Under the pieces are notes generated by a model. That model had not been told where the DNA came from. It did no database searches and worked only from the letters and a program-made list of their open reading frames with translations. A stretch of 64,000 nt of DNA from Escherichia coli. GTDB lineage: Bacteria; Pseudomonadota; Gammaproteobacteria; Enterobacterales; Enterobacteriaceae. Positions within the stretch are counted from its first letter, which is position 1. Every line of letters begins with the position of its first letter. The DNA is taken from the NCBI RefSeq assembly GCF_046105845.1, contig NZ_CP151004.1; one strand, written 5' to 3'. Both the position numbers and the translations under genes were made by a program. Below, piece by piece: positions 1-64,000 of the stretch.

Positions 1-762
1 CTCTGCCAAAGGCAGCGGGGGCAGCAACTCCCCAGTGTCCAGATAATGCTGGATTTCCCGAAAGATCCAGGGTCTTCCCTGAGCTGCGCGGCCTATCATC
101 AGGGCATCCGCCCCTGTATAGTCGAGCACAGCTCTGGCTTTAAGCGGGTCAGTAATGTCGCCATTCGCGATAACCGGAATGGAAACTTTCTGCTTAACTG
201 CCCGAATACTGTCGTACTCAGCTTCTCCATTGAACAAACAGGCGCGTGTACGGCCATGAATGGTCAGAGCCTGAATGCCACAGTCTTCAGCCAGTTGGGC
301 AATCTCTTCGCAGTTACGGTGTTCCGGTGCCCAGCCAGTGCGAATTTTCAGGGTAACAGGAACGTCCACTGCATTGACGACCTCGGTAAGGATCGATTTA
401 ACGACATCCGGGTACTGCAAGAGGGCTGAACCTGCGAGCTTGCGATTCACTTTTTTAGCCGGGCAACCCATATTGATATCAATAATCTGGGCACCGCTTT
501 CCACGTTAATACGTGCTGCATCTGCCATTTCTTTCGGATCGCTACCAGCAATTTGCACGGTGCGAATACCGGGTTCATCAATGTGCACCATCCGTAAACG
601 AGATTTGTCGCTTTCCCAAACCTGTGGGTTAGAAGACATCATCTCGGATACTGTCAATCCGGCTCCCATCTCGTAGCACAACGTCCGAAAAGGTCTGTCT
701 GTAATGCCAGCCATGGGCGCTGCGATCAGGCGATTTCTGAGCTGATATTGTCCGATGCGCAT
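1..762 (-). CDS. dusB: tRNA-dihydrouridine synthase B, 5' portion only (gene runs off the window start)
   Basis: Minus-strand translation from the ATG at 760-762 reads [25 protein letters not shown]..., matching E. coli DusB; no stop before position 1, so it is absent from the ORF track. Confidence 0.9.
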
Positions 763-1090
763 GAGTTAAGAAATGACCATACTGTGACTGCAAGGCGGCG
801 TATATTACGCATTTTTTGCACGAGATGAAAGGCCAAACTTTGACCAATCCTCTGAGATGGATCAAAGAATTGCATTTAAAATGAGCGCGGCGCGATAATT
901 ACTCATAAAAATCATCATATTAGAAAATAGTGACTAAAATTTACACTCAAAGAAATTTGAGTAAGTTCTCAATTTTTCTTTATGAATGAAAATTTTGGCA
1001 CGCAAATTTGCGTAAATAATCGGCAAATTAACGTGCCTTTTGTGACATCGCTCGCACTTCGCTCTGCGTCACCCTACGGCGATGCGAAGG
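763..1090 (-). promoter_or_regulatory. dusB-fis operon promoter and upstream regulatory region
   Basis: AT-rich intergenic region immediately upstream of dusB on the minus strand; position matches the known fis promoter region. Individual sites not resolved. Confidence 0.5.
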
Positions 1091-1972
1091 TTAATTCTTA
1101 CGACCGGTAATGCGGCACCACTCTTCTTTTTCCACGACCGGGTCCAGAGCGAAGCTGTCGGCATAAGCTTCGCAAACGCTCTCTGCCTGGCTTGCCAGAA
1201 TACCGGAAAGGCCCAGCAAACCGCCTGAAACTGGCAGGACGCTGATTAACGGTGCCAGTTCACGTAATGGGCCTGCAAGGATGTTAGCGACCACCACGTC
1301 GGCTTTCATTTCTTCTGGCTGATCTTTCGGTAAGTAGAGTTCCAGACGGTCAGAAACGCCATTACGTTCGGCGTTATCGCGGCTGGCCTGAATCGCCTGC
1401 GGATCGATATCAATACCAATGGCTTTTGCTGCACCCAGTTTCAGCGCCGCGATAGCCAGAATGCCGGAACCGCAGCCAAAGTCGATGACTGTTTTACCGG
1501 TTAAATCGAGGCTGTCGAGCCATTGCAGGCACAGAGAGGTGGTTGGATGGGTACCCGTACCAAACGCCAGCCCTGGATCTAACATCACGTTGACGGCGTT
1601 TTCGTCCGGCACATCACGCCAGCTAGGGCAGATCCACAGTCGTTCACCAAAGCGCATCGGGTGGAAATTATCCATCCATTCGCGCTCCCAGTCTTTATCT
1701 TCCAGTTGTTCGATTTTATGCGCGAAGCCCGCGCCGAGCAGCGGATGGTTTTCCAGAATCGCCACCACGTCGTTCATATCGGTTTCAGCGTCGAACAGAC
1801 CAATCACATCGGTGTCGCCCCACAGGCGCGTTTCGCCCGGCAGCGGCTCAAACACAGGCGTATCGTGGGTATCCTGAAAAGTGATAGAAACGGCACCCGC
1901 TTCCATCAGCGCATCGCTAAGATCTTCCGCGTTCGCGCCGGTGGTGTTCAGTTTCAGTTGGATCCAAGGCAT
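1091..1972 (-). CDS. prmA: ribosomal protein L11 methyltransferase
   Basis: 293-aa ORF; sequence recognised as E. coli PrmA with a SAM-binding DFGCGSGIL motif. Confidence 0.95.
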
Positions 1973-1983
1973 GGCAAAACTCT

Positions 1984-3435
1984 TTATTTATCAGTAGTCA
2001 AAACGGTAGCTTGCGGGACGGATGTACCGAAACGGTTTCCGACCAGGAAAGCCAGCAAACTTAGTAGTAACGAGGGCACGATAGGGTGGAAGCCCAGGTA
2101 CTGAATATTCAGTGTCGCGAGTACGGCATACAGTACGCCGCCAACGATCATCGCACTTAGCGCGCCTTTGGCGTTGGCGCGTTCCCAGTAAAGACCCAGC
2201 ACCAGCGGCCACAGGAAAACGGCTTCCAGCCCACCGAAGGCCAGCAAATTCAGCCAGATGATCATTTCTGGCGGCTTCCAGGCGGCAAGCAGCAGCAACG
2301 CACCGAGAACTAACGTAATTACCGCCGACATCCGCTTCAGACGCGTCTCGTTTTGCATTTGATCCGGACGGATATTCAGATAGAGATCTTTAATGATCGT
2401 AGCGGAACTTTGCAGCAACTGGGCATTGATCGTCGACATGATCGCGGCCATCGGTGCAGCCAGGAAGATCCCGGCAGCAAACGGTGGCAGCACTTTTACC
2501 ATTAACGTCGGGATCACCAGGTCCGGTACGGTGAGATCGGGGATCACCGCCCGACCTAACGCTCCGGCCAGGTGCATACCGAACATCAGGATTGCGACCA
2601 CAATCGTACCGATGATGATCCCCCGATGTACGGCTTTGCTGTCTTTATAAGAGATACAGCGCACCGCAGTATGCGGCAGGCCAATCACGCCAAAGCACAC
2701 CAGCACCCAGAACGATGTCATAAACGCAGGCGACAGAATATCGTCAGCGCCTTGTGGCGTAACCAGTTGCGGATCGATGGTTTGCAACGTCTCTACTGCG
2801 TTGCTTAAGCCACCTGCGGCATGTACCACGCCAATAAGCAGCACAATGGTGCCAATCAGCATCACCAGCCCTTGCATAGTGTCGTTCAGCACGCTGGCGC
2901 GAAAGCCACCAAAGGCGGTATACAACGCAATGCTGATACCGAAAATCAGCAGCCCGGTTTCATAAGGAATACCCGCCGCGGTTTCCAGCAGGCGCGCGCC
3001 GCCGATAAACTGCACGGTCATCGCGCCAATAAACGCGACCAGCAAACTCAAACTCGCCAGCCACACCAAAAGACGACTCTGGTAGCGGGCAAACAGCATA
3101 TCGTTCAGCGTCACTGCATTGTAGCGGCGCGCAAGAATCGCGAACTTCTTGCCGAGAATACCGAGTGAAAGCCAGACTGCAGGAAGCTGAATCATCGCCA
3201 GCAATACCCAGCCCAGGCCGTATTTGTAAGCAGCTCCAGGCCCGCCGATAAACGAACTGGCACTGATATAGGTCGCGGTGAGCGTCATCGCCAGCACAAT
3301 ACCGCCCATAGAGCGGCTACCGAGGAAATACTCATTAAGGAAGGTGCCGGTGCTCCGTTTACGCATCGCATAAACAGAGATACCGAACACCACCACCAGA
3401 TAGGCGACCAGCGGTAGAATCACTTCAAGCTGCAT
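1984..3435 (-). CDS. panF: sodium/pantothenate symporter
   Basis: Multi-pass membrane ORF recognised as PanF; start placed at the second ATG (MQLEVILPL...) as in K-12. Confidence 0.93.
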
Positions 3436-3667
3436 CGTCATCCTCCAGTGGGATATCGCGATAGATAAATTTCACCATCGCCCAGCACAGTCCAATAAAC
3501 AGCAGCGGCGTCAGGATGCAGGCCATCTCAAACCAGCGCGGAAAGCCGGTAAAACCGGGGGCAACGCCAGGTAAGTAAGCGGCTACTAACCATACCGCCA
3601 GATACAAAAGGGTCAGCCCCAGCGCCCAGCGCGCCTCTTTATGGGCCTGAACAAAACGAGTGTCCAT
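3425..3667 (-). CDS. yhdT: small inner-membrane protein YhdT (DUF997)
   Basis: 80-aa ORF with two hydrophobic segments; overlaps the panF start as in K-12. Confidence 0.85.
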   Translation of the reverse strand: MDTRFVQAHKEARWALGLTLLYLAVWLVAAYLPGVAPGFTGFPRWFEMACILTPLLFIGLCWAMVKFIYRDIPLEDDDAA

Positions 3668-3731
3668 TTTTTGTCCCTGATGGGTGAAGAAAGCGGGGAT
3701 TGTACCTTATGGGGGTTGTCGATCCCCAGTA

Positions 3732-3758
3732 ATAAAAAAGGCCGGAAAATCCGGCCTT
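3732..3758 (-). terminator. rho-independent terminator downstream of accBC
   Basis: GGCCGG-AAAAT-CCGGCC hairpin followed on the minus strand by a T6 run, just after the accC stop. Confidence 0.75.
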
Positions 3759-3775
3759 TTGACGCTTTTGCAGTC

Positions 3776-5125
3776 TTATTTTTCCTGAAGACCGAGTTTT
3801 TTCTCCAGATAGTGGATGTTAGTGCCACCATGCTGGAAGTTCTCGTCATTCATGATGCGGATCTGCAGATCAACGTTGGTTTTGATACCGTCGATGATCA
3901 GCTCCTGCAGCGCATTCTTCATGCGGGCAATCGCCACGTCACGGTTTTCACCGTAGCAAATCAGCTTACCGATCATTGAGTCATAGTACGGCGGTACGGT
4001 GTAGCCCGCGTAGATATGAGACTCCCAACGCACGCCAAAACCGCCTGGTGCGTGGAAACGGGTGATTTTGCCCGGGCTTGGCAGGAAGGTGTTCGGATCT
4101 TCGGCGTTGATACGGCATTCCACCGCATGGCCGCGAACGTGAACTTCTTCTTGCTTGATCGACAGCGGTTGACCGGCAGCGATACGCAGCTGTTCTTTGA
4201 TCAGGTCAACGCCGGTGATCATTTCAGTAACCGGGTGTTCTACCTGAATACGGGTGTTCATTTCGATGAAATAGAACTCGCCGTTTTCGAACAGGAACTC
4301 GAAAGTACCCGCACCGCGATAGCCGATATCAACACACGCTTTAGCGCAACGTTCACCGATGTAGCGACGCAGTTCCGGGGTAATGCCCGGTGCTGGTGCT
4401 TCTTCGACCACTTTCTGGTGGCGGCGCTGCATGGAGCAGTCACGTTCCGCCAGATAGATAGCGTTGCCCTGACCGTCAGCCAGTACCTGAATCTCGACGT
4501 GGCGAGGATTTTCCAGGTATTTCTCCATGTAAACCATATCGTTGCTGAAAGCAGCTTTCGCTTCCGCACGGGTCATGGAGATGGATTGTGCCAGTTCAGC
4601 GTCGCCGCGCACTACGCGCATACCGCGACCGCCGCCGCCGCCGGAGGCTTTGATAATCACCGGATAACCAATGCGTTTAGCAATGGCGCGGTTTTTATCC
4701 ATATCGTCACCCAGCGGGCCGTCAGAACCCGGTACGCAAGGAACGCCCGCTTTTTTCATCGCCGCGATTGCGGATACTTTGTCGCCCATCAGGCGAATGG
4801 TTTCTGCTTTCGGGCCGATGAAGATAAAGCCGGAGCGTTCAACCTGCTCGGCAAAGTTGGCGTTCTCGGAGAGGAAGCCGTAACCCGGATGGATTGCTAC
4901 TGCGCCGGTGATTTCAGCGGCGCTGATGATTGCCGGGATGTTCAGATAACTTTTTACTGACGGAGCAGGGCCGATACAGACCGTTTCATCTGCCAGTAAT
5001 ACGTGTTTTAGATCGCGATCCGCGCTGGAGTGCACAGCGACAGTCTTGATGCCCAGTTCTTTACAGGCACGAAGAATACGCAATGCAATCTCGCCGCGGT
5101 TGGCAATAACAATTTTATCCAGCAT
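3776..5125 (-). CDS. accC: biotin carboxylase subunit of acetyl-CoA carboxylase
   Basis: ORF recognised as AccC ([16 protein letters not shown]...); start set at the internal ATG at 5125, which has a GAGG Shine-Dalgarno 10 nt after the accB stop. Confidence 0.95.
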
Positions 5126-5135
5126 GTTCGCCTCG

Positions 5136-5606
5136 TTACTCGATGACGACCAGCGGCTCGTCAAATTCTACCGGTTGTCCACTTTCGACCAGAATTGCTT
5201 TCACGGTACCGGATTTGTCCGCTTCGATCTGGTTCATCATTTTCATGGCTTCAACGATGCACAGGGTATCGCCCACGTTGACTTTCTGACCCACTTCGAT
5301 GAACGCTTTTGCGTCCGGGCTTGGGGTGCGGTAGAAAGTACCAACCATCGGGGAACGTACGATGTGACCACTGATTTCCGCTGCTGCTGGCGCTTCCATG
5401 GAAGGAACGGTCGCCGGAGCGGCTGCGTTAGATTGAGCTGGCTGCTGCATCATTGGTGCAGCGTAAGCTTGTTGCATCACAGGGAAACTTGCGGCAGGAG
5501 CTGCACGGCTAATGCGTACTGACTCTTCGCCTTCAGAAATTTCCAGTTCGGAGATGCCTGATTCTTCAACCAGCTCGATCAGTTTTTTAATCTTACGAAT
5601 ATCCAT
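5136..5606 (-). CDS. accB: biotin carboxyl carrier protein
   Basis: 156-aa ORF with an Ala/Pro-rich linker and the EAMKMM biotinylation motif. Confidence 0.95.
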
Positions 5607-6583
5607 GAGTGGGTTCCGTACTCTTTGTTTAGTGTGATTGTGACAGGCGTTTCACCGCCGTCTGTAAAGCGTATGCCCCGACAGCTGTATGCATAGCGAT
5701 AAATTCCAGCAGGCCGGGACGCCGGTCTATTTTGCCCCAGAGTGTCAATGTTAGACTTGACGGACATTGTGCAGCGATCTGCTGCTATCCTCCGGCAAAA
5801 AACAAAATATACCTTCGTTGCGCCAATGTCACCTTTTCCGCAGCGCAAAAACTGCGTCAGGGAGGACGAGGTCGCACATTATAACGATTTCGTAGCAATT
5901 GGCAGCTAAATACTGGTCTTATCAGGGAAGATAATCAACAGCTAACATGTAAATAACCTTCAACACCGTGTAATTTGCAACAAGCCGCACAATTCACGAA
6001 ATTAGCGCCATCATCGACGGAACTTCTTATAACGTAAGGTGAAAAGCTGTAAAGCCAGCCCTGCGAAGATGAGGGGCTGCAATGAGATAATCTTCACAGA
6101 CCACAAATAATGTAGGGATGCCAGGATCGCGACAAGATAGACGACATTACGCAGCGGTTGCTGAGGATTACGCAATTTTCACTGTATCGTCTGGATAGAT
6201 GTGAATGCTAAAGCACGCAAAATTAACCGATTGACAATGCTCAGCATTAAATAGGTTCGAGTGATTAATTTGTAGTCAAACAAAATCAGATTATTCCCCC
6301 CATGGTACCAGAAATCAGTAACAGGTTAAGCGTAGCGTCGCCCAAGCAAAGCACCATAAACCTAACAGGCGACGGAGGCGTATCAATAATGGCTGTTTAG
6401 TGGAGTAACAGTGCGCATCAATTTGTGGTCAGTCGAAATCATGACTTTCCAGTTTGGATGATGTTGTGCAACTTCATGACCAAGATGTTCGACGAAAGCT
6501 GTCCGGCTAACCGCTTTTCCCGTTAACCGATTGAATAATGATTTCAAAATGAGTTCCCTCTCTTATTATTCCCTGCTAAATGG
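5607..6583 (-). promoter_or_regulatory. long ORF-free region upstream of accB (promoter plus long leader)
   Basis: About 1 kb with no ORF of 60 aa or more in any frame, lying between the acuI stop and the accB start. accB is known to have a long autoregulated leader. Confidence 0.4.
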
Positions 6584-7558
6584 TTAGTTAACCTTCACCA
6601 GCGTGCGACCCTGGATCTGGTTATTAATGATGGCCTCGGCAAATTTCGGTGCCTCTGCCAGAGATATCTCTTTTGCCGCCTGGGTATAGAATGATTCCGG
6701 TAAATCGGCGACCAGTCGCTGCCAGGCTTGTGCGCGGCGTGCTGGTGGCGTCATCACTGAATCCACCCCCTGTAAACGGACATTACGCAGAATAAATGGC
6801 ATGACCGTGGTTGGCAGAGTAAAACCACCCGCCAGACCACAGGCCGCCACGCAGCCGCCGTAATTCATTTGCGCCAGCACTTTTGCAAGCACTTTGTCGC
6901 CAACGGTGTCAATTGCCCCAGCCCAGACTTGTTTTTCCAGAGGACGGGATTCGGCAAACTCATCGCGAGGGAGAATACGGCTGGCACCTAAACTTTTCAG
7001 ATATTCATGGGTACTTTCGCGACCGGAAACGGCAACGACCTGATAACCCAATTTATGCAGCAGCGCCACGGCGGTACTGCCGACGCCACCACTGGCACCC
7101 GTCACGACAATCTCCCCATCCTGCGGGCGAACACCGGCATCTTCCAGCGCCATCACACACAGCATGGCGGTAAAACCGGCAGTACCGATAATCATTGCTT
7201 TACGCGCGTCCAGCCCTTGCGGCATGGCAACCAGCCAGTCACCTTTCACTCGCGCCTGCTCCGCCAGCCCACCCCAGTGGTTTTCACCAACGCCCCAGCC
7301 AGTGAGTAATACGTCCTGACCGGCATGAAAACGCGGATCTTCGCTGGTGCGTACAGTTCCGGCAAAATCGATCCCAGGAATCATCGGAAAATTACGGATG
7401 ATTTTTCCCTTACCGGTAATCGCCAGCGCATCTTTGTAGTTCAGGCTCGACCAGTGAACATCAACCGTGACATCGCCCTCCGGCAGGCAACTTTCGTCCA
7501 GAGTCTTTACCGATGCGAGAGTTTTGCCGTCCTGCTGTTCTAAAAGTAACGCCTGCAT
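6584..7558 (-). CDS. acuI: acrylyl-CoA reductase (NADPH), zinc-independent MDR family
   Basis: 324-aa ORF recognised as YhdH/AcuI, with a GASGGVGS nucleotide-binding motif. Confidence 0.9.
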   Translation of the reverse strand: MQALLLEQQDGKTLASVKTLDESCLPEGDVTVDVHWSSLNYKDALAITGKGKIIRNFPMIPGIDFAGTVRTSEDPRFHAGQDVLLTGWGVGENHWGGLAEQARVKGDWLVAMPQGLDARKAMIIGTAGFTAMLCVMALEDAGVRPQDGEIVVTGASGGVGSTAVALLHKLGYQVVAVSGRESTHEYLKSLGASRILPRDEFAESRPLEKQVWAGAIDTVGDKVLAKVLAQMNYGGCVAACGLAGGFTLPTTVMPFILRNVRLQGVDSVMTPPARRAQAWQRLVADLPESFYTQAAKEISLAEAPKFAEAIINNQIQGRTLVKVN

Positions 7559-7709
7559 AAGTGGTCCTCATGTGCATGATGGATTGGAAAATAATTTCTG
7601 AAGACTATACTCGCTAATGGAAAAGCAAAGCCGATGAAGCGCAATAAATTGCGAGATAAATCTGATTTGCTAGTATGCCCGCTTCCTCACTATCGGAGTT
7701 AACACAAGG

Positions 7710-9650
7710 ATGAGATTAACGACGAAATTTTCGGCCTTTGTTACGCTGCTCACCGGGCTAACAATTTTTGTGACTTTGCTGGGCTGTTCGCTAAGTTTCT
7801 ACAACGCCATTCAGTATAAGTTTAGTCATCGCGTTCAGGCGGTGGCGACGGCAATTGATACCCACCTTGTGTCGAATGACTTCAGCGCATTAAGGCCACA
7901 AATTACCGAATTAATGATGTCGGCAGATATCGTTCGTGTAGACCTGCTGCATGGTGATAAACAGGTATATACCCTGGCCAGAAATGGAAGTTATCGTCCG
8001 GTTGGCACCAGCGATCTGTTTCGCGAACTGAGCGTTCCGTTGATAAAGCATCCGGGGATGTCGCTGCGTCTGGTTTATCAGGATCCGATGGGCAACTATT
8101 TCCATTCGTTGATGACCACCGCGCCGCTCACGGGGGCGATTGGCTTTATCATTCTTATGCTCTTCCTGGCGGTACGCTGGTTACAACGGCAACTTGCCGG
8201 GCAAGAATTGCTGGAAACCCGGGCTACTCGTATCTTAAACGGTGAGCGTGGCTCTAATGTGTTGGGAACCATCTATGAATGGCCGCCCAGAACCAGCAGT
8301 GCGCTGGATACGCTGCTTTGTGAAATTCAGAACGCACGCGAACAACACAGCCGTCTTGATACGCTGATCCGCTCTTATGCCGCCCAGGACATGAAAACCG
8401 GCCTCAATAACCGACTCTTTTTCGATAATCAGTTAGCAACGTTACTGGAAGATCAGGAGAAAGTAGGTACCCACGGGATCGTGATGATGATTCGTCTACC
8501 GGATTTCAATATGTTGAGCGATACCTGGGGGCACAGCCAGGTTGAAGAACAGTTCTTCACTCTGACGAATCTGCTGTCGACATTTATGATGCGCTACCCT
8601 GGCGCACTGCTGGCGCGTTACCACCGCAGTGATTTTGCTGCGCTGTTGCCCCACCGGACGTTAAAAGAGGCTGAGAGCATAGCCAGTCAGTTAATCAAAG
8701 CCGTCGATACCTTGCCGAACAATAAAATGCTCGATCGCGACGATATGATCCACATTGGTATCTGTGCCTGGCGTAGTGGTCAGGATACCGAGCAGGTAAT
8801 GGAACATGCAGAGTCTGCCACGCGTAATGCGGGATTGCAGGGCGGCAATAGCTGGGCTATTTACGATGACTCGTTGCCTGAAAAAGGACGCGGTAATGTT
8901 CGCTGGCGTACGCTTATCGAGCAAATGCTGAGTCGCGGCGGCCCGCGCCTTTATCAAAAACCGGCGGTTACTCGCGAAGGTCAGGTTCATCATCGCGAAC
9001 TCATGTGCCGCATCTTCGATGGTAACGAAGAGGTTAGCTCGGCGGAGTATATGCCGATGGTCTTGCAGTTTGGCTTATCGGAAGAGTATGACCGCCTGCA
9101 AATCAGCCGTCTGATTCCACTATTGCGTTACTGGCCGGAGGAAAATCTGGCGATTCAGGTTACCGTTGAGTCGCTGATTCGCCCGCGTTTTCAGCGTTGG
9201 CTGCGAGATACGTTAATGCAATGTGAAAGATCGCAACGAAAACGCATAATTATTGAACTTGCAGAGGCCGATGTTGGTCAACATATCAGTCGCTTACAAC
9301 CTGTTATTCGTTTAGTGAATGCTTTAGGGGTACGGGTAGCCGTCAACCAGGCTGGTTTGACGCTGGTAAGCACCAGTTGGATCAAAGAACTTAATGTTGA
9401 GTTACTCAAGCTCCATCCGGGGCTGGTCAGAAACATTGAGAAGCGAACGGAGAACCAGCTGCTGGTTCAAAGCCTGGTGGAAGCCTGCTCCGGGACCAGC
9501 ACCCAGGTTTACGCCACCGGCGTGCGTTCGCGAAGCGAGTGGCAGACCCTGATTCAGCGCGGTGTTACAGGTGGGCAAGGGGATTTTTTCGCGTCCTCAC
9601 AGCCACTTGATACTAACGTGAAAAAATATTCACAAAGATACTCGGTTTAA
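7710..9650 (+). CDS. csrD: CsrB/CsrC sRNA turnover factor with degenerate GGDEF and EAL domains
   Basis: 646-aa ORF with two N-terminal transmembrane segments, recognised as YhdA/CsrD. Confidence 0.92.
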   Translation: MRLTTKFSAFVTLLTGLTIFVTLLGCSLSFYNAIQYKFSHRVQAVATAIDTHLVSNDFSALRPQITELMMSADIVRVDLLHGDKQVYTLARNGSYRPVGTSDLFRELSVPLIKHPGMSLRLVYQDPMGNYFHSLMTTAPLTGAIGFIILMLFLAVRWLQRQLAGQELLETRATRILNGERGSNVLGTIYEWPPRTSSALDTLLCEIQNAREQHSRLDTLIRSYAAQDMKTGLNNRLFFDNQLATLLEDQEKVGTHGIVMMIRLPDFNMLSDTWGHSQVEEQFFTLTNLLSTFMMRYPGALLARYHRSDFAALLPHRTLKEAESIASQLIKAVDTLPNNKMLDRDDMIHIGICAWRSGQDTEQVMEHAESATRNAGLQGGNSWAIYDDSLPEKGRGNVRWRTLIEQMLSRGGPRLYQKPAVTREGQVHHRELMCRIFDGNEEVSSAEYMPMVLQFGLSEEYDRLQISRLIPLLRYWPEENLAIQVTVESLIRPRFQRWLRDTLMQCERSQRKRIIIELAEADVGQHISRLQPVIRLVNALGVRVAVNQAGLTLVSTSWIKELNVELLKLHPGLVRNIEKRTENQLLVQSLVEACSGTSTQVYATGVRSRSEWQTLIQRGVTGGQGDFFASSQPLDTNVKKYSQRYSV

Positions 9651-9828
9651 CCTGCCGTTTAATCCGTTTTCACGTAGAATAACGCGCGCTGCGTCTCATG
9701 GGAGTGTGCTTGTCTGCTCGCCAGATTGTTGCAGCACATATGCAGATGAATGACCTTACGCGGTTGCAAACAGGCGAGGAATGCTGCTGATGCATTAAGC
9801 CTTTCTGGACTCAGGCAGAGATTTGTAA

Positions 9829-10998
<1,170 letters not shown>

Positions 10999-11005
10999 TC
11001 GGATG

Positions 11006-11037
11006 CAGGCAGGGGAAGCGTCTGTTTACCCTGCCTG
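11006..11037 (+). other. stem-loop between mreB and mreC (probable partial terminator or processing site)
   Basis: Perfect 9-bp stem CAGGCAGGG...CCCTGCCTG with a 14-nt loop, directly after the mreB stop; no U-run follows. Confidence 0.4.
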
Positions 11038-11063
11038 GTCTGATACGAGAATACGCATAACTT

Positions 11064-12655
<1,592 letters not shown>

Positions 12656-12663
12656 AGGTTTCT

Positions 12664-13257
12664 ATGACTTCTCTGTATTTAGCTTCCGGTTCTCCGCGTC
12701 GTCAGGAGTTACTTGCGCAACTTGGCGTGACCTTTGAACGTATTGTTACGGGCATTGAGGAGCAGCGTCAGCCGCAGGAGAGCGCGCAGCAGTATGTTGT
12801 GCGTCTGGCGCGCGAGAAAGCACAGGCGGGTGTCGCGCAAACGACGCAGGATCTCCCGGTGCTGGGTGCGGATACTATCGTTATCCTGAACGGAGAAGTA
12901 CTGGAGAAACCGCGCGATGCAGAGCATGCGGTGCAGATGTTGCGCAAATTATCGGGTCAGACCCATCAGGTGATGACGGCCGTGGCGTTGGCCGACAGTC
13001 AGCACATTCTCGATTGCCTGGTGGTCACCGATGTGACTTTCAGAACGTTAACAGACGAAGACATCGCGGGCTATGTCGCCAGCGGTGAACCGTTAGATAA
13101 AGCAGGTGCATACGGTATTCAGGGGCTGGGTGGCTGTTTTGTCAGGAAGATAAATGGCAGCTATCACGCCGTAGTCGGCTTACCGCTGGTTGAAACGTAT
13201 GAATTATTAAGTAATTTTAACGCACTGCGTGAGAAAAGGGATAAACATGACGGCTGA
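12664..13257 (+). CDS. yhdE: Maf-family nucleoside triphosphate pyrophosphatase
   Basis: 197-aa ORF recognised as YhdE ([17 protein letters not shown]...). Confidence 0.92.
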
Positions 13258-14716
13258 ATTGTTAGTAAACGTAACGCCTTCGGAAACGCGAGTGGCGTAT
13301 ATTGATGGCGGTATTCTGCAGGAAATTCATATTGAACGTGAGGCGCGACGCGGAATAGTAGGCAATATCTACAAGGGTCGTGTAAGTCGTGTACTTCCGG
13401 GTATGCAGGCGGCTTTTGTAGATATTGGGCTGGATAAAGCCGCGTTTCTTCATGCATCCGATATCATGCCGCACACTGAATGTGTGGCGGGTGAAGAACA
13501 AAAGCAATTCACGGTACGCGACATCTCGGAACTGGTCCGTCAGGGGCAAGATCTGATGGTGCAGGTGGTGAAAGATCCGCTTGGCACTAAAGGTGCGCGC
13601 CTGACTACCGATATCACGCTGCCTTCTCGCTATCTGGTGTTTATGCCAGGGGCTTCTCACGTTGGGGTTTCCCAACGTATTGAAAGCGAATCAGAACGTG
13701 AACGCCTGAAAAAAGTGGTCGCAGAGTATTGCGACGAGCAGGGCGGGTTTATCATCCGTACCGCAGCTGAAGGGGTTGGCGAGGCTGAACTGGCCTCCGA
13801 TGCCGCTTATCTGAAACGCGTCTGGACCAAAGTGATGGAGCGTAAAAAGCGCCCGCAGACTCGTTATCAGCTGTACGGCGAACTGGCGCTGGCGCAGCGT
13901 GTTCTGCGTGATTTCGCCGACGCCGAACTGGATCGCATTCGCGTTGACTCACGCCTGACTTACGAAGCATTACTTGAGTTCACCTCGGAGTACATTCCCG
14001 AGATGACCAGCAAGCTGGAGCATTACACCGGACGCCAGCCGATTTTCGATCTCTTTGATGTCGAAAACGAAATTCAGCGAGCGCTGGAACGCAAAGTAGA
14101 ACTGAAATCCGGTGGCTATCTGATTATCGACCAGACCGAAGCGATGACCACCGTGGACATCAATACCGGAGCGTTTGTCGGTCATCGCAATCTGGACGAC
14201 ACCATTTTCAATACCAATATTGAAGCGACGCAGGCTATCGCTCGCCAGTTACGGTTGCGCAATCTGGGCGGGATTATCATTATTGATTTCATCGACATGA
14301 ATAATGAAGATCACCGTCGCCGCGTGTTGCATTCGCTGGAGCAGGCGTTGAGCAAAGACCGGGTGAAAACCAGCGTTAATGGTTTTTCGGCGCTGGGGCT
14401 GGTGGAGATGACGCGTAAACGCACCCGCGAAAGCATTGAGCACGTACTATGTAACGAATGCCCAACCTGCCACGGTCGCGGAACGGTGAAAACCGTGGAA
14501 ACGGTATGCTATGAAATCATGCGCGAGATTGTTCGTGTACACCATGCTTACGATTCCGACCGTTTCCTGGTCTATGCTTCTCCGGCAGTAGCCGAAGCCT
14601 TGAAAGGCGAAGAGTCACACTCGCTGGCGGAAGTGGAAATTTTCGTTGGCAAACAGGTTAAAGTACAAATTGAACCGCTCTATAACCAGGAGCAGTTTGA
14701 CGTCGTAATGATGTAA
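13247..14716 (+). CDS. rng: ribonuclease G
   Basis: ORF recognised as RNase G (CafA) with an S1 domain; start at the ATG at 13247 (MTAELLVNV...), overlapping the yhdE end by 11 nt. Confidence 0.94.
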
Positions 14717-14783
14717 ACAGATGCTGGGCCGCCATCCGGCAAAGGGTTTTTGAGTCACATTTTTAGCAGACAAGGAGTGACTG

Positions 14784-17700
14784 GTGAGGCGATTGCCGGG
14801 GATTTTACTGCTTACTGGAGCCGCGCTCGTTGTGATCGCTGCCCTGCTGGTTAGCGGCCTGCGTATTGCTTTACCGCATCTTGACGCCTGGCGTCCGGAA
14901 ATCCTCAACAAAATAGAATCCGCGACTGGCATGCCGGTAGAAGCCAGTCAGCTCTCAGCCAGCTGGCAGAATTTTGGCCCGACGCTTGAAGCGCACGACA
15001 TCCGTGCAGAACTAAAAGATGGCGGCGAATTTTCGGTTAAACGCGTTACTCTGGCGCTGGATGTCTGGCAAAGCCTGTTACATATGCGCTGGCAATTTCG
15101 TGATCTCACTTTCTGGCAGCTGCGCTTTCGCACCAACACTCCTATCACCAGCGGTGGTGGTAATGATAGCCTGGAAGCCAGTCACATCAGCGATCTGTTT
15201 CTTCGTCAGTTCGACCATTTTGATCTCCGCGACAGTGAAGTCAGTTTCCTGACGCCATCCGGTCAGCGCGCCGAGCTGGCGATCCCACAACTCACCTGGC
15301 TGAACGATCCACGTCGACACCGTGCAGAAGGCCTGGTAAGCCTCTCCAGCCTTACCGGACAGCACGGCGTGATGCAGGTGCGCATGGATTTGCGTGATGA
15401 TGAGGGGTTGTTAAGCAATGGTCGCGTCTGGCTCCAGGCGGATGACATCGACCTGAAGCCGTGGCTCGGTAAATGGATGCAGGACAATATTGCGCTGGAA
15501 ACGGCGCAGTTCTCCCTTGAAGGCTGGATGACGATCGATAAAGGCGATGTAACCGGTGGCGACGTCTGGCTGAAACAGGGCGGTGCCAGCTGGTTGGGCG
15601 AGAAGGAAACGCATACGTTGTCGGTGGATAATCTGACCGCGCATATTACGCGTGAAAATCCGGGATGGCAGTTCTCTATTCCCGATACACGGATCACGAT
15701 GGACGGCAAACCCTGGCCGAGCGGAGCATTGACGCTGGCCTGGATACCGGAACAGGACGTTGGCGGCAAAGACAATAAACGCAGTGACGAACTCCGGATT
15801 CGCGCCAGTAATCTGGAGCTGGCAGGCCTGGAGGGCATACGTCCGCTGGCCGCGAAACTTTCACCTGCACTGGGTGATGTTTGGCGCTCCACACAACCGA
15901 GCGGCAAGATTAACACTCTGGCGCTGGATATCCCGCTTCAGGCGGCAGACAAGACCCGTTTTCAGGCATCGTGGAGCGATCTGGCCTGGAAGCAATGGAA
16001 ATTATTACCGGGTGCGGAACACTTCTCCGGGACGCTTTCCGGCAGCGTAGAAAATGGTTTGCTTACCGCGTCGATGAAACAGGCAAAGATGCCTTACGAA
16101 ACGGTATTCCGTGCGCCACTGGAAATCGCCGACGGCCAGGCAACGATAAGCTGGCTGAACAATGACAAAGGTTTCCAGCTGGATGGGCGTAATATTGACG
16201 TTAAAGCCAAAGCCGTCCATGCGCGCGGCGGTTTTCGTTACCTGCAACCAGCTAACGATGAACCCTGGCTGGGTATTCTGGCTGGCATCAGTACCGATGA
16301 TGGTTCACAAGCCTGGCGCTATTTCCCGGAAAACTTGATGGGTAAAGACCTGGTTGATTACTTAAGTGGCGCGATTCAGGGCGGTGTAGCGGATAACGCG
16401 ACGCTGGTTTATGGTGGCAATCCGCAACTCTTCCCCTATAAACACAACGAAGGTCAGTTTGAAGTGCTGGTGCCGCTGCGCAACGCGAAGTTTGCCTTCC
16501 AGCCGGACTGGCCTGCATTAACTAACCTTGATATTGAACTGGACTTTATCAACGACGGTTTATGGATGAAAACCGATGGCGTTAATCTGGGCGGCGTGCG
16601 CGCGAGTAATCTCACCGCAGTGATCCCTGACTACTCAAAAGAAAAACTGCTGATTGACGCTGACATTAAAGGCCCGGGTAAAGCCGTTGGCCCTTACTTT
16701 GATGAGACACCGCTGAAAGATTCTCTGGGTGCGACCCTGCAAGAACTCCAGCTCGACGGCGATGTGAATGCTCGCTTACATCTTGATATCCCGCTGAACG
16801 GCGAACTGGTAACCGCGAAAGGTGAAGTGACGCTGCGTAATAACAGTCTGTTTATCAAACCACTCGACAGCACCCTGAAAAATTTGAGCGGTAAATTCAG
16901 CTTTATCAATGGCGATCTGCAAAGTGAACCACTGACAGCAAGCTGGTTTAATCAGCCGTTGAACGTGGATTTTTCCACCAAGGAAGGGGCAAAAGCCTAC
17001 CAGGTAGCGGTAAACCTCAACGGTAACTGGCAACCGGCGAAAACCGGCGTTCTGCCTGAAGCGGTGAACGAAGCATTGAGTGGCAGCGTGGCGTGGGATG
17101 GTAAAGTGGGCATTGATCTGCCTTATCATGCTGGCGCGACCTATAACGTAGAGCTAAACGGCGATTTGAAGAATGTGAGCAGTCACTTACCTTCACCGTT
17201 AGCCAAACCTGCGGGTGAACCACTGCCGGTAAACGTTAAGGTTGATGGCAATCTCAACAGCTTTGAGTTAACCGGACAGGCTGGTGCAGATAACCATTTC
17301 AATAGCCGCTGGTTGCTTGGTCAAAAGCTGACGCTCGACCGTGCTATTTGGGCGGCAGACAGTAAAACGCTCCCGCCGTTGCCGGAACAAAGTGGCGTTG
17401 AACTCAATATGCCGCCGATGAATGGTGCCGAGTGGCTGGCCCTGTTCCAGAAAGGCGCGGCGGAGAGTGTCGGTGGTGCAGCGAGTTTCCCACAACACAT
17501 AACGTTACGTACGCCTATGTTGTCGCTGGGAAATCAGCAATGGAATAACCTGAGTATTGTTTCGCAACCGACGGCAAATGGCACCCTGGTTGAGGCGCAA
17601 GGGCGTGAAATCAACGCCACGCTGGCGATGCGTAATAACGCGCCGTGGCTGGCGAATATCAAATATCTTTATTACAACCCGAGCGTGGCGAAAACTCGTG

Positions 17701-18584
17701 GTGATTCAACACAGTCATCACCTTTCCCGACAACGGGACGCATTAACTTCCGTGGCTGGCCGGACGCACAAATACGATGCGCAGAGTGCTGGTTCTGGGG
17801 GCAAAAATTCGGGCGCATTGACAGTGATATCACCATTTCTGGCAATACATTAACGCTGACTAATGGACTGATTGATACTGGTTTTTCGCGGCTCACTGCC
17901 GATGGTGAATGGGTTAACAATCCGGGAAATGAACGCACCTCGCTGAAAGGAAAACTGCGCGGGCAGAAAATTGATGCCGCCGCAGAATTTTTTGGTGTCA
18001 CGACGCCCATACGCCAGTCGTCATTTAATGTGGATTACGATTTACACTGGCGCAAAGCACCCTGGCAACCAGATGAGGCGACGTTGAATGGCATCATTCA
18101 TACTCAACTGGGCAAAGGCGAAATTACCGAAATCAATACCGGACATGCCGGGCAATTGCTGCGCTTATTGAGCGTTGATGCCCTGATGCGTAAGCTGCGT
18201 TTTGATTTCAGAGACACCTTTGGTGAAGGGTTCTATTTTGACTCCATTCGCAGCACCGCGTGGATTAAAGACGGCGTTATGCACACCGACGACACGCTGG
18301 TGGATGGCCTGGAAGCGGACATTGCCATGAAAGGGTCGGTAAATCTGGTGCGTCGCGACCTGAATATGGAAGCGGTTGTCGCACCAGAGATTTCTGCGAC
18401 GGTGGGCGTGGCTGCGGCTTTTGCGGTTAACCCCATTGTTGGAGCGGCAGTATTTGCAGCCAGTAAAGTGCTGGGGCCGCTGTGGAGCAAAGTCTCTATT
18501 TTGCGCTATCACATTTCGGGTCCGCTGGACGATCCGCAAATCAACGAAGTGTTGCGCCAACCGCGTAAAGAAAAAGCGCAATGA
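14784..18584 (+). CDS. yhdP: AsmA-like envelope protein YhdP (phospholipid transport)
   Basis: 1266-aa ORF with an N-terminal signal anchor; GTG start 6 nt after an AAGGAG Shine-Dalgarno. Confidence 0.93.
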   Translation: MRRLPGILLLTGAALVVIAALLVSGLRIALPHLDAWRPEILNKIESATGMPVEASQLSASWQNFGPTLEAHDIRAELKDGGEFSVKRVTLALDVWQSLLHMRWQFRDLTFWQLRFRTNTPITSGGGNDSLEASHISDLFLRQFDHFDLRDSEVSFLTPSGQRAELAIPQLTWLNDPRRHRAEGLVSLSSLTGQHGVMQVRMDLRDDEGLLSNGRVWLQADDIDLKPWLGKWMQDNIALETAQFSLEGWMTIDKGDVTGGDVWLKQGGASWLGEKETHTLSVDNLTAHITRENPGWQFSIPDTRITMDGKPWPSGALTLAWIPEQDVGGKDNKRSDELRIRASNLELAGLEGIRPLAAKLSPALGDVWRSTQPSGKINTLALDIPLQAADKTRFQASWSDLAWKQWKLLPGAEHFSGTLSGSVENGLLTASMKQAKMPYETVFRAPLEIADGQATISWLNNDKGFQLDGRNIDVKAKAVHARGGFRYLQPANDEPWLGILAGISTDDGSQAWRYFPENLMGKDLVDYLSGAIQGGVADNATLVYGGNPQLFPYKHNEGQFEVLVPLRNAKFAFQPDWPALTNLDIELDFINDGLWMKTDGVNLGGVRASNLTAVIPDYSKEKLLIDADIKGPGKAVGPYFDETPLKDSLGATLQELQLDGDVNARLHLDIPLNGELVTAKGEVTLRNNSLFIKPLDSTLKNLSGKFSFINGDLQSEPLTASWFNQPLNVDFSTKEGAKAYQVAVNLNGNWQPAKTGVLPEAVNEALSGSVAWDGKVGIDLPYHAGATYNVELNGDLKNVSSHLPSPLAKPAGEPLPVNVKVDGNLNSFELTGQAGADNHFNSRWLLGQKLTLDRAIWAADSKTLPPLPEQSGVELNMPPMNGAEWLALFQKGAAESVGGAASFPQHITLRTPMLSLGNQQWNNLSIVSQPTANGTLVEAQGREINATLAMRNNAPWLANIKYLYYNPSVAKTRGDSTQSSPFPTTGRINFRGWPDAQIRCAECWFWGQKFGRIDSDITISGNTLTLTNGLIDTGFSRLTADGEWVNNPGNERTSLKGKLRGQKIDAAAEFFGVTTPIRQSSFNVDYDLHWRKAPWQPDEATLNGIIHTQLGKGEITEINTGHAGQLLRLLSVDALMRKLRFDFRDTFGEGFYFDSIRSTAWIKDGVMHTDDTLVDGLEADIAMKGSVNLVRRDLNMEAVVAPEISATVGVAAAFAVNPIVGAAVFAASKVLGPLWSKVSILRYHISGPLDDPQINEVLRQPRKEKAQ

Positions 18585-18658
18585 TTTGACGAGGGCGCGT
18601 AATTGCCCCAATCTCATATGATAATCGTTGCCAAAGGCCAACGAGCCAGAACATAACC

Positions 18659-18692
18659 GTAGGCCGGACAGGGCGTTCACGCCGCATCCGGC
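18659..18692. repeat. REP (repetitive extragenic palindromic) element, single unit
   Basis: GTAGGCCGGACAGGGCGTTCACGCCGCATCCGGC, a near match to the E. coli REP consensus, in the yhdP-tldD intergenic region. Confidence 0.8.
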
Positions 18693-18724
18693 AGCCGTAA
18701 AAAATCCTCTACTGCAGTAACTAA

Positions 18725-20185
<1,461 letters not shown>

Positions 20186-20236
20186 TAATTTCAGTATTTT
20201 CAGAAGGATAATTAATCCTTTTACGTGCACGAACGG

Positions 20237-20270
20237 TCCCCTCGCCCCTCTGGGATTAGGGTGAGGGGAA
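20237..20270. terminator. GC-rich hairpin between convergent tldD and aaeR (probable bidirectional terminator)
   Basis: TCCCCTCGCCCCT...AGGGTGAGGGGA stem-loop in the 127-bp gap between two convergent stops; weak U-tracts. Confidence 0.45.
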
Positions 20271-20312
20271 CCCGTTGGCACAGGTTTGTACAACGTAACA
20301 GTATAATATTAA

Positions 20313-21242
20313 TTACTTCTCTTTCCCGCGCCCGTGCATCTCCTGAAACAATTTACCGACCTCAACAAAATAATCCGTTAGCGAGTTGATCACGACTTGT
20401 ACCTTCAGCGGCAGCTTATCTTTTTCGGTATATAACGCATAAACCGGGCGTGGATCTGACTGGTAACGTGGCAGCAGGATCTCCAGCTCCCCGCGATTGA
20501 TCTCGTTGATCACCCACATCAGCGGCACGTAGGCGATCCCAGCGCCTGCAGTCAGCCAGCGCACCAGCGTCATCGGATCATTAGTCACAAATCTCCCTTG
20601 CGGGATCAGGCGAGTCGAGATCCCTTCCGGTGCGATCAGTTCAAATTCATTGTCGGGTCGCACGCTGTATTCAAGCCATGAATGACTACTTAAATCGGCG
20701 GGTTTTTCCGGTATGCCGTATTGTGTGAGATAGCTTTTCGCGGCGCACACCACCATTGGCATCGCGCCCAGACGGCGGGAAAACAGGCTGGAATCCTGCA
20801 ACGCGCCGACGCGGATCACCACATCCAGACCATCGGCAATCAGGTCGGGGGCAGGAATTCCGGTAACCAGATTGACGCTCAAACCTGGGTATTCTTTCAG
20901 CATTTTTGCTGTCAGCCCGGCGAGAACATTTTGTGCCATAGTTGAAGAACAGCCAATGCGCAGCGTCCCGATGGGGGTGTTATTGAAGGCATACAGTTGC
21001 TCATGAACATCCTGCACTTCATGGAGCATCCGACGGCAGCCCTGGTAGTAAATTCTGCCGGCTTCAGTCAGGCCAATGCTGCGTGTACTACGGTTTAACA
21101 GCTTTACCTGTAACTCATCTTCCAGTTTTGACACCGTCTGACTGATGGACGAAACGCTCATCTGTAGCTGTCTGGCGGCGGCGGTAAAAGAGCCAAATTC
21201 AACTACTTTGGCAAACACCGACATGCGTTTTAGTCGTTCCAT
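20313..21242 (-). CDS. aaeR: LysR-family transcriptional activator of aaeXAB
   Basis: 309-aa ORF with an N-terminal helix-turn-helix, recognised as AaeR (YhcS); divergent from aaeX. Confidence 0.92.
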   Translation of the reverse strand: MERLKRMSVFAKVVEFGSFTAAARQLQMSVSSISQTVSKLEDELQVKLLNRSTRSIGLTEAGRIYYQGCRRMLHEVQDVHEQLYAFNNTPIGTLRIGCSSTMAQNVLAGLTAKMLKEYPGLSVNLVTGIPAPDLIADGLDVVIRVGALQDSSLFSRRLGAMPMVVCAAKSYLTQYGIPEKPADLSSHSWLEYSVRPDNEFELIAPEGISTRLIPQGRFVTNDPMTLVRWLTAGAGIAYVPLMWVINEINRGELEILLPRYQSDPRPVYALYTEKDKLPLKVQVVINSLTDYFVEVGKLFQEMHGRGKEK

Positions 21243-21424
21243 TATTCACTCTGACTTAAAAGTGATTTAGATCACATAATATAGATAACAGCATAACAGT
21301 TACGCTAATATATTAAATATCAATCTACAGCAATGTTGCTCTCGCCCGGCTTTCCATGCCCTTCTCTGCGGCGACAGATGCTGAAAATAATAACGCCTGC
21401 TCTCTCTATACAACCAAGGTCAAC

Positions 21425-21628
21425 ATGAGTCTGTTTCCCGTTATCGTGGTGTTTGGGCTGTCCTTCCCACCGATATTTTTCGAATTGCTTTTATCACTGG
21501 CGATTTTCTGGCTGGTGCGCCGGGTACTTGTGCCAACAGGTATCTACGACTTTGTCTGGCATCCGGCGTTGTTCAACACCGCGCTCTATTGCTGTTTGTT
21601 TTATTTGATATCGCGACTGTTCGTTTGA
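21425..21628 (+). CDS. aaeX: small membrane protein AaeX
   Basis: 67-aa hydrophobic ORF ([16 protein letters not shown]...) at the internal ATG of the 90-aa track ORF. Confidence 0.85.
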
Positions 21629-21635
21629 GGTTGAA

Positions 21636-22568
21636 GTGAAAACACTAATAAGAAAATTCTCCCGTACGGCCATCACGGTCGTATTAGTCATTCTGGCCTT
21701 CATCGCAATTTTTAATGCCTGGGTCTATTACACCGAATCCCCGTGGACGCGTGACGCGCGCTTTAGCGCTGACGTCGTTGCGATCGCGCCGGACGTTTCT
21801 GGACTTATCACCCAGGTGAATGTTCATGATAACCAGCTGGTGAAAAAAGGACAGGTACTGTTCACCATCGACCAGCCGCGCTATCAAAAGGCGCTTGAGG
21901 AAGCGCAAGCCGATGTTGCTTATTATCAGGTACTGGCACAGGAGAAACGCCAGGAGGCCGGACGTCGTAACCGTCTCGGTGTGCAGGCGATGTCTCGCGA
22001 AGAGATCGATCAGGCCAACAACGTACTACAAACGGTTCTGCATCAGTTAGCGAAAGCGCAGGCGACCCGCGATCTGGCAAAACTGGATCTTGAACGCACG
22101 GTGATCCGCGCGCCAGCAGATGGCTGGGTGACCAACCTCAACGTCTATACCGGTGAGTTTATTACCCGTGGATCAACGGCGGTTGCGCTGGTGAAACAGA
22201 ACTCCTTCTATGTACTGGCCTATATGGAAGAAACTAAGCTGGAAGGGGTGCGCCCTGGGTATCGTGCAGAGATCACGCCGCTTGGCAGTAACAAAGTGCT
22301 AAAAGGGACTGTTGATAGTGTTGCCGCAGGGGTCACCAACGCCAGCAGCACGCGTGACGACAAAGGGATGGCGACCATCGACTCTAACCTTGAATGGGTG
22401 CGTTTGGCGCAACGTGTTCCGGTTCGTATTCGTCTCGACAACCAGCAAGAGAACATCTGGCCTGCGGGCACCACTGCTACAGTGGTGGTCACTGGCAAAC
22501 AAGATCGCGACGAAAGCCAGGATTCGTTCTTCCGTAAAATGGCCCATCGCCTGCGTGAGTTTGGTTAA
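21636..22568 (+). CDS. aaeA: p-hydroxybenzoic acid efflux pump subunit AaeA
   Basis: 310-aa ORF recognised as AaeA (membrane-fusion protein); GTG start. Confidence 0.92.
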
Positions 22569-22573
22569 TCACG

Positions 22574-24541
22574 ATGGGTATTTTCTCCATTGCTAACCAA
22601 CATATTCGCTTTGCGGTAAAACTGGCGACCGCCATTGTACTGGCGCTGTTTGTTGGCTTTCACTTCCAGCTGGAAACGCCACGCTGGGCAGTACTGACAG
22701 CGGCGATTGTTGCCGCCGGTCCGGCCTTTGCTGCGGGAGGTGAACCGTATTCTGGCGCTATTCGCTATCGTGGCTTTTTGCGCATCATCGGCACATTTAT
22801 TGGCTGTATTGCCGGACTGGTGATCATCATTGCGATGATCCGCGCACCATTATTGATGATTCTGGTGTGCTGTATCTGGGCCGGTTTTTGTACCTGGATA
22901 TCCTCGCTGGTACGAATAGAAAACTCGTATGCGTGGGGGCTGGCCGGTTATACCGCGCTGATCATTGTGATCACCATTCAGCCGGAACCATTGCTTACGC
23001 CGCAGTTTGCCGTCGAACGTTGTAGCGAGATCGTTATCGGTATTGTGTGTGCGATTATGGCGGATTTGCTCTTTTCTCCGCGATCGATCAAACAAGAAGT
23101 GGATCGAGAGCTGGAAAGTTTGCTGGTCGCGCAATATCAATTAATGCAACTCTGTATTAAGCATGGCGATGGTGAAGTTGTCGATAAAGCCTGGGGCGAT
23201 CTGGTGCGACGCACCACGGCGTTACAAGGTATGCGCAGCAACCTGAATATGGAATCTTCCCGCTGGGCGCGGGCCAATCGACGTTTAAAAGCGATCAATA
23301 CGCTATCGCTGACGCTGATTACACAATCCTGCGAAACTTATCTTATTCAGAATACGCGCCCGGAATTGATCACTGATACTTTCCGCGAATTTTTTGACAC
23401 GCCGGTAGAAACCGCGCAGGACGTCCACAAGCAGCTCAAACGCCTGCGGAGAGTTATCGCCTGGACCGGGGAACGGGAAACGCCTGTCACCATTTATAGC
23501 TGGGTCGCGGCGGCAACGCGTTATCAGCTTCTCAAGCGCGGCGTTATCAGTAACACAAAAATCAACGCCACCGAAGAAGAGATCCTGCAAGGCGAACCGG
23601 AAGTCAAAGTAGAGTCAGCCGAACGTCATCATGCGATGGTTAACTTCTGGCGAACCACTCTTTCCTGCATTCTGGGGACGCTTTTCTGGCTGTGGACGGG
23701 CTGGACTTCCGGCAGTGGTGCAATGGTGATGATTGCGGTAGTGACGTCACTGGCAATGCGTTTGCCAAATCCACGCATGGTGGCGATCGACTTTATCTAC
23801 GGGACGCTGGCCGCGCTGCCGTTAGGGCTGCTCTACTTTTTGGTGATTATCCCTAATACTCAACAGAGCATGTTGCTGCTGTGTATTAGCCTGGCAGTGC
23901 TGGGATTCTTCCTCGGTATAGAAGTACAGAAACGGCGACTGGGCTCGATGGGGGCGCTGGCCAGCACCATAAATATTATCGTGCTGGATAACCCGATGAC
24001 TTTCCATTTCAGTCAGTTTCTCGACAGCGCATTAGGGCAAATCGTCGGCTGTGTGCTCGCGTTCACCGTTATTTTGCTGGTGCGGGATAAATCGCGCGAC
24101 AGGACTGGACGTGTACTGCTTAATCAGTTCGTTTCTGCTGCTGTTTCCGCGATGACTACCAATGTGGCACGTCGTAAAGAGAACCACCTCCCGGCACTTT
24201 ATCAGCAGCTGTTTTTGCTGATGAATAAGTTCCCAGGGGATTTGCCGAAATTTCGCCTGGCGCTGACGATGATTATCGCGCACCAGCGCCTGCGTGATGC
24301 GCCGATCCCGGTTAACGAGGATTTATCGGCGTTTCACCGACAAATGCGCCGCACAGCAGACCATGTGATATCTGCCCGTAGCGATGATAAACGTCGTCGG
24401 TACTTTGGCCAGTTGCTGGAAGAACTTGAAATCTATCAGGAAAAGCTACGCATCTGGCAAGCGCCACCGCAGGTGACGGAACCGGTTCATCGGCTGGCGG
24501 GGATGCTCCATAAGTATCAACATGCGTTGACCGATAGTTAA
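22574..24541 (+). CDS. aaeB: p-hydroxybenzoic acid efflux pump subunit AaeB
   Basis: 655-aa polytopic membrane ORF recognised as AaeB. Confidence 0.92.
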
Positions 24542-24545
24542 GTCA

Positions 24546-24573
24546 AAACCGACGCCAAAAGCGTCGGTTTTTT
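24546..24573 (+). terminator. rho-independent terminator after aaeB
   Basis: ACCGACGC-CAAAA-GCGTCGGT hairpin followed by a T6 run. Confidence 0.8.
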
Positions 24574-24632
24574 CATGGCTATACTTAGCGATGAACGGCA
24601 GAACTCGCCGCGAAACGTGACGGTGGCAACAG

Positions 24633-24905
24633 ATGAATATTTATACCTTTGATTTTGATGAGATTGAGAGTCAGGAGGATTTTTATCGCGACTTCAGCCA
24701 AGCCTTTGGTCTGGCGAAAGATAAGGTACGCGATCTCGACTCACTATGGGATGTGTTAATGAACGATGTCCTGCCGCTACCACTTGAGATTGAATTTGTT
24801 CATCTGGGAGAGAAAACGCGTCGCCGTTTTGGCGCGTTAATATTGCTGTTTGATGAGGCAGAGGAAGAGCTGGAAGGGCATTTGCGTTTTAATGTTCGTC
24901 ATTAG
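24633..24905 (+). CDS. yhcO: barstar-like protein YhcO
   Basis: 90-aa ORF recognised as YhcO ([21 protein letters not shown]...). Confidence 0.88.
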
Positions 24906-24907
24906 CG

Positions 24908-24933
24908 CAAAAAAAAGCCCCCGAACCGGGGGC
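24908..24933 (-). terminator. rho-independent terminator after yhcN
   Basis: GCCCCCG-AA-CCGGGGGC hairpin preceded on the plus strand by an A-run, which is a T-run on the minus strand. Confidence 0.7.
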
Positions 24934-24960
24934 AATATCGTCGGACAAGACGATGAGGGT

Positions 24961-25224
24961 TTATTTGTACAGTTCAGCCGTAGCGTGCCAAGTGTCACCA
25001 CTACGAGCTTCCGTAATCTGGTAGGCCGTTGCGCCTTTCTCTTCCGCTTTTTTGTTCAGCATTTCACGCATATCCATTGGCGAAGACGCCACACCACTTA
25101 CGGATACGGTCCCGATTGCTTCACGATTTTGTGCTTGTGCAGCATCAATGGAGTCGGCAGCGAATGCACCGAAAGAGAGAACAGAAAGTACGCTTAATGC
25201 AGCAACAGTGGTTTTGATTTTCAT
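24961..25224 (-). CDS. yhcN: periplasmic stress protein YhcN (BhsA/YdgH family)
   Basis: 87-aa product with a signal peptide (MKIKTTVAALSVLSVLSFGAFA); start at the internal ATG of the 104-aa track ORF. Confidence 0.88.
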   Translation of the reverse strand: MKIKTTVAALSVLSVLSFGAFAADSIDAAQAQNREAIGTVSVSGVASSPMDMREMLNKKAEEKGATAYQITEARSGDTWHATAELYK

Positions 25225-25588
25225 GATTTTTACCTCGACATAATCTTTTAGCTGGGCCTTTGTTTCGTGACCCATATCACAAAATCAAGTATACACTAAT
25301 TGTTGGACTAATTAATACCACGCTAACTGTTTCAGTTGATACTAAGTGTTAAAAATGTGAATTTTAATAACAAAAAAGAATTAAAAACACGGTTATTTAT
25401 TATTAATTCTATTGTTTTCAATTAGATAATGAATTTTGCATAATGTGCTTTTTTTACCGTATGTATTCATTGTGTGAATGACATGTCGCAGTAAAACGCA
25501 CTATTCGTTAAATTAATCGCAGAGGAAAGCAGGGGGTTGAGAGGGATAAGCAACATTTTCCCCGCCGCCAGAAGCGACGGGGCAGAGA

Positions 25589-26062
<474 letters not shown>

Positions 26063-26082
26063 TCACCCGATATGGTGGTTGA

Positions 26083-26122
26083 TACAACATTATTGTGCAT
26101 ACAGATGAATTTTTATGCAAAC
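26083..26122 (-). promoter_or_regulatory. putative ARG-box operator in the argR promoter
   Basis: TGAAT-N4-ATGCA half-sites (ATGAATTTTTATGCA) about 45 bp upstream of the argR start; argR is known to be autoregulated. Confidence 0.45.
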
Positions 26123-26418
26123 AGTCAGCCCTGAAGAAGGCTGAAATAATGTTATGAAAGAGCGGGATTTTATCAAATTTCGTTATTGAGAAACATGCCT
26201 GCGTCACGGCATGCAAATTCTGCTTAAAAGTAAATTAATTGTTATCAAATTGATGTTGTTTTGGCTGAACGGTAGGGTATATTGTCACCACCTGTTGGAA
26301 TGTTGCGCTAATGCATAAGCGACTGTTAATTACGTAAGTTAGGTTCCTGATTACGGCAATTAAATGCATAAACGCTAAACTTGCGTGACTACACATTCTT
26401 GAGATGTGGTCATTGTAA

Positions 26419-27432
<1,014 letters not shown>

Positions 27433-27449
27433 TTGATTAGCGGATAATA

Positions 27450-27484
27450 AAAAACCGGAGCATAGACTCCGGTTTTTTGTTTTG
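27450..27484. terminator. bidirectional rho-independent terminator between mdh and degS
   Basis: CCGGAG...CTCCGG hairpin flanked by an A-run on one side and a T-run on the other, between convergent stops. Confidence 0.8.
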
Positions 27485-27494
27485 AGCGCACGAC

Positions 27495-28562
27495 TTAATT
27501 GGTTGCCGGATATTCCTGAATGGTGACCTGCAGCGTTAACTGCTTATCATCACGCATCACTACAACCGGGATCACCGAACCAGGGCGAATTTCCGCCACC
27601 TGATCCATCGTCTCCAGAGCAGAGATGGCCGGTTTGTTATCCACCGAAATAATCAGATCGTTGACCTGAATACCCGCATTCGCCGCCGGGCCGTCAGGTG
27701 ACACTTCATTAACCACGATCCCTTGCAGTTGATCTATACCACCGCCCTGCGCGTGCAGTGGTGCGATCTCACGTCCGCCGATACCAATGTAGCCGCGGAT
27801 CACGCGACCATCGCGGATCAGCTTATCCATAATTTTGGTTGCTAACTGGAAAGGAATCGCAAAGCCGATACCTTCCGGCGTTTCGCCATCGTTACTCTTA
27901 TCAAACGACAGCGTGTTAATGCCCATCAGTTCGCCCAGCGAGTTCACCAGCGCGCCGCCAGAGTTACCGTGGTTAATGGAAGCATCGGTTTGCAGGAAGT
28001 TTTGCCGCCCGGTCGGGTTCAGACCAATTCGACCCGTGGCACTAATAATCCCCTGGGTAATGGTCTGCCCGAGGTTGTACGGGTTACCGATCGCCAGTAC
28101 CACGTCGCCAATGTGCGGTACGCGACGTGCATTGATTGGAATGGTAGGTAAACCGCCAGTGGCATTAATTTTAAGTACCGCCAGATCGGTTAGAGAGTCA
28201 GATCCCACCAGCAATGCTTCAAATACACGTCCATCCTGTAAGGCGACGATGATCTGATCGGCGTCGTTGATGACGTGTTTATTGGTGATGATATAACCGC
28301 GTTGATCCATGATTACACCGGATCCCAGGGTGCGGATCTCAAGCTGGTTGTGAGAGTTGGTGTTCAAACCACGGTTGTAAACGTTAACCACCGCTGGCGC
28401 GGCGCGGCGAACCGCCAGATTATAGCTGGCAGGCGTCTCATCGGTACTGTCAAATTGCGGAGTGGAAAGCGGGTTAAGGCTGCGCAGCGAAGGCATGGCA
28501 ACCAGCAGAATAGCGCCGACAATTAATCCAATCGCAACGGAACGTAAGAGCTTCACAAACAT
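27495..28562 (-). CDS. degS: envelope-stress sensor protease DegS
   Basis: 355-aa ORF with an N-terminal membrane anchor, a trypsin-like GNSGGAL motif and a PDZ domain. Confidence 0.94.
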   Translation of the reverse strand: MFVKLLRSVAIGLIVGAILLVAMPSLRSLNPLSTPQFDSTDETPASYNLAVRRAAPAVVNVYNRGLNTNSHNQLEIRTLGSGVIMDQRGYIITNKHVINDADQIIVALQDGRVFEALLVGSDSLTDLAVLKINATGGLPTIPINARRVPHIGDVVLAIGNPYNLGQTITQGIISATGRIGLNPTGRQNFLQTDASINHGNSGGALVNSLGELMGINTLSFDKSNDGETPEGIGFAIPFQLATKIMDKLIRDGRVIRGYIGIGGREIAPLHAQGGGIDQLQGIVVNEVSPDGPAANAGIQVNDLIISVDNKPAISALETMDQVAEIRPGSVIPVVVMRDDKQLTLQVTIQEYPATN

Positions 28563-28651
28563 GATGGAGGCGTCATTAAAAAAGGGAACGGCAGCAGCAT
28601 ACCACGAGTTAACCGGACATCACACGACAGCCTGATGCCCGGTTTACGACA

Positions 28652-30019
28652 TTAACGCATCAGCAGATAGATGCTTTCATTGCCGCGTACAATTTGCAGG
28701 GCGATGATGGCCGGTTTTGCCGCCAGCACTTTACGCATTTCAGCAATCGAGTTCACCCGATCGCGGTTGACGCCAATGATCACATCGTCTTTTTGCAAGC
28801 CAGCCTGAGCAGCTGGGCTTCCTTTGACAACCTCATCGATCTTAATACCTTTGCCGCCATCTTTTAGCTGACCATCGCTCAACGTTGCACCTTCAAGCGC
28901 TGGCGTGATCATTTCAGCGCTGGCCGACGAAGAGGTGCTGGTATCAAGCGTCACTTCTACTTCCAGTGGTTTGCCGTTACGCAGCAGGCCAAGCTTCACT
29001 TTCGTGCCCGGCTCGGTGGTTGCGATACGAGAGCGCAACTCAGCAAAGCTATTCAGCGGTTTGCCGTTGAGGCTGGTAATAATATCGCCCGCTTTGACGC
29101 CCGCTTTCGCCGAGCCAGAACCTGGCAACACTTCGCTGACAAACGCGCCACGCTGCACGTCAAGGTTGAAGGCTTTGGCGATATCGGCACTCATCTCTGT
29201 GCCTTTGATGCCTAACAGACCGCGTTTGATTTCACCAAAGTCGATAAGCTGCTGCGCCAGTGTTCGCGCCATATTACTGGGGATGGCAAATCCAATCCCG
29301 ACGCTCCCGCCACCAGGCGCAAGGATTGCCGTGTTGATGCCAATTAACTCACCGTTAAGATTTAACAGTGCACCGCCGGAGTTACCGCGGTTAATGGAAG
29401 CATCTGTCTGGATAAAGTTTTCCAGACCTTCAAGATTCAACCCACTGCGGCCTAATGCTGACACAATGCCAGAGGTGGCGGTTTGCCCAAGGCCAAATGG
29501 GTTACCGACCGCCACGGCAAAATCACCGACGCGCAATTTATCGGAGTCGGCAATAGCGATTTGCGTTAATTTGCTCGGGTTTTGAATTTGCAACAGGGCG
29601 ATATCGCTCTGGTCATCGCTACCAATCAGTTTTGCATCAAACTCGCGCCCATCATTGAGCTGAATACTGATTTTCTGTGCCTGATTAATCACATGGTTGT
29701 TAGTCAGCACATAGCCTTTACTGGCGTTGATGATGACACCGGAGCCTAAACCTTCGAAGGGTTGTGCAGGTTGATCCGGTAAATCATCACCAAAAAACTT
29801 TTTGAATTCTTCCGGGATTTTCTGTCCCTGACTGGCCGTTCCTTCCACCCGTACGCTCACCACTGCCGGAAGCACTTTTTCCAGCATTGGGGCCAGACTG
29901 GGGAGGGGGGCCTGATCGGCAACCTGGCCTGGAATCGACGCAACGGCCTGAAATGACGCCGAGAGAGTTAACCCGACACTTAACGCTAATGCACTCAACA
30001 GCTGGGTTTGTTTTTTCAT
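28652..30019 (-). CDS. degQ: periplasmic serine endoprotease DegQ
   Basis: 455-aa ORF with a signal peptide, a GNSGGAL motif and two PDZ-like regions. Confidence 0.94.
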   Translation of the reverse strand: MKKQTQLLSALALSVGLTLSASFQAVASIPGQVADQAPLPSLAPMLEKVLPAVVSVRVEGTASQGQKIPEEFKKFFGDDLPDQPAQPFEGLGSGVIINASKGYVLTNNHVINQAQKISIQLNDGREFDAKLIGSDDQSDIALLQIQNPSKLTQIAIADSDKLRVGDFAVAVGNPFGLGQTATSGIVSALGRSGLNLEGLENFIQTDASINRGNSGGALLNLNGELIGINTAILAPGGGSVGIGFAIPSNMARTLAQQLIDFGEIKRGLLGIKGTEMSADIAKAFNLDVQRGAFVSEVLPGSGSAKAGVKAGDIITSLNGKPLNSFAELRSRIATTEPGTKVKLGLLRNGKPLEVEVTLDTSTSSSASAEMITPALEGATLSDGQLKDGGKGIKIDEVVKGSPAAQAGLQKDDVIIGVNRDRVNSIAEMRKVLAAKPAIIALQIVRGNESIYLLMR

Positions 30020-30172
30020 TATTCCTGCTCTCGTACCTGAATGATAAGAAAAGAGATTTAAAACAGTTTGATGTTATTGAATTTTCAGACGGCTAACAAT
30101 GAGACACCAGATTAAATGATAGTCGGGGAGGGAAAGAAGAGGAGGGCGCAATGGCTGCGCCCGAAAAATAAA

Positions 30173-30571
30173 TTAGTCGCGCTTCGCGCCAGTACGCAGC
30201 AGGCCGGATGCGCCTTCAGAATAGTCGCGAGGCATCTGCACCGGTGCCTGATCGTTGCTGGCTTCAGACTCTGCCAGACGATTACGGAACGGGTTTGCTT
30301 CAGCAGACAGTTCCGGCAGCAGGCTGCTGGAGCTTTTCGCCATGTGTTGATACAGCTGGCGATAGTCGTGCGCCATGGTATCCAGTAATTCCGCGCTGCG
30401 GGCAAAGTGGCTAACCAGCTCTTCGCGATACTCGTCCAGTTCAGCTTTATTCTTTTCCAGTTCGTACTGCAACGCCTGTTGCTGGCGTAGTTTACGATTA
30501 CCAAAACGCATGGCCACAGCACCAATAATGATGCCGACGACTAACCCAATTAGCGCATATTCCCAGGTCAT
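30173..30571 (-). CDS. zapG: inner-membrane cell-division protein ZapG (YhcB)
   Basis: 132-aa product (MTWEYALIGLVVGIIIG...) starting at the second ATG. Confidence 0.88.
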   Translation of the reverse strand: MTWEYALIGLVVGIIIGAVAMRFGNRKLRQQQALQYELEKNKAELDEYREELVSHFARSAELLDTMAHDYRQLYQHMAKSSSSLLPELSAEANPFRNRLAESEASNDQAPVQMPRDYSEGASGLLRTGAKRD

Positions 30572-30764
30572 GAACATCTCCCGTTGTCTTTTGTTTCCGT
30601 AGGGTGTTGGCTTCAGGCTCCATGCCTGCGGCTGATTATGCCACTATAACCGTTAATTCCACAGAAGTGGAATCCCGACTGCATATCGCGTAGTGTAGAA
30701 CGGCCTTTTTTTCGTCAACCGTGAACAACGGCGCACCGATTATTCAAGGAATAACAATAAGATC

Positions 30765-31892
30765 ATGCAAAGCGTTACCCCAACATCGCAATACCTGAAG
30801 GCGCTCAATGAAGGCAGCCATCAACCCGACGACGTTCAAAAAGAGGCCGTCAGCCGCCTGGAAATTATTTATCAGGAACTCATCAATAGCACGCCTCCAG
30901 CCCCCAGGACGAGTGGGCTAATGGCGCGGGTCGGTAAGCTGTGGGGTAAACGCGAAGACACAAAGCATACGCCAGTGCGTGGCTTATATATGTGGGGCGG
31001 TGTAGGACGCGGGAAAACCTGGCTGATGGACCTTTTCTATCAAAGCCTGCCGGGAGAGCGGAAACAGCGCCTGCACTTTCACCGTTTTATGCTGCGGGTG
31101 CATGAAGAGCTAACTGCCTTACAGGGGAAGACCGATCCGCTGGAAATTATTGCCGATCGCTTTAAAGCAGAAACTGACGTGCTCTGTTTTGACGAATTTT
31201 TTGTTTCTGATATTACCGACGCCATGCTACTTGGCGGTCTGATGAAAGCCCTGTTCGCCCGCGGTATTACCCTGGTAGCGACGTCAAATATTCCGCCGGA
31301 CGAACTTTATCGAAATGGCCTACAACGTGCGCGTTTTTTGCCTGCAATCGATGCCATTAAACAGTATTGTGATGTAATGAACGTGGACGCTGGTGTTGAT
31401 TATCGACTGCGTACACTCACTCAGGCGCATCTGTGGCTTTCGCCCCTCAACGATGAAACCCGGGCGCAAATGGATAAACTATGGTTGGCGCTGGCGGGGG
31501 CGAAACGAGAAAATTCACCGACGTTAGAAATCAACCATCGGCCATTGGCGACAATGGGCGTCGAGAACCAGACGCTGGCGGTCTCTTTTACTACGCTGTG
31601 CGTCGACGCCCGCAGTCAGCATGACTATATTGCGCTCTCACGCCTCTTTCACACGGTCATGTTGTTTGATGTACCAGTTATGACGCGGTTGATGGAGAGC
31701 GAAGCGCGGCGCTTTATTGCGCTGGTGGATGAGTTTTACGAGCGCCATGTCAAATTAGTGGTGAGTGCAGAAGTGCCGCTATATGACATTTATCAGGGCG
31801 AGCGGCTGAAATTTGAGTTCCAGCGTTGCCTGTCACGTCTGCAAGAGATGCAAAGCGAAGAGTATCTGAAGCGCGAGCATTTAGCGGGTTAA
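30765..31892 (+). CDS. zapE: cell-division ATPase ZapE (YhcM)
   Basis: 375-aa ORF with a Walker A motif GGVGRGKT. Confidence 0.92.
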   Translation: MQSVTPTSQYLKALNEGSHQPDDVQKEAVSRLEIIYQELINSTPPAPRTSGLMARVGKLWGKREDTKHTPVRGLYMWGGVGRGKTWLMDLFYQSLPGERKQRLHFHRFMLRVHEELTALQGKTDPLEIIADRFKAETDVLCFDEFFVSDITDAMLLGGLMKALFARGITLVATSNIPPDELYRNGLQRARFLPAIDAIKQYCDVMNVDAGVDYRLRTLTQAHLWLSPLNDETRAQMDKLWLALAGAKRENSPTLEINHRPLATMGVENQTLAVSFTTLCVDARSQHDYIALSRLFHTVMLFDVPVMTRLMESEARRFIALVDEFYERHVKLVVSAEVPLYDIYQGERLKFEFQRCLSRLQEMQSEEYLKREHLAG

Positions 31893-32023
31893 AACCTGCC
31901 ACAAATCACAAAAAGGGGTCGATCTTTGACCCCGACTTCTCTATAATCCTGCGACCCCACGTTACAAGAAAGTTTTTTTCCCAAAACTTTTTGTGTGCTG
32001 GCATAGGCTATTCGAAGGGGTAG

Positions 32024-32539
<516 letters not shown>

Positions 32540-32551
32540 TCGGGATTATAG

Positions 32552-32947
<396 letters not shown>

Positions 32948-32979
32948 TTGGCTTCTGCTCCGGCAGAAAACAATTTGCG

Positions 32980-33008
32980 AAAAAACCCGCTTCGGCGGGT
33001 TTTTTTAT
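32980..33008 (+). terminator. rho-independent terminator after rplM-rpsI
   Basis: CCCGC-TTCG-GCGGG hairpin followed by a T8 run. Confidence 0.85.
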
Positions 33009-33341
33009 GGCTAAATTCTGAATCAGCGTAAAAAATGGAAAGTTGCTTTTTGCTGCCGTCTGACAGACAGGTAAAACAAAAACCACATCGCCAATAAGGG
33101 ACTAAGTCAACTATTTCAGACTAAAGCGCATCTCTTTTTCCCCATTTCCGGCATCGACTCACCACAAAGGTCGCAAAATCTGGTAAACTATCATCCAATT
33201 TTCTGCCCAAATGTCGGGTATTGCTCATTTTTTGTTTGATTTTCGAACAAAGAGAGTCGTTCCTTACTGGGTAACACAACTTCTGACTGGCCACCTGGTG
33301 GCTGGTAGCAGTAAAAATTCTGACTATACCTGGAGGTTTTC

Positions 33342-33980
33342 ATGGCTGTCGCTGCCAACAAACGTTCGGTAATGACGCTGTTTTCCGGTCCTACTGACAT
33401 CTATAGCCATCAGGTCCGCATTGTGCTGGCTGAGAAAGGTGTAAGTTTCGAGATCGAACACGTGGAAAAGGACAATCCGCCTCAGGATCTGATTGACCTC
33501 AACCCGAATCAGAGCGTTCCGACCCTGGTGGATCGTGAGCTGACCCTGTGGGAATCTCGCATCATTATGGAATATCTGGATGAGCGTTTCCCGCATCCGC
33601 CACTGATGCCTGTTTACCCGGTAGCTCGCGGTGAAAGCCGTCTGTACATGCATCGCATCGAAAAAGATTGGTACACGCTGATGAACACCATCATCAACGG
33701 TTCAGCTTCTGAAGCAGATGCCGCACGTAAGCAACTGCGCGAAGAACTGCTGGCGATTGCGCCGGTCTTCGGTCAGAAGCCGTACTTCCTGAGCGATGAG
33801 TTCAGCCTGGTCGATTGCTACCTTGCTCCGCTGCTGTGGCGTTTGCCGCAACTGGGCATCGAGTTCAGCGGCCCGGGTGCGAAAGAGCTGAAAGGCTATA
33901 TGACCCGCGTCTTTGAGCGTGACTCTTTCCTTGCTTCTTTAACTGAAGCTGAACGTGAAATGCGTCTGGGCCGGAGTTAA
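33342..33980 (+). CDS. sspA: stringent starvation protein A
   Basis: 212-aa ORF with a GST-like fold, recognised as SspA. Confidence 0.96.
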   Translation: MAVAANKRSVMTLFSGPTDIYSHQVRIVLAEKGVSFEIEHVEKDNPPQDLIDLNPNQSVPTLVDRELTLWESRIIMEYLDERFPHPPLMPVYPVARGESRLYMHRIEKDWYTLMNTIINGSASEADAARKQLREELLAIAPVFGQKPYFLSDEFSLVDCYLAPLLWRLPQLGIEFSGPGAKELKGYMTRVFERDSFLASLTEAEREMRLGRS

Positions 33981-33985
33981 TCTGT

Positions 33986-34483
33986 ATGGATTTGTCACAG
34001 CTAACACCACGTCGTCCCTATCTGCTGCGTGCATTCTATGAGTGGTTGCTGGATAACCAGCTCACGCCGCACCTGGTGGTGGATGTGACGCTCCCTGGCG
34101 TGCAGGTTCCTATGGAATATGCGCGTGACGGGCAAATCGTACTCAACATTGCGCCGCGAGCTGTCGGCAATCTGGAACTGGCGAATGATGAGGTGCGCTT
34201 TAACGCGCGCTTTGGTGGCATTCCGCGTCAGGTTTCTGTGCCGCTGGCTGCCGTGCTGGCTATCTACGCCCGTGAAAATGGCGCAGGCACGATGTTTGAA
34301 CCTGAAGCTGCCTACGATGAAGATGCCAGCATCATGAATGATGAAGAGGCATCGGCAGACAACGAAACCGTTATGTCGGTTATTGATGGCGACAAGCCAG
34401 ATCACGATGATGACACTCATCCTGACGATGAACCACCGCAGCCACCACGTGGTGGTCGACCAGCATTACGCGTTGTGAAGTAA
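33986..34483 (+). CDS. sspB: ClpXP adaptor SspB
   Basis: 165-aa ORF with an acidic C-terminal region ending ...RGGRPALRVVK (ClpX-binding tail). Confidence 0.95.
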   Translation: MDLSQLTPRRPYLLRAFYEWLLDNQLTPHLVVDVTLPGVQVPMEYARDGQIVLNIAPRAVGNLELANDEVRFNARFGGIPRQVSVPLAAVLAIYARENGAGTMFEPEAAYDEDASIMNDEEASADNETVMSVIDGDKPDHDDDTHPDDEPPQPPRGGRPALRVVK

Positions 34484-34486
34484 TAC

Positions 34487-34520
34487 TAAAACAGGCCCTG
34501 GCGGCCTGTTTTGTCTTTTT
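34487..34520. terminator. terminator between convergent sspB and dcuD
   Basis: CAGGCC-CTGGC-GGCCTG hairpin followed by TTTTGTCTTTTT. Confidence 0.75.
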
Positions 34521-34526
34521 AATGAC

Positions 34527-35894
34527 TTAATAAAATAGCGTGATTGTGGCAATCATATTCACCACGAAACCGACTGCCATGGGGATCGCTGTCCGCTTCA
34601 CTACCGCAAAAGGCGAAACGCCTGCAATTCCTGACGTAACGACCACCACCGCAGTAATCGGCGAAACAGCGCGCGCTAGCGTCGTGGCAAAATGCATCGG
34701 CATAATCATTACAACCGCTGGTACATGTAGTCCGGCTGCGATATTCGGAATAAGACTGGCAAATGACATAAACGGCGCATTGCCTGAGCCCATCACAATG
34801 GCACAAATGGCAATGACCAGCGCCATAATAATCATCACGCCAATACCGCCCAGGCCAGAATGCTCCGCACCCCTGATAACCGCATCGACAGTGCCAATCG
34901 TCGTTAAGCCTTTCGCAAATATTTCACCCGCGACCACCAGCGTTACCACGTTGGCAAACTGCGTACCCATGCCGTCAAAAAACGCCTGCACATCGTCCAT
35001 TGTTTCGCGCAAGTTATGCTTGCGGAAGAACTCAACAAACATCGTCACCGTCAAACTCAGTAACATCACCACCACCAGATGCAGTTCTGACTGCATCAGC
35101 CCGACGTGGGCAAGGAACAGCGAGCCGAGCATCAGGATTAACGGCATCACCGGTAAAATGGCGTAATAGAGCGGCGGGACATTATCGAGAGCTTTTTGCT
35201 CTGCCTGTTCGTGATTGATATTTTTATCTTTTTTGTCGAAAGCGCGTTGCACGAAAAAGTGGGAGATCGCCACCGAGATAATGACGCAAGAGGCGACCGG
35301 AAGCTGGTAGTGGAAGAAGTAAGTGGCAATTTTCATTCCTGCGACCTGGGCAGCAAAAATAGAGTTCGTTTCCAGAATCCCCCACTCAATGGACATGGTG
35401 GTTGCGATAACCGCCACCGCAGAGAGACGACTTACTCCCAGACTCACCAGCGTCGGAAATAAGGTGACCATCAGCAACATACCCAGACCGGAGGCGCTGG
35501 TAATAAACTGCGCCATGATTTGGCCGATGACGTAAGTTGCCGACAGAATAATATACGGCGAGCGAATGAGTTTTAACGGGCGGCTTAACAAGCTCACCAT
35601 CGCGCGACTTGCCCCTATGCGCTCCATATAGCGGGCATAACCGCCCACTGCCATAATCGACAGCCCCAATCCGGCAATGCGGTTGGACAGCATGCGCAGG
35701 ATTTCATTATAAATATCGACGATCAAGTAGCCGCTGCTTTTGGCGGGATCGAGCACACCACCGAACCCTAACCAGACACCGCACATCATCAGGAAGATAC
35801 CTGCGGCAGCCAGCACCACCTGAGGTTTGTAGTTTTTCAGGATCAAATAGCCCATCGTAATTAATACGATGACAGATATAATTATGCCGAACAT
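34527..35894 (-). CDS. dcuD: anaerobic C4-dicarboxylate transporter DcuD
   Basis: 455-aa polytopic membrane product ([17 protein letters not shown]...) starting at the internal ATG. Confidence 0.9.
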
Positions 35895-36273
35895 TGTTGA
35901 ACTCCGTGTCAAAAGAAAACGGTCAATCCCATAAACGGCAGATTGAAAACAATGATGTTATATTTTTTGCAAGGCTATTTATGGTGCGGATGTCGTGTTT
36001 TTAATTGTAGGTGAGGTGATTTTTCATTAAAAAATATGCGCTTATGATTATTTTGTAAGAACACATTCATAATATTCATAATGCTCGTGAATAGTCTTAT
36101 AAATAATTCAATCGGGATGTTTTTATCTGCGTTACATTAATTTTTCGCAATAGTTAATTATTCCGTTAATTATGGTAATGATGAGGCACAAAGAGAAAAC
36201 CCTGCCATTTTCCCCTACTTTCAATCCTGTGATAGGATGTCACTGATGATGTTAATCACACTGACCTTACAGA

Positions 36274-37065
36274 ATGGGCCTTATGAACGCATTTGATTCG
36301 CAAACCGAAGATTCTTCACCTGCAATTGGTCGCAACTTGCGTAGCCGCCCGCTGGCGCGTAAAAAACTCTCCGAAATGGTGGAAGAAGAGCTGGAACAGA
36401 TGATCCGCCGTCGTGAATTTGGCGAAGGTGAACAATTACCGTCTGAACGCGAACTGATGGCGTTCTTTAACGTCGGGCGTCCTTCGGTGCGCGAAGCGCT
36501 GGCAGCGTTAAAACGCAAAGGTCTGGTGCAGATAAACAACGGCGAACGCGCTCGCGTCTCACGTCCTTCTGCGGACACCATCATCGGCGAGCTTTCCGGC
36601 ATGGCGAAAGATTTCCTTTCTCATCCTGGCGGGATTGCCCATTTCGAACAATTACGTCTGTTCTTTGAATCCAGCCTGGTGCGCTATGCGGCTGAACACG
36701 CCACCGATGAACAAATCGATTTGCTGGCAAAAGCACTGGAAATCAACAGTCAGTCGCTGGATAACAACGCGGCATTCATTCGCTCAGACGTTGATTTCCA
36801 CCGCGTTCTGGCGGAGATCCCCGGTAACCCAATCTTCATGGCGATCCACGTTGCCCTGCTCGACTGGCTGATCGCCGCACGTCCAACCGTGGCTGATCAG
36901 GCTCTGCACGAGCATAACAACGTTAGCTATCAACAGCATATTGCGATCGTTGACGCGATCCGGCGTCATGATCCTGACGAAGCCGATCGTGCGTTGCAAT
37001 CGCATCTCAACAGCGTCTCTGCTACCTGGCACGCCTTCGGTCAGACCACCAACAAAAAGAAATAA
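36274..37065 (+). CDS. nanR: GntR/FadR-family repressor of sialic-acid genes
   Basis: 263-aa ORF recognised as NanR. Confidence 0.94.
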
Positions 37066-37128
37066 TGCCACTTTAGTGAAGCAGATCGCATTATAAGCTT
37101 TCTGTATGGGGTGTTGCTTAATTGATCT

Positions 37129-37151
37129 GGTATAACAGGTATAAAGGTATA
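37129..37151 (+). promoter_or_regulatory. NanR operator (three GGTATA repeats) in the nanA promoter
   Basis: GGTATA-aca-GGTATA-aa-GGTATA read directly, 36 bp upstream of the nanA ATG. Confidence 0.85.
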
Positions 37152-37186
37152 TCGTTTATCAGACAAGCATCACTTCAGAGGTATTT

Positions 37187-38080
37187 ATGGCAACGAATTT
37201 ACGTGGCGTAATGGCTGCACTCCTGACTCCTTTTGATCAACAACAAGCACTGGATAAAGCGAGTCTGCGTCGCCTGGTTCAGTTCAATATTCAGCAGGGC
37301 ATTGACGGTTTATACGTGGGTGGTTCGACCGGCGAAGCCTTTGTACAAAGCCTTTCCGAGCGTGAACAGGTACTGGAAATCGTCGCCGAAGAGGCGAAAG
37401 GTAAGATTAAACTCATCGCCCACGTCGGTTGTGTCAGCACCGCCGAAAGCCAACAACTTGCGGCATCGGCTAAACGTTATGGCTTCGATGCCGTCTCCGC
37501 CGTCACGCCGTTCTACTATCCTTTCAGCTTTGAAGAACACTGCGATCACTATCGGGCAATTATTGATTCGGCGGATGGTTTGCCGATGGTGGTGTACAAC
37601 ATTCCTGCCCTGAGCGGGGTAAAACTAACCCTGGATCAGATCAACACCCTGGTTACGCTGCCTGGTGTCGGCGCGCTGAAACAGACCTCTGGCGATCTCT
37701 ATCAGATGGAACAGATCCGTCGTGAACATCCTGATCTGGTGCTCTATAACGGTTACGACGAAATCTTCGCCTCTGGTCTTCTGGCGGGCGCTGATGGTGG
37801 TATCGGTAGTACCTACAACATCATGGGCTGGCGTTATCAGGGGATTGTGAAGGCGCTGAAAGAAGGCGATATCCAGACCGCGCAGAAGCTGCAAACCGAA
37901 TGTAATAAAGTCATTGATTTACTGATCAAAACGGGCGTATTCCGCGGCCTGAAAACGGTCCTGCATTATATGGATGTCGTTTCTGTGCCGCTGTGCCGCA
38001 AACCGTTTGGACCGGTAGATGAAAAATATCTGCCAGAACTGAAGGCGTTGGCCCAGCAGTTGATGCAAGAGCGCGGGTGA
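37187..38080 (+). CDS. nanA: N-acetylneuraminate lyase
   Basis: 297-aa ORF recognised as NanA (DHDPS-family aldolase). Confidence 0.95.
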
Positions 38081-38085
38081 GTTGT

Positions 38086-38119
38086 TTCCCCTCGCTCGCC
38101 CCTACCGGGTGAGGGGAAA
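38086..38119 (+). other. GC-rich hairpin in the nanA-nanT spacer, related to the tldD-aaeR hairpin
   Basis: TTCCCCTCGCTCGCCCCTACCGGGTGAGGGGAA; shares TCCCCTCGC...GGGTGAGGGGAA with the element at 20237-20270. Confidence 0.5.
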
Positions 38120-38188
38120 TAAACGCATCTGTACCCTACAATTTTCATACCAAAGCGTGTGGGCATCGCCCACCGCGGGAGACTCACA

Positions 38189-39679
38189 ATGAGTACTACA
38201 ACCCAGAATATCCCGTGGTATCGCCATCTCAATCGTGCACAATGGCGGGCATTTTCCGCTGCCTGGTTGGGATATCTGCTTGACGGTTTTGATTTCGTTT
38301 TAATCGCCCTGGTACTCACCGAAGTACAAGGTGAATTCGGGCTGACGACGGTGCAGGCGGCAAGTCTGATCTCCGCAGCCTTTATCTCTCGCTGGTTCGG
38401 CGGCCTGATGCTCGGCGCTATGGGTGACCGCTACGGGCGTCGTCTGGCAATGGTCACCAGCATCGTTCTCTTCTCGGCCGGGACGCTGGCCTGCGGCTTT
38501 GCGCCAGGCTACATCACCATGTTTATCGCTCGTCTGGTCATCGGCATGGGGATGGCGGGTGAATACGGTTCCAGCGCCACCTATGTCATTGAAAGCTGGC
38601 CAAAACATCTGCGTAATAAAGCCAGTGGTTTTCTGATTTCCGGCTTCTCTGTGGGGGCCGTCGTTGCCGCTCAGGTCTATAGCCTGGTGGTTCCGGTCTG
38701 GGGCTGGCGTGCGCTGTTCTTTATCGGCATTTTGCCAATCATCTTTGCTCTCTGGCTGCGTAAAAACATCCCGGAAGCGGAAGACTGGAAAGAGAAACAT
38801 GCTGGTAAAGCACCAGTACGCACGATGGTAGATATTCTCTACCGTGGTGAACATCGCATTGCCAATATCGTAATGACACTGGCGGCGGCTACTGCGCTGT
38901 GGTTTTGCTTCGCCGGTAACCTGCAAAATGCCGCGATCGTCGCTGTTCTTGGGCTGTTATGCGCCGCAATCTTTATCAGCTTTATGGTGCAAAGTACGGG
39001 CAAACGCTGGCCAACGGGCGTAATGCTGATGGTGGTCGTGTTGTTTGCTTTCCTCTACTCATGGCCGATTCAGGCGCTGCTGCCAACGTATCTGAAAACC
39101 GATCTGGCTTATAACCCGCATACTGTCGCCAATGTGCTGTTCTTTAGTGGCTTTGGCGCGGCGGTGGGATGCTGCGTAGGTGGCTTCCTCGGTGACTGGC
39201 TGGGAACCCGCAAAGCGTACGTTTGTAGCCTGCTGGCCTCGCAGCTGCTGATTATTCCGGTATTTGCGATTGGCGGCGCAAACGTCTGGGTGCTCGGTCT
39301 GTTACTGTTCTTCCAGCAAATGCTTGGACAAGGGATCGCCGGGATCTTACCGAAACTGATTGGCGGTTATTTCGATACCGACCAGCGTGCAGCGGGCCTG
39401 GGCTTTACCTACAACGTCGGCGCATTGGGCGGTGCACTGGCCCCAATCATCGGCGCGTTGATCGCTCAACGTCTGGATCTGGGTACTGCGCTGGCATCGC
39501 TCTCGTTCAGTCTGACATTTGTGGTGATCCTGCTGATTGGTCTGGATATGCCTTCCCGCGTTCAGCGTTGGTTGCGCCCGGAAGCATTGCGTACTCATGA
39601 CGCTATCGACGGCAAACCATTTAGCGGTGCCGTGCCATTTGGCCGCGCCAAAAACGATTTAGTCAAAACCAAAAGTTAA
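38189..39679 (+). CDS. nanT: sialic acid:H+ symporter
   Basis: 496-aa MFS transporter ([19 protein letters not shown]...) starting at the internal ATG. Confidence 0.94.
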
Positions 39680-39726
39680 TCCTGTTGCCCGGTCTCTGTA
39701 CCGGGCCTTTCGCTAAGGGAAGATGT

Positions 39727-40412
39727 ATGTCGTTACTTGCACAACTGGATCAAAAAATCGCTGCTAACGGTGGCCTGATTGTCTCCTGCCAGCCGGTTCC
39801 GGACAGCCCGCTCGATAAACCCGAAATCGTCGCCGCCATGGCATTAGCGGCAGAACAGGCGGGCGCGGTTGCCATTCGCATTGAAGGTGTGGCAAATCTG
39901 CAAGCCGCGCGTGCGGTGGTGAGCGTGCCAATTATCGGGATTGTGAAACGCGATCTGGAGGATTCTCCGGTACGCATCACGGCCTATATTGAAGATGTTG
40001 ATGCGCTGGCGCAGGCGGGCGCGGACATTATCGCCATTGACGGCACCGACCGCCCGCGTCCGGTGCCTGTTGAAACGTTGCTGGCACGTATTCACCATCA
40101 CGGTTTACTGGCGATGACCGACTGTTCCACGCCGGAAGACGGCCTGGCATGCCAAAAGCTGGGAGCCGAAATTATTGGCACTACGCTTTCTGGCTATACC
40201 ACGCCTGAAACGCCAGAAGAGCCGGATCTGGCGCTGGTGAAAACGTTGAGCGACGCCGGATGTCGAGTGATTGCCGAAGGGCGTTACAACACGCCTGCTC
40301 AGGCGGCGGATGCGATGCGCCACGGCGCGTGGGCGGTGACGGTCGGTTCTGCCATTACGCGTCTTGAACACATTTGTCAGTGGTACAACACAGCGATGAA
40401 AAAGGCGGTGCT

Positions 40413-40416
<4 letters not shown>
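39727..40416 (+). CDS. nanE: N-acetylmannosamine-6-phosphate 2-epimerase
   Basis: 229-aa product ([23 protein letters not shown]...) starting at the internal ATG. Confidence 0.93.
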
Positions 40417-41749
<1,333 letters not shown>

Positions 41750-41824
41750 ATTTATTAGATCAGGTGTGACCTGACCCATCTTTGGCACAGAGCCAAACCT
41801 GAACTGACGGACCGCTCTGTGCCA

Positions 41825-42130
41825 TTACCTGACGTTGTATTCTTTTATGTTAACACCCTTGATACTGTATATACCTGTCCGCTTAATTCGCTTGCCCTTT
41901 TTATTCGTAATAGTTGCTGTAAGTGTACTGCAGCGAATGGAATGACGTTCATCAATCACCAGCCGAATTGCTTCTGAAGCATCTTCCACCTCTAGAAGGT
42001 CGTGAGTCTTATTTAAGCCGAATGGAACAAGGTGGAAGGCCGTTTTTCCAGATGATTTTCTGGTTATTTTTACTGGATACAACACATCACCACTTTTATG
42101 GATTAATTCAAGCTGTTCAATGTAAATCAT
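41825..42130 (-). other. AT-rich degenerate ORF downstream of the yhcG-like fragment
   Basis: 101-aa ORF in the same frame as 42218-42574 but separated from it by two in-frame stops; markedly AT-rich; no motif recognised. Confidence 0.25.
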
Positions 42131-42217
42131 GGCAACTTTCCTTCGTTTATCTGCATGAATATATAAACCGAAAATAGGAGATGCAATACAAAAGCTGTGG
42201 AAATATCAAATAGCCTC

Positions 42218-42574
42218 TCAATTTGGCAGACAGCGTCTGCCAAATCTTTGCCGATGGGAATTCTGCAGAATTTCAACATGTTGATAAAAAAGGTAAAAAA
42301 GCTTCATTTGGCGTAAGTTTTTTGCAGAGACCCCACGTTTATACCGTCGACTTAAATCCTGCGATAACCGATCAATCAGCTGTGCAGCATAAGCCGCTCT
42401 TGCCTCGCCGCCTTGTTCAAATTCGACAATTCGTCGGCCAATTTCCCAGTATGTGGCGGTCATTAACGCGTTAACACTACGTACCGTTTCCGTCCGGGCG
42501 CTATCGACCAGGTGAATAATACCGTCGTGGATTTGCTGGTAGCCTGTTGAGGTTCTCTCTGAGAGCGATTCCAT
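42218..42574 (-). pseudogene. yhcG-like (DUF1016-family) N-terminal fragment, probably a gene remnant
   Basis: 118-aa ORF whose sequence (...VNALMTATYWEIGRRIVEFEQGGEARAAYAAQLIDRLSQDLSRRY...) resembles the N-terminal domain of YhcG/DUF1016 proteins; it ends in stops with no PD-(D/E)xK domain. Confidence 0.4.
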
Positions 42575-42727
42575 TATCTGTCCCTTTATATGGCGCTGCG
42601 TTGAATAATGGAATCAGCTATACGCCGGGCATCTACCGGTAACAATCCAGATGAGCGTATTACATTGGTTTTCTTCACATTATGCGAGGCACCTTCCAGC
42701 GAGGTGTCACGTTGTGGTGAAGATAAA

Positions 42728-42760
42728 TCAAAAAAGGCCGGAGCGGGCGTATCCGGCCAG
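42728..42760 (-). terminator. rho-independent terminator of the five-gene operon
   Basis: GGCCGG...CCGGCC hairpin 7 nt after the vWA gene stop, followed on the minus strand by a T6 run. Confidence 0.8.
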
Positions 42761-42765
42761 AATTT

Positions 42766-43935
42766 TCAGGCGGTTTCTCTTGCTGTCACTACGCCATTTT
42801 GCGCAGCCCACAGATTCACATCTTCCTTACGAATGGCGGCGGCCATCATGCCGGGGAATAAATCTGGGGTACAGGCAAAGGAGGGAATACCCATGGCGGC
42901 GAGTTTTCCTGCCAGTGACCGGTCGTAAAACGGCGCACCTTCATCGCTTAAGGCCAGCAGGGTAACCACCTGTACGCCGGACTGAATCAACTCACTGGCG
43001 CGTTGCAACAGATTGCGTTCCACCCCGCCTTCGTAGAGGTCGGAAATCAGCACCAGAATGGTATTGCGCGGATCGCGAATCAAAGACTGGCAGTAGCCCA
43101 CCGCGCGGTTGATGTCGGTGCCGCCACCCAGCTGTACGCCAAACAGCAGCTCTACCGGATCGTCGAGCTTCTCTGTCATATCAACGACTGCGGTGTCGAA
43201 AACCACCAGATGCGTTTTTACCGCCGGGAGCGATGCCATTACTGCGCCAAAAATACTGGAATAGACCACCGAGGAGGCCATCGACCCACTCTGGTCGATA
43301 CATAAAATGATCTCCTTTTGCGTGCGTTGAGACTTGCGCCCGTAGCCGATCAGCGTTTCAGGAACAATACTTTTATACTCTTCCTGCCAGTGGCGCAGGT
43401 TGGCGCGAATGGTGCGCTGCCAGTCAATTTCCGCGTGGCGCGGGCGACGATTACGTACCGCACGATTAAGAGCGCCGCTTACCGCGCTACGCATTGGCTC
43501 TTCAAGCTGTTTCATCAATTGCTCGACAACTTTACGCACCACAAGCCTGGCGGTTTCTTTGGTTTTGGCCGGAATTACGCCATTCAGCGACATCAGCGTG
43601 GAGACCAGATGAACATCAGGCTGGACGTTTGCCAGCATCTCTGGCTCCAGCAGCATACTGTGCAAATTAAGACGTTCAAAGGCGTCTTTTTGCATCACCT
43701 GAACCACAGAAGAAGGGAAATACTGGCGAATATCACCCAGCCAGCGAGCGACTTTGGGTGACGATCCACCCGTGCCGCCGCGTAATCCATGTTTACCGTC
43801 TGGCTGATAGAGCGCCGCCAGCGCGGCATCAATCGCGGACTCTCTGGCATCCAGCGCCACGTTACAGGCATTGTCGGCATCTTCTCCAAGGATCAGACGC
43901 CAGCGGCGCAGCCGTTCCATTTCGTTACTCGACAT
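42766..43935 (-). CDS. von Willebrand factor A (vWA) domain protein with an intact MIDAS motif; gene 5 of the operon
   Basis: 389-aa ORF with ILCIDQSGSM (DxSxS), a downstream GGGTD and LISDLYEGG; AAGGG Shine-Dalgarno; start overlaps the upstream gene by 11 nt. Confidence 0.8.
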   Translation of the reverse strand: MSSNEMERLRRWRLILGEDADNACNVALDARESAIDAALAALYQPDGKHGLRGGTGGSSPKVARWLGDIRQYFPSSVVQVMQKDAFERLNLHSMLLEPEMLANVQPDVHLVSTLMSLNGVIPAKTKETARLVVRKVVEQLMKQLEEPMRSAVSGALNRAVRNRRPRHAEIDWQRTIRANLRHWQEEYKSIVPETLIGYGRKSQRTQKEIILCIDQSGSMASSVVYSSIFGAVMASLPAVKTHLVVFDTAVVDMTEKLDDPVELLFGVQLGGGTDINRAVGYCQSLIRDPRNTILVLISDLYEGGVERNLLQRASELIQSGVQVVTLLALSDEGAPFYDRSLAGKLAAMGIPSFACTPDLFPGMMAAAIRKEDVNLWAAQNGVVTARETA

Positions 43936-46174
43936 GATTTTCCCTTTCGTGTGGTGGCAAAGCCAGAATGCGGCGCAGTAGCGGCAGCATTAACGCGGCA
44001 CGCTGTTCATCCCATATACCGCAGGTCTCTTCTTGCTGCGCGACACGCTCGCCCTGCGCGGCGCGTTCGCCTAACTGGCGGCGTTCCGGGCTGGAAAAAC
44101 GGCCGAATGTCCGCCGCAGCATCGGCAGGATCCGGGTGAAGTGATCGTCGTTCAGACCGCTTAGCCAGGCATCGATCAACTGCCATAATTCGCTATTGTG
44201 CAGTAGCACCATCGCGCTGTCGTTGAGGAAACCTTCCGCCCATGCGGCACTTTCCGCCGGGGGATTGGCTGGCGATAGCGCCAGGTTCATCAGCGTGGTG
44301 ATCCGTTCTGTCGTTAACGTTTGCAGATCAAACAGCAGGCGCGTCGCCGTTCCGCGAAGCAGCGCGTGTGCGGTACTGCCCTCTGCCAGCACCATCAACG
44401 CCTGCAACCAGCCCGCCAACAGATCTTCGTTATCCAGCAACCGCAGCGCGGCGTGGGCGTCGATAACTTTTTCTCTCATACTGGCGGCGCTGTCGTCGTT
44501 GAGCGCCGAACAGGCTCCGGGTAGGGCGATGGCGGCGCGCGGGGCGAGGCTCATCAGTACCTGCATTACCATACCAGAGTCGGTCTGGCGCACGTTGCCG
44601 TAGCGGACAATCGCCACCAGTGGTGCCAGGGATTCCAGCAACTGTTCGATATTGCCCTGAGTGGCAGCCAGTGATTCCAGTGTATTGGCGATGGGGGCAA
44701 TCGCGGTCTGTAAATCGGCCAGTAGCACCTGTTGGATAAGCTTTGCCAGTTCCGGCAGCGTGCTGGCGTATTGCGCCCTCACAATGGCATAGCGGGAGCT
44801 GGCCTGCTCAATGCTGTTACCCCAACGGCTGGCGGTAATGATGTTCATTGCCAGTGCCGGTTCCCAGCGCAGCGACCAGACTTCGTGGAACGTCCCTTTG
44901 CTGTTATTTCCTTGTCCAGCCAGACGGCCCCAGGGAATGTCGAGTAAGGTCAGGCGATGCAGTAAATGGCTACGCGCCAGATCGCCGGGGTTGCGCAGAT
45001 CAAGATCCAGCACTTTTTCGCTGGCTTCTGCCTTCAGGCGCAGCGTTTTTTGCTGTTGCGTAATGTCGCGTTGGAGCGGCACGACGGGCGTATCATCCGG
45101 TACGCTTCCCAGCGCGTAGCCGACAATTAACTTCTGGCGAATCATCTGCATTGGCGCGCTTTCGCCCATACACACTACGGTTTGCAGCGCTTCGCAAAGT
45201 TCGTCAAGCCCCGGCTGCGGGTGATGGCGCATAATCGCCAGCGTCTGCGCCAGCCGCGCCGCTTCGATAATGTGGGCGCTGGAACAGTCGAGATCGGCTT
45301 CGCGAAACAGCCTTGCCGCGCGTGACAGCCAGCCGATATCGCGGTGAGAAGCGCCCTGATAACGCCACAGATGATCGTACCATTCCGGTGACACCACCCC
45401 TGCGCCATAACCGCTGGCGCGGCTTAACGCCTCGTAGCTCCAGGGCGTCCAGGCTGCCGCGACCTTGCACTTCGGCAAATTTTTCAGCAGTTCGTTATCA
45501 TTCTTTGCGGGCGGCAGGTTTTCCAGCGCCGGAACGTGCCACGCACCGCAGACTACCGCGATGCGCGAGAAGCCCTCTTTTTTCGCCTGACGTAGCGTCT
45601 TGCGCATATACGCTTCACGCAGTTGATCTCTGGCTGAGTTTCGGGCTTCGGGAGTTGCCTGGCGTAGGGCAATCATCGCCTCGCGAATCGCCTCGAACAG
45701 AGACAAATCATCTTCGCGTTCCTCTACTCTGTGGCTCCACCAGCTTTCCCCATCGGTGTAACCGGCGGCGCGGCCCAGCCAGTCCAGCGGATCGCCGTCG
45801 GGACTGGCTTCAACGGCATCATCGTCATCGCTTTCTTTTTCGTCATCAAGCGCGAACTGATGACTGATGGGCAAGTCCATAAAGCGCACGGCGATATTTT
45901 GCTCAAAACCATAGCGCAGCGCCTGCCATTCCGGGGAGAACGCCGCAAAGGGGTAAAACGCGGCGTGATGTGAGTCGTCCGGGGCATAAATCAGTAGCGC
46001 GACCGGCGGTTGCATCTGTTCATGCTGCATGAAAGGCAGAATGGATTCGCCGTCGGGCGGCCCTTCCACCAGCAGGCAGTCGGGCTGTAGCGTCTCCAGC
46101 GCCTTTCGCAGGCTGCGCGCGCAGCCAGGGCCATGGTGACGGATGCCAAACAAATGAACGGTTTGTTCAGTCAT
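43925..46174 (-). CDS. large uncharacterised protein, gene 4 of the operon (from memory resembles DUF5682-type, YehM-like proteins; unverified)
   Basis: 749-aa ORF with E. coli-like codon usage, an AAGG Shine-Dalgarno 9 nt upstream and an internal acidic stretch (DDEKESDDDDAVEASPDGD); no catalytic motif recognised. Confidence 0.7.
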   Translation of the reverse strand: MTEQTVHLFGIRHHGPGCARSLRKALETLQPDCLLVEGPPDGESILPFMQHEQMQPPVALLIYAPDDSHHAAFYPFAAFSPEWQALRYGFEQNIAVRFMDLPISHQFALDDEKESDDDDAVEASPDGDPLDWLGRAAGYTDGESWWSHRVEEREDDLSLFEAIREAMIALRQATPEARNSARDQLREAYMRKTLRQAKKEGFSRIAVVCGAWHVPALENLPPAKNDNELLKNLPKCKVAAAWTPWSYEALSRASGYGAGVVSPEWYDHLWRYQGASHRDIGWLSRAARLFREADLDCSSAHIIEAARLAQTLAIMRHHPQPGLDELCEALQTVVCMGESAPMQMIRQKLIVGYALGSVPDDTPVVPLQRDITQQQKTLRLKAEASEKVLDLDLRNPGDLARSHLLHRLTLLDIPWGRLAGQGNNSKGTFHEVWSLRWEPALAMNIITASRWGNSIEQASSRYAIVRAQYASTLPELAKLIQQVLLADLQTAIAPIANTLESLAATQGNIEQLLESLAPLVAIVRYGNVRQTDSGMVMQVLMSLAPRAAIALPGACSALNDDSAASMREKVIDAHAALRLLDNEDLLAGWLQALMVLAEGSTAHALLRGTATRLLFDLQTLTTERITTLMNLALSPANPPAESAAWAEGFLNDSAMVLLHNSELWQLIDAWLSGLNDDHFTRILPMLRRTFGRFSSPERRQLGERAAQGERVAQQEETCGIWDEQRAALMLPLLRRILALPPHERENHVE

Positions 46175-46191
46175 AGTGGTTGCCTTGCTGA

Positions 46192-47286
46192 TTACACAAT
46201 TTCGCGGCAGGCGCGATAGAGATCGTTCCAGTCGCTGCGCTCTTTGACGATGGTTTCCAGATATTCACGCCATACCACGTCGTCCTGCACGGGGTCTTTT
46301 ACCACCGCGCCGACCAGGCTTGCGGCAATATCCCGCGGATGCAGTACGCCGTCGCCAAAATGGCCTGCCAGCGCCATACCGTTGTTGATAACGGAGATCG
46401 CCTCCGCGGTGCTGAGAGTGCTGGTTGGCGACTTAATTTTTGTTTTGCCGTCAACCGTCAGGCCGTTTCGTAGTTCGCGGAATATCTGCACGACTCGCTG
46501 AATCTCCTTTAATGCTGGTGGTTCGGCGGGCAGCGCAAGCGCCTGGCCGAGTTCAGCGACGCGGCGAGTGACAATGTTAATCTCTTCTTCTTCGCTGGCG
46601 GGTACGGGCAAAATAACTGTGTTGAAACGACGTTTAAGCGCGGAAGAAAGTTCGTTAACACCTTTATCCCGGTTGTTGGCGGTGGCGATAACGTTAAAGC
46701 CGCGCGTCGCCTGGACCTCTTCATTCAGTTCGGGGATAGGCAGCGTTTTTTCCGACAGGATCGTGATCAGCGTGTCCTGAACATCAGCAGGAATACGCGT
46801 CAGCTCTTCTACGCGTGCAATCTGCCCGCGCGCCATCGCCCGCATCAACGGACTTTCTACCAGCGCCGAACGTGACGGACCTTTAGAGAGCAACTCCGCG
46901 TAGTTCCAGCCATAACGCATTTGTTCTTCACCGGTGCCTGCGGTGCCCTGAATAATTAACGTTGAGTCGCCGCTGATGGCGGCCGCCAGATGTTCAGAGA
47001 CCCAGGATTTCGCAGTGCCGGGTACGCCATACAACAGCAGTGCGCGATCGGTTGCCAGAGTGGCAACGGCAGTTTCGATAATCCGCCGGTTGCCGATATA
47101 TTTCGGCGTGACCTCAAAGCCATTTTCCAGCTGCCCGCCCAACAGATAGGTGGCGACGGACCATGGAGAAATGGCCCAGTTTTCCGGGCGCGGATGAGTA
47201 TCGTTTTTTTGCAGCTCATCCAGTTCTTCAGCAAATTGTTGTTCGGCATGTCGGCGTAAAACGGCGGCAGTAGCGGTGGAAGTCAT
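46192..47286 (-). CDS. MoxR-family AAA+ ATPase, gene 3 of the operon
   Basis: 364-aa product from the ATG at 47286 (ATGA overlap with the upstream stop; GGAG Shine-Dalgarno). Walker A GVPGTAKS, Walker B region IARVEEL, sensor-1 NVIATANN, arginine motif ALKRRF. Confidence 0.85.
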   Translation of the reverse strand: MTSTATAAVLRRHAEQQFAEELDELQKNDTHPRPENWAISPWSVATYLLGGQLENGFEVTPKYIGNRRIIETAVATLATDRALLLYGVPGTAKSWVSEHLAAAISGDSTLIIQGTAGTGEEQMRYGWNYAELLSKGPSRSALVESPLMRAMARGQIARVEELTRIPADVQDTLITILSEKTLPIPELNEEVQATRGFNVIATANNRDKGVNELSSALKRRFNTVILPVPASEEEEINIVTRRVAELGQALALPAEPPALKEIQRVVQIFRELRNGLTVDGKTKIKSPTSTLSTAEAISVINNGMALAGHFGDGVLHPRDIAASLVGAVVKDPVQDDVVWREYLETIVKERSDWNDLYRACREIV

Positions 47287-48887
47287 AAAGTAGTTTCTCC
47301 GACAAAAAACGAATGAAGTTGAATTCGGTGCGCCAGCGTGGCGCTCAGGGCAGTAAAGGCTGCCTCGCAATAAGGCGTTTGTTGTGCGTCGTGCGGCCAC
47401 TTTTCAATGACATCATTGAGGACTTCGGGGGCCAGCAGGCAGGCGAAATCACTCATCACATGGCGCAGGGCGTAGTCAAAGCGCGCGGAATCATGTTTCA
47501 CCCAACGGTGCAGCTCCGTGACCATTTGCTGGCTCAGGCGCAGGCTAAAGAGCGACGCATCCGGCGGTAACAGGCTGATGTAGCGATGTAAATGTTCGCC
47601 GCCCACCACTGAGAACAATGACCGTAACATCGGCTCGTGTTCTTCTACAGGCAGACATTGCAAAAGCTCAAAGGCGTTAATCTTCACGCCTGCAGTATGA
47701 TGAATGCTCATTCCGACGGGCAGCATGGCGAGAAACGCCTGCGCCCACTGCGGATTTTTTTCGCGCAGTACGGCGTGATACCAGGCGCGCAGTAGCGCCT
47801 CCTGCCAGTCGGTTTTCCCGGCCCAGCGCAGCAGTTCAACGGGGGTAGCCTGCAGTTGCGTTTGCCACCAGTCGAGCGGAACCGCTGCAACTATCTGATA
47901 CAGCCACCATGCGCGCTGGCCCAACTTTTCGCCTTTGGGCTTAGTTTCTTCCAGCGCATCGGCCTTCCACTCTGGTAAGAACGCCTCCGGGGCATCAAGG
48001 GCGACGCGCAGCGTTTTTTCTCCGCGCAGTAAACCTTTTCGCCGCGCAAGCCAGCTCTCAGGATCGGGGGAGGAATTGAGCAGCGGCGCTAACCTGGACT
48101 TCATGCGCCAGACCCAGGCGCTTTCTGGCAGACAAAGCAGTAATCGTGCCGCAGTTTGCCGCACCTCTTTGCTGCGATCGGATAATGTCTGTTCCAGAAA
48201 GGCTTCGTCGTATTGGGAGATCTCCACTTCCAGCACAGCCAGCAGCTGTGCGCGTTCGCGGGCATCCAGCGAACTCATCTCCTGCGCCAGCCGATCGCGA
48301 CCCTGTTCCGGGGCGCGAATGCGCATTTGCGTCAGATATTGCAGACGCTGTTCGGACGTGCCGTGCAGCCACATTTCTTCATCCAGCGGAGCGTCAACGG
48401 AGGCAAGAAAATAGCGCCAGTCGGCGTTAATCTGCGCCAGCCAGCGCCCGCGAGCGCCGAGGACATTGGGCAGAATGCCGCGTATTGATGGATTTTGTAC
48501 GCCGTAATTCAGCAGTGCCGGTAACAGCAGGGGCGGAGAAAGAAGCTGACGCTGGACCAGGTGATCAAGCGCTGACCACAGTAAACGCGGCGGCCCTTCT
48601 GCCAGCAACAGATGCAGCAGTCCCGCAAAAGCCGGGTTGTTTATTGGCTCGGCATTTTCTTTATCGATTTCCGGCAGCGGTGCGGGGTCAATCGCCTGCG
48701 GCTCCCAGCCAGCCAGATGGCAGAGTGCCAGAACGCCCGCCGAGCGCAGTAGCTGTTGCTCTGCAGATGTGTTATTCGCCAGTTCAGACAGTAGCAGCCC
48801 AATCTCACTTTGCGACGCTGACGGTGTAAACGCTTTTTTGTCTGTGCCGAGTAGCGCTGTGCGGGTTAAATTTTTCCATTCGTTCAT
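47283..48887 (-). CDS. uncharacterised Leu/Trp-rich protein, gene 2 of the operon (from memory resembles DUF5691-type proteins; unverified)
   Basis: 534-aa product from the ATG at 48887 (ATGA overlap with the SWIM gene stop; GGAGG Shine-Dalgarno 8 nt upstream); the track ORF begins at an upstream TTG. Confidence 0.7.
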   Translation of the reverse strand: MNEWKNLTRTALLGTDKKAFTPSASQSEIGLLLSELANNTSAEQQLLRSAGVLALCHLAGWEPQAIDPAPLPEIDKENAEPINNPAFAGLLHLLLAEGPPRLLWSALDHLVQRQLLSPPLLLPALLNYGVQNPSIRGILPNVLGARGRWLAQINADWRYFLASVDAPLDEEMWLHGTSEQRLQYLTQMRIRAPEQGRDRLAQEMSSLDARERAQLLAVLEVEISQYDEAFLEQTLSDRSKEVRQTAARLLLCLPESAWVWRMKSRLAPLLNSSPDPESWLARRKGLLRGEKTLRVALDAPEAFLPEWKADALEETKPKGEKLGQRAWWLYQIVAAVPLDWWQTQLQATPVELLRWAGKTDWQEALLRAWYHAVLREKNPQWAQAFLAMLPVGMSIHHTAGVKINAFELLQCLPVEEHEPMLRSLFSVVGGEHLHRYISLLPPDASLFSLRLSQQMVTELHRWVKHDSARFDYALRHVMSDFACLLAPEVLNDVIEKWPHDAQQTPYCEAAFTALSATLAHRIQLHSFFVGETTL

Positions 48888-50206
48888 TGTGCGCCTCCGG
48901 TTGCCCAAATCACGCTACCGGCAAGCCAGGCGCTACAGGGCGTCAGTTGCTGACCGTCCCATTCCCCCATTAGCATAAACGGCGCGCCGCCGCTGGCAGC
49001 CAGTAACCGCCAACCCTCGTCCGATGACAGGAGCGTCGGTAAGTGCTGGCCCTGTGTCGAGACGAATCGCCAGCCGCTCTCGTGCGGGTAAATCAATATT
49101 TCGCTTACTCGCAGCGGCAGAGGCCATTGCCAGGGATTCGCGCTAAGCCGCTGCGCCATGTCATGCAGCGCGTCCGGGAGGGGTAATTCTGCAAGCGGGA
49201 ATCTTTCACCGCGGGTAAACGGCTCCACAACCCGCGCCCGTAGCGGTGATGCGCCAGGGAAAAAGGCAAGCGCGCCCTGGCAGACTTGCCCGGTGATAAA
49301 GTGCTGGGGAAAGTTTTTACCACCGTGTGAATAGTCCAGCAGTAGCGCGGTGCGGTGGCTCTTTTCTCCGTACAACCAGACCCGGCGTCGCCACAGATTA
49401 TTCTCTTCTTGCGCGCTTTGACCTAAGATCTGCCAGTTATCGAGGCAGGTTAATCCGTCAGTGACGTCGTGTTTTTCCGGGGGTATTCCCAATGCCGCAT
49501 GGAGATCGCTAAGTTGTGCCGGGGATAACATTTGTTGCTGGCGCCAGGCGTCAATAATCAGCTGTAGCTGCCCCAGTTCTTTGCACAGGCTCGATGGCCA
49601 TACCTCGGCGGTAGTAAAAAGAGTGGTCAGATTGTTCAGGCGAGCGGCAATTCCCGGTAGTTGGGCGTCGACCATGCGGGCGGCGATCCCGGCAAAAGGC
49701 AACTGTTGTGCAGAGATCTGCGCCAGACCGTGGCGGATCAGGTCGTGCATCCACTGTTCGAGGAAATCCAGCCCCGCCGTCATTTTTTGGTTACGTGCCG
49801 CTTCCCGTTTGGCGGCAGCCTGCGGGTCGGCAGCTTTTGCCTCAGCCTGCTCTTTCTTCTCTTCTTTGTGAACCGCCCGCTGCTGGCGCGAGGTTAGCCA
49901 CTCGCTTACCCATTCCGGCGGCTCGCCAGCGGTGAAACTTGCGGTGTGTTGCACCTGGAGCAAAAGCAACGCAAGGCTATGTTTACAGGGGAATTTACGG
50001 CTGGGGCAGGAACATTTACAGGCCAGATCCTGTCTGTCGATTCGTACCTGATAAGGGCGGGAGCCGCTACCTTTACACTCTCCCCAGAAGGCGGTCTCGC
50101 TATATCCCAGCGTCGGCCATTTTGCGGGGGCAACCAGGCCACGAGCCGCTTTAACCGAGGCGTCATCGGGCGCCAGGGCTTGCACTGATTCAACGGTCAG
50201 TTCCAT
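48884..50206 (-). CDS. SWIM zinc-finger domain protein, gene 1 of the operon
   Basis: 440-aa ORF with a CxCxnCxH motif (CKCSCPSRKFPCKH) near residue 60, then a Lys/Glu/Ala-rich charged linker and a C-terminal domain of unknown function. Confidence 0.8.
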   Translation of the reverse strand: MELTVESVQALAPDDASVKAARGLVAPAKWPTLGYSETAFWGECKGSGSRPYQVRIDRQDLACKCSCPSRKFPCKHSLALLLLQVQHTASFTAGEPPEWVSEWLTSRQQRAVHKEEKKEQAEAKAADPQAAAKREAARNQKMTAGLDFLEQWMHDLIRHGLAQISAQQLPFAGIAARMVDAQLPGIAARLNNLTTLFTTAEVWPSSLCKELGQLQLIIDAWRQQQMLSPAQLSDLHAALGIPPEKHDVTDGLTCLDNWQILGQSAQEENNLWRRRVWLYGEKSHRTALLLDYSHGGKNFPQHFITGQVCQGALAFFPGASPLRARVVEPFTRGERFPLAELPLPDALHDMAQRLSANPWQWPLPLRVSEILIYPHESGWRFVSTQGQHLPTLLSSDEGWRLLAASGGAPFMLMGEWDGQQLTPCSAWLAGSVIWATGGAQ

Positions 50207-50398
50207 TACAATTCTCTATTGGCGTGGGGAAATCGATGGGGTCAAGGAGGCGTTAAGCAAAGCAGGAGGAGACTGTTTTCCGTAACAGCGTATTGCGCGT
50301 CCATCGCAAATTTGTAGTGAGTATAGCGGGCGGTAAATTCAGGAAACAATGGCGGATAGCGGAAAGTGTAGTTTTTCGGAAAAAGATAACTTTATCCC

Positions 50399-50431
50399 GT
50401 GTAACCCGTTTTAAGCGGGCTACACGGGAGG
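50399..50431 (-). terminator. strong hairpin immediately downstream of gltD (probable terminator)
   Basis: 13-bp stem CCCGTGTAGCCCG / CGGGTTACACGGG with one G-U pair, starting 8 nt after the gltD stop; the U-tract is displaced about 12 nt. Confidence 0.5.
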
Positions 50432-50438
50432 CTGCAAT

Positions 50439-51869
<1,431 letters not shown>

Positions 51870-54800
51870 TTACTGCGCCTGCACGCGCAACTCTGCTGCG
51901 CTACGACTACGGTGACCCAGCAGTGCTTTTACATCACTGGACTTCGGTTTAACCAGCGCGAATTTCGTGGCGAAGGTTGACCAGTTCGCCAGAATCTCTT
52001 CACCGCGCTGGGAACCGGTATGCTGCACATGCTCGGTGATAAGACCGCGCAGATGCTCTTCATGGATCGCCAGATCGTCAACGCTTAAGACCTCGACCAG
52101 TTCCGGGTTAACGCGTTTGCGGAAATCGCCGCTTTCATCGAGAACGTAAGCGAAGCCTCCGGTCATACCCGCGCCGAAATTCACGCCGGTTTTACCCAGA
52201 ATACAGACAATACCGCCCGTCATATATTCACAGCCATTATCGCCAATGCCTTCTACCACGGTGATAGCACCGGAGTTCCGCACGCCGAAACGTTCACCCG
52301 CGCGGCCTGCGGCATACAGACGACCACCGGTCGCGCCATACAGGCAGGTGTTGCCGATAATACTTGCTTCATGGCTGCGGAAGGCTGAGCCAACCGGAGG
52401 GCGAATGGCGATTAAGCCGCCCGCCATGCCTTTACCGACATAGTCGTTGGCATCACCGGTCAGGTACAGTTCCACGCCGCCCGCGTTCCACACACCGAAG
52501 CTCTGGCCTGCGGTGCCGTTGAAGTACGCTTTGATCGGATCGGCTGCCAGACCCTGATCGCCGTGCGTCTGGGCGATATAGCCTGAAAGCGACGCGCCGA
52601 CAGAACGGTCGGTGTTGCGAATATCGAACCAGAAGGTTTTGCTCTGACGCTCATCGACAAACGGTTTTGCCTGTTGCAGCAACTGTGCGTTCAGCAGGCC
52701 GTTATCAAACGGCGGGTTGTTTTCGGTACAGTAGAGCGCCTTACCTGGATGCGGCTCAGCGGTCTCCAGCAGTTTCGACAGCGCCAGTTTCTGCTGTTTG
52801 GCGGTGAAACCGTCCAGCTCTTTAAGCAGGTCGGTGCGACCAATCAGATCCACCAGCCGCGTTACCCCCAGCTGTGCCATCAGCTCGCGGGTTTCACGTG
52901 CGATAAACTCAAAGTAATTGGTCACCTTGAACGGCAGGCCGTGATAGTGATTCTTACGCAGTTTGTCATCCTGAGTTGCAACACCCGTCGCGCAGTTGTT
53001 CAGATGGCAAATACGCAGATATTTACAACCGAGCGCCACCATCGGGCCAGTGCCGAAGCCGAAGCTTTCTGCGCCGAGAATCGCCGCTTTGATGATATCA
53101 ACGCCGGTTTTCAGGCCGCCATCAACCTGCAAACGGATCTTATGACGCAGACCATTGGCAACCAGCGCCTGTTGGGTTTCAACAAGCCCCAGCTCCCACG
53201 GACAGCCTGCGTATTTCACCGATGAAAGCGGACTTGCGCCGGTGCCGCCGTCATAGCCTGCGATGGTGATTAAATCGGCATAAGCTTTTGCCACGCCAGT
53301 CGCGATGGTGCCTACGCCTGGTTCGGAAACCAGCTTCACGGAGATCATCGCTTTTGGATTGACCTGCTTGAGGTCGAATATCAGCTGCGCTAAATCCTCG
53401 ATAGAGTAGATATCGTGGTGCGGCGGCGGGGAGATCAGCGTCACTCCGGGCACCGAATAGCGCAGTTTGGCAATGTAAGGAGTGACTTTATCACCCGGCA
53501 ATTGACCGCCTTCGCCCGGCTTCGCGCCCTGGGCGACTTTAATCTGAATGACGTCGGCATTGACCAGGTACGCCGGAGTAACACCGAAGCGACCGGACGC
53601 CACCTGCTTGATGCGCGACACTTTGTTAGTGCCATAGCGCGCCGGGTCTTCACCGCCTTCGCCGGAGTTTGAGTTACCGCCGATGCTGTTCATCGCTTCC
53701 GCCAGCGCCTCGTGGGCTTCCGGGCTTAACGCGCCGATAGACATCGCGGCGGTATCGAAGCGTTTAAACAGTTCGCTTGCCGGTTCAACATCAGCAATGT
53801 TGACCGCGTTTTCACCCGGCGTAATTGCCAGCAGATCGCGCAGCGTGGTTGCCGGACGCTCATTAACCAGCTTCGCGTATTCCTGATAGTCGCTATACTC
53901 GCCGCTTTGTACCGCCTGCTGCAGTGTGCGCACCACGTCCGGGTTGTAGGCGTGGTATTCGCCGCCGTGCACGTATTTCAGCAGGCCGCCCTGGCTGATG
54001 GGCTTGCGCGCCAGCCAGGCACGTTTCGACAGATTCAGCAGATCCTGCTGGAAGTCTTCAAAGCTCGCCCCGCCAATGCGGCTAACCGCGCCCTGGAAGC
54101 ACAGGCCTACGACATCATCGTGTAGACCGACCGCTTCAAACAGTTTCGAGCAGCGGTAAGAGGCGATGGTGGAGATGCCCATTTTGGACATGATTTTGTA
54201 CAAGCCTTTGTTGATGCCGTTACGGTAGTTGAGCATCACGGTACGATAATCTTTGGCAATCGCGTGGGTGTCTACCAGGCGGCCCAGCGTTTCATAGGCA
54301 AGGTACGGATAAATAGCCGTCGCACCGAAGCCCAGCAACACGGCGAAGTGGTGCGGATCACGGGCGCTGGCGGTTTCGACGATGATGTTGGCATCGCAAC
54401 GCAGGCTTTGCTCGACCAGACGGGTCTGGATCGCGCCAACCGCCATCGGGGCTGGAACCGGCAGGCGATCTTTAGCGATATTCCTGTCGGAGAGCACCAG
54501 CAACACGGTGCCGCTACGTACCATTTTTTCAGCTTTGTCGCACAGCTCTTTGACCGTCGCTTCGAGCGTGGTTTTGGTGACGTCAAAGGTGATATCCAGT
54601 GTATCTGCGCGGTAGTGCTCCTCTTTCATCGTCGTGAGCTGTTTGAAATCGGAGTAGAGCAGAATCGGCGATTTAAAACTTAAACGGTGCGCCTGGCCCT
54701 CTGCTTCACAGAAGACGTTCATTTCACGCCCGATGCTGGTGGCGAGCGACATAACATGCGCTTCACGCAGTGGGTCGATTGGCGGGTTGGTGACCTGGGC

Positions 54801-56423
54801 AAATTGCTGGCGGAAGTAATCGTAAATAATGCGCGGCTGACTGGAGAGCACGGCGAATGGGGTGTCGTCGCCCATCGAACCGACCGCTTCCTGACCGTTT
54901 TCGCCCAGTACGCGAATTACGGAGTCCAGCTCTTCCGCGCTGTAGTTAAACTGTTTCTGGTAGCTGGCAAGTGTGTCGTCGTCCAGTTCGCGGCTACCTA
55001 CTTCTTCATCGGGCAGATCTTCAAACGGTACCAGTCGGCGGACGTTTTTCTCCATCCACTCTTTATATGGATGGCGGCTTTTCAGATCGTCATCGGTTTC
55101 TGCCGAGTGCAGAATACGCCCACTGCGGGTGTCGATAACCATCAGTTCGCCTGGCCCGACGCGGCCTTTTTCGACCACTTCGTCAGGCTGGTAATCCCAG
55201 ATACCGACTTCAGAGGCGCAGGTGATGAGCTTATCTTTGGTGATGACGTAGCGCGCCGGACGCAGACCGTTACGGTCGAGGTTACAGGCAGCGAAGCGAC
55301 CATCGGACATCACGATGCCCGCCGGACCATCCCACGGCTCCATATGCATGGAGTTAAAGTCAAAGAAGGCACGCAGTTCCGGGTCCATATCCGGGTTGTT
55401 CTGCCAGGCGGGTGGTACTAACAGACGCATGGCGCGGATGATATCCATCCCGCCTGCCAGCAGCAGTTCCAGCATGTTATCCATCGAACTGGAGTCAGAA
55501 CCGGTTTCGTTGACGAACGGCGCGGCGTCGTGCAGGTCAGGGATCAGCGGCGTCTGGAATTTATAGGTACGTGCGCGCGCCCATTGGCGGTTACCGGTGA
55601 TGGTGTTGATTTCACCGTTATGCGCCAGGTAGCGGAACGGCTGCGCCAGCGGCCAGCGCGGTACGGTGTTAGTGGAAAAGCGCTGGTGAAACAGGCAGAT
55701 GGCCGATTCCAGACGCAGGTCCGCGAGGTCCAGGTAGAAGCGCGGCAGATCCGCCGGCATACACAGACCTTTATAGATGTTCACCAGATTCGACAGGCTA
55801 CAGACGTAGAAGTCTTTGTCGGCTTCGAGACGCTTTTCAATGCGGCGGCGGGCGATAAACAGACGGCGCTCCATATCGCGCGGACGCCAGCCTGCCGGGG
55901 CGTTCACAAAAATTTGCTCAATGCGTGGCAGAGAGGAGAGGGCGATTTCACCCAGCACGCCTTCGTTAGTGGGGACATCACGCCAGCCCACAATCGACAA
56001 CGTTTCGCGTTGCAGCTCTTCTTCAACGATGTGGCGTGCGGCAGCAGCGAGTTCAGGATCTTTATTCAGGAATAGCATCCCGACGGCGTAGTTTTTTGCT
56101 AAACGCCAGCCGCGCTCCTGCGCAACGATGCGAAAAAAGCGATCCGGTTTTTGTAACAGCAAGCCGCAACCGTCACCGGTTTTACCATCGGCGAGAATCG
56201 CGCCACGGTGCTGCATGCGGGCCAGTGCGTGTATTGCAGTACGCACTACCTTGTGGCTAGGTTCGCCTTCTATGTGGGCGATCAGGCCGAAACCACAGTT
56301 ATCCCTCTCAAGGGATTTATCGTACAACATATCGTGAACCTCCCCCAGGCTCTGCGGGAACCCCACTTCCGAACCGCTGCGCACGGGCACAGAAAGAGCG
56401 TGGCGACGGGGGTTGCGTGTCAT
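51870..56423 (-). CDS. gltB: glutamate synthase large subunit
   Basis: About 1517-aa product from the ATG at 56423 ([14 protein letters not shown]...), including the propeptide before the Cys of [11 protein letters not shown]. Confidence 0.96.
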
Positions 56424-57004
56424 ACGCGCGCCTCGCATTCGCCCCCTTGTTGTCCTTTTCGCATCGGTTAATACGGTGAAGAGGGGATCTCAATTACTGC
56501 ATAAATATGATGAGCAGGCTGCTCATCCAGAAAGCTTCCAGCGGATTTCCAACTTATCGGGAAAGCTGATACAGGTCAAATGGCAAGCTTATTGGTACAG
56601 AAATGTGCTTTAGCGCAAAATTCTTTATTAAATGGCTGAAATTAAAATAGATTTTATCTTTAAGGCTAAAAGGGAAGTCGTTAGAGAAACAGTCAATTCC
56701 TGACTGTCATAAAGGCGTGTTAACCCTTATCCTGCCTTGAACTGACGAGAAAACCAGCATTTTATACTGCCTTAATTGATAATGACGTTTCATGCTACTG
56801 TTTTTGCCTAAAATCCATAAGGAGATAAAAAAATCTGACACAAGATAAGCAAAAGTGATTTATGTGATTATGCATGAAATTTCGGTAATTTTGATTGATT
56901 ATGCAGTTGATAAAAGCAGGCCGGGACGATTGATCCAGGTCATCGCCGAATTGGGCTAAAAATGGCAGGCTTTGGCCTCTTTTCAAGGCGCGGTCTATCA
57001 GATT
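56424..57004. promoter_or_regulatory. divergent gltB / yhcC promoter region
   Basis: 580-bp AT-rich intergenic region between divergent starts; contains a 19-bp perfect palindrome at 56509-56527. Confidence 0.5.
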
Positions 57005-57934
57005 ATGCAGTTACAGAAATTAGTCAATATGTTTGGTGGTGATCTCACCCGTCGTTATGGGCAAAAGGTGCATAAGCTGACGCTGCACGGCGGTTTTAGC
57101 TGCCCTAACCGTGACGGTACCATCGGGCGTGGTGGCTGCACATTCTGTAATGTTGCCTCGTTTGCCGATGAAGCGCAGCAACATCGTTCCATTGCCGAAC
57201 AACTGGCGCACCAGGCGAATTTAGTTAACCGCGCTAAACGCTATCTGGCCTACTTTCAGGCGTATACCAGCACCTTTGCGGAAGTTCAGGTGCTGCGTTC
57301 TATGTATCAGCAGGCGGTGAGCCAGGCCAATATTGTCGGTTTGTGTGTTGGTACCCGCCCGGACTGCGTGCCGGATGCAGTGCTGGATCTGCTTTGTGAA
57401 TATAAAGACCAGGGCTACGAAGTGTGGCTGGAGCTGGGGCTACAAACCGCCCACGACAAAACGCTACATCGCATTAATCGCGGTCATGATTTTGCCTGCT
57501 ATCAGCGCACGACGCAGCTGGCGCGTGAGCGCGGGCTGAAGGTGTGTTCTCACTTAATTGTCGGCCTGCCTGGCGAAGGGCAGGCTGAATGTTTGCAAAC
57601 GCTGGAGCGAGTGGTTGAAACCGGCGTGGACGGCATAAAGCTGCATCCGCTGCATATAGTAAAAGGCAGCATTATGGCGAAAGCCTGGGAAGCGGGGCGT
57701 TTGAATGGTATTGAACTGGAGGATTACACGCTCACTGCCGGAGAAATGATTCGCCATACGCCACCGGAAGTGATCTACCACCGCATTTCCGCCAGCGCCC
57801 GTCGCCCGACGCTGCTTGCTCCGCTGTGGTGCGAAAATCGATGGACGGGAATGGTCGAGCTGGATCGCTATCTGAATGAACATGGCGTACAGGGATCGGC
57901 GCTGGGACGTCCGTGGCTACCTCCTACGGAGTAG
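57005..57934 (+). CDS. yhcC: radical-SAM family protein YhcC
   Basis: 309-aa product (MQLQKLVNMFGG...) with a CPNRDGTIGRGGCTFC cysteine motif; start at the internal ATG. Confidence 0.9.
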   Translation: MQLQKLVNMFGGDLTRRYGQKVHKLTLHGGFSCPNRDGTIGRGGCTFCNVASFADEAQQHRSIAEQLAHQANLVNRAKRYLAYFQAYTSTFAEVQVLRSMYQQAVSQANIVGLCVGTRPDCVPDAVLDLLCEYKDQGYEVWLELGLQTAHDKTLHRINRGHDFACYQRTTQLARERGLKVCSHLIVGLPGEGQAECLQTLERVVETGVDGIKLHPLHIVKGSIMAKAWEAGRLNGIELEDYTLTAGEMIRHTPPEVIYHRISASARRPTLLAPLWCENRWTGMVELDRYLNEHGVQGSALGRPWLPPTE

Positions 57935-58029
57935 GTCATTGAGGGGAATTCCGCATTTCTCACACAATTTATAACGTAACTGTCAGAATTGGGTATTATT
58001 GGGGCAGGTTGTCGTGAAGGAATTCCCTA

Positions 58030-60366
58030 ATGAAGCAAATTCGTCTGCTGGCGCAGTATTATGTTGACCTGATGATGAAGTTAGGTCTGGTGCGCTTCTC
58101 AATGTTGCTGGCGCTGGCCCTCGTCGTTCTTGCCATTGTGGTACAAATGGCGGTAACCATGGTGCTGCATGGTCAGGTCGAAAGCATTGATGTTATTCGT
58201 TCTATCTTCTTTGGTTTGCTGATTACGCCGTGGGCGGTCTACTTTCTATCGGTGGTCGTCGAGCAACTGGAGGAGTCACGGCAACGTCTGTCACGGCTGG
58301 TGCAAAAACTGGAGGAGATGCGCGAGCGCGATTTGAGCCTCAACGTTCAGTTAAAAGATAATATTGCCCAGCTAAATCAGGAAATCGCCGTTCGTGAAAA
58401 AGCGGAAGCAGAACTGCAGGAAACCTTCGGCCAACTGAAAATTGAAATCAAAGAGCGCGAAGAGACACAAATTCAGCTCGAGCAGCAATCCTCATTCTTA
58501 CGTTCCTTCCTTGACGCTTCACCCGACCTGGTTTTTTATCGTAACGAAGATAAAGAGTTTTCCGGCTGTAACCGCGCGATGGAGCTGCTGACCGGAAAAA
58601 GCGAAAAACAACTGGTTCACCTGAAACCTGCTGATGTTTACTCACCGGAAGCCGCTGCGAAAGTCATTGAAACCGATGAAAAAGTGTTCCGTCATAATGT
58701 GTCACTGACCTATGAGCAGTGGCTGGATTATCCCGACGGACGCAAAGCCTGCTTTGAAATTCGTAAAGTGCCGTACTACGACCGCGTGGGTAAACGTCAC
58801 GGTTTGATGGGCTTTGGTCGCGACATTACCGAGCGTAAGCGGTATCAGGATGCGCTTGAACGGGCCAGCCGCGACAAAACGACGTTTATCTCCACCATCA
58901 GTCACGAATTGCGTACACCGCTGAACGGTATCGTCGGCCTGAGCCGCATCCTACTGGATACCGAACTCACCGCCGAGCAGGAAAAATATCTCAAAACCAT
59001 CCATGTTTCGGCCGTCACGCTCGGGAATATCTTCAACGATATTATCGACATGGATAAGATGGAACGGCGTAAGGTCCAGCTTGATAATCAGCCGGTTGAT
59101 TTCACCAGCTTCCTTGCCGATCTGGAAAATCTCTCCGCATTGCAGGCGCAACAAAAAGGATTGCGCTTTAATCTGGAGCCTACGCTGCCATTACCGCATC
59201 AGGTCATTACCGACGGGACGCGTTTACGGCAGATCCTGTGGAACCTCATCAGTAACGCCGTCAAATTCACCCAGCAAGGCCAGGTTACTGTGCGCGTGCG
59301 CTACGATGAAGGCGATATGCTGCATTTTGAAGTGGAAGACTCTGGTATCGGCATTCCGCAAGATGAGCTGGATAAAATCTTCGCCATGTATTACCAGGTG
59401 AAAGACAGTCATGGCGGTAAACCTGCCACCGGCACCGGTATTGGTCTGGCCGTTTCTCGTCGTCTGGCGAAAAATATGGGCGGCGATATTACGGTTACCA
59501 GCGAACAGGGCAAAGGTTCAACCTTTACGTTGACGATCCACGCACCGTCGGTAGCAGAAGAGGTTGATGATGCGTTTGATGAAGACGATATGCCTTTACC
59601 GGCGCTGAATGTGCTGCTGGTGGAAGATATTGAACTGAACGTGATTGTCGCACGCTCTGTGCTGGAAAAATTAGGTAACAGCGTTGATGTCGCCATGACC
59701 GGCAAGGCGGCGCTGGAAATGTTTAAACCGGGCGAATACGACCTGGTGTTGCTGGATATTCAGTTGCCAGATATGACCGGGCTGGATATCTCTCGTGAAC
59801 TGACGAAGCGTTATCCGCGCGAGGATTTACCGCCGCTGGTGGCCTTAACCGCTAACGTGCTGAAAGACAAGCAAGAGTACCTCAATGCTGGAATGGATGA
59901 TGTGCTGAGTAAGCCGCTTTCTGTTCCGGCGCTAACCGCGATGATCAAGAAATTCTGGGATACCCAGGATGATGAGGAAAGTACGGTGACGACAGAAGAG
60001 AACAGTAAATCAGAAGCATTGCTCGATATTCCCATGCTGGAACAGTATCTCGAACTTGTAGGACCGAAGCTGATCACCGACGGGTTAGCGGTGTTTGAGA
60101 AGATGATGCCGGGCTATGTCAGCGTGCTGGAGTCGAATCTGACGGCGCAGGATAAAAAAGGCATTGTTGAGGAAGGACATAAAATTAAAGGTGCGGCGGG
60201 GTCAGTGGGGTTACGCCATCTGCAACAGCTGGGTCAGCAAATTCAGTCTCCTGACCTTCCCGCCTGGGAAGATAACGTCGGTGAATGGATTGAAGAGATG
60301 AAAGAAGAGTGGCGTCACGACGTAGAAGTGCTGAAAGCGTGGGTGGCAAAAGCCACTAAAAAATGA
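58030..60366 (+). CDS. arcB: aerobic respiration control sensor kinase ArcB
   Basis: 778-aa ORF with two transmembrane segments, PAS, a histidine-kinase H-box (ISHELRTPLN), receiver and HPt domains. Confidence 0.96.
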   Translation: MKQIRLLAQYYVDLMMKLGLVRFSMLLALALVVLAIVVQMAVTMVLHGQVESIDVIRSIFFGLLITPWAVYFLSVVVEQLEESRQRLSRLVQKLEEMRERDLSLNVQLKDNIAQLNQEIAVREKAEAELQETFGQLKIEIKEREETQIQLEQQSSFLRSFLDASPDLVFYRNEDKEFSGCNRAMELLTGKSEKQLVHLKPADVYSPEAAAKVIETDEKVFRHNVSLTYEQWLDYPDGRKACFEIRKVPYYDRVGKRHGLMGFGRDITERKRYQDALERASRDKTTFISTISHELRTPLNGIVGLSRILLDTELTAEQEKYLKTIHVSAVTLGNIFNDIIDMDKMERRKVQLDNQPVDFTSFLADLENLSALQAQQKGLRFNLEPTLPLPHQVITDGTRLRQILWNLISNAVKFTQQGQVTVRVRYDEGDMLHFEVEDSGIGIPQDELDKIFAMYYQVKDSHGGKPATGTGIGLAVSRRLAKNMGGDITVTSEQGKGSTFTLTIHAPSVAEEVDDAFDEDDMPLPALNVLLVEDIELNVIVARSVLEKLGNSVDVAMTGKAALEMFKPGEYDLVLLDIQLPDMTGLDISRELTKRYPREDLPPLVALTANVLKDKQEYLNAGMDDVLSKPLSVPALTAMIKKFWDTQDDEESTVTTEENSKSEALLDIPMLEQYLELVGPKLITDGLAVFEKMMPGYVSVLESNLTAQDKKGIVEEGHKIKGAAGSVGLRHLQQLGQQIQSPDLPAWEDNVGEWIEEMKEEWRHDVEVLKAWVAKATKK

Positions 60367-60478
60367 CCCCGGCTAGACCGGGGTGCGCGAATACTGCGCC
60401 AACACCAGGGAAATCTTGGCTGCGCCGTAAATTATTATGATGAGTTACAAGGGCACAGCACTGTTTTTCAGGCCGCAC
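60358..60478 (-). ncRNA. arcZ: Hfq-dependent sRNA ArcZ (RyhA/SraH)
   Basis: The minus-strand sequence GTGCGGCCTGAAAAACAGTGCTGTGCCC...CACCCCGGTCTAGCCGGGGTCATTTTTT matches ArcZ as I remember it, with its terminator hairpin and U6; its 3' end overlaps the arcB stop codon. Confidence 0.9.
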
Positions 60479-60595
60479 GCAGTTAAGATAGCAAAACTTA
60501 AATGATTTGTTACATGAATCAGTTAAATGTGTGATGCGTAGCATTTTTATTAAAAAAATTAATGTGTTTCAGTCAATTGCGAAAGGATGATCACA

Positions 60596-61249
60596 ATGAA
60601 GAAAATTGGCGTAATTCTGAGCGGATGCGGCGTCTATGACGGTTCTGAAATTCATGAAGCGGTGTTGACGTTGTTAGCTATTTCACGCAGCGGTGCGCAG
60701 GCGGTCTGCTTTGCACCGGATAAGCAGCAGGTTGATGTTATCAACCATTTAACGGGCGAAGCGATGACGGAAACGCGCAATGTGCTGATTGAAGCGGCAC
60801 GAATAACGCGCGGTGAAATCCGTCCTCTGGCTCAGGCCGATGCCGCTGAACTGGATGCGTTGATTGTGCCGGGGGGGTTTGGCGCGGCGAAGAATTTAAG
60901 CAATTTTGCCAGTCTTGGTAGCGAATGCACCGTTGACCGTGAATTAAAGGCGCTGGCACAAGCGATGCATCAGGCCGGAAAACCGCTTGGTTTTATGTGT
61001 ATTGCCCCGGCGATGCTGCCGAAAATTTTCGATTTCCCGCTGCGTTTGACCATCGGTACTGATATCGATACCGCAGAAGTGCTGGAAGAGATGGGCGCGG
61101 AGCATGTGCCGTGTCCTGTCGATGATATCGTGGTTGATGAAGACAATAAGATTGTCACCACCCCGGCATATATGCTGGCGCAGAACATTGCAGAAGCGGC
61201 GAGCGGCATTGATAAGCTGATTTCCCGCGTGCTGGTTCTGGCTGAATGA
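60596..61249 (+). CDS. elbB: DJ-1/PfpI-family protein ElbB (YhbL)
   Basis: 217-aa product ([23 protein letters not shown]...); AGGA Shine-Dalgarno 8 nt upstream of the ATG at 60596. Confidence 0.92.
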
Positions 61250-61974
61250 GTAAAAGCCGCTTAACGGTGTTTAGTTTCATTCGCCGTTTTCTTCTGCGGT
61301 TAATGGTTGTCCTCGCCGTTTTCTGGGGCGGGGGCATCGCGTTGTTTAGCGTTGCGCCTGTTCCTTTCTCAGCGGTAATGGCCGAGCGACAAGTCAGCGC
61401 CTGGCTGCATGGCAATTTTCGTTACGTGGCACATTCTGACTGGGTCAGTATGGATCAAATTTCGCCGTGGATGGGACTGGCGGTGATTGCCGCAGAAGAT
61501 CAGAAGTTTCCTGAGCACTGGGGCTTTGATGTCGCCTCCATTGAGCAAGCCCTGGCCCACAACGAGCGCAATGAAAACCGTATTCGCGGTGCGTCAACGA
61601 TTTCTCAGCAGACAGCCAAAAATCTCTTTTTATGGGATGGGCGTAGCTGGGTTCGAAAAGGGCTGGAAGCTGGATTAACGCTGGGGATAGAAACAGTCTG
61701 GAGCAAAAAGCGTATCCTGACGGTTTACCTGAATATCGCCGAATTTGGCGACGGTGTGTTTGGCGTCGAAGCTGCGGCACAACGTTATTTCCACAAACCC
61801 GCGAGCAAACTTACCCGGTCGGAAGCTGCATTACTGGCAGCTGTATTACCTAATCCACTTCGTTTCAAAGTCTCCGCGCCATCGGGCTACGTGCGTGGCC
61901 GTCAGGCGTGGATTTTACGGCAGATGTATCAGTTAGGCGGTGAGTCGTTTATGCAACAGCACCAGCTGGATTAA
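61246..61974 (+). CDS. mtgA: monofunctional peptidoglycan glycosyltransferase
   Basis: 242-aa ORF with an N-terminal membrane anchor and a transglycosylase motif (RGASTISQQ); overlaps the elbB stop. Confidence 0.93.
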
Positions 61975-62603
61975 GCTTCGCGCGAAGTGAGGGCCAGCGT
62001 TTTGCTCTCACGAGGTTGCAGATCTTTCTGCAGGGCAATAGCCAGCGCCGGTTGGGCGATAAATCGTTTCCATAACCGCTCTTGCTTACGCAGACAACAC
62101 CACTTCGACCAGGTCGCCAGTGGAATCAATGTGCTTTCACCAATGTTGTCGCAGACGACTGGGATAACCTCTGACTCACTGATGCGGTGACAGAGGATAT
62201 TCTGCGGCTTCAGCGACATCGTCACGATACGGTTATCCTGCAAATAACGCTTCAGCTGTTTCAGTAACTGGCGCAGTTGTGCAATGTCTTCTTCGTAACG
62301 GCATTGTTCTGCAAATTCGGTCAGCGTAATGGAAGGCTTGCCGTCGAAATCGGCAATCACATCGTAGACATAACCGGTTCCGCAATCCGTCTCAACGGTA
62401 CCGTGATAGCGCGGTATTCCACTCCAGTCTTTTAACCGGCGACCAAGATGCGCGTAGTACTTTAACTCACGGCGGATCTCTTTATCGCCACCATCGCCAC
62501 GATGGTAGACAATCTTGATACAGCGTTGGGCATCTTCCGGATGCGCATAACATTTCCGATGTCTTCCGGTGCCCAGGGGACTTTGTTCAGATAAGCGAAT
62601 CAT
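61971..62603 (-). CDS. yrbL: PhoP-regulated protein YrbL
   Basis: 210-aa ORF recognised as YrbL; convergent with mtgA, with a 4-nt overlap of the gene ends. Confidence 0.88.
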
Positions 62604-62653
62604 GCCATCTCCTGGAAATATTTTCTGACGATCTCCAGTATGGTCGATTAACT

Positions 62654-62670
62654 TAAACGAAACCTAAACA
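62654..62670 (-). promoter_or_regulatory. PhoP box upstream of yrbL
   Basis: The minus strand reads TGTTTA-GGTTT-CGTTTA, a direct hexamer repeat with a 5-nt spacer, 51-67 nt upstream of the yrbL ATG. Confidence 0.6.
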
Positions 62671-62815
62671 ATGCTTCTTAAGGTTTTCTTAAGGTTCTTC
62701 TGAAAGTAAAAAGCGCACGAAATGTACAATTGACGTTGATTGAGAACGATTTCAGTACGCGCTTTTCTTATTGCCGGGGGAGCTTGAAGGGATTTGAATG
62801 TCAAAGTGATGAAGA

Positions 62816-63088
62816 TTAATCTTCATCAAAACCAGAGTTAAAGAGGGCGATAACGGCGGCCAGTGCTTCCTCTTCCTGTGGACCGGTCGCTTCAACTTCA
62901 ATCTGCCGTCCTTTGGCAGAATCCAACATCAGCAGCGCAATAACGCTGTTGGCTTCAGCCTCGGTGCCTTCGTCATTACGTAACAGCACTTCAGCGTCAA
63001 AACCTTGCATTAATTCAAACAGCTTCATTGCAGGCCGGGCATGCATGCCCAGCTTGTTTGTGATTTCAACAGTTTGCTTGACGGTCAT
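62816..63088 (-). CDS. npr: nitrogen-PTS phosphocarrier protein NPr
   Basis: 90-aa HPr-like ORF ([20 protein letters not shown]...), with the active-site His in GMHARPA. Confidence 0.93.
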
Positions 63089-63939
63089 GGTTTACGTTTT
63101 TCCAGCGTACGATGGCGTGACTGGACATTTTTACCGCGCGAGCGGAAGTAGTCTGCCAGTTGCTCTGCAATATACACCGAACGGTGCTTCCCGCCGGTAC
63201 AACCAATGGCGACCGTCAGGTAGCTACGGTTGTTGGTTTCCAGCATAGGTAACCATAGCTCAAGATAGCTTCGCGTCTGGTAGATAAAATTGTGTACTTC
63301 TGTGTGGCGGTCGAGGAACGCGGCGACAGGTTTATCAAGACCTGTCATTGGACGCAGTTTCGGATCCCAGTGCGGGTTCGGCAAGAAGCGCACGTCAAAG
63401 ACGTAATCTGCATCGATAGGGATACCGTGTTTGAAGCCGAAAGACTCAAAGACCATGGTCAGTTCGCGTTCACGTTTACCCAGCAGACGGGTACGCAGCA
63501 TTTCAGCCAGCTCGTGAACGGACATTTCTGAGGTATCGACAATCAGATCCGCTCGCGAACGCAGAGGCTCCAGCAAATCGCTTTCTTTGTCGATAGCACT
63601 TTCCAGCGACAGGTTTTTGCTGGAAAGCGGATGCAGTCGGCGCGTGTCACTGTAACGACGAATTAAGGTATTACGGTCGGCATCCAGGAACAGTAGTTGC
63701 GGTGAGAAAGCGTCAGGCAGGTTACTCATCGCCTGTTCGAATATTTCTGGTGACTCCGGCATATTACGAACATCAATGCTGACGGCGGCAGAAATCTCGC
63801 GATCGGCCAGGGTTCGAGCCAGATCGGGTAACAACACTACGGGAAGGTTATCCACGCAGTAAAAACCCATATCTTCCAGCGCACGCAGGGCGACAGATTT
63901 ACCTGAACCTGAACGTCCGCTGACGATCATCAGTACCAT
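63085..63939 (-). CDS. rapZ: RNase adaptor protein RapZ (YhbJ)
   Basis: 284-aa ORF with a P-loop GRSGSGKS; overlaps the npr start by 4 nt. Confidence 0.94.
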
Positions 63940-64000
63940 GTACTGTTTCTCCTCACAACGTCTAAAAGAGACATTACCGAATAACTACGCTTCATCCGGA

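Follow-up and report, generated by a model that had tools for sequence, protein, structure and literature searches.

A probable PhoP-activated and BasR-repressed composite promoter upstream of yrbL in Escherichia coli

The 11-bp tandem repeat found upstream of the PhoP box of yrbL in this stretch of Escherichia coli DNA most probably belongs to a PmrA/BasR box. With it, the feature as a whole is the known composite promoter of yrbL, activated by PhoP and repressed by BasR (also called PmrA) from an adjacent upstream site. We give this reading a probability of about 85%. The motifs, their statistics, the match to known boxes, the geometry and the conservation were computed here; the binding of PhoP and BasR and the sign of the regulation rest on the literature.

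The combination of a PhoP box and a PmrA/BasR box at yrbL is already known. The promoter is a standard example of how the PhoPQ signal (Mg2+ and antimicrobial peptides) and the BasSR/PmrAB signal (Fe3+ and Al3+) are integrated, and it raises no new question. What the present analysis adds is modest: a continuous array phased at 11 bp in seven genera, a BasR box that is inverted with respect to the promoters that BasR activates, and a third conserved block at a fixed distance. Only the third block is possibly new, and it is the sole lead worth following up.

The locus and the promoters compared

We analyzed a window of 64 kb, the whole stretch of DNA given above. According to the surrounding open reading frames and to a megablast comparison with complete E. 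coli genomes, its end is occupied by rapZ-npr-yrbL-mtgA of E. coli. The megablast search found 100% identity to several E. coli chromosomes, and 5425 of 5426 genomes gave a match. The features of the region are collected in Table 1.

Table 1. Features around the yrbL promoter, with window positions. Mean column identities are calculated over 17 orthologues.
Feature	Positions	Strand	Mean column identity	Remarks
yrbL coding sequence	61971-62603	minus		210 aa; PF10707 YrbL-PhoP_reg, kinase-like; from the ORF list, RefSeq annotation, homologues and Pfam
Shine-Dalgarno AGGAG	62609-62613	minus		in the short yrbL 5′ leader; from sequence
-10 hexamer CATACT	62637-62642	minus	0.96	present in 16 of 17 orthologues
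PhoP box TGTTTA-GGTTT-CGTTTA (TGTTTAGGTTTCGTTTA)	62654-62670	minus	0.84	direct orientation; 11 nt upstream of the -10, over the -35 position; class II activator site
PmrA/BasR box CTTAAG-GTTTT-CTTAAG	62677-62693	plus (opposite to yrbL)	0.92, against 0.56-0.58 in the adjacent spacers (7 genera)	within a perfect tandem of two TTCTTAAGGTT units, 62675-62696
Invariant block AATTGTACATTTCGTGCGCTTT (core TGTAC-N5-GTGC-N-CTTT)	62710-62731	minus (yrbL strand)	0.91, against 0.48-0.56 in the flanks (7 genera)	21-22 nt upstream of the distal BasR hexamer
npr (ptsO)	62816-63088	minus		last gene of the rpoN operon, directly upstream of the yrbL promoter region
Intervening spacers and far-upstream DNA			0.48-0.61	

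For the comparison, 11 orthologous loci were taken from reference genomes, six more were reached through YrbL homologues, and K-12 was added. The footprinting uses 17 promoters (the window, K-12 and 15 orthologous loci), all of them syntenic for rapZ-npr-yrbL-mtgA and coming from seven genera, which include Escherichia, Citrobacter, Salmonella, Siccibacter, Superficieibacter and Pluralibacter. YrbL-family paralogues next to dnaE (L022-L024) and one contaminant contig (L012) were left out of it.

The PhoP box

The pattern TGTTTA-N5-CGTTTA has one match in the window, where 0.01 would be expected by chance. Its sequence, TGTTTAGGTTTCGTTTA, is a direct repeat of the form (T/G/C)GTTTA-N5-(T/G/C)GTTTA, and the box lies 11 nt upstream of CATACT in all 16 orthologues that have that -10. 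This is the geometry of PhoP architecture I, a direct box 11-12 nt upstream of the -10. Salmonella yrbL is assigned to that same architecture, with one PhoP box in direct orientation, a distance of 11 nt to a CATACT -10, class II activation and a 32-nt leader, and its promoter has been both footprinted and S1-mapped (Zwir et al. 2012, PMC3335776). From the S1 mapping in Salmonella and the alignment, we infer for E. coli a yrbL leader of about 27-32 nt, which would place the transcription start near 62630-62635.

The box of K-12 MG1655 is TGTTTAGGTTTTGTTTA. The window strain differs from it by a T to C change at the first base of the proximal hexamer (CGTTTA vs. TGTTTA), and CGTTTA is acceptable as a PhoP hexamer because the published tolerance is (C/T/G)GTTTA (PMC3335776). 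In Shigella flexneri, a near-identical yrbL promoter fragment is shifted by PhoP-P in EMSA, and deletion of phoPQ lowers yrbL 50-fold. A preliminary description of this DNA had proposed a well-formed PhoP box for yrbL, and its uniqueness in the window, the Salmonella-like spacing to a conserved CATACT and the PhoP-P shift in Shigella all bear the proposal out.

The tandem repeat as a PmrA/BasR box

Read directly, the repeat is a perfect 11-bp duplication, TTCTTAAGGTT followed by TTCTTAAGGTT. The pattern CTTAAGGTTNNCTTAAGGTT (CTTAAGGTTTTCTTAAGGTT) matches the window a single time (plus strand, 62677-62696), also with a tolerance of three mismatches, where 0.03 would be expected by chance. Tandem Repeats Finder delimits 62674-62701, with 2.4 copies at a period of 11. 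The partial third copy implied by that number (62697-62708) was rejected, as it has no conservation in other species.

The published PmrA box consists of the half-sites CTTAAG and xTTAAT separated by a 5-bp spacer, to which a PmrA dimer binds head to tail. A relaxed form of this consensus, YTTAAK-N5-YTTAAK, has its sole site of the 64 kb here (0.06 expected by chance), matching on both strands because CTTAAG is palindromic. For the same reason, it is the spacer and the orthologues that must tell the orientation of the box. As to the spacer, the first 9 nt of the yrbL box CTTAAGGTTTTCTTAAG are CTTAAGGTT, which are common to the boxes of eptA and arnB and which occur here only on the plus strand of the window. 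In K-12, both of those boxes run in the same direction as transcription: that of eptA is CTTAAGGTTGGCTTAAT, with CATATG 13 nt further on, and that of arnB is CTTAAGGTTAAGTTAAT, with TAAAAT 10 nt further on. As to the orthologues, E. albertii, Citrobacter and Salmonella have CTTAAT, read on the plus strand, as the hexamer more remote from the PhoP box. Half-site 1 (CTTAAG) then precedes half-site 2 (CTTAAT), as is canonical, and the two point away from yrbL. In K-12 MG1655, the BasR box, the -10 and the spacing are identical to those of the window strain.

The preliminary description had placed tandem 11-bp units upstream of the PhoP box with respect to yrbL, and had taken their spacing of one helical turn as a sign of a second protein-binding site. 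Both statements hold: the duplication is perfect, yrbL lies downstream on the minus strand, and the unit makes up a canonical PmrA/BasR box for which there is literature on PmrA binding. Two adjacent response-regulator sites had thus been recognised correctly from raw sequence. What that description did not contain is the name of the second protein, the orientation of its box opposite to yrbL, and the prior publication of the architecture.

Could the repeat be bound by some other protein, such as another OmpR-family regulator or RcsB, and only resemble a BasR box? OmpR-family boxes have the 11-bp direct-repeat plan in common, and the assignment to BasR is made here on the DNA alone. Yet both hexamers are the exact PmrA consensus, nine of nine nucleotides are common with the eptA and arnB boxes, and PmrA binding to this promoter has been published, as summarised in PMC3335776; we regard another protein as extremely unlikely. 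We give almost no credence to a recent chance duplication by slippage, devoid of function. The perfect copies of E. coli are what such an event would leave, but the core TTAAGAAAACCTTAA is invariant in a 12-sequence alignment of Escherichia, Citrobacter and Salmonella, and has at most one change in further genera while its flanks cannot be aligned. The two units also differ from each other in other genera (CTTAAT vs. CTTAAG), hence the duplication is not recent.

We also observe, as a separate matter, that in the K-12 adiC-eptA intergenic region (L013, 2638-2672) the eptA BasR box lies inside a perfect inverted repeat, AAGCCAACCTTAAG-AA-CTTAAGGTTGGCTT, followed by AATTTT. The activator site of eptA thus shares its DNA with what looks like the terminator hairpin of adiC.

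Spacing of the array

The phasing of the hexamers hardly varies among the 17 orthologues. The distal and proximal BasR hexamers are 11 bp apart, the proximal BasR hexamer and the distal PhoP hexamer 11-13 bp (12 in E. coli), and the distal and proximal PhoP hexamers again 11 bp. Because this phasing is so rigid, the four winged-helix half-sites line up along a single helical face as an uninterrupted array. Between the outer hexamers of the BasR and PhoP boxes there are 6 bp, and the two boxes are on the same helical face. With a transcription start about 7 nt below the -10, the BasR dimer would cover roughly -47 to -63.

The centers of the PhoP and BasR boxes are 23 bp apart in the window strain, against a published distance of about 24 bp for yrbL (Harari et al. 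2009). The promoter described for E. coli K-12 and Salmonella yrbL (Zwir et al. 2005; Harari et al. 2009; Zwir et al. 2012) is the same locus.

The sign of BasR control

The E. coli yrbL promoter has been reported to carry PhoP- and PmrA-binding sites, with PhoP activating and PmrA binding and repressing (Zwir et al. 2005, PNAS 102:2862, as cited in Zwir et al. 2012, PMC3335776). Harari et al. 2009 also place yrbL under both PhoP and PmrA, and call the regulation "experimentally verified". The wiring of yrbL by PhoP and PmrA has been described as a bi-fan motif with pmrD. In E. coli B populations adapted to Fe(III), yrbL belongs to the genes with the strongest down-regulation in precisely those cases in which basR, eptA and arn are raised, a correlative observation in evolved populations.

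Geometry also bears on the sign. The boxes of eptA (pmrC) and arnB (pbgP/pmrH) show the same recognition as that of yrbL, CTTAAGGTT with a second xTTAAK hexamer 11 bp on. They are in direct orientation and 10-13 nt upstream of the -10, which is the activator position of BasR, whereas the yrbL box is inverted relative to its gene and lies upstream of the site of another activator. Judged by its placement, the yrbL box fits a repressor site and not an activator site.

A close parallel is the pmrD promoter of Salmonella, which, as described in papers citing Kato et al. 2003, likewise combines one class II PhoP box and, upstream of it, a PmrA box. According to those papers, PmrA is the repressor there, and exerts a negative feedback, or damping, on genes induced by PhoP, as at yrbL. 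The distance between the two boxes is about 38 bp in pmrD vs. 23 bp in yrbL, whose hexamers make one continuous in-phase array.

A positive or dual action of BasR on yrbL, as a co-activator with PhoP, would be the main alternative in sign. Some sources speak of dual PhoP/PmrA regulation or list "BasR, PhoP" with no sign, as does the transcription-unit table of an mBio paper, and four in-phase half-sites of the OmpR family do look like a tandem activator array. Against this, the 2012 paper of the Groisman laboratory (PMC3335776) explicitly gives repression, yrbL drops as the BasR regulon rises, and the box differs from those of eptA and arnB in being reversed and in lying further upstream than the activator site. 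We consider co-activation unlikely.

Another possibility is that the reversed box serves a divergent, BasR-activated promoter on the plus strand, making an RNA antisense to npr, and that any effect on yrbL is secondary. The plus-strand orientation is as at eptA and arnB, and E. coli has TAAAAA 13 nt past the box, followed by GCGCAC, which is loosely like eptA (13 nt, CATATG, CGCAC). But this candidate -10 is without the critical final T, and other species have AGGAAA, AAGAAA, GATAAA or TCAAGA in its place. A promoter scan was negative, and downstream there is no conserved ORF or Rfam RNA. Moreover, the box is flipped in an Erwinia species and in Cedecea while its linkage to yrbL is retained. 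For these reasons, we find a divergent promoter very unlikely.

These flipped boxes are PmrA-type sites of the form CTTAAGGTTTT(A/C)TTAAG on the yrbL strand. Counted from the annotated start of yrbL, the box lies at about -99 to -83 in the locus labelled Erwinia sp. CPCC 100877 (L019) and at about -125 to -109 in Cedecea colo (L021). Compared with E. coli, both have the opposite orientation and another distance, and neither is accompanied by the upstream block. The linkage of a PmrA box to yrbL therefore reaches more distant genera and tolerates inversion. Such tolerance fits better with BasR as a repressor or roadblock than with an activator role that depends on geometry. In one Enterobacter hormaechei locus, the PmrA box has decayed.

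For PhoP activation with BasR repression, we can propose the following course of events. At low Mg2+, or in the presence of antimicrobial peptides, phosphorylated PhoP would bind TGTTTA-N5-CGTTTA, which takes the place of a -35 element, and would activate yrbL in the class II manner. With Fe3+ or Al3+, sensed through BasS (and in some species with the PhoP-dependent connector PmrD), phosphorylated BasR would bind its box and repress yrbL. An active BasSR system would then damp the induction of yrbL by PhoP, and where PmrD is effective, BasS/BasR would also answer to PhoP itself. We favor anti-activation, in which a BasR dimer would be packed against the PhoP dimer. Most likely, the BasR dimer would hinder PhoP at its distal half-site, or block the upstream DNA for the alpha-CTD of RNA polymerase, or both, and the inverted orientation would turn the activating surface of BasR away from the polymerase.

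Iron may also act by another route. The yrbL operon has been reported as a newly recognised target that Fur binds and regulates (PMC4676285), so that the effects of iron need not all go through BasR. In 62560-62830, we see no recognisable 19-bp Fur box of the GATAATGATAATCATTATC type; the best match is 11/19, which is the window-wide average for segments of that size. The Fur effect on yrbL could be indirect, with iron acting via BasS/BasR, or it could go through an atypical site.

A third conserved block

Upstream of the two boxes there is a third block, which can also be written TTGTACATTTnGTGCnCTTT or AATTGTACATTTnGTGCnCTTT. It is unique in the window, its spacing to the BasR box is fixed in the 17 orthologues, and the DNA on either side of it cannot be aligned. 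In the papers on yrbL regulation that were covered here, which include Harari et al. 2009 and Zwir et al. 2012, we found no mention of it.

Several known elements were compared with the block. As a Fur box it was rejected, the best score in 62560-62830 being the 11/19 already given. As a sigma-54 -24/-12 element (TTGTAC-N5-GTGC) it was rejected by eye, since the GG is absent in all species. As an operator of MlrA/BluR, which are MerR-like, it would have to read AAAGTTGTACA-N12-TGCACAATTTT; only the half-site AATTGTACA, of the GTACA type, is present, and the position 12 nt downstream is variable. Mini-ORFs were rejected as well (no Shine-Dalgarno sequence, and lengths that vary), and there was no relevant match to an Rfam family. 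Resemblance to RstA, OmpR, marbox and NsrR sites is presumably partial only.

Is the block simply the terminator of npr? In the window strain, there is a long hairpin with a U-run at the block (z = -1.9 to -2.6), of which the 3′ half of the block forms the descending arm. K-12 carries mutations in the ascending (5′) arm, other genera lack that arm, and the one part of the structure found throughout is a 4-bp GUAC/GUGC stem. A clean npr terminator precedes the block in C. amalonaticus, Siccibacter and Pluralibacter. Since the hairpin is lineage-specific and other genera have their terminators upstream, the block is probably not simply the npr terminator.

Tentatively, and at clearly less than even odds, we propose that the block is a third cis-element of yrbL control. 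It may be a putative operator, for a GTACA-recognising MerR-like protein or for the factor behind the Fur dependence, or else an insulator or mini-terminator. In the latter form, it could shield yrbL from read-through of the rpoN operon and work together with BasR.

Gene context and minor observations

An Rfam search of 62400-63100 found nothing relevant and no structured RNA. A perfect 20-bp palindrome, GATGAAGATTAATCTTCATC, at 62808-62827 spans the stop codon of npr (TAA, 62816-62818, minus strand). It is largely confined to E. coli and E. albertii, and it carries the top Fur-box-like score of the region, a weak 11/19. At the other end of yrbL, the gene converges with mtgA (plus strand, ending at 61974), and the two overlap by 4 bp at their 3′ ends (61971-61974).

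RefSeq names the yrbL product "PhoP regulatory network protein YrbL". Work on RNA polymerase pausing, both structural and single-molecule, also uses a model pause that derives from yrbL, the "yrbL consensus elemental pause" (PMC11260103).

There are faint Pkinase matches, and the K-12 annotation of YrbL reads "protein kinase-like domain". YrbL-family paralogues with about 50% identity are found on the metagenome contigs L022-L024 directly after dnaE, some of them in tandem pairs, and they adjoin genes for a Kdo/WaaP-type kinase, a glycosyltransferase and Wzy_C. Taken together, the neighborhood of the paralogues, the faint Pkinase matches and the K-12 annotation hint that YrbL may be a kinase related to the LPS core.

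Finally, the contig NZ_JUET01000135.1 (L012; 420 bp), which is labelled Tannerella forsythia ATCC 43037, encodes a protein with 99% identity to that of E. coli yrbL. It is almost certainly an E. coli contamination of the Tannerella forsythia assembly.
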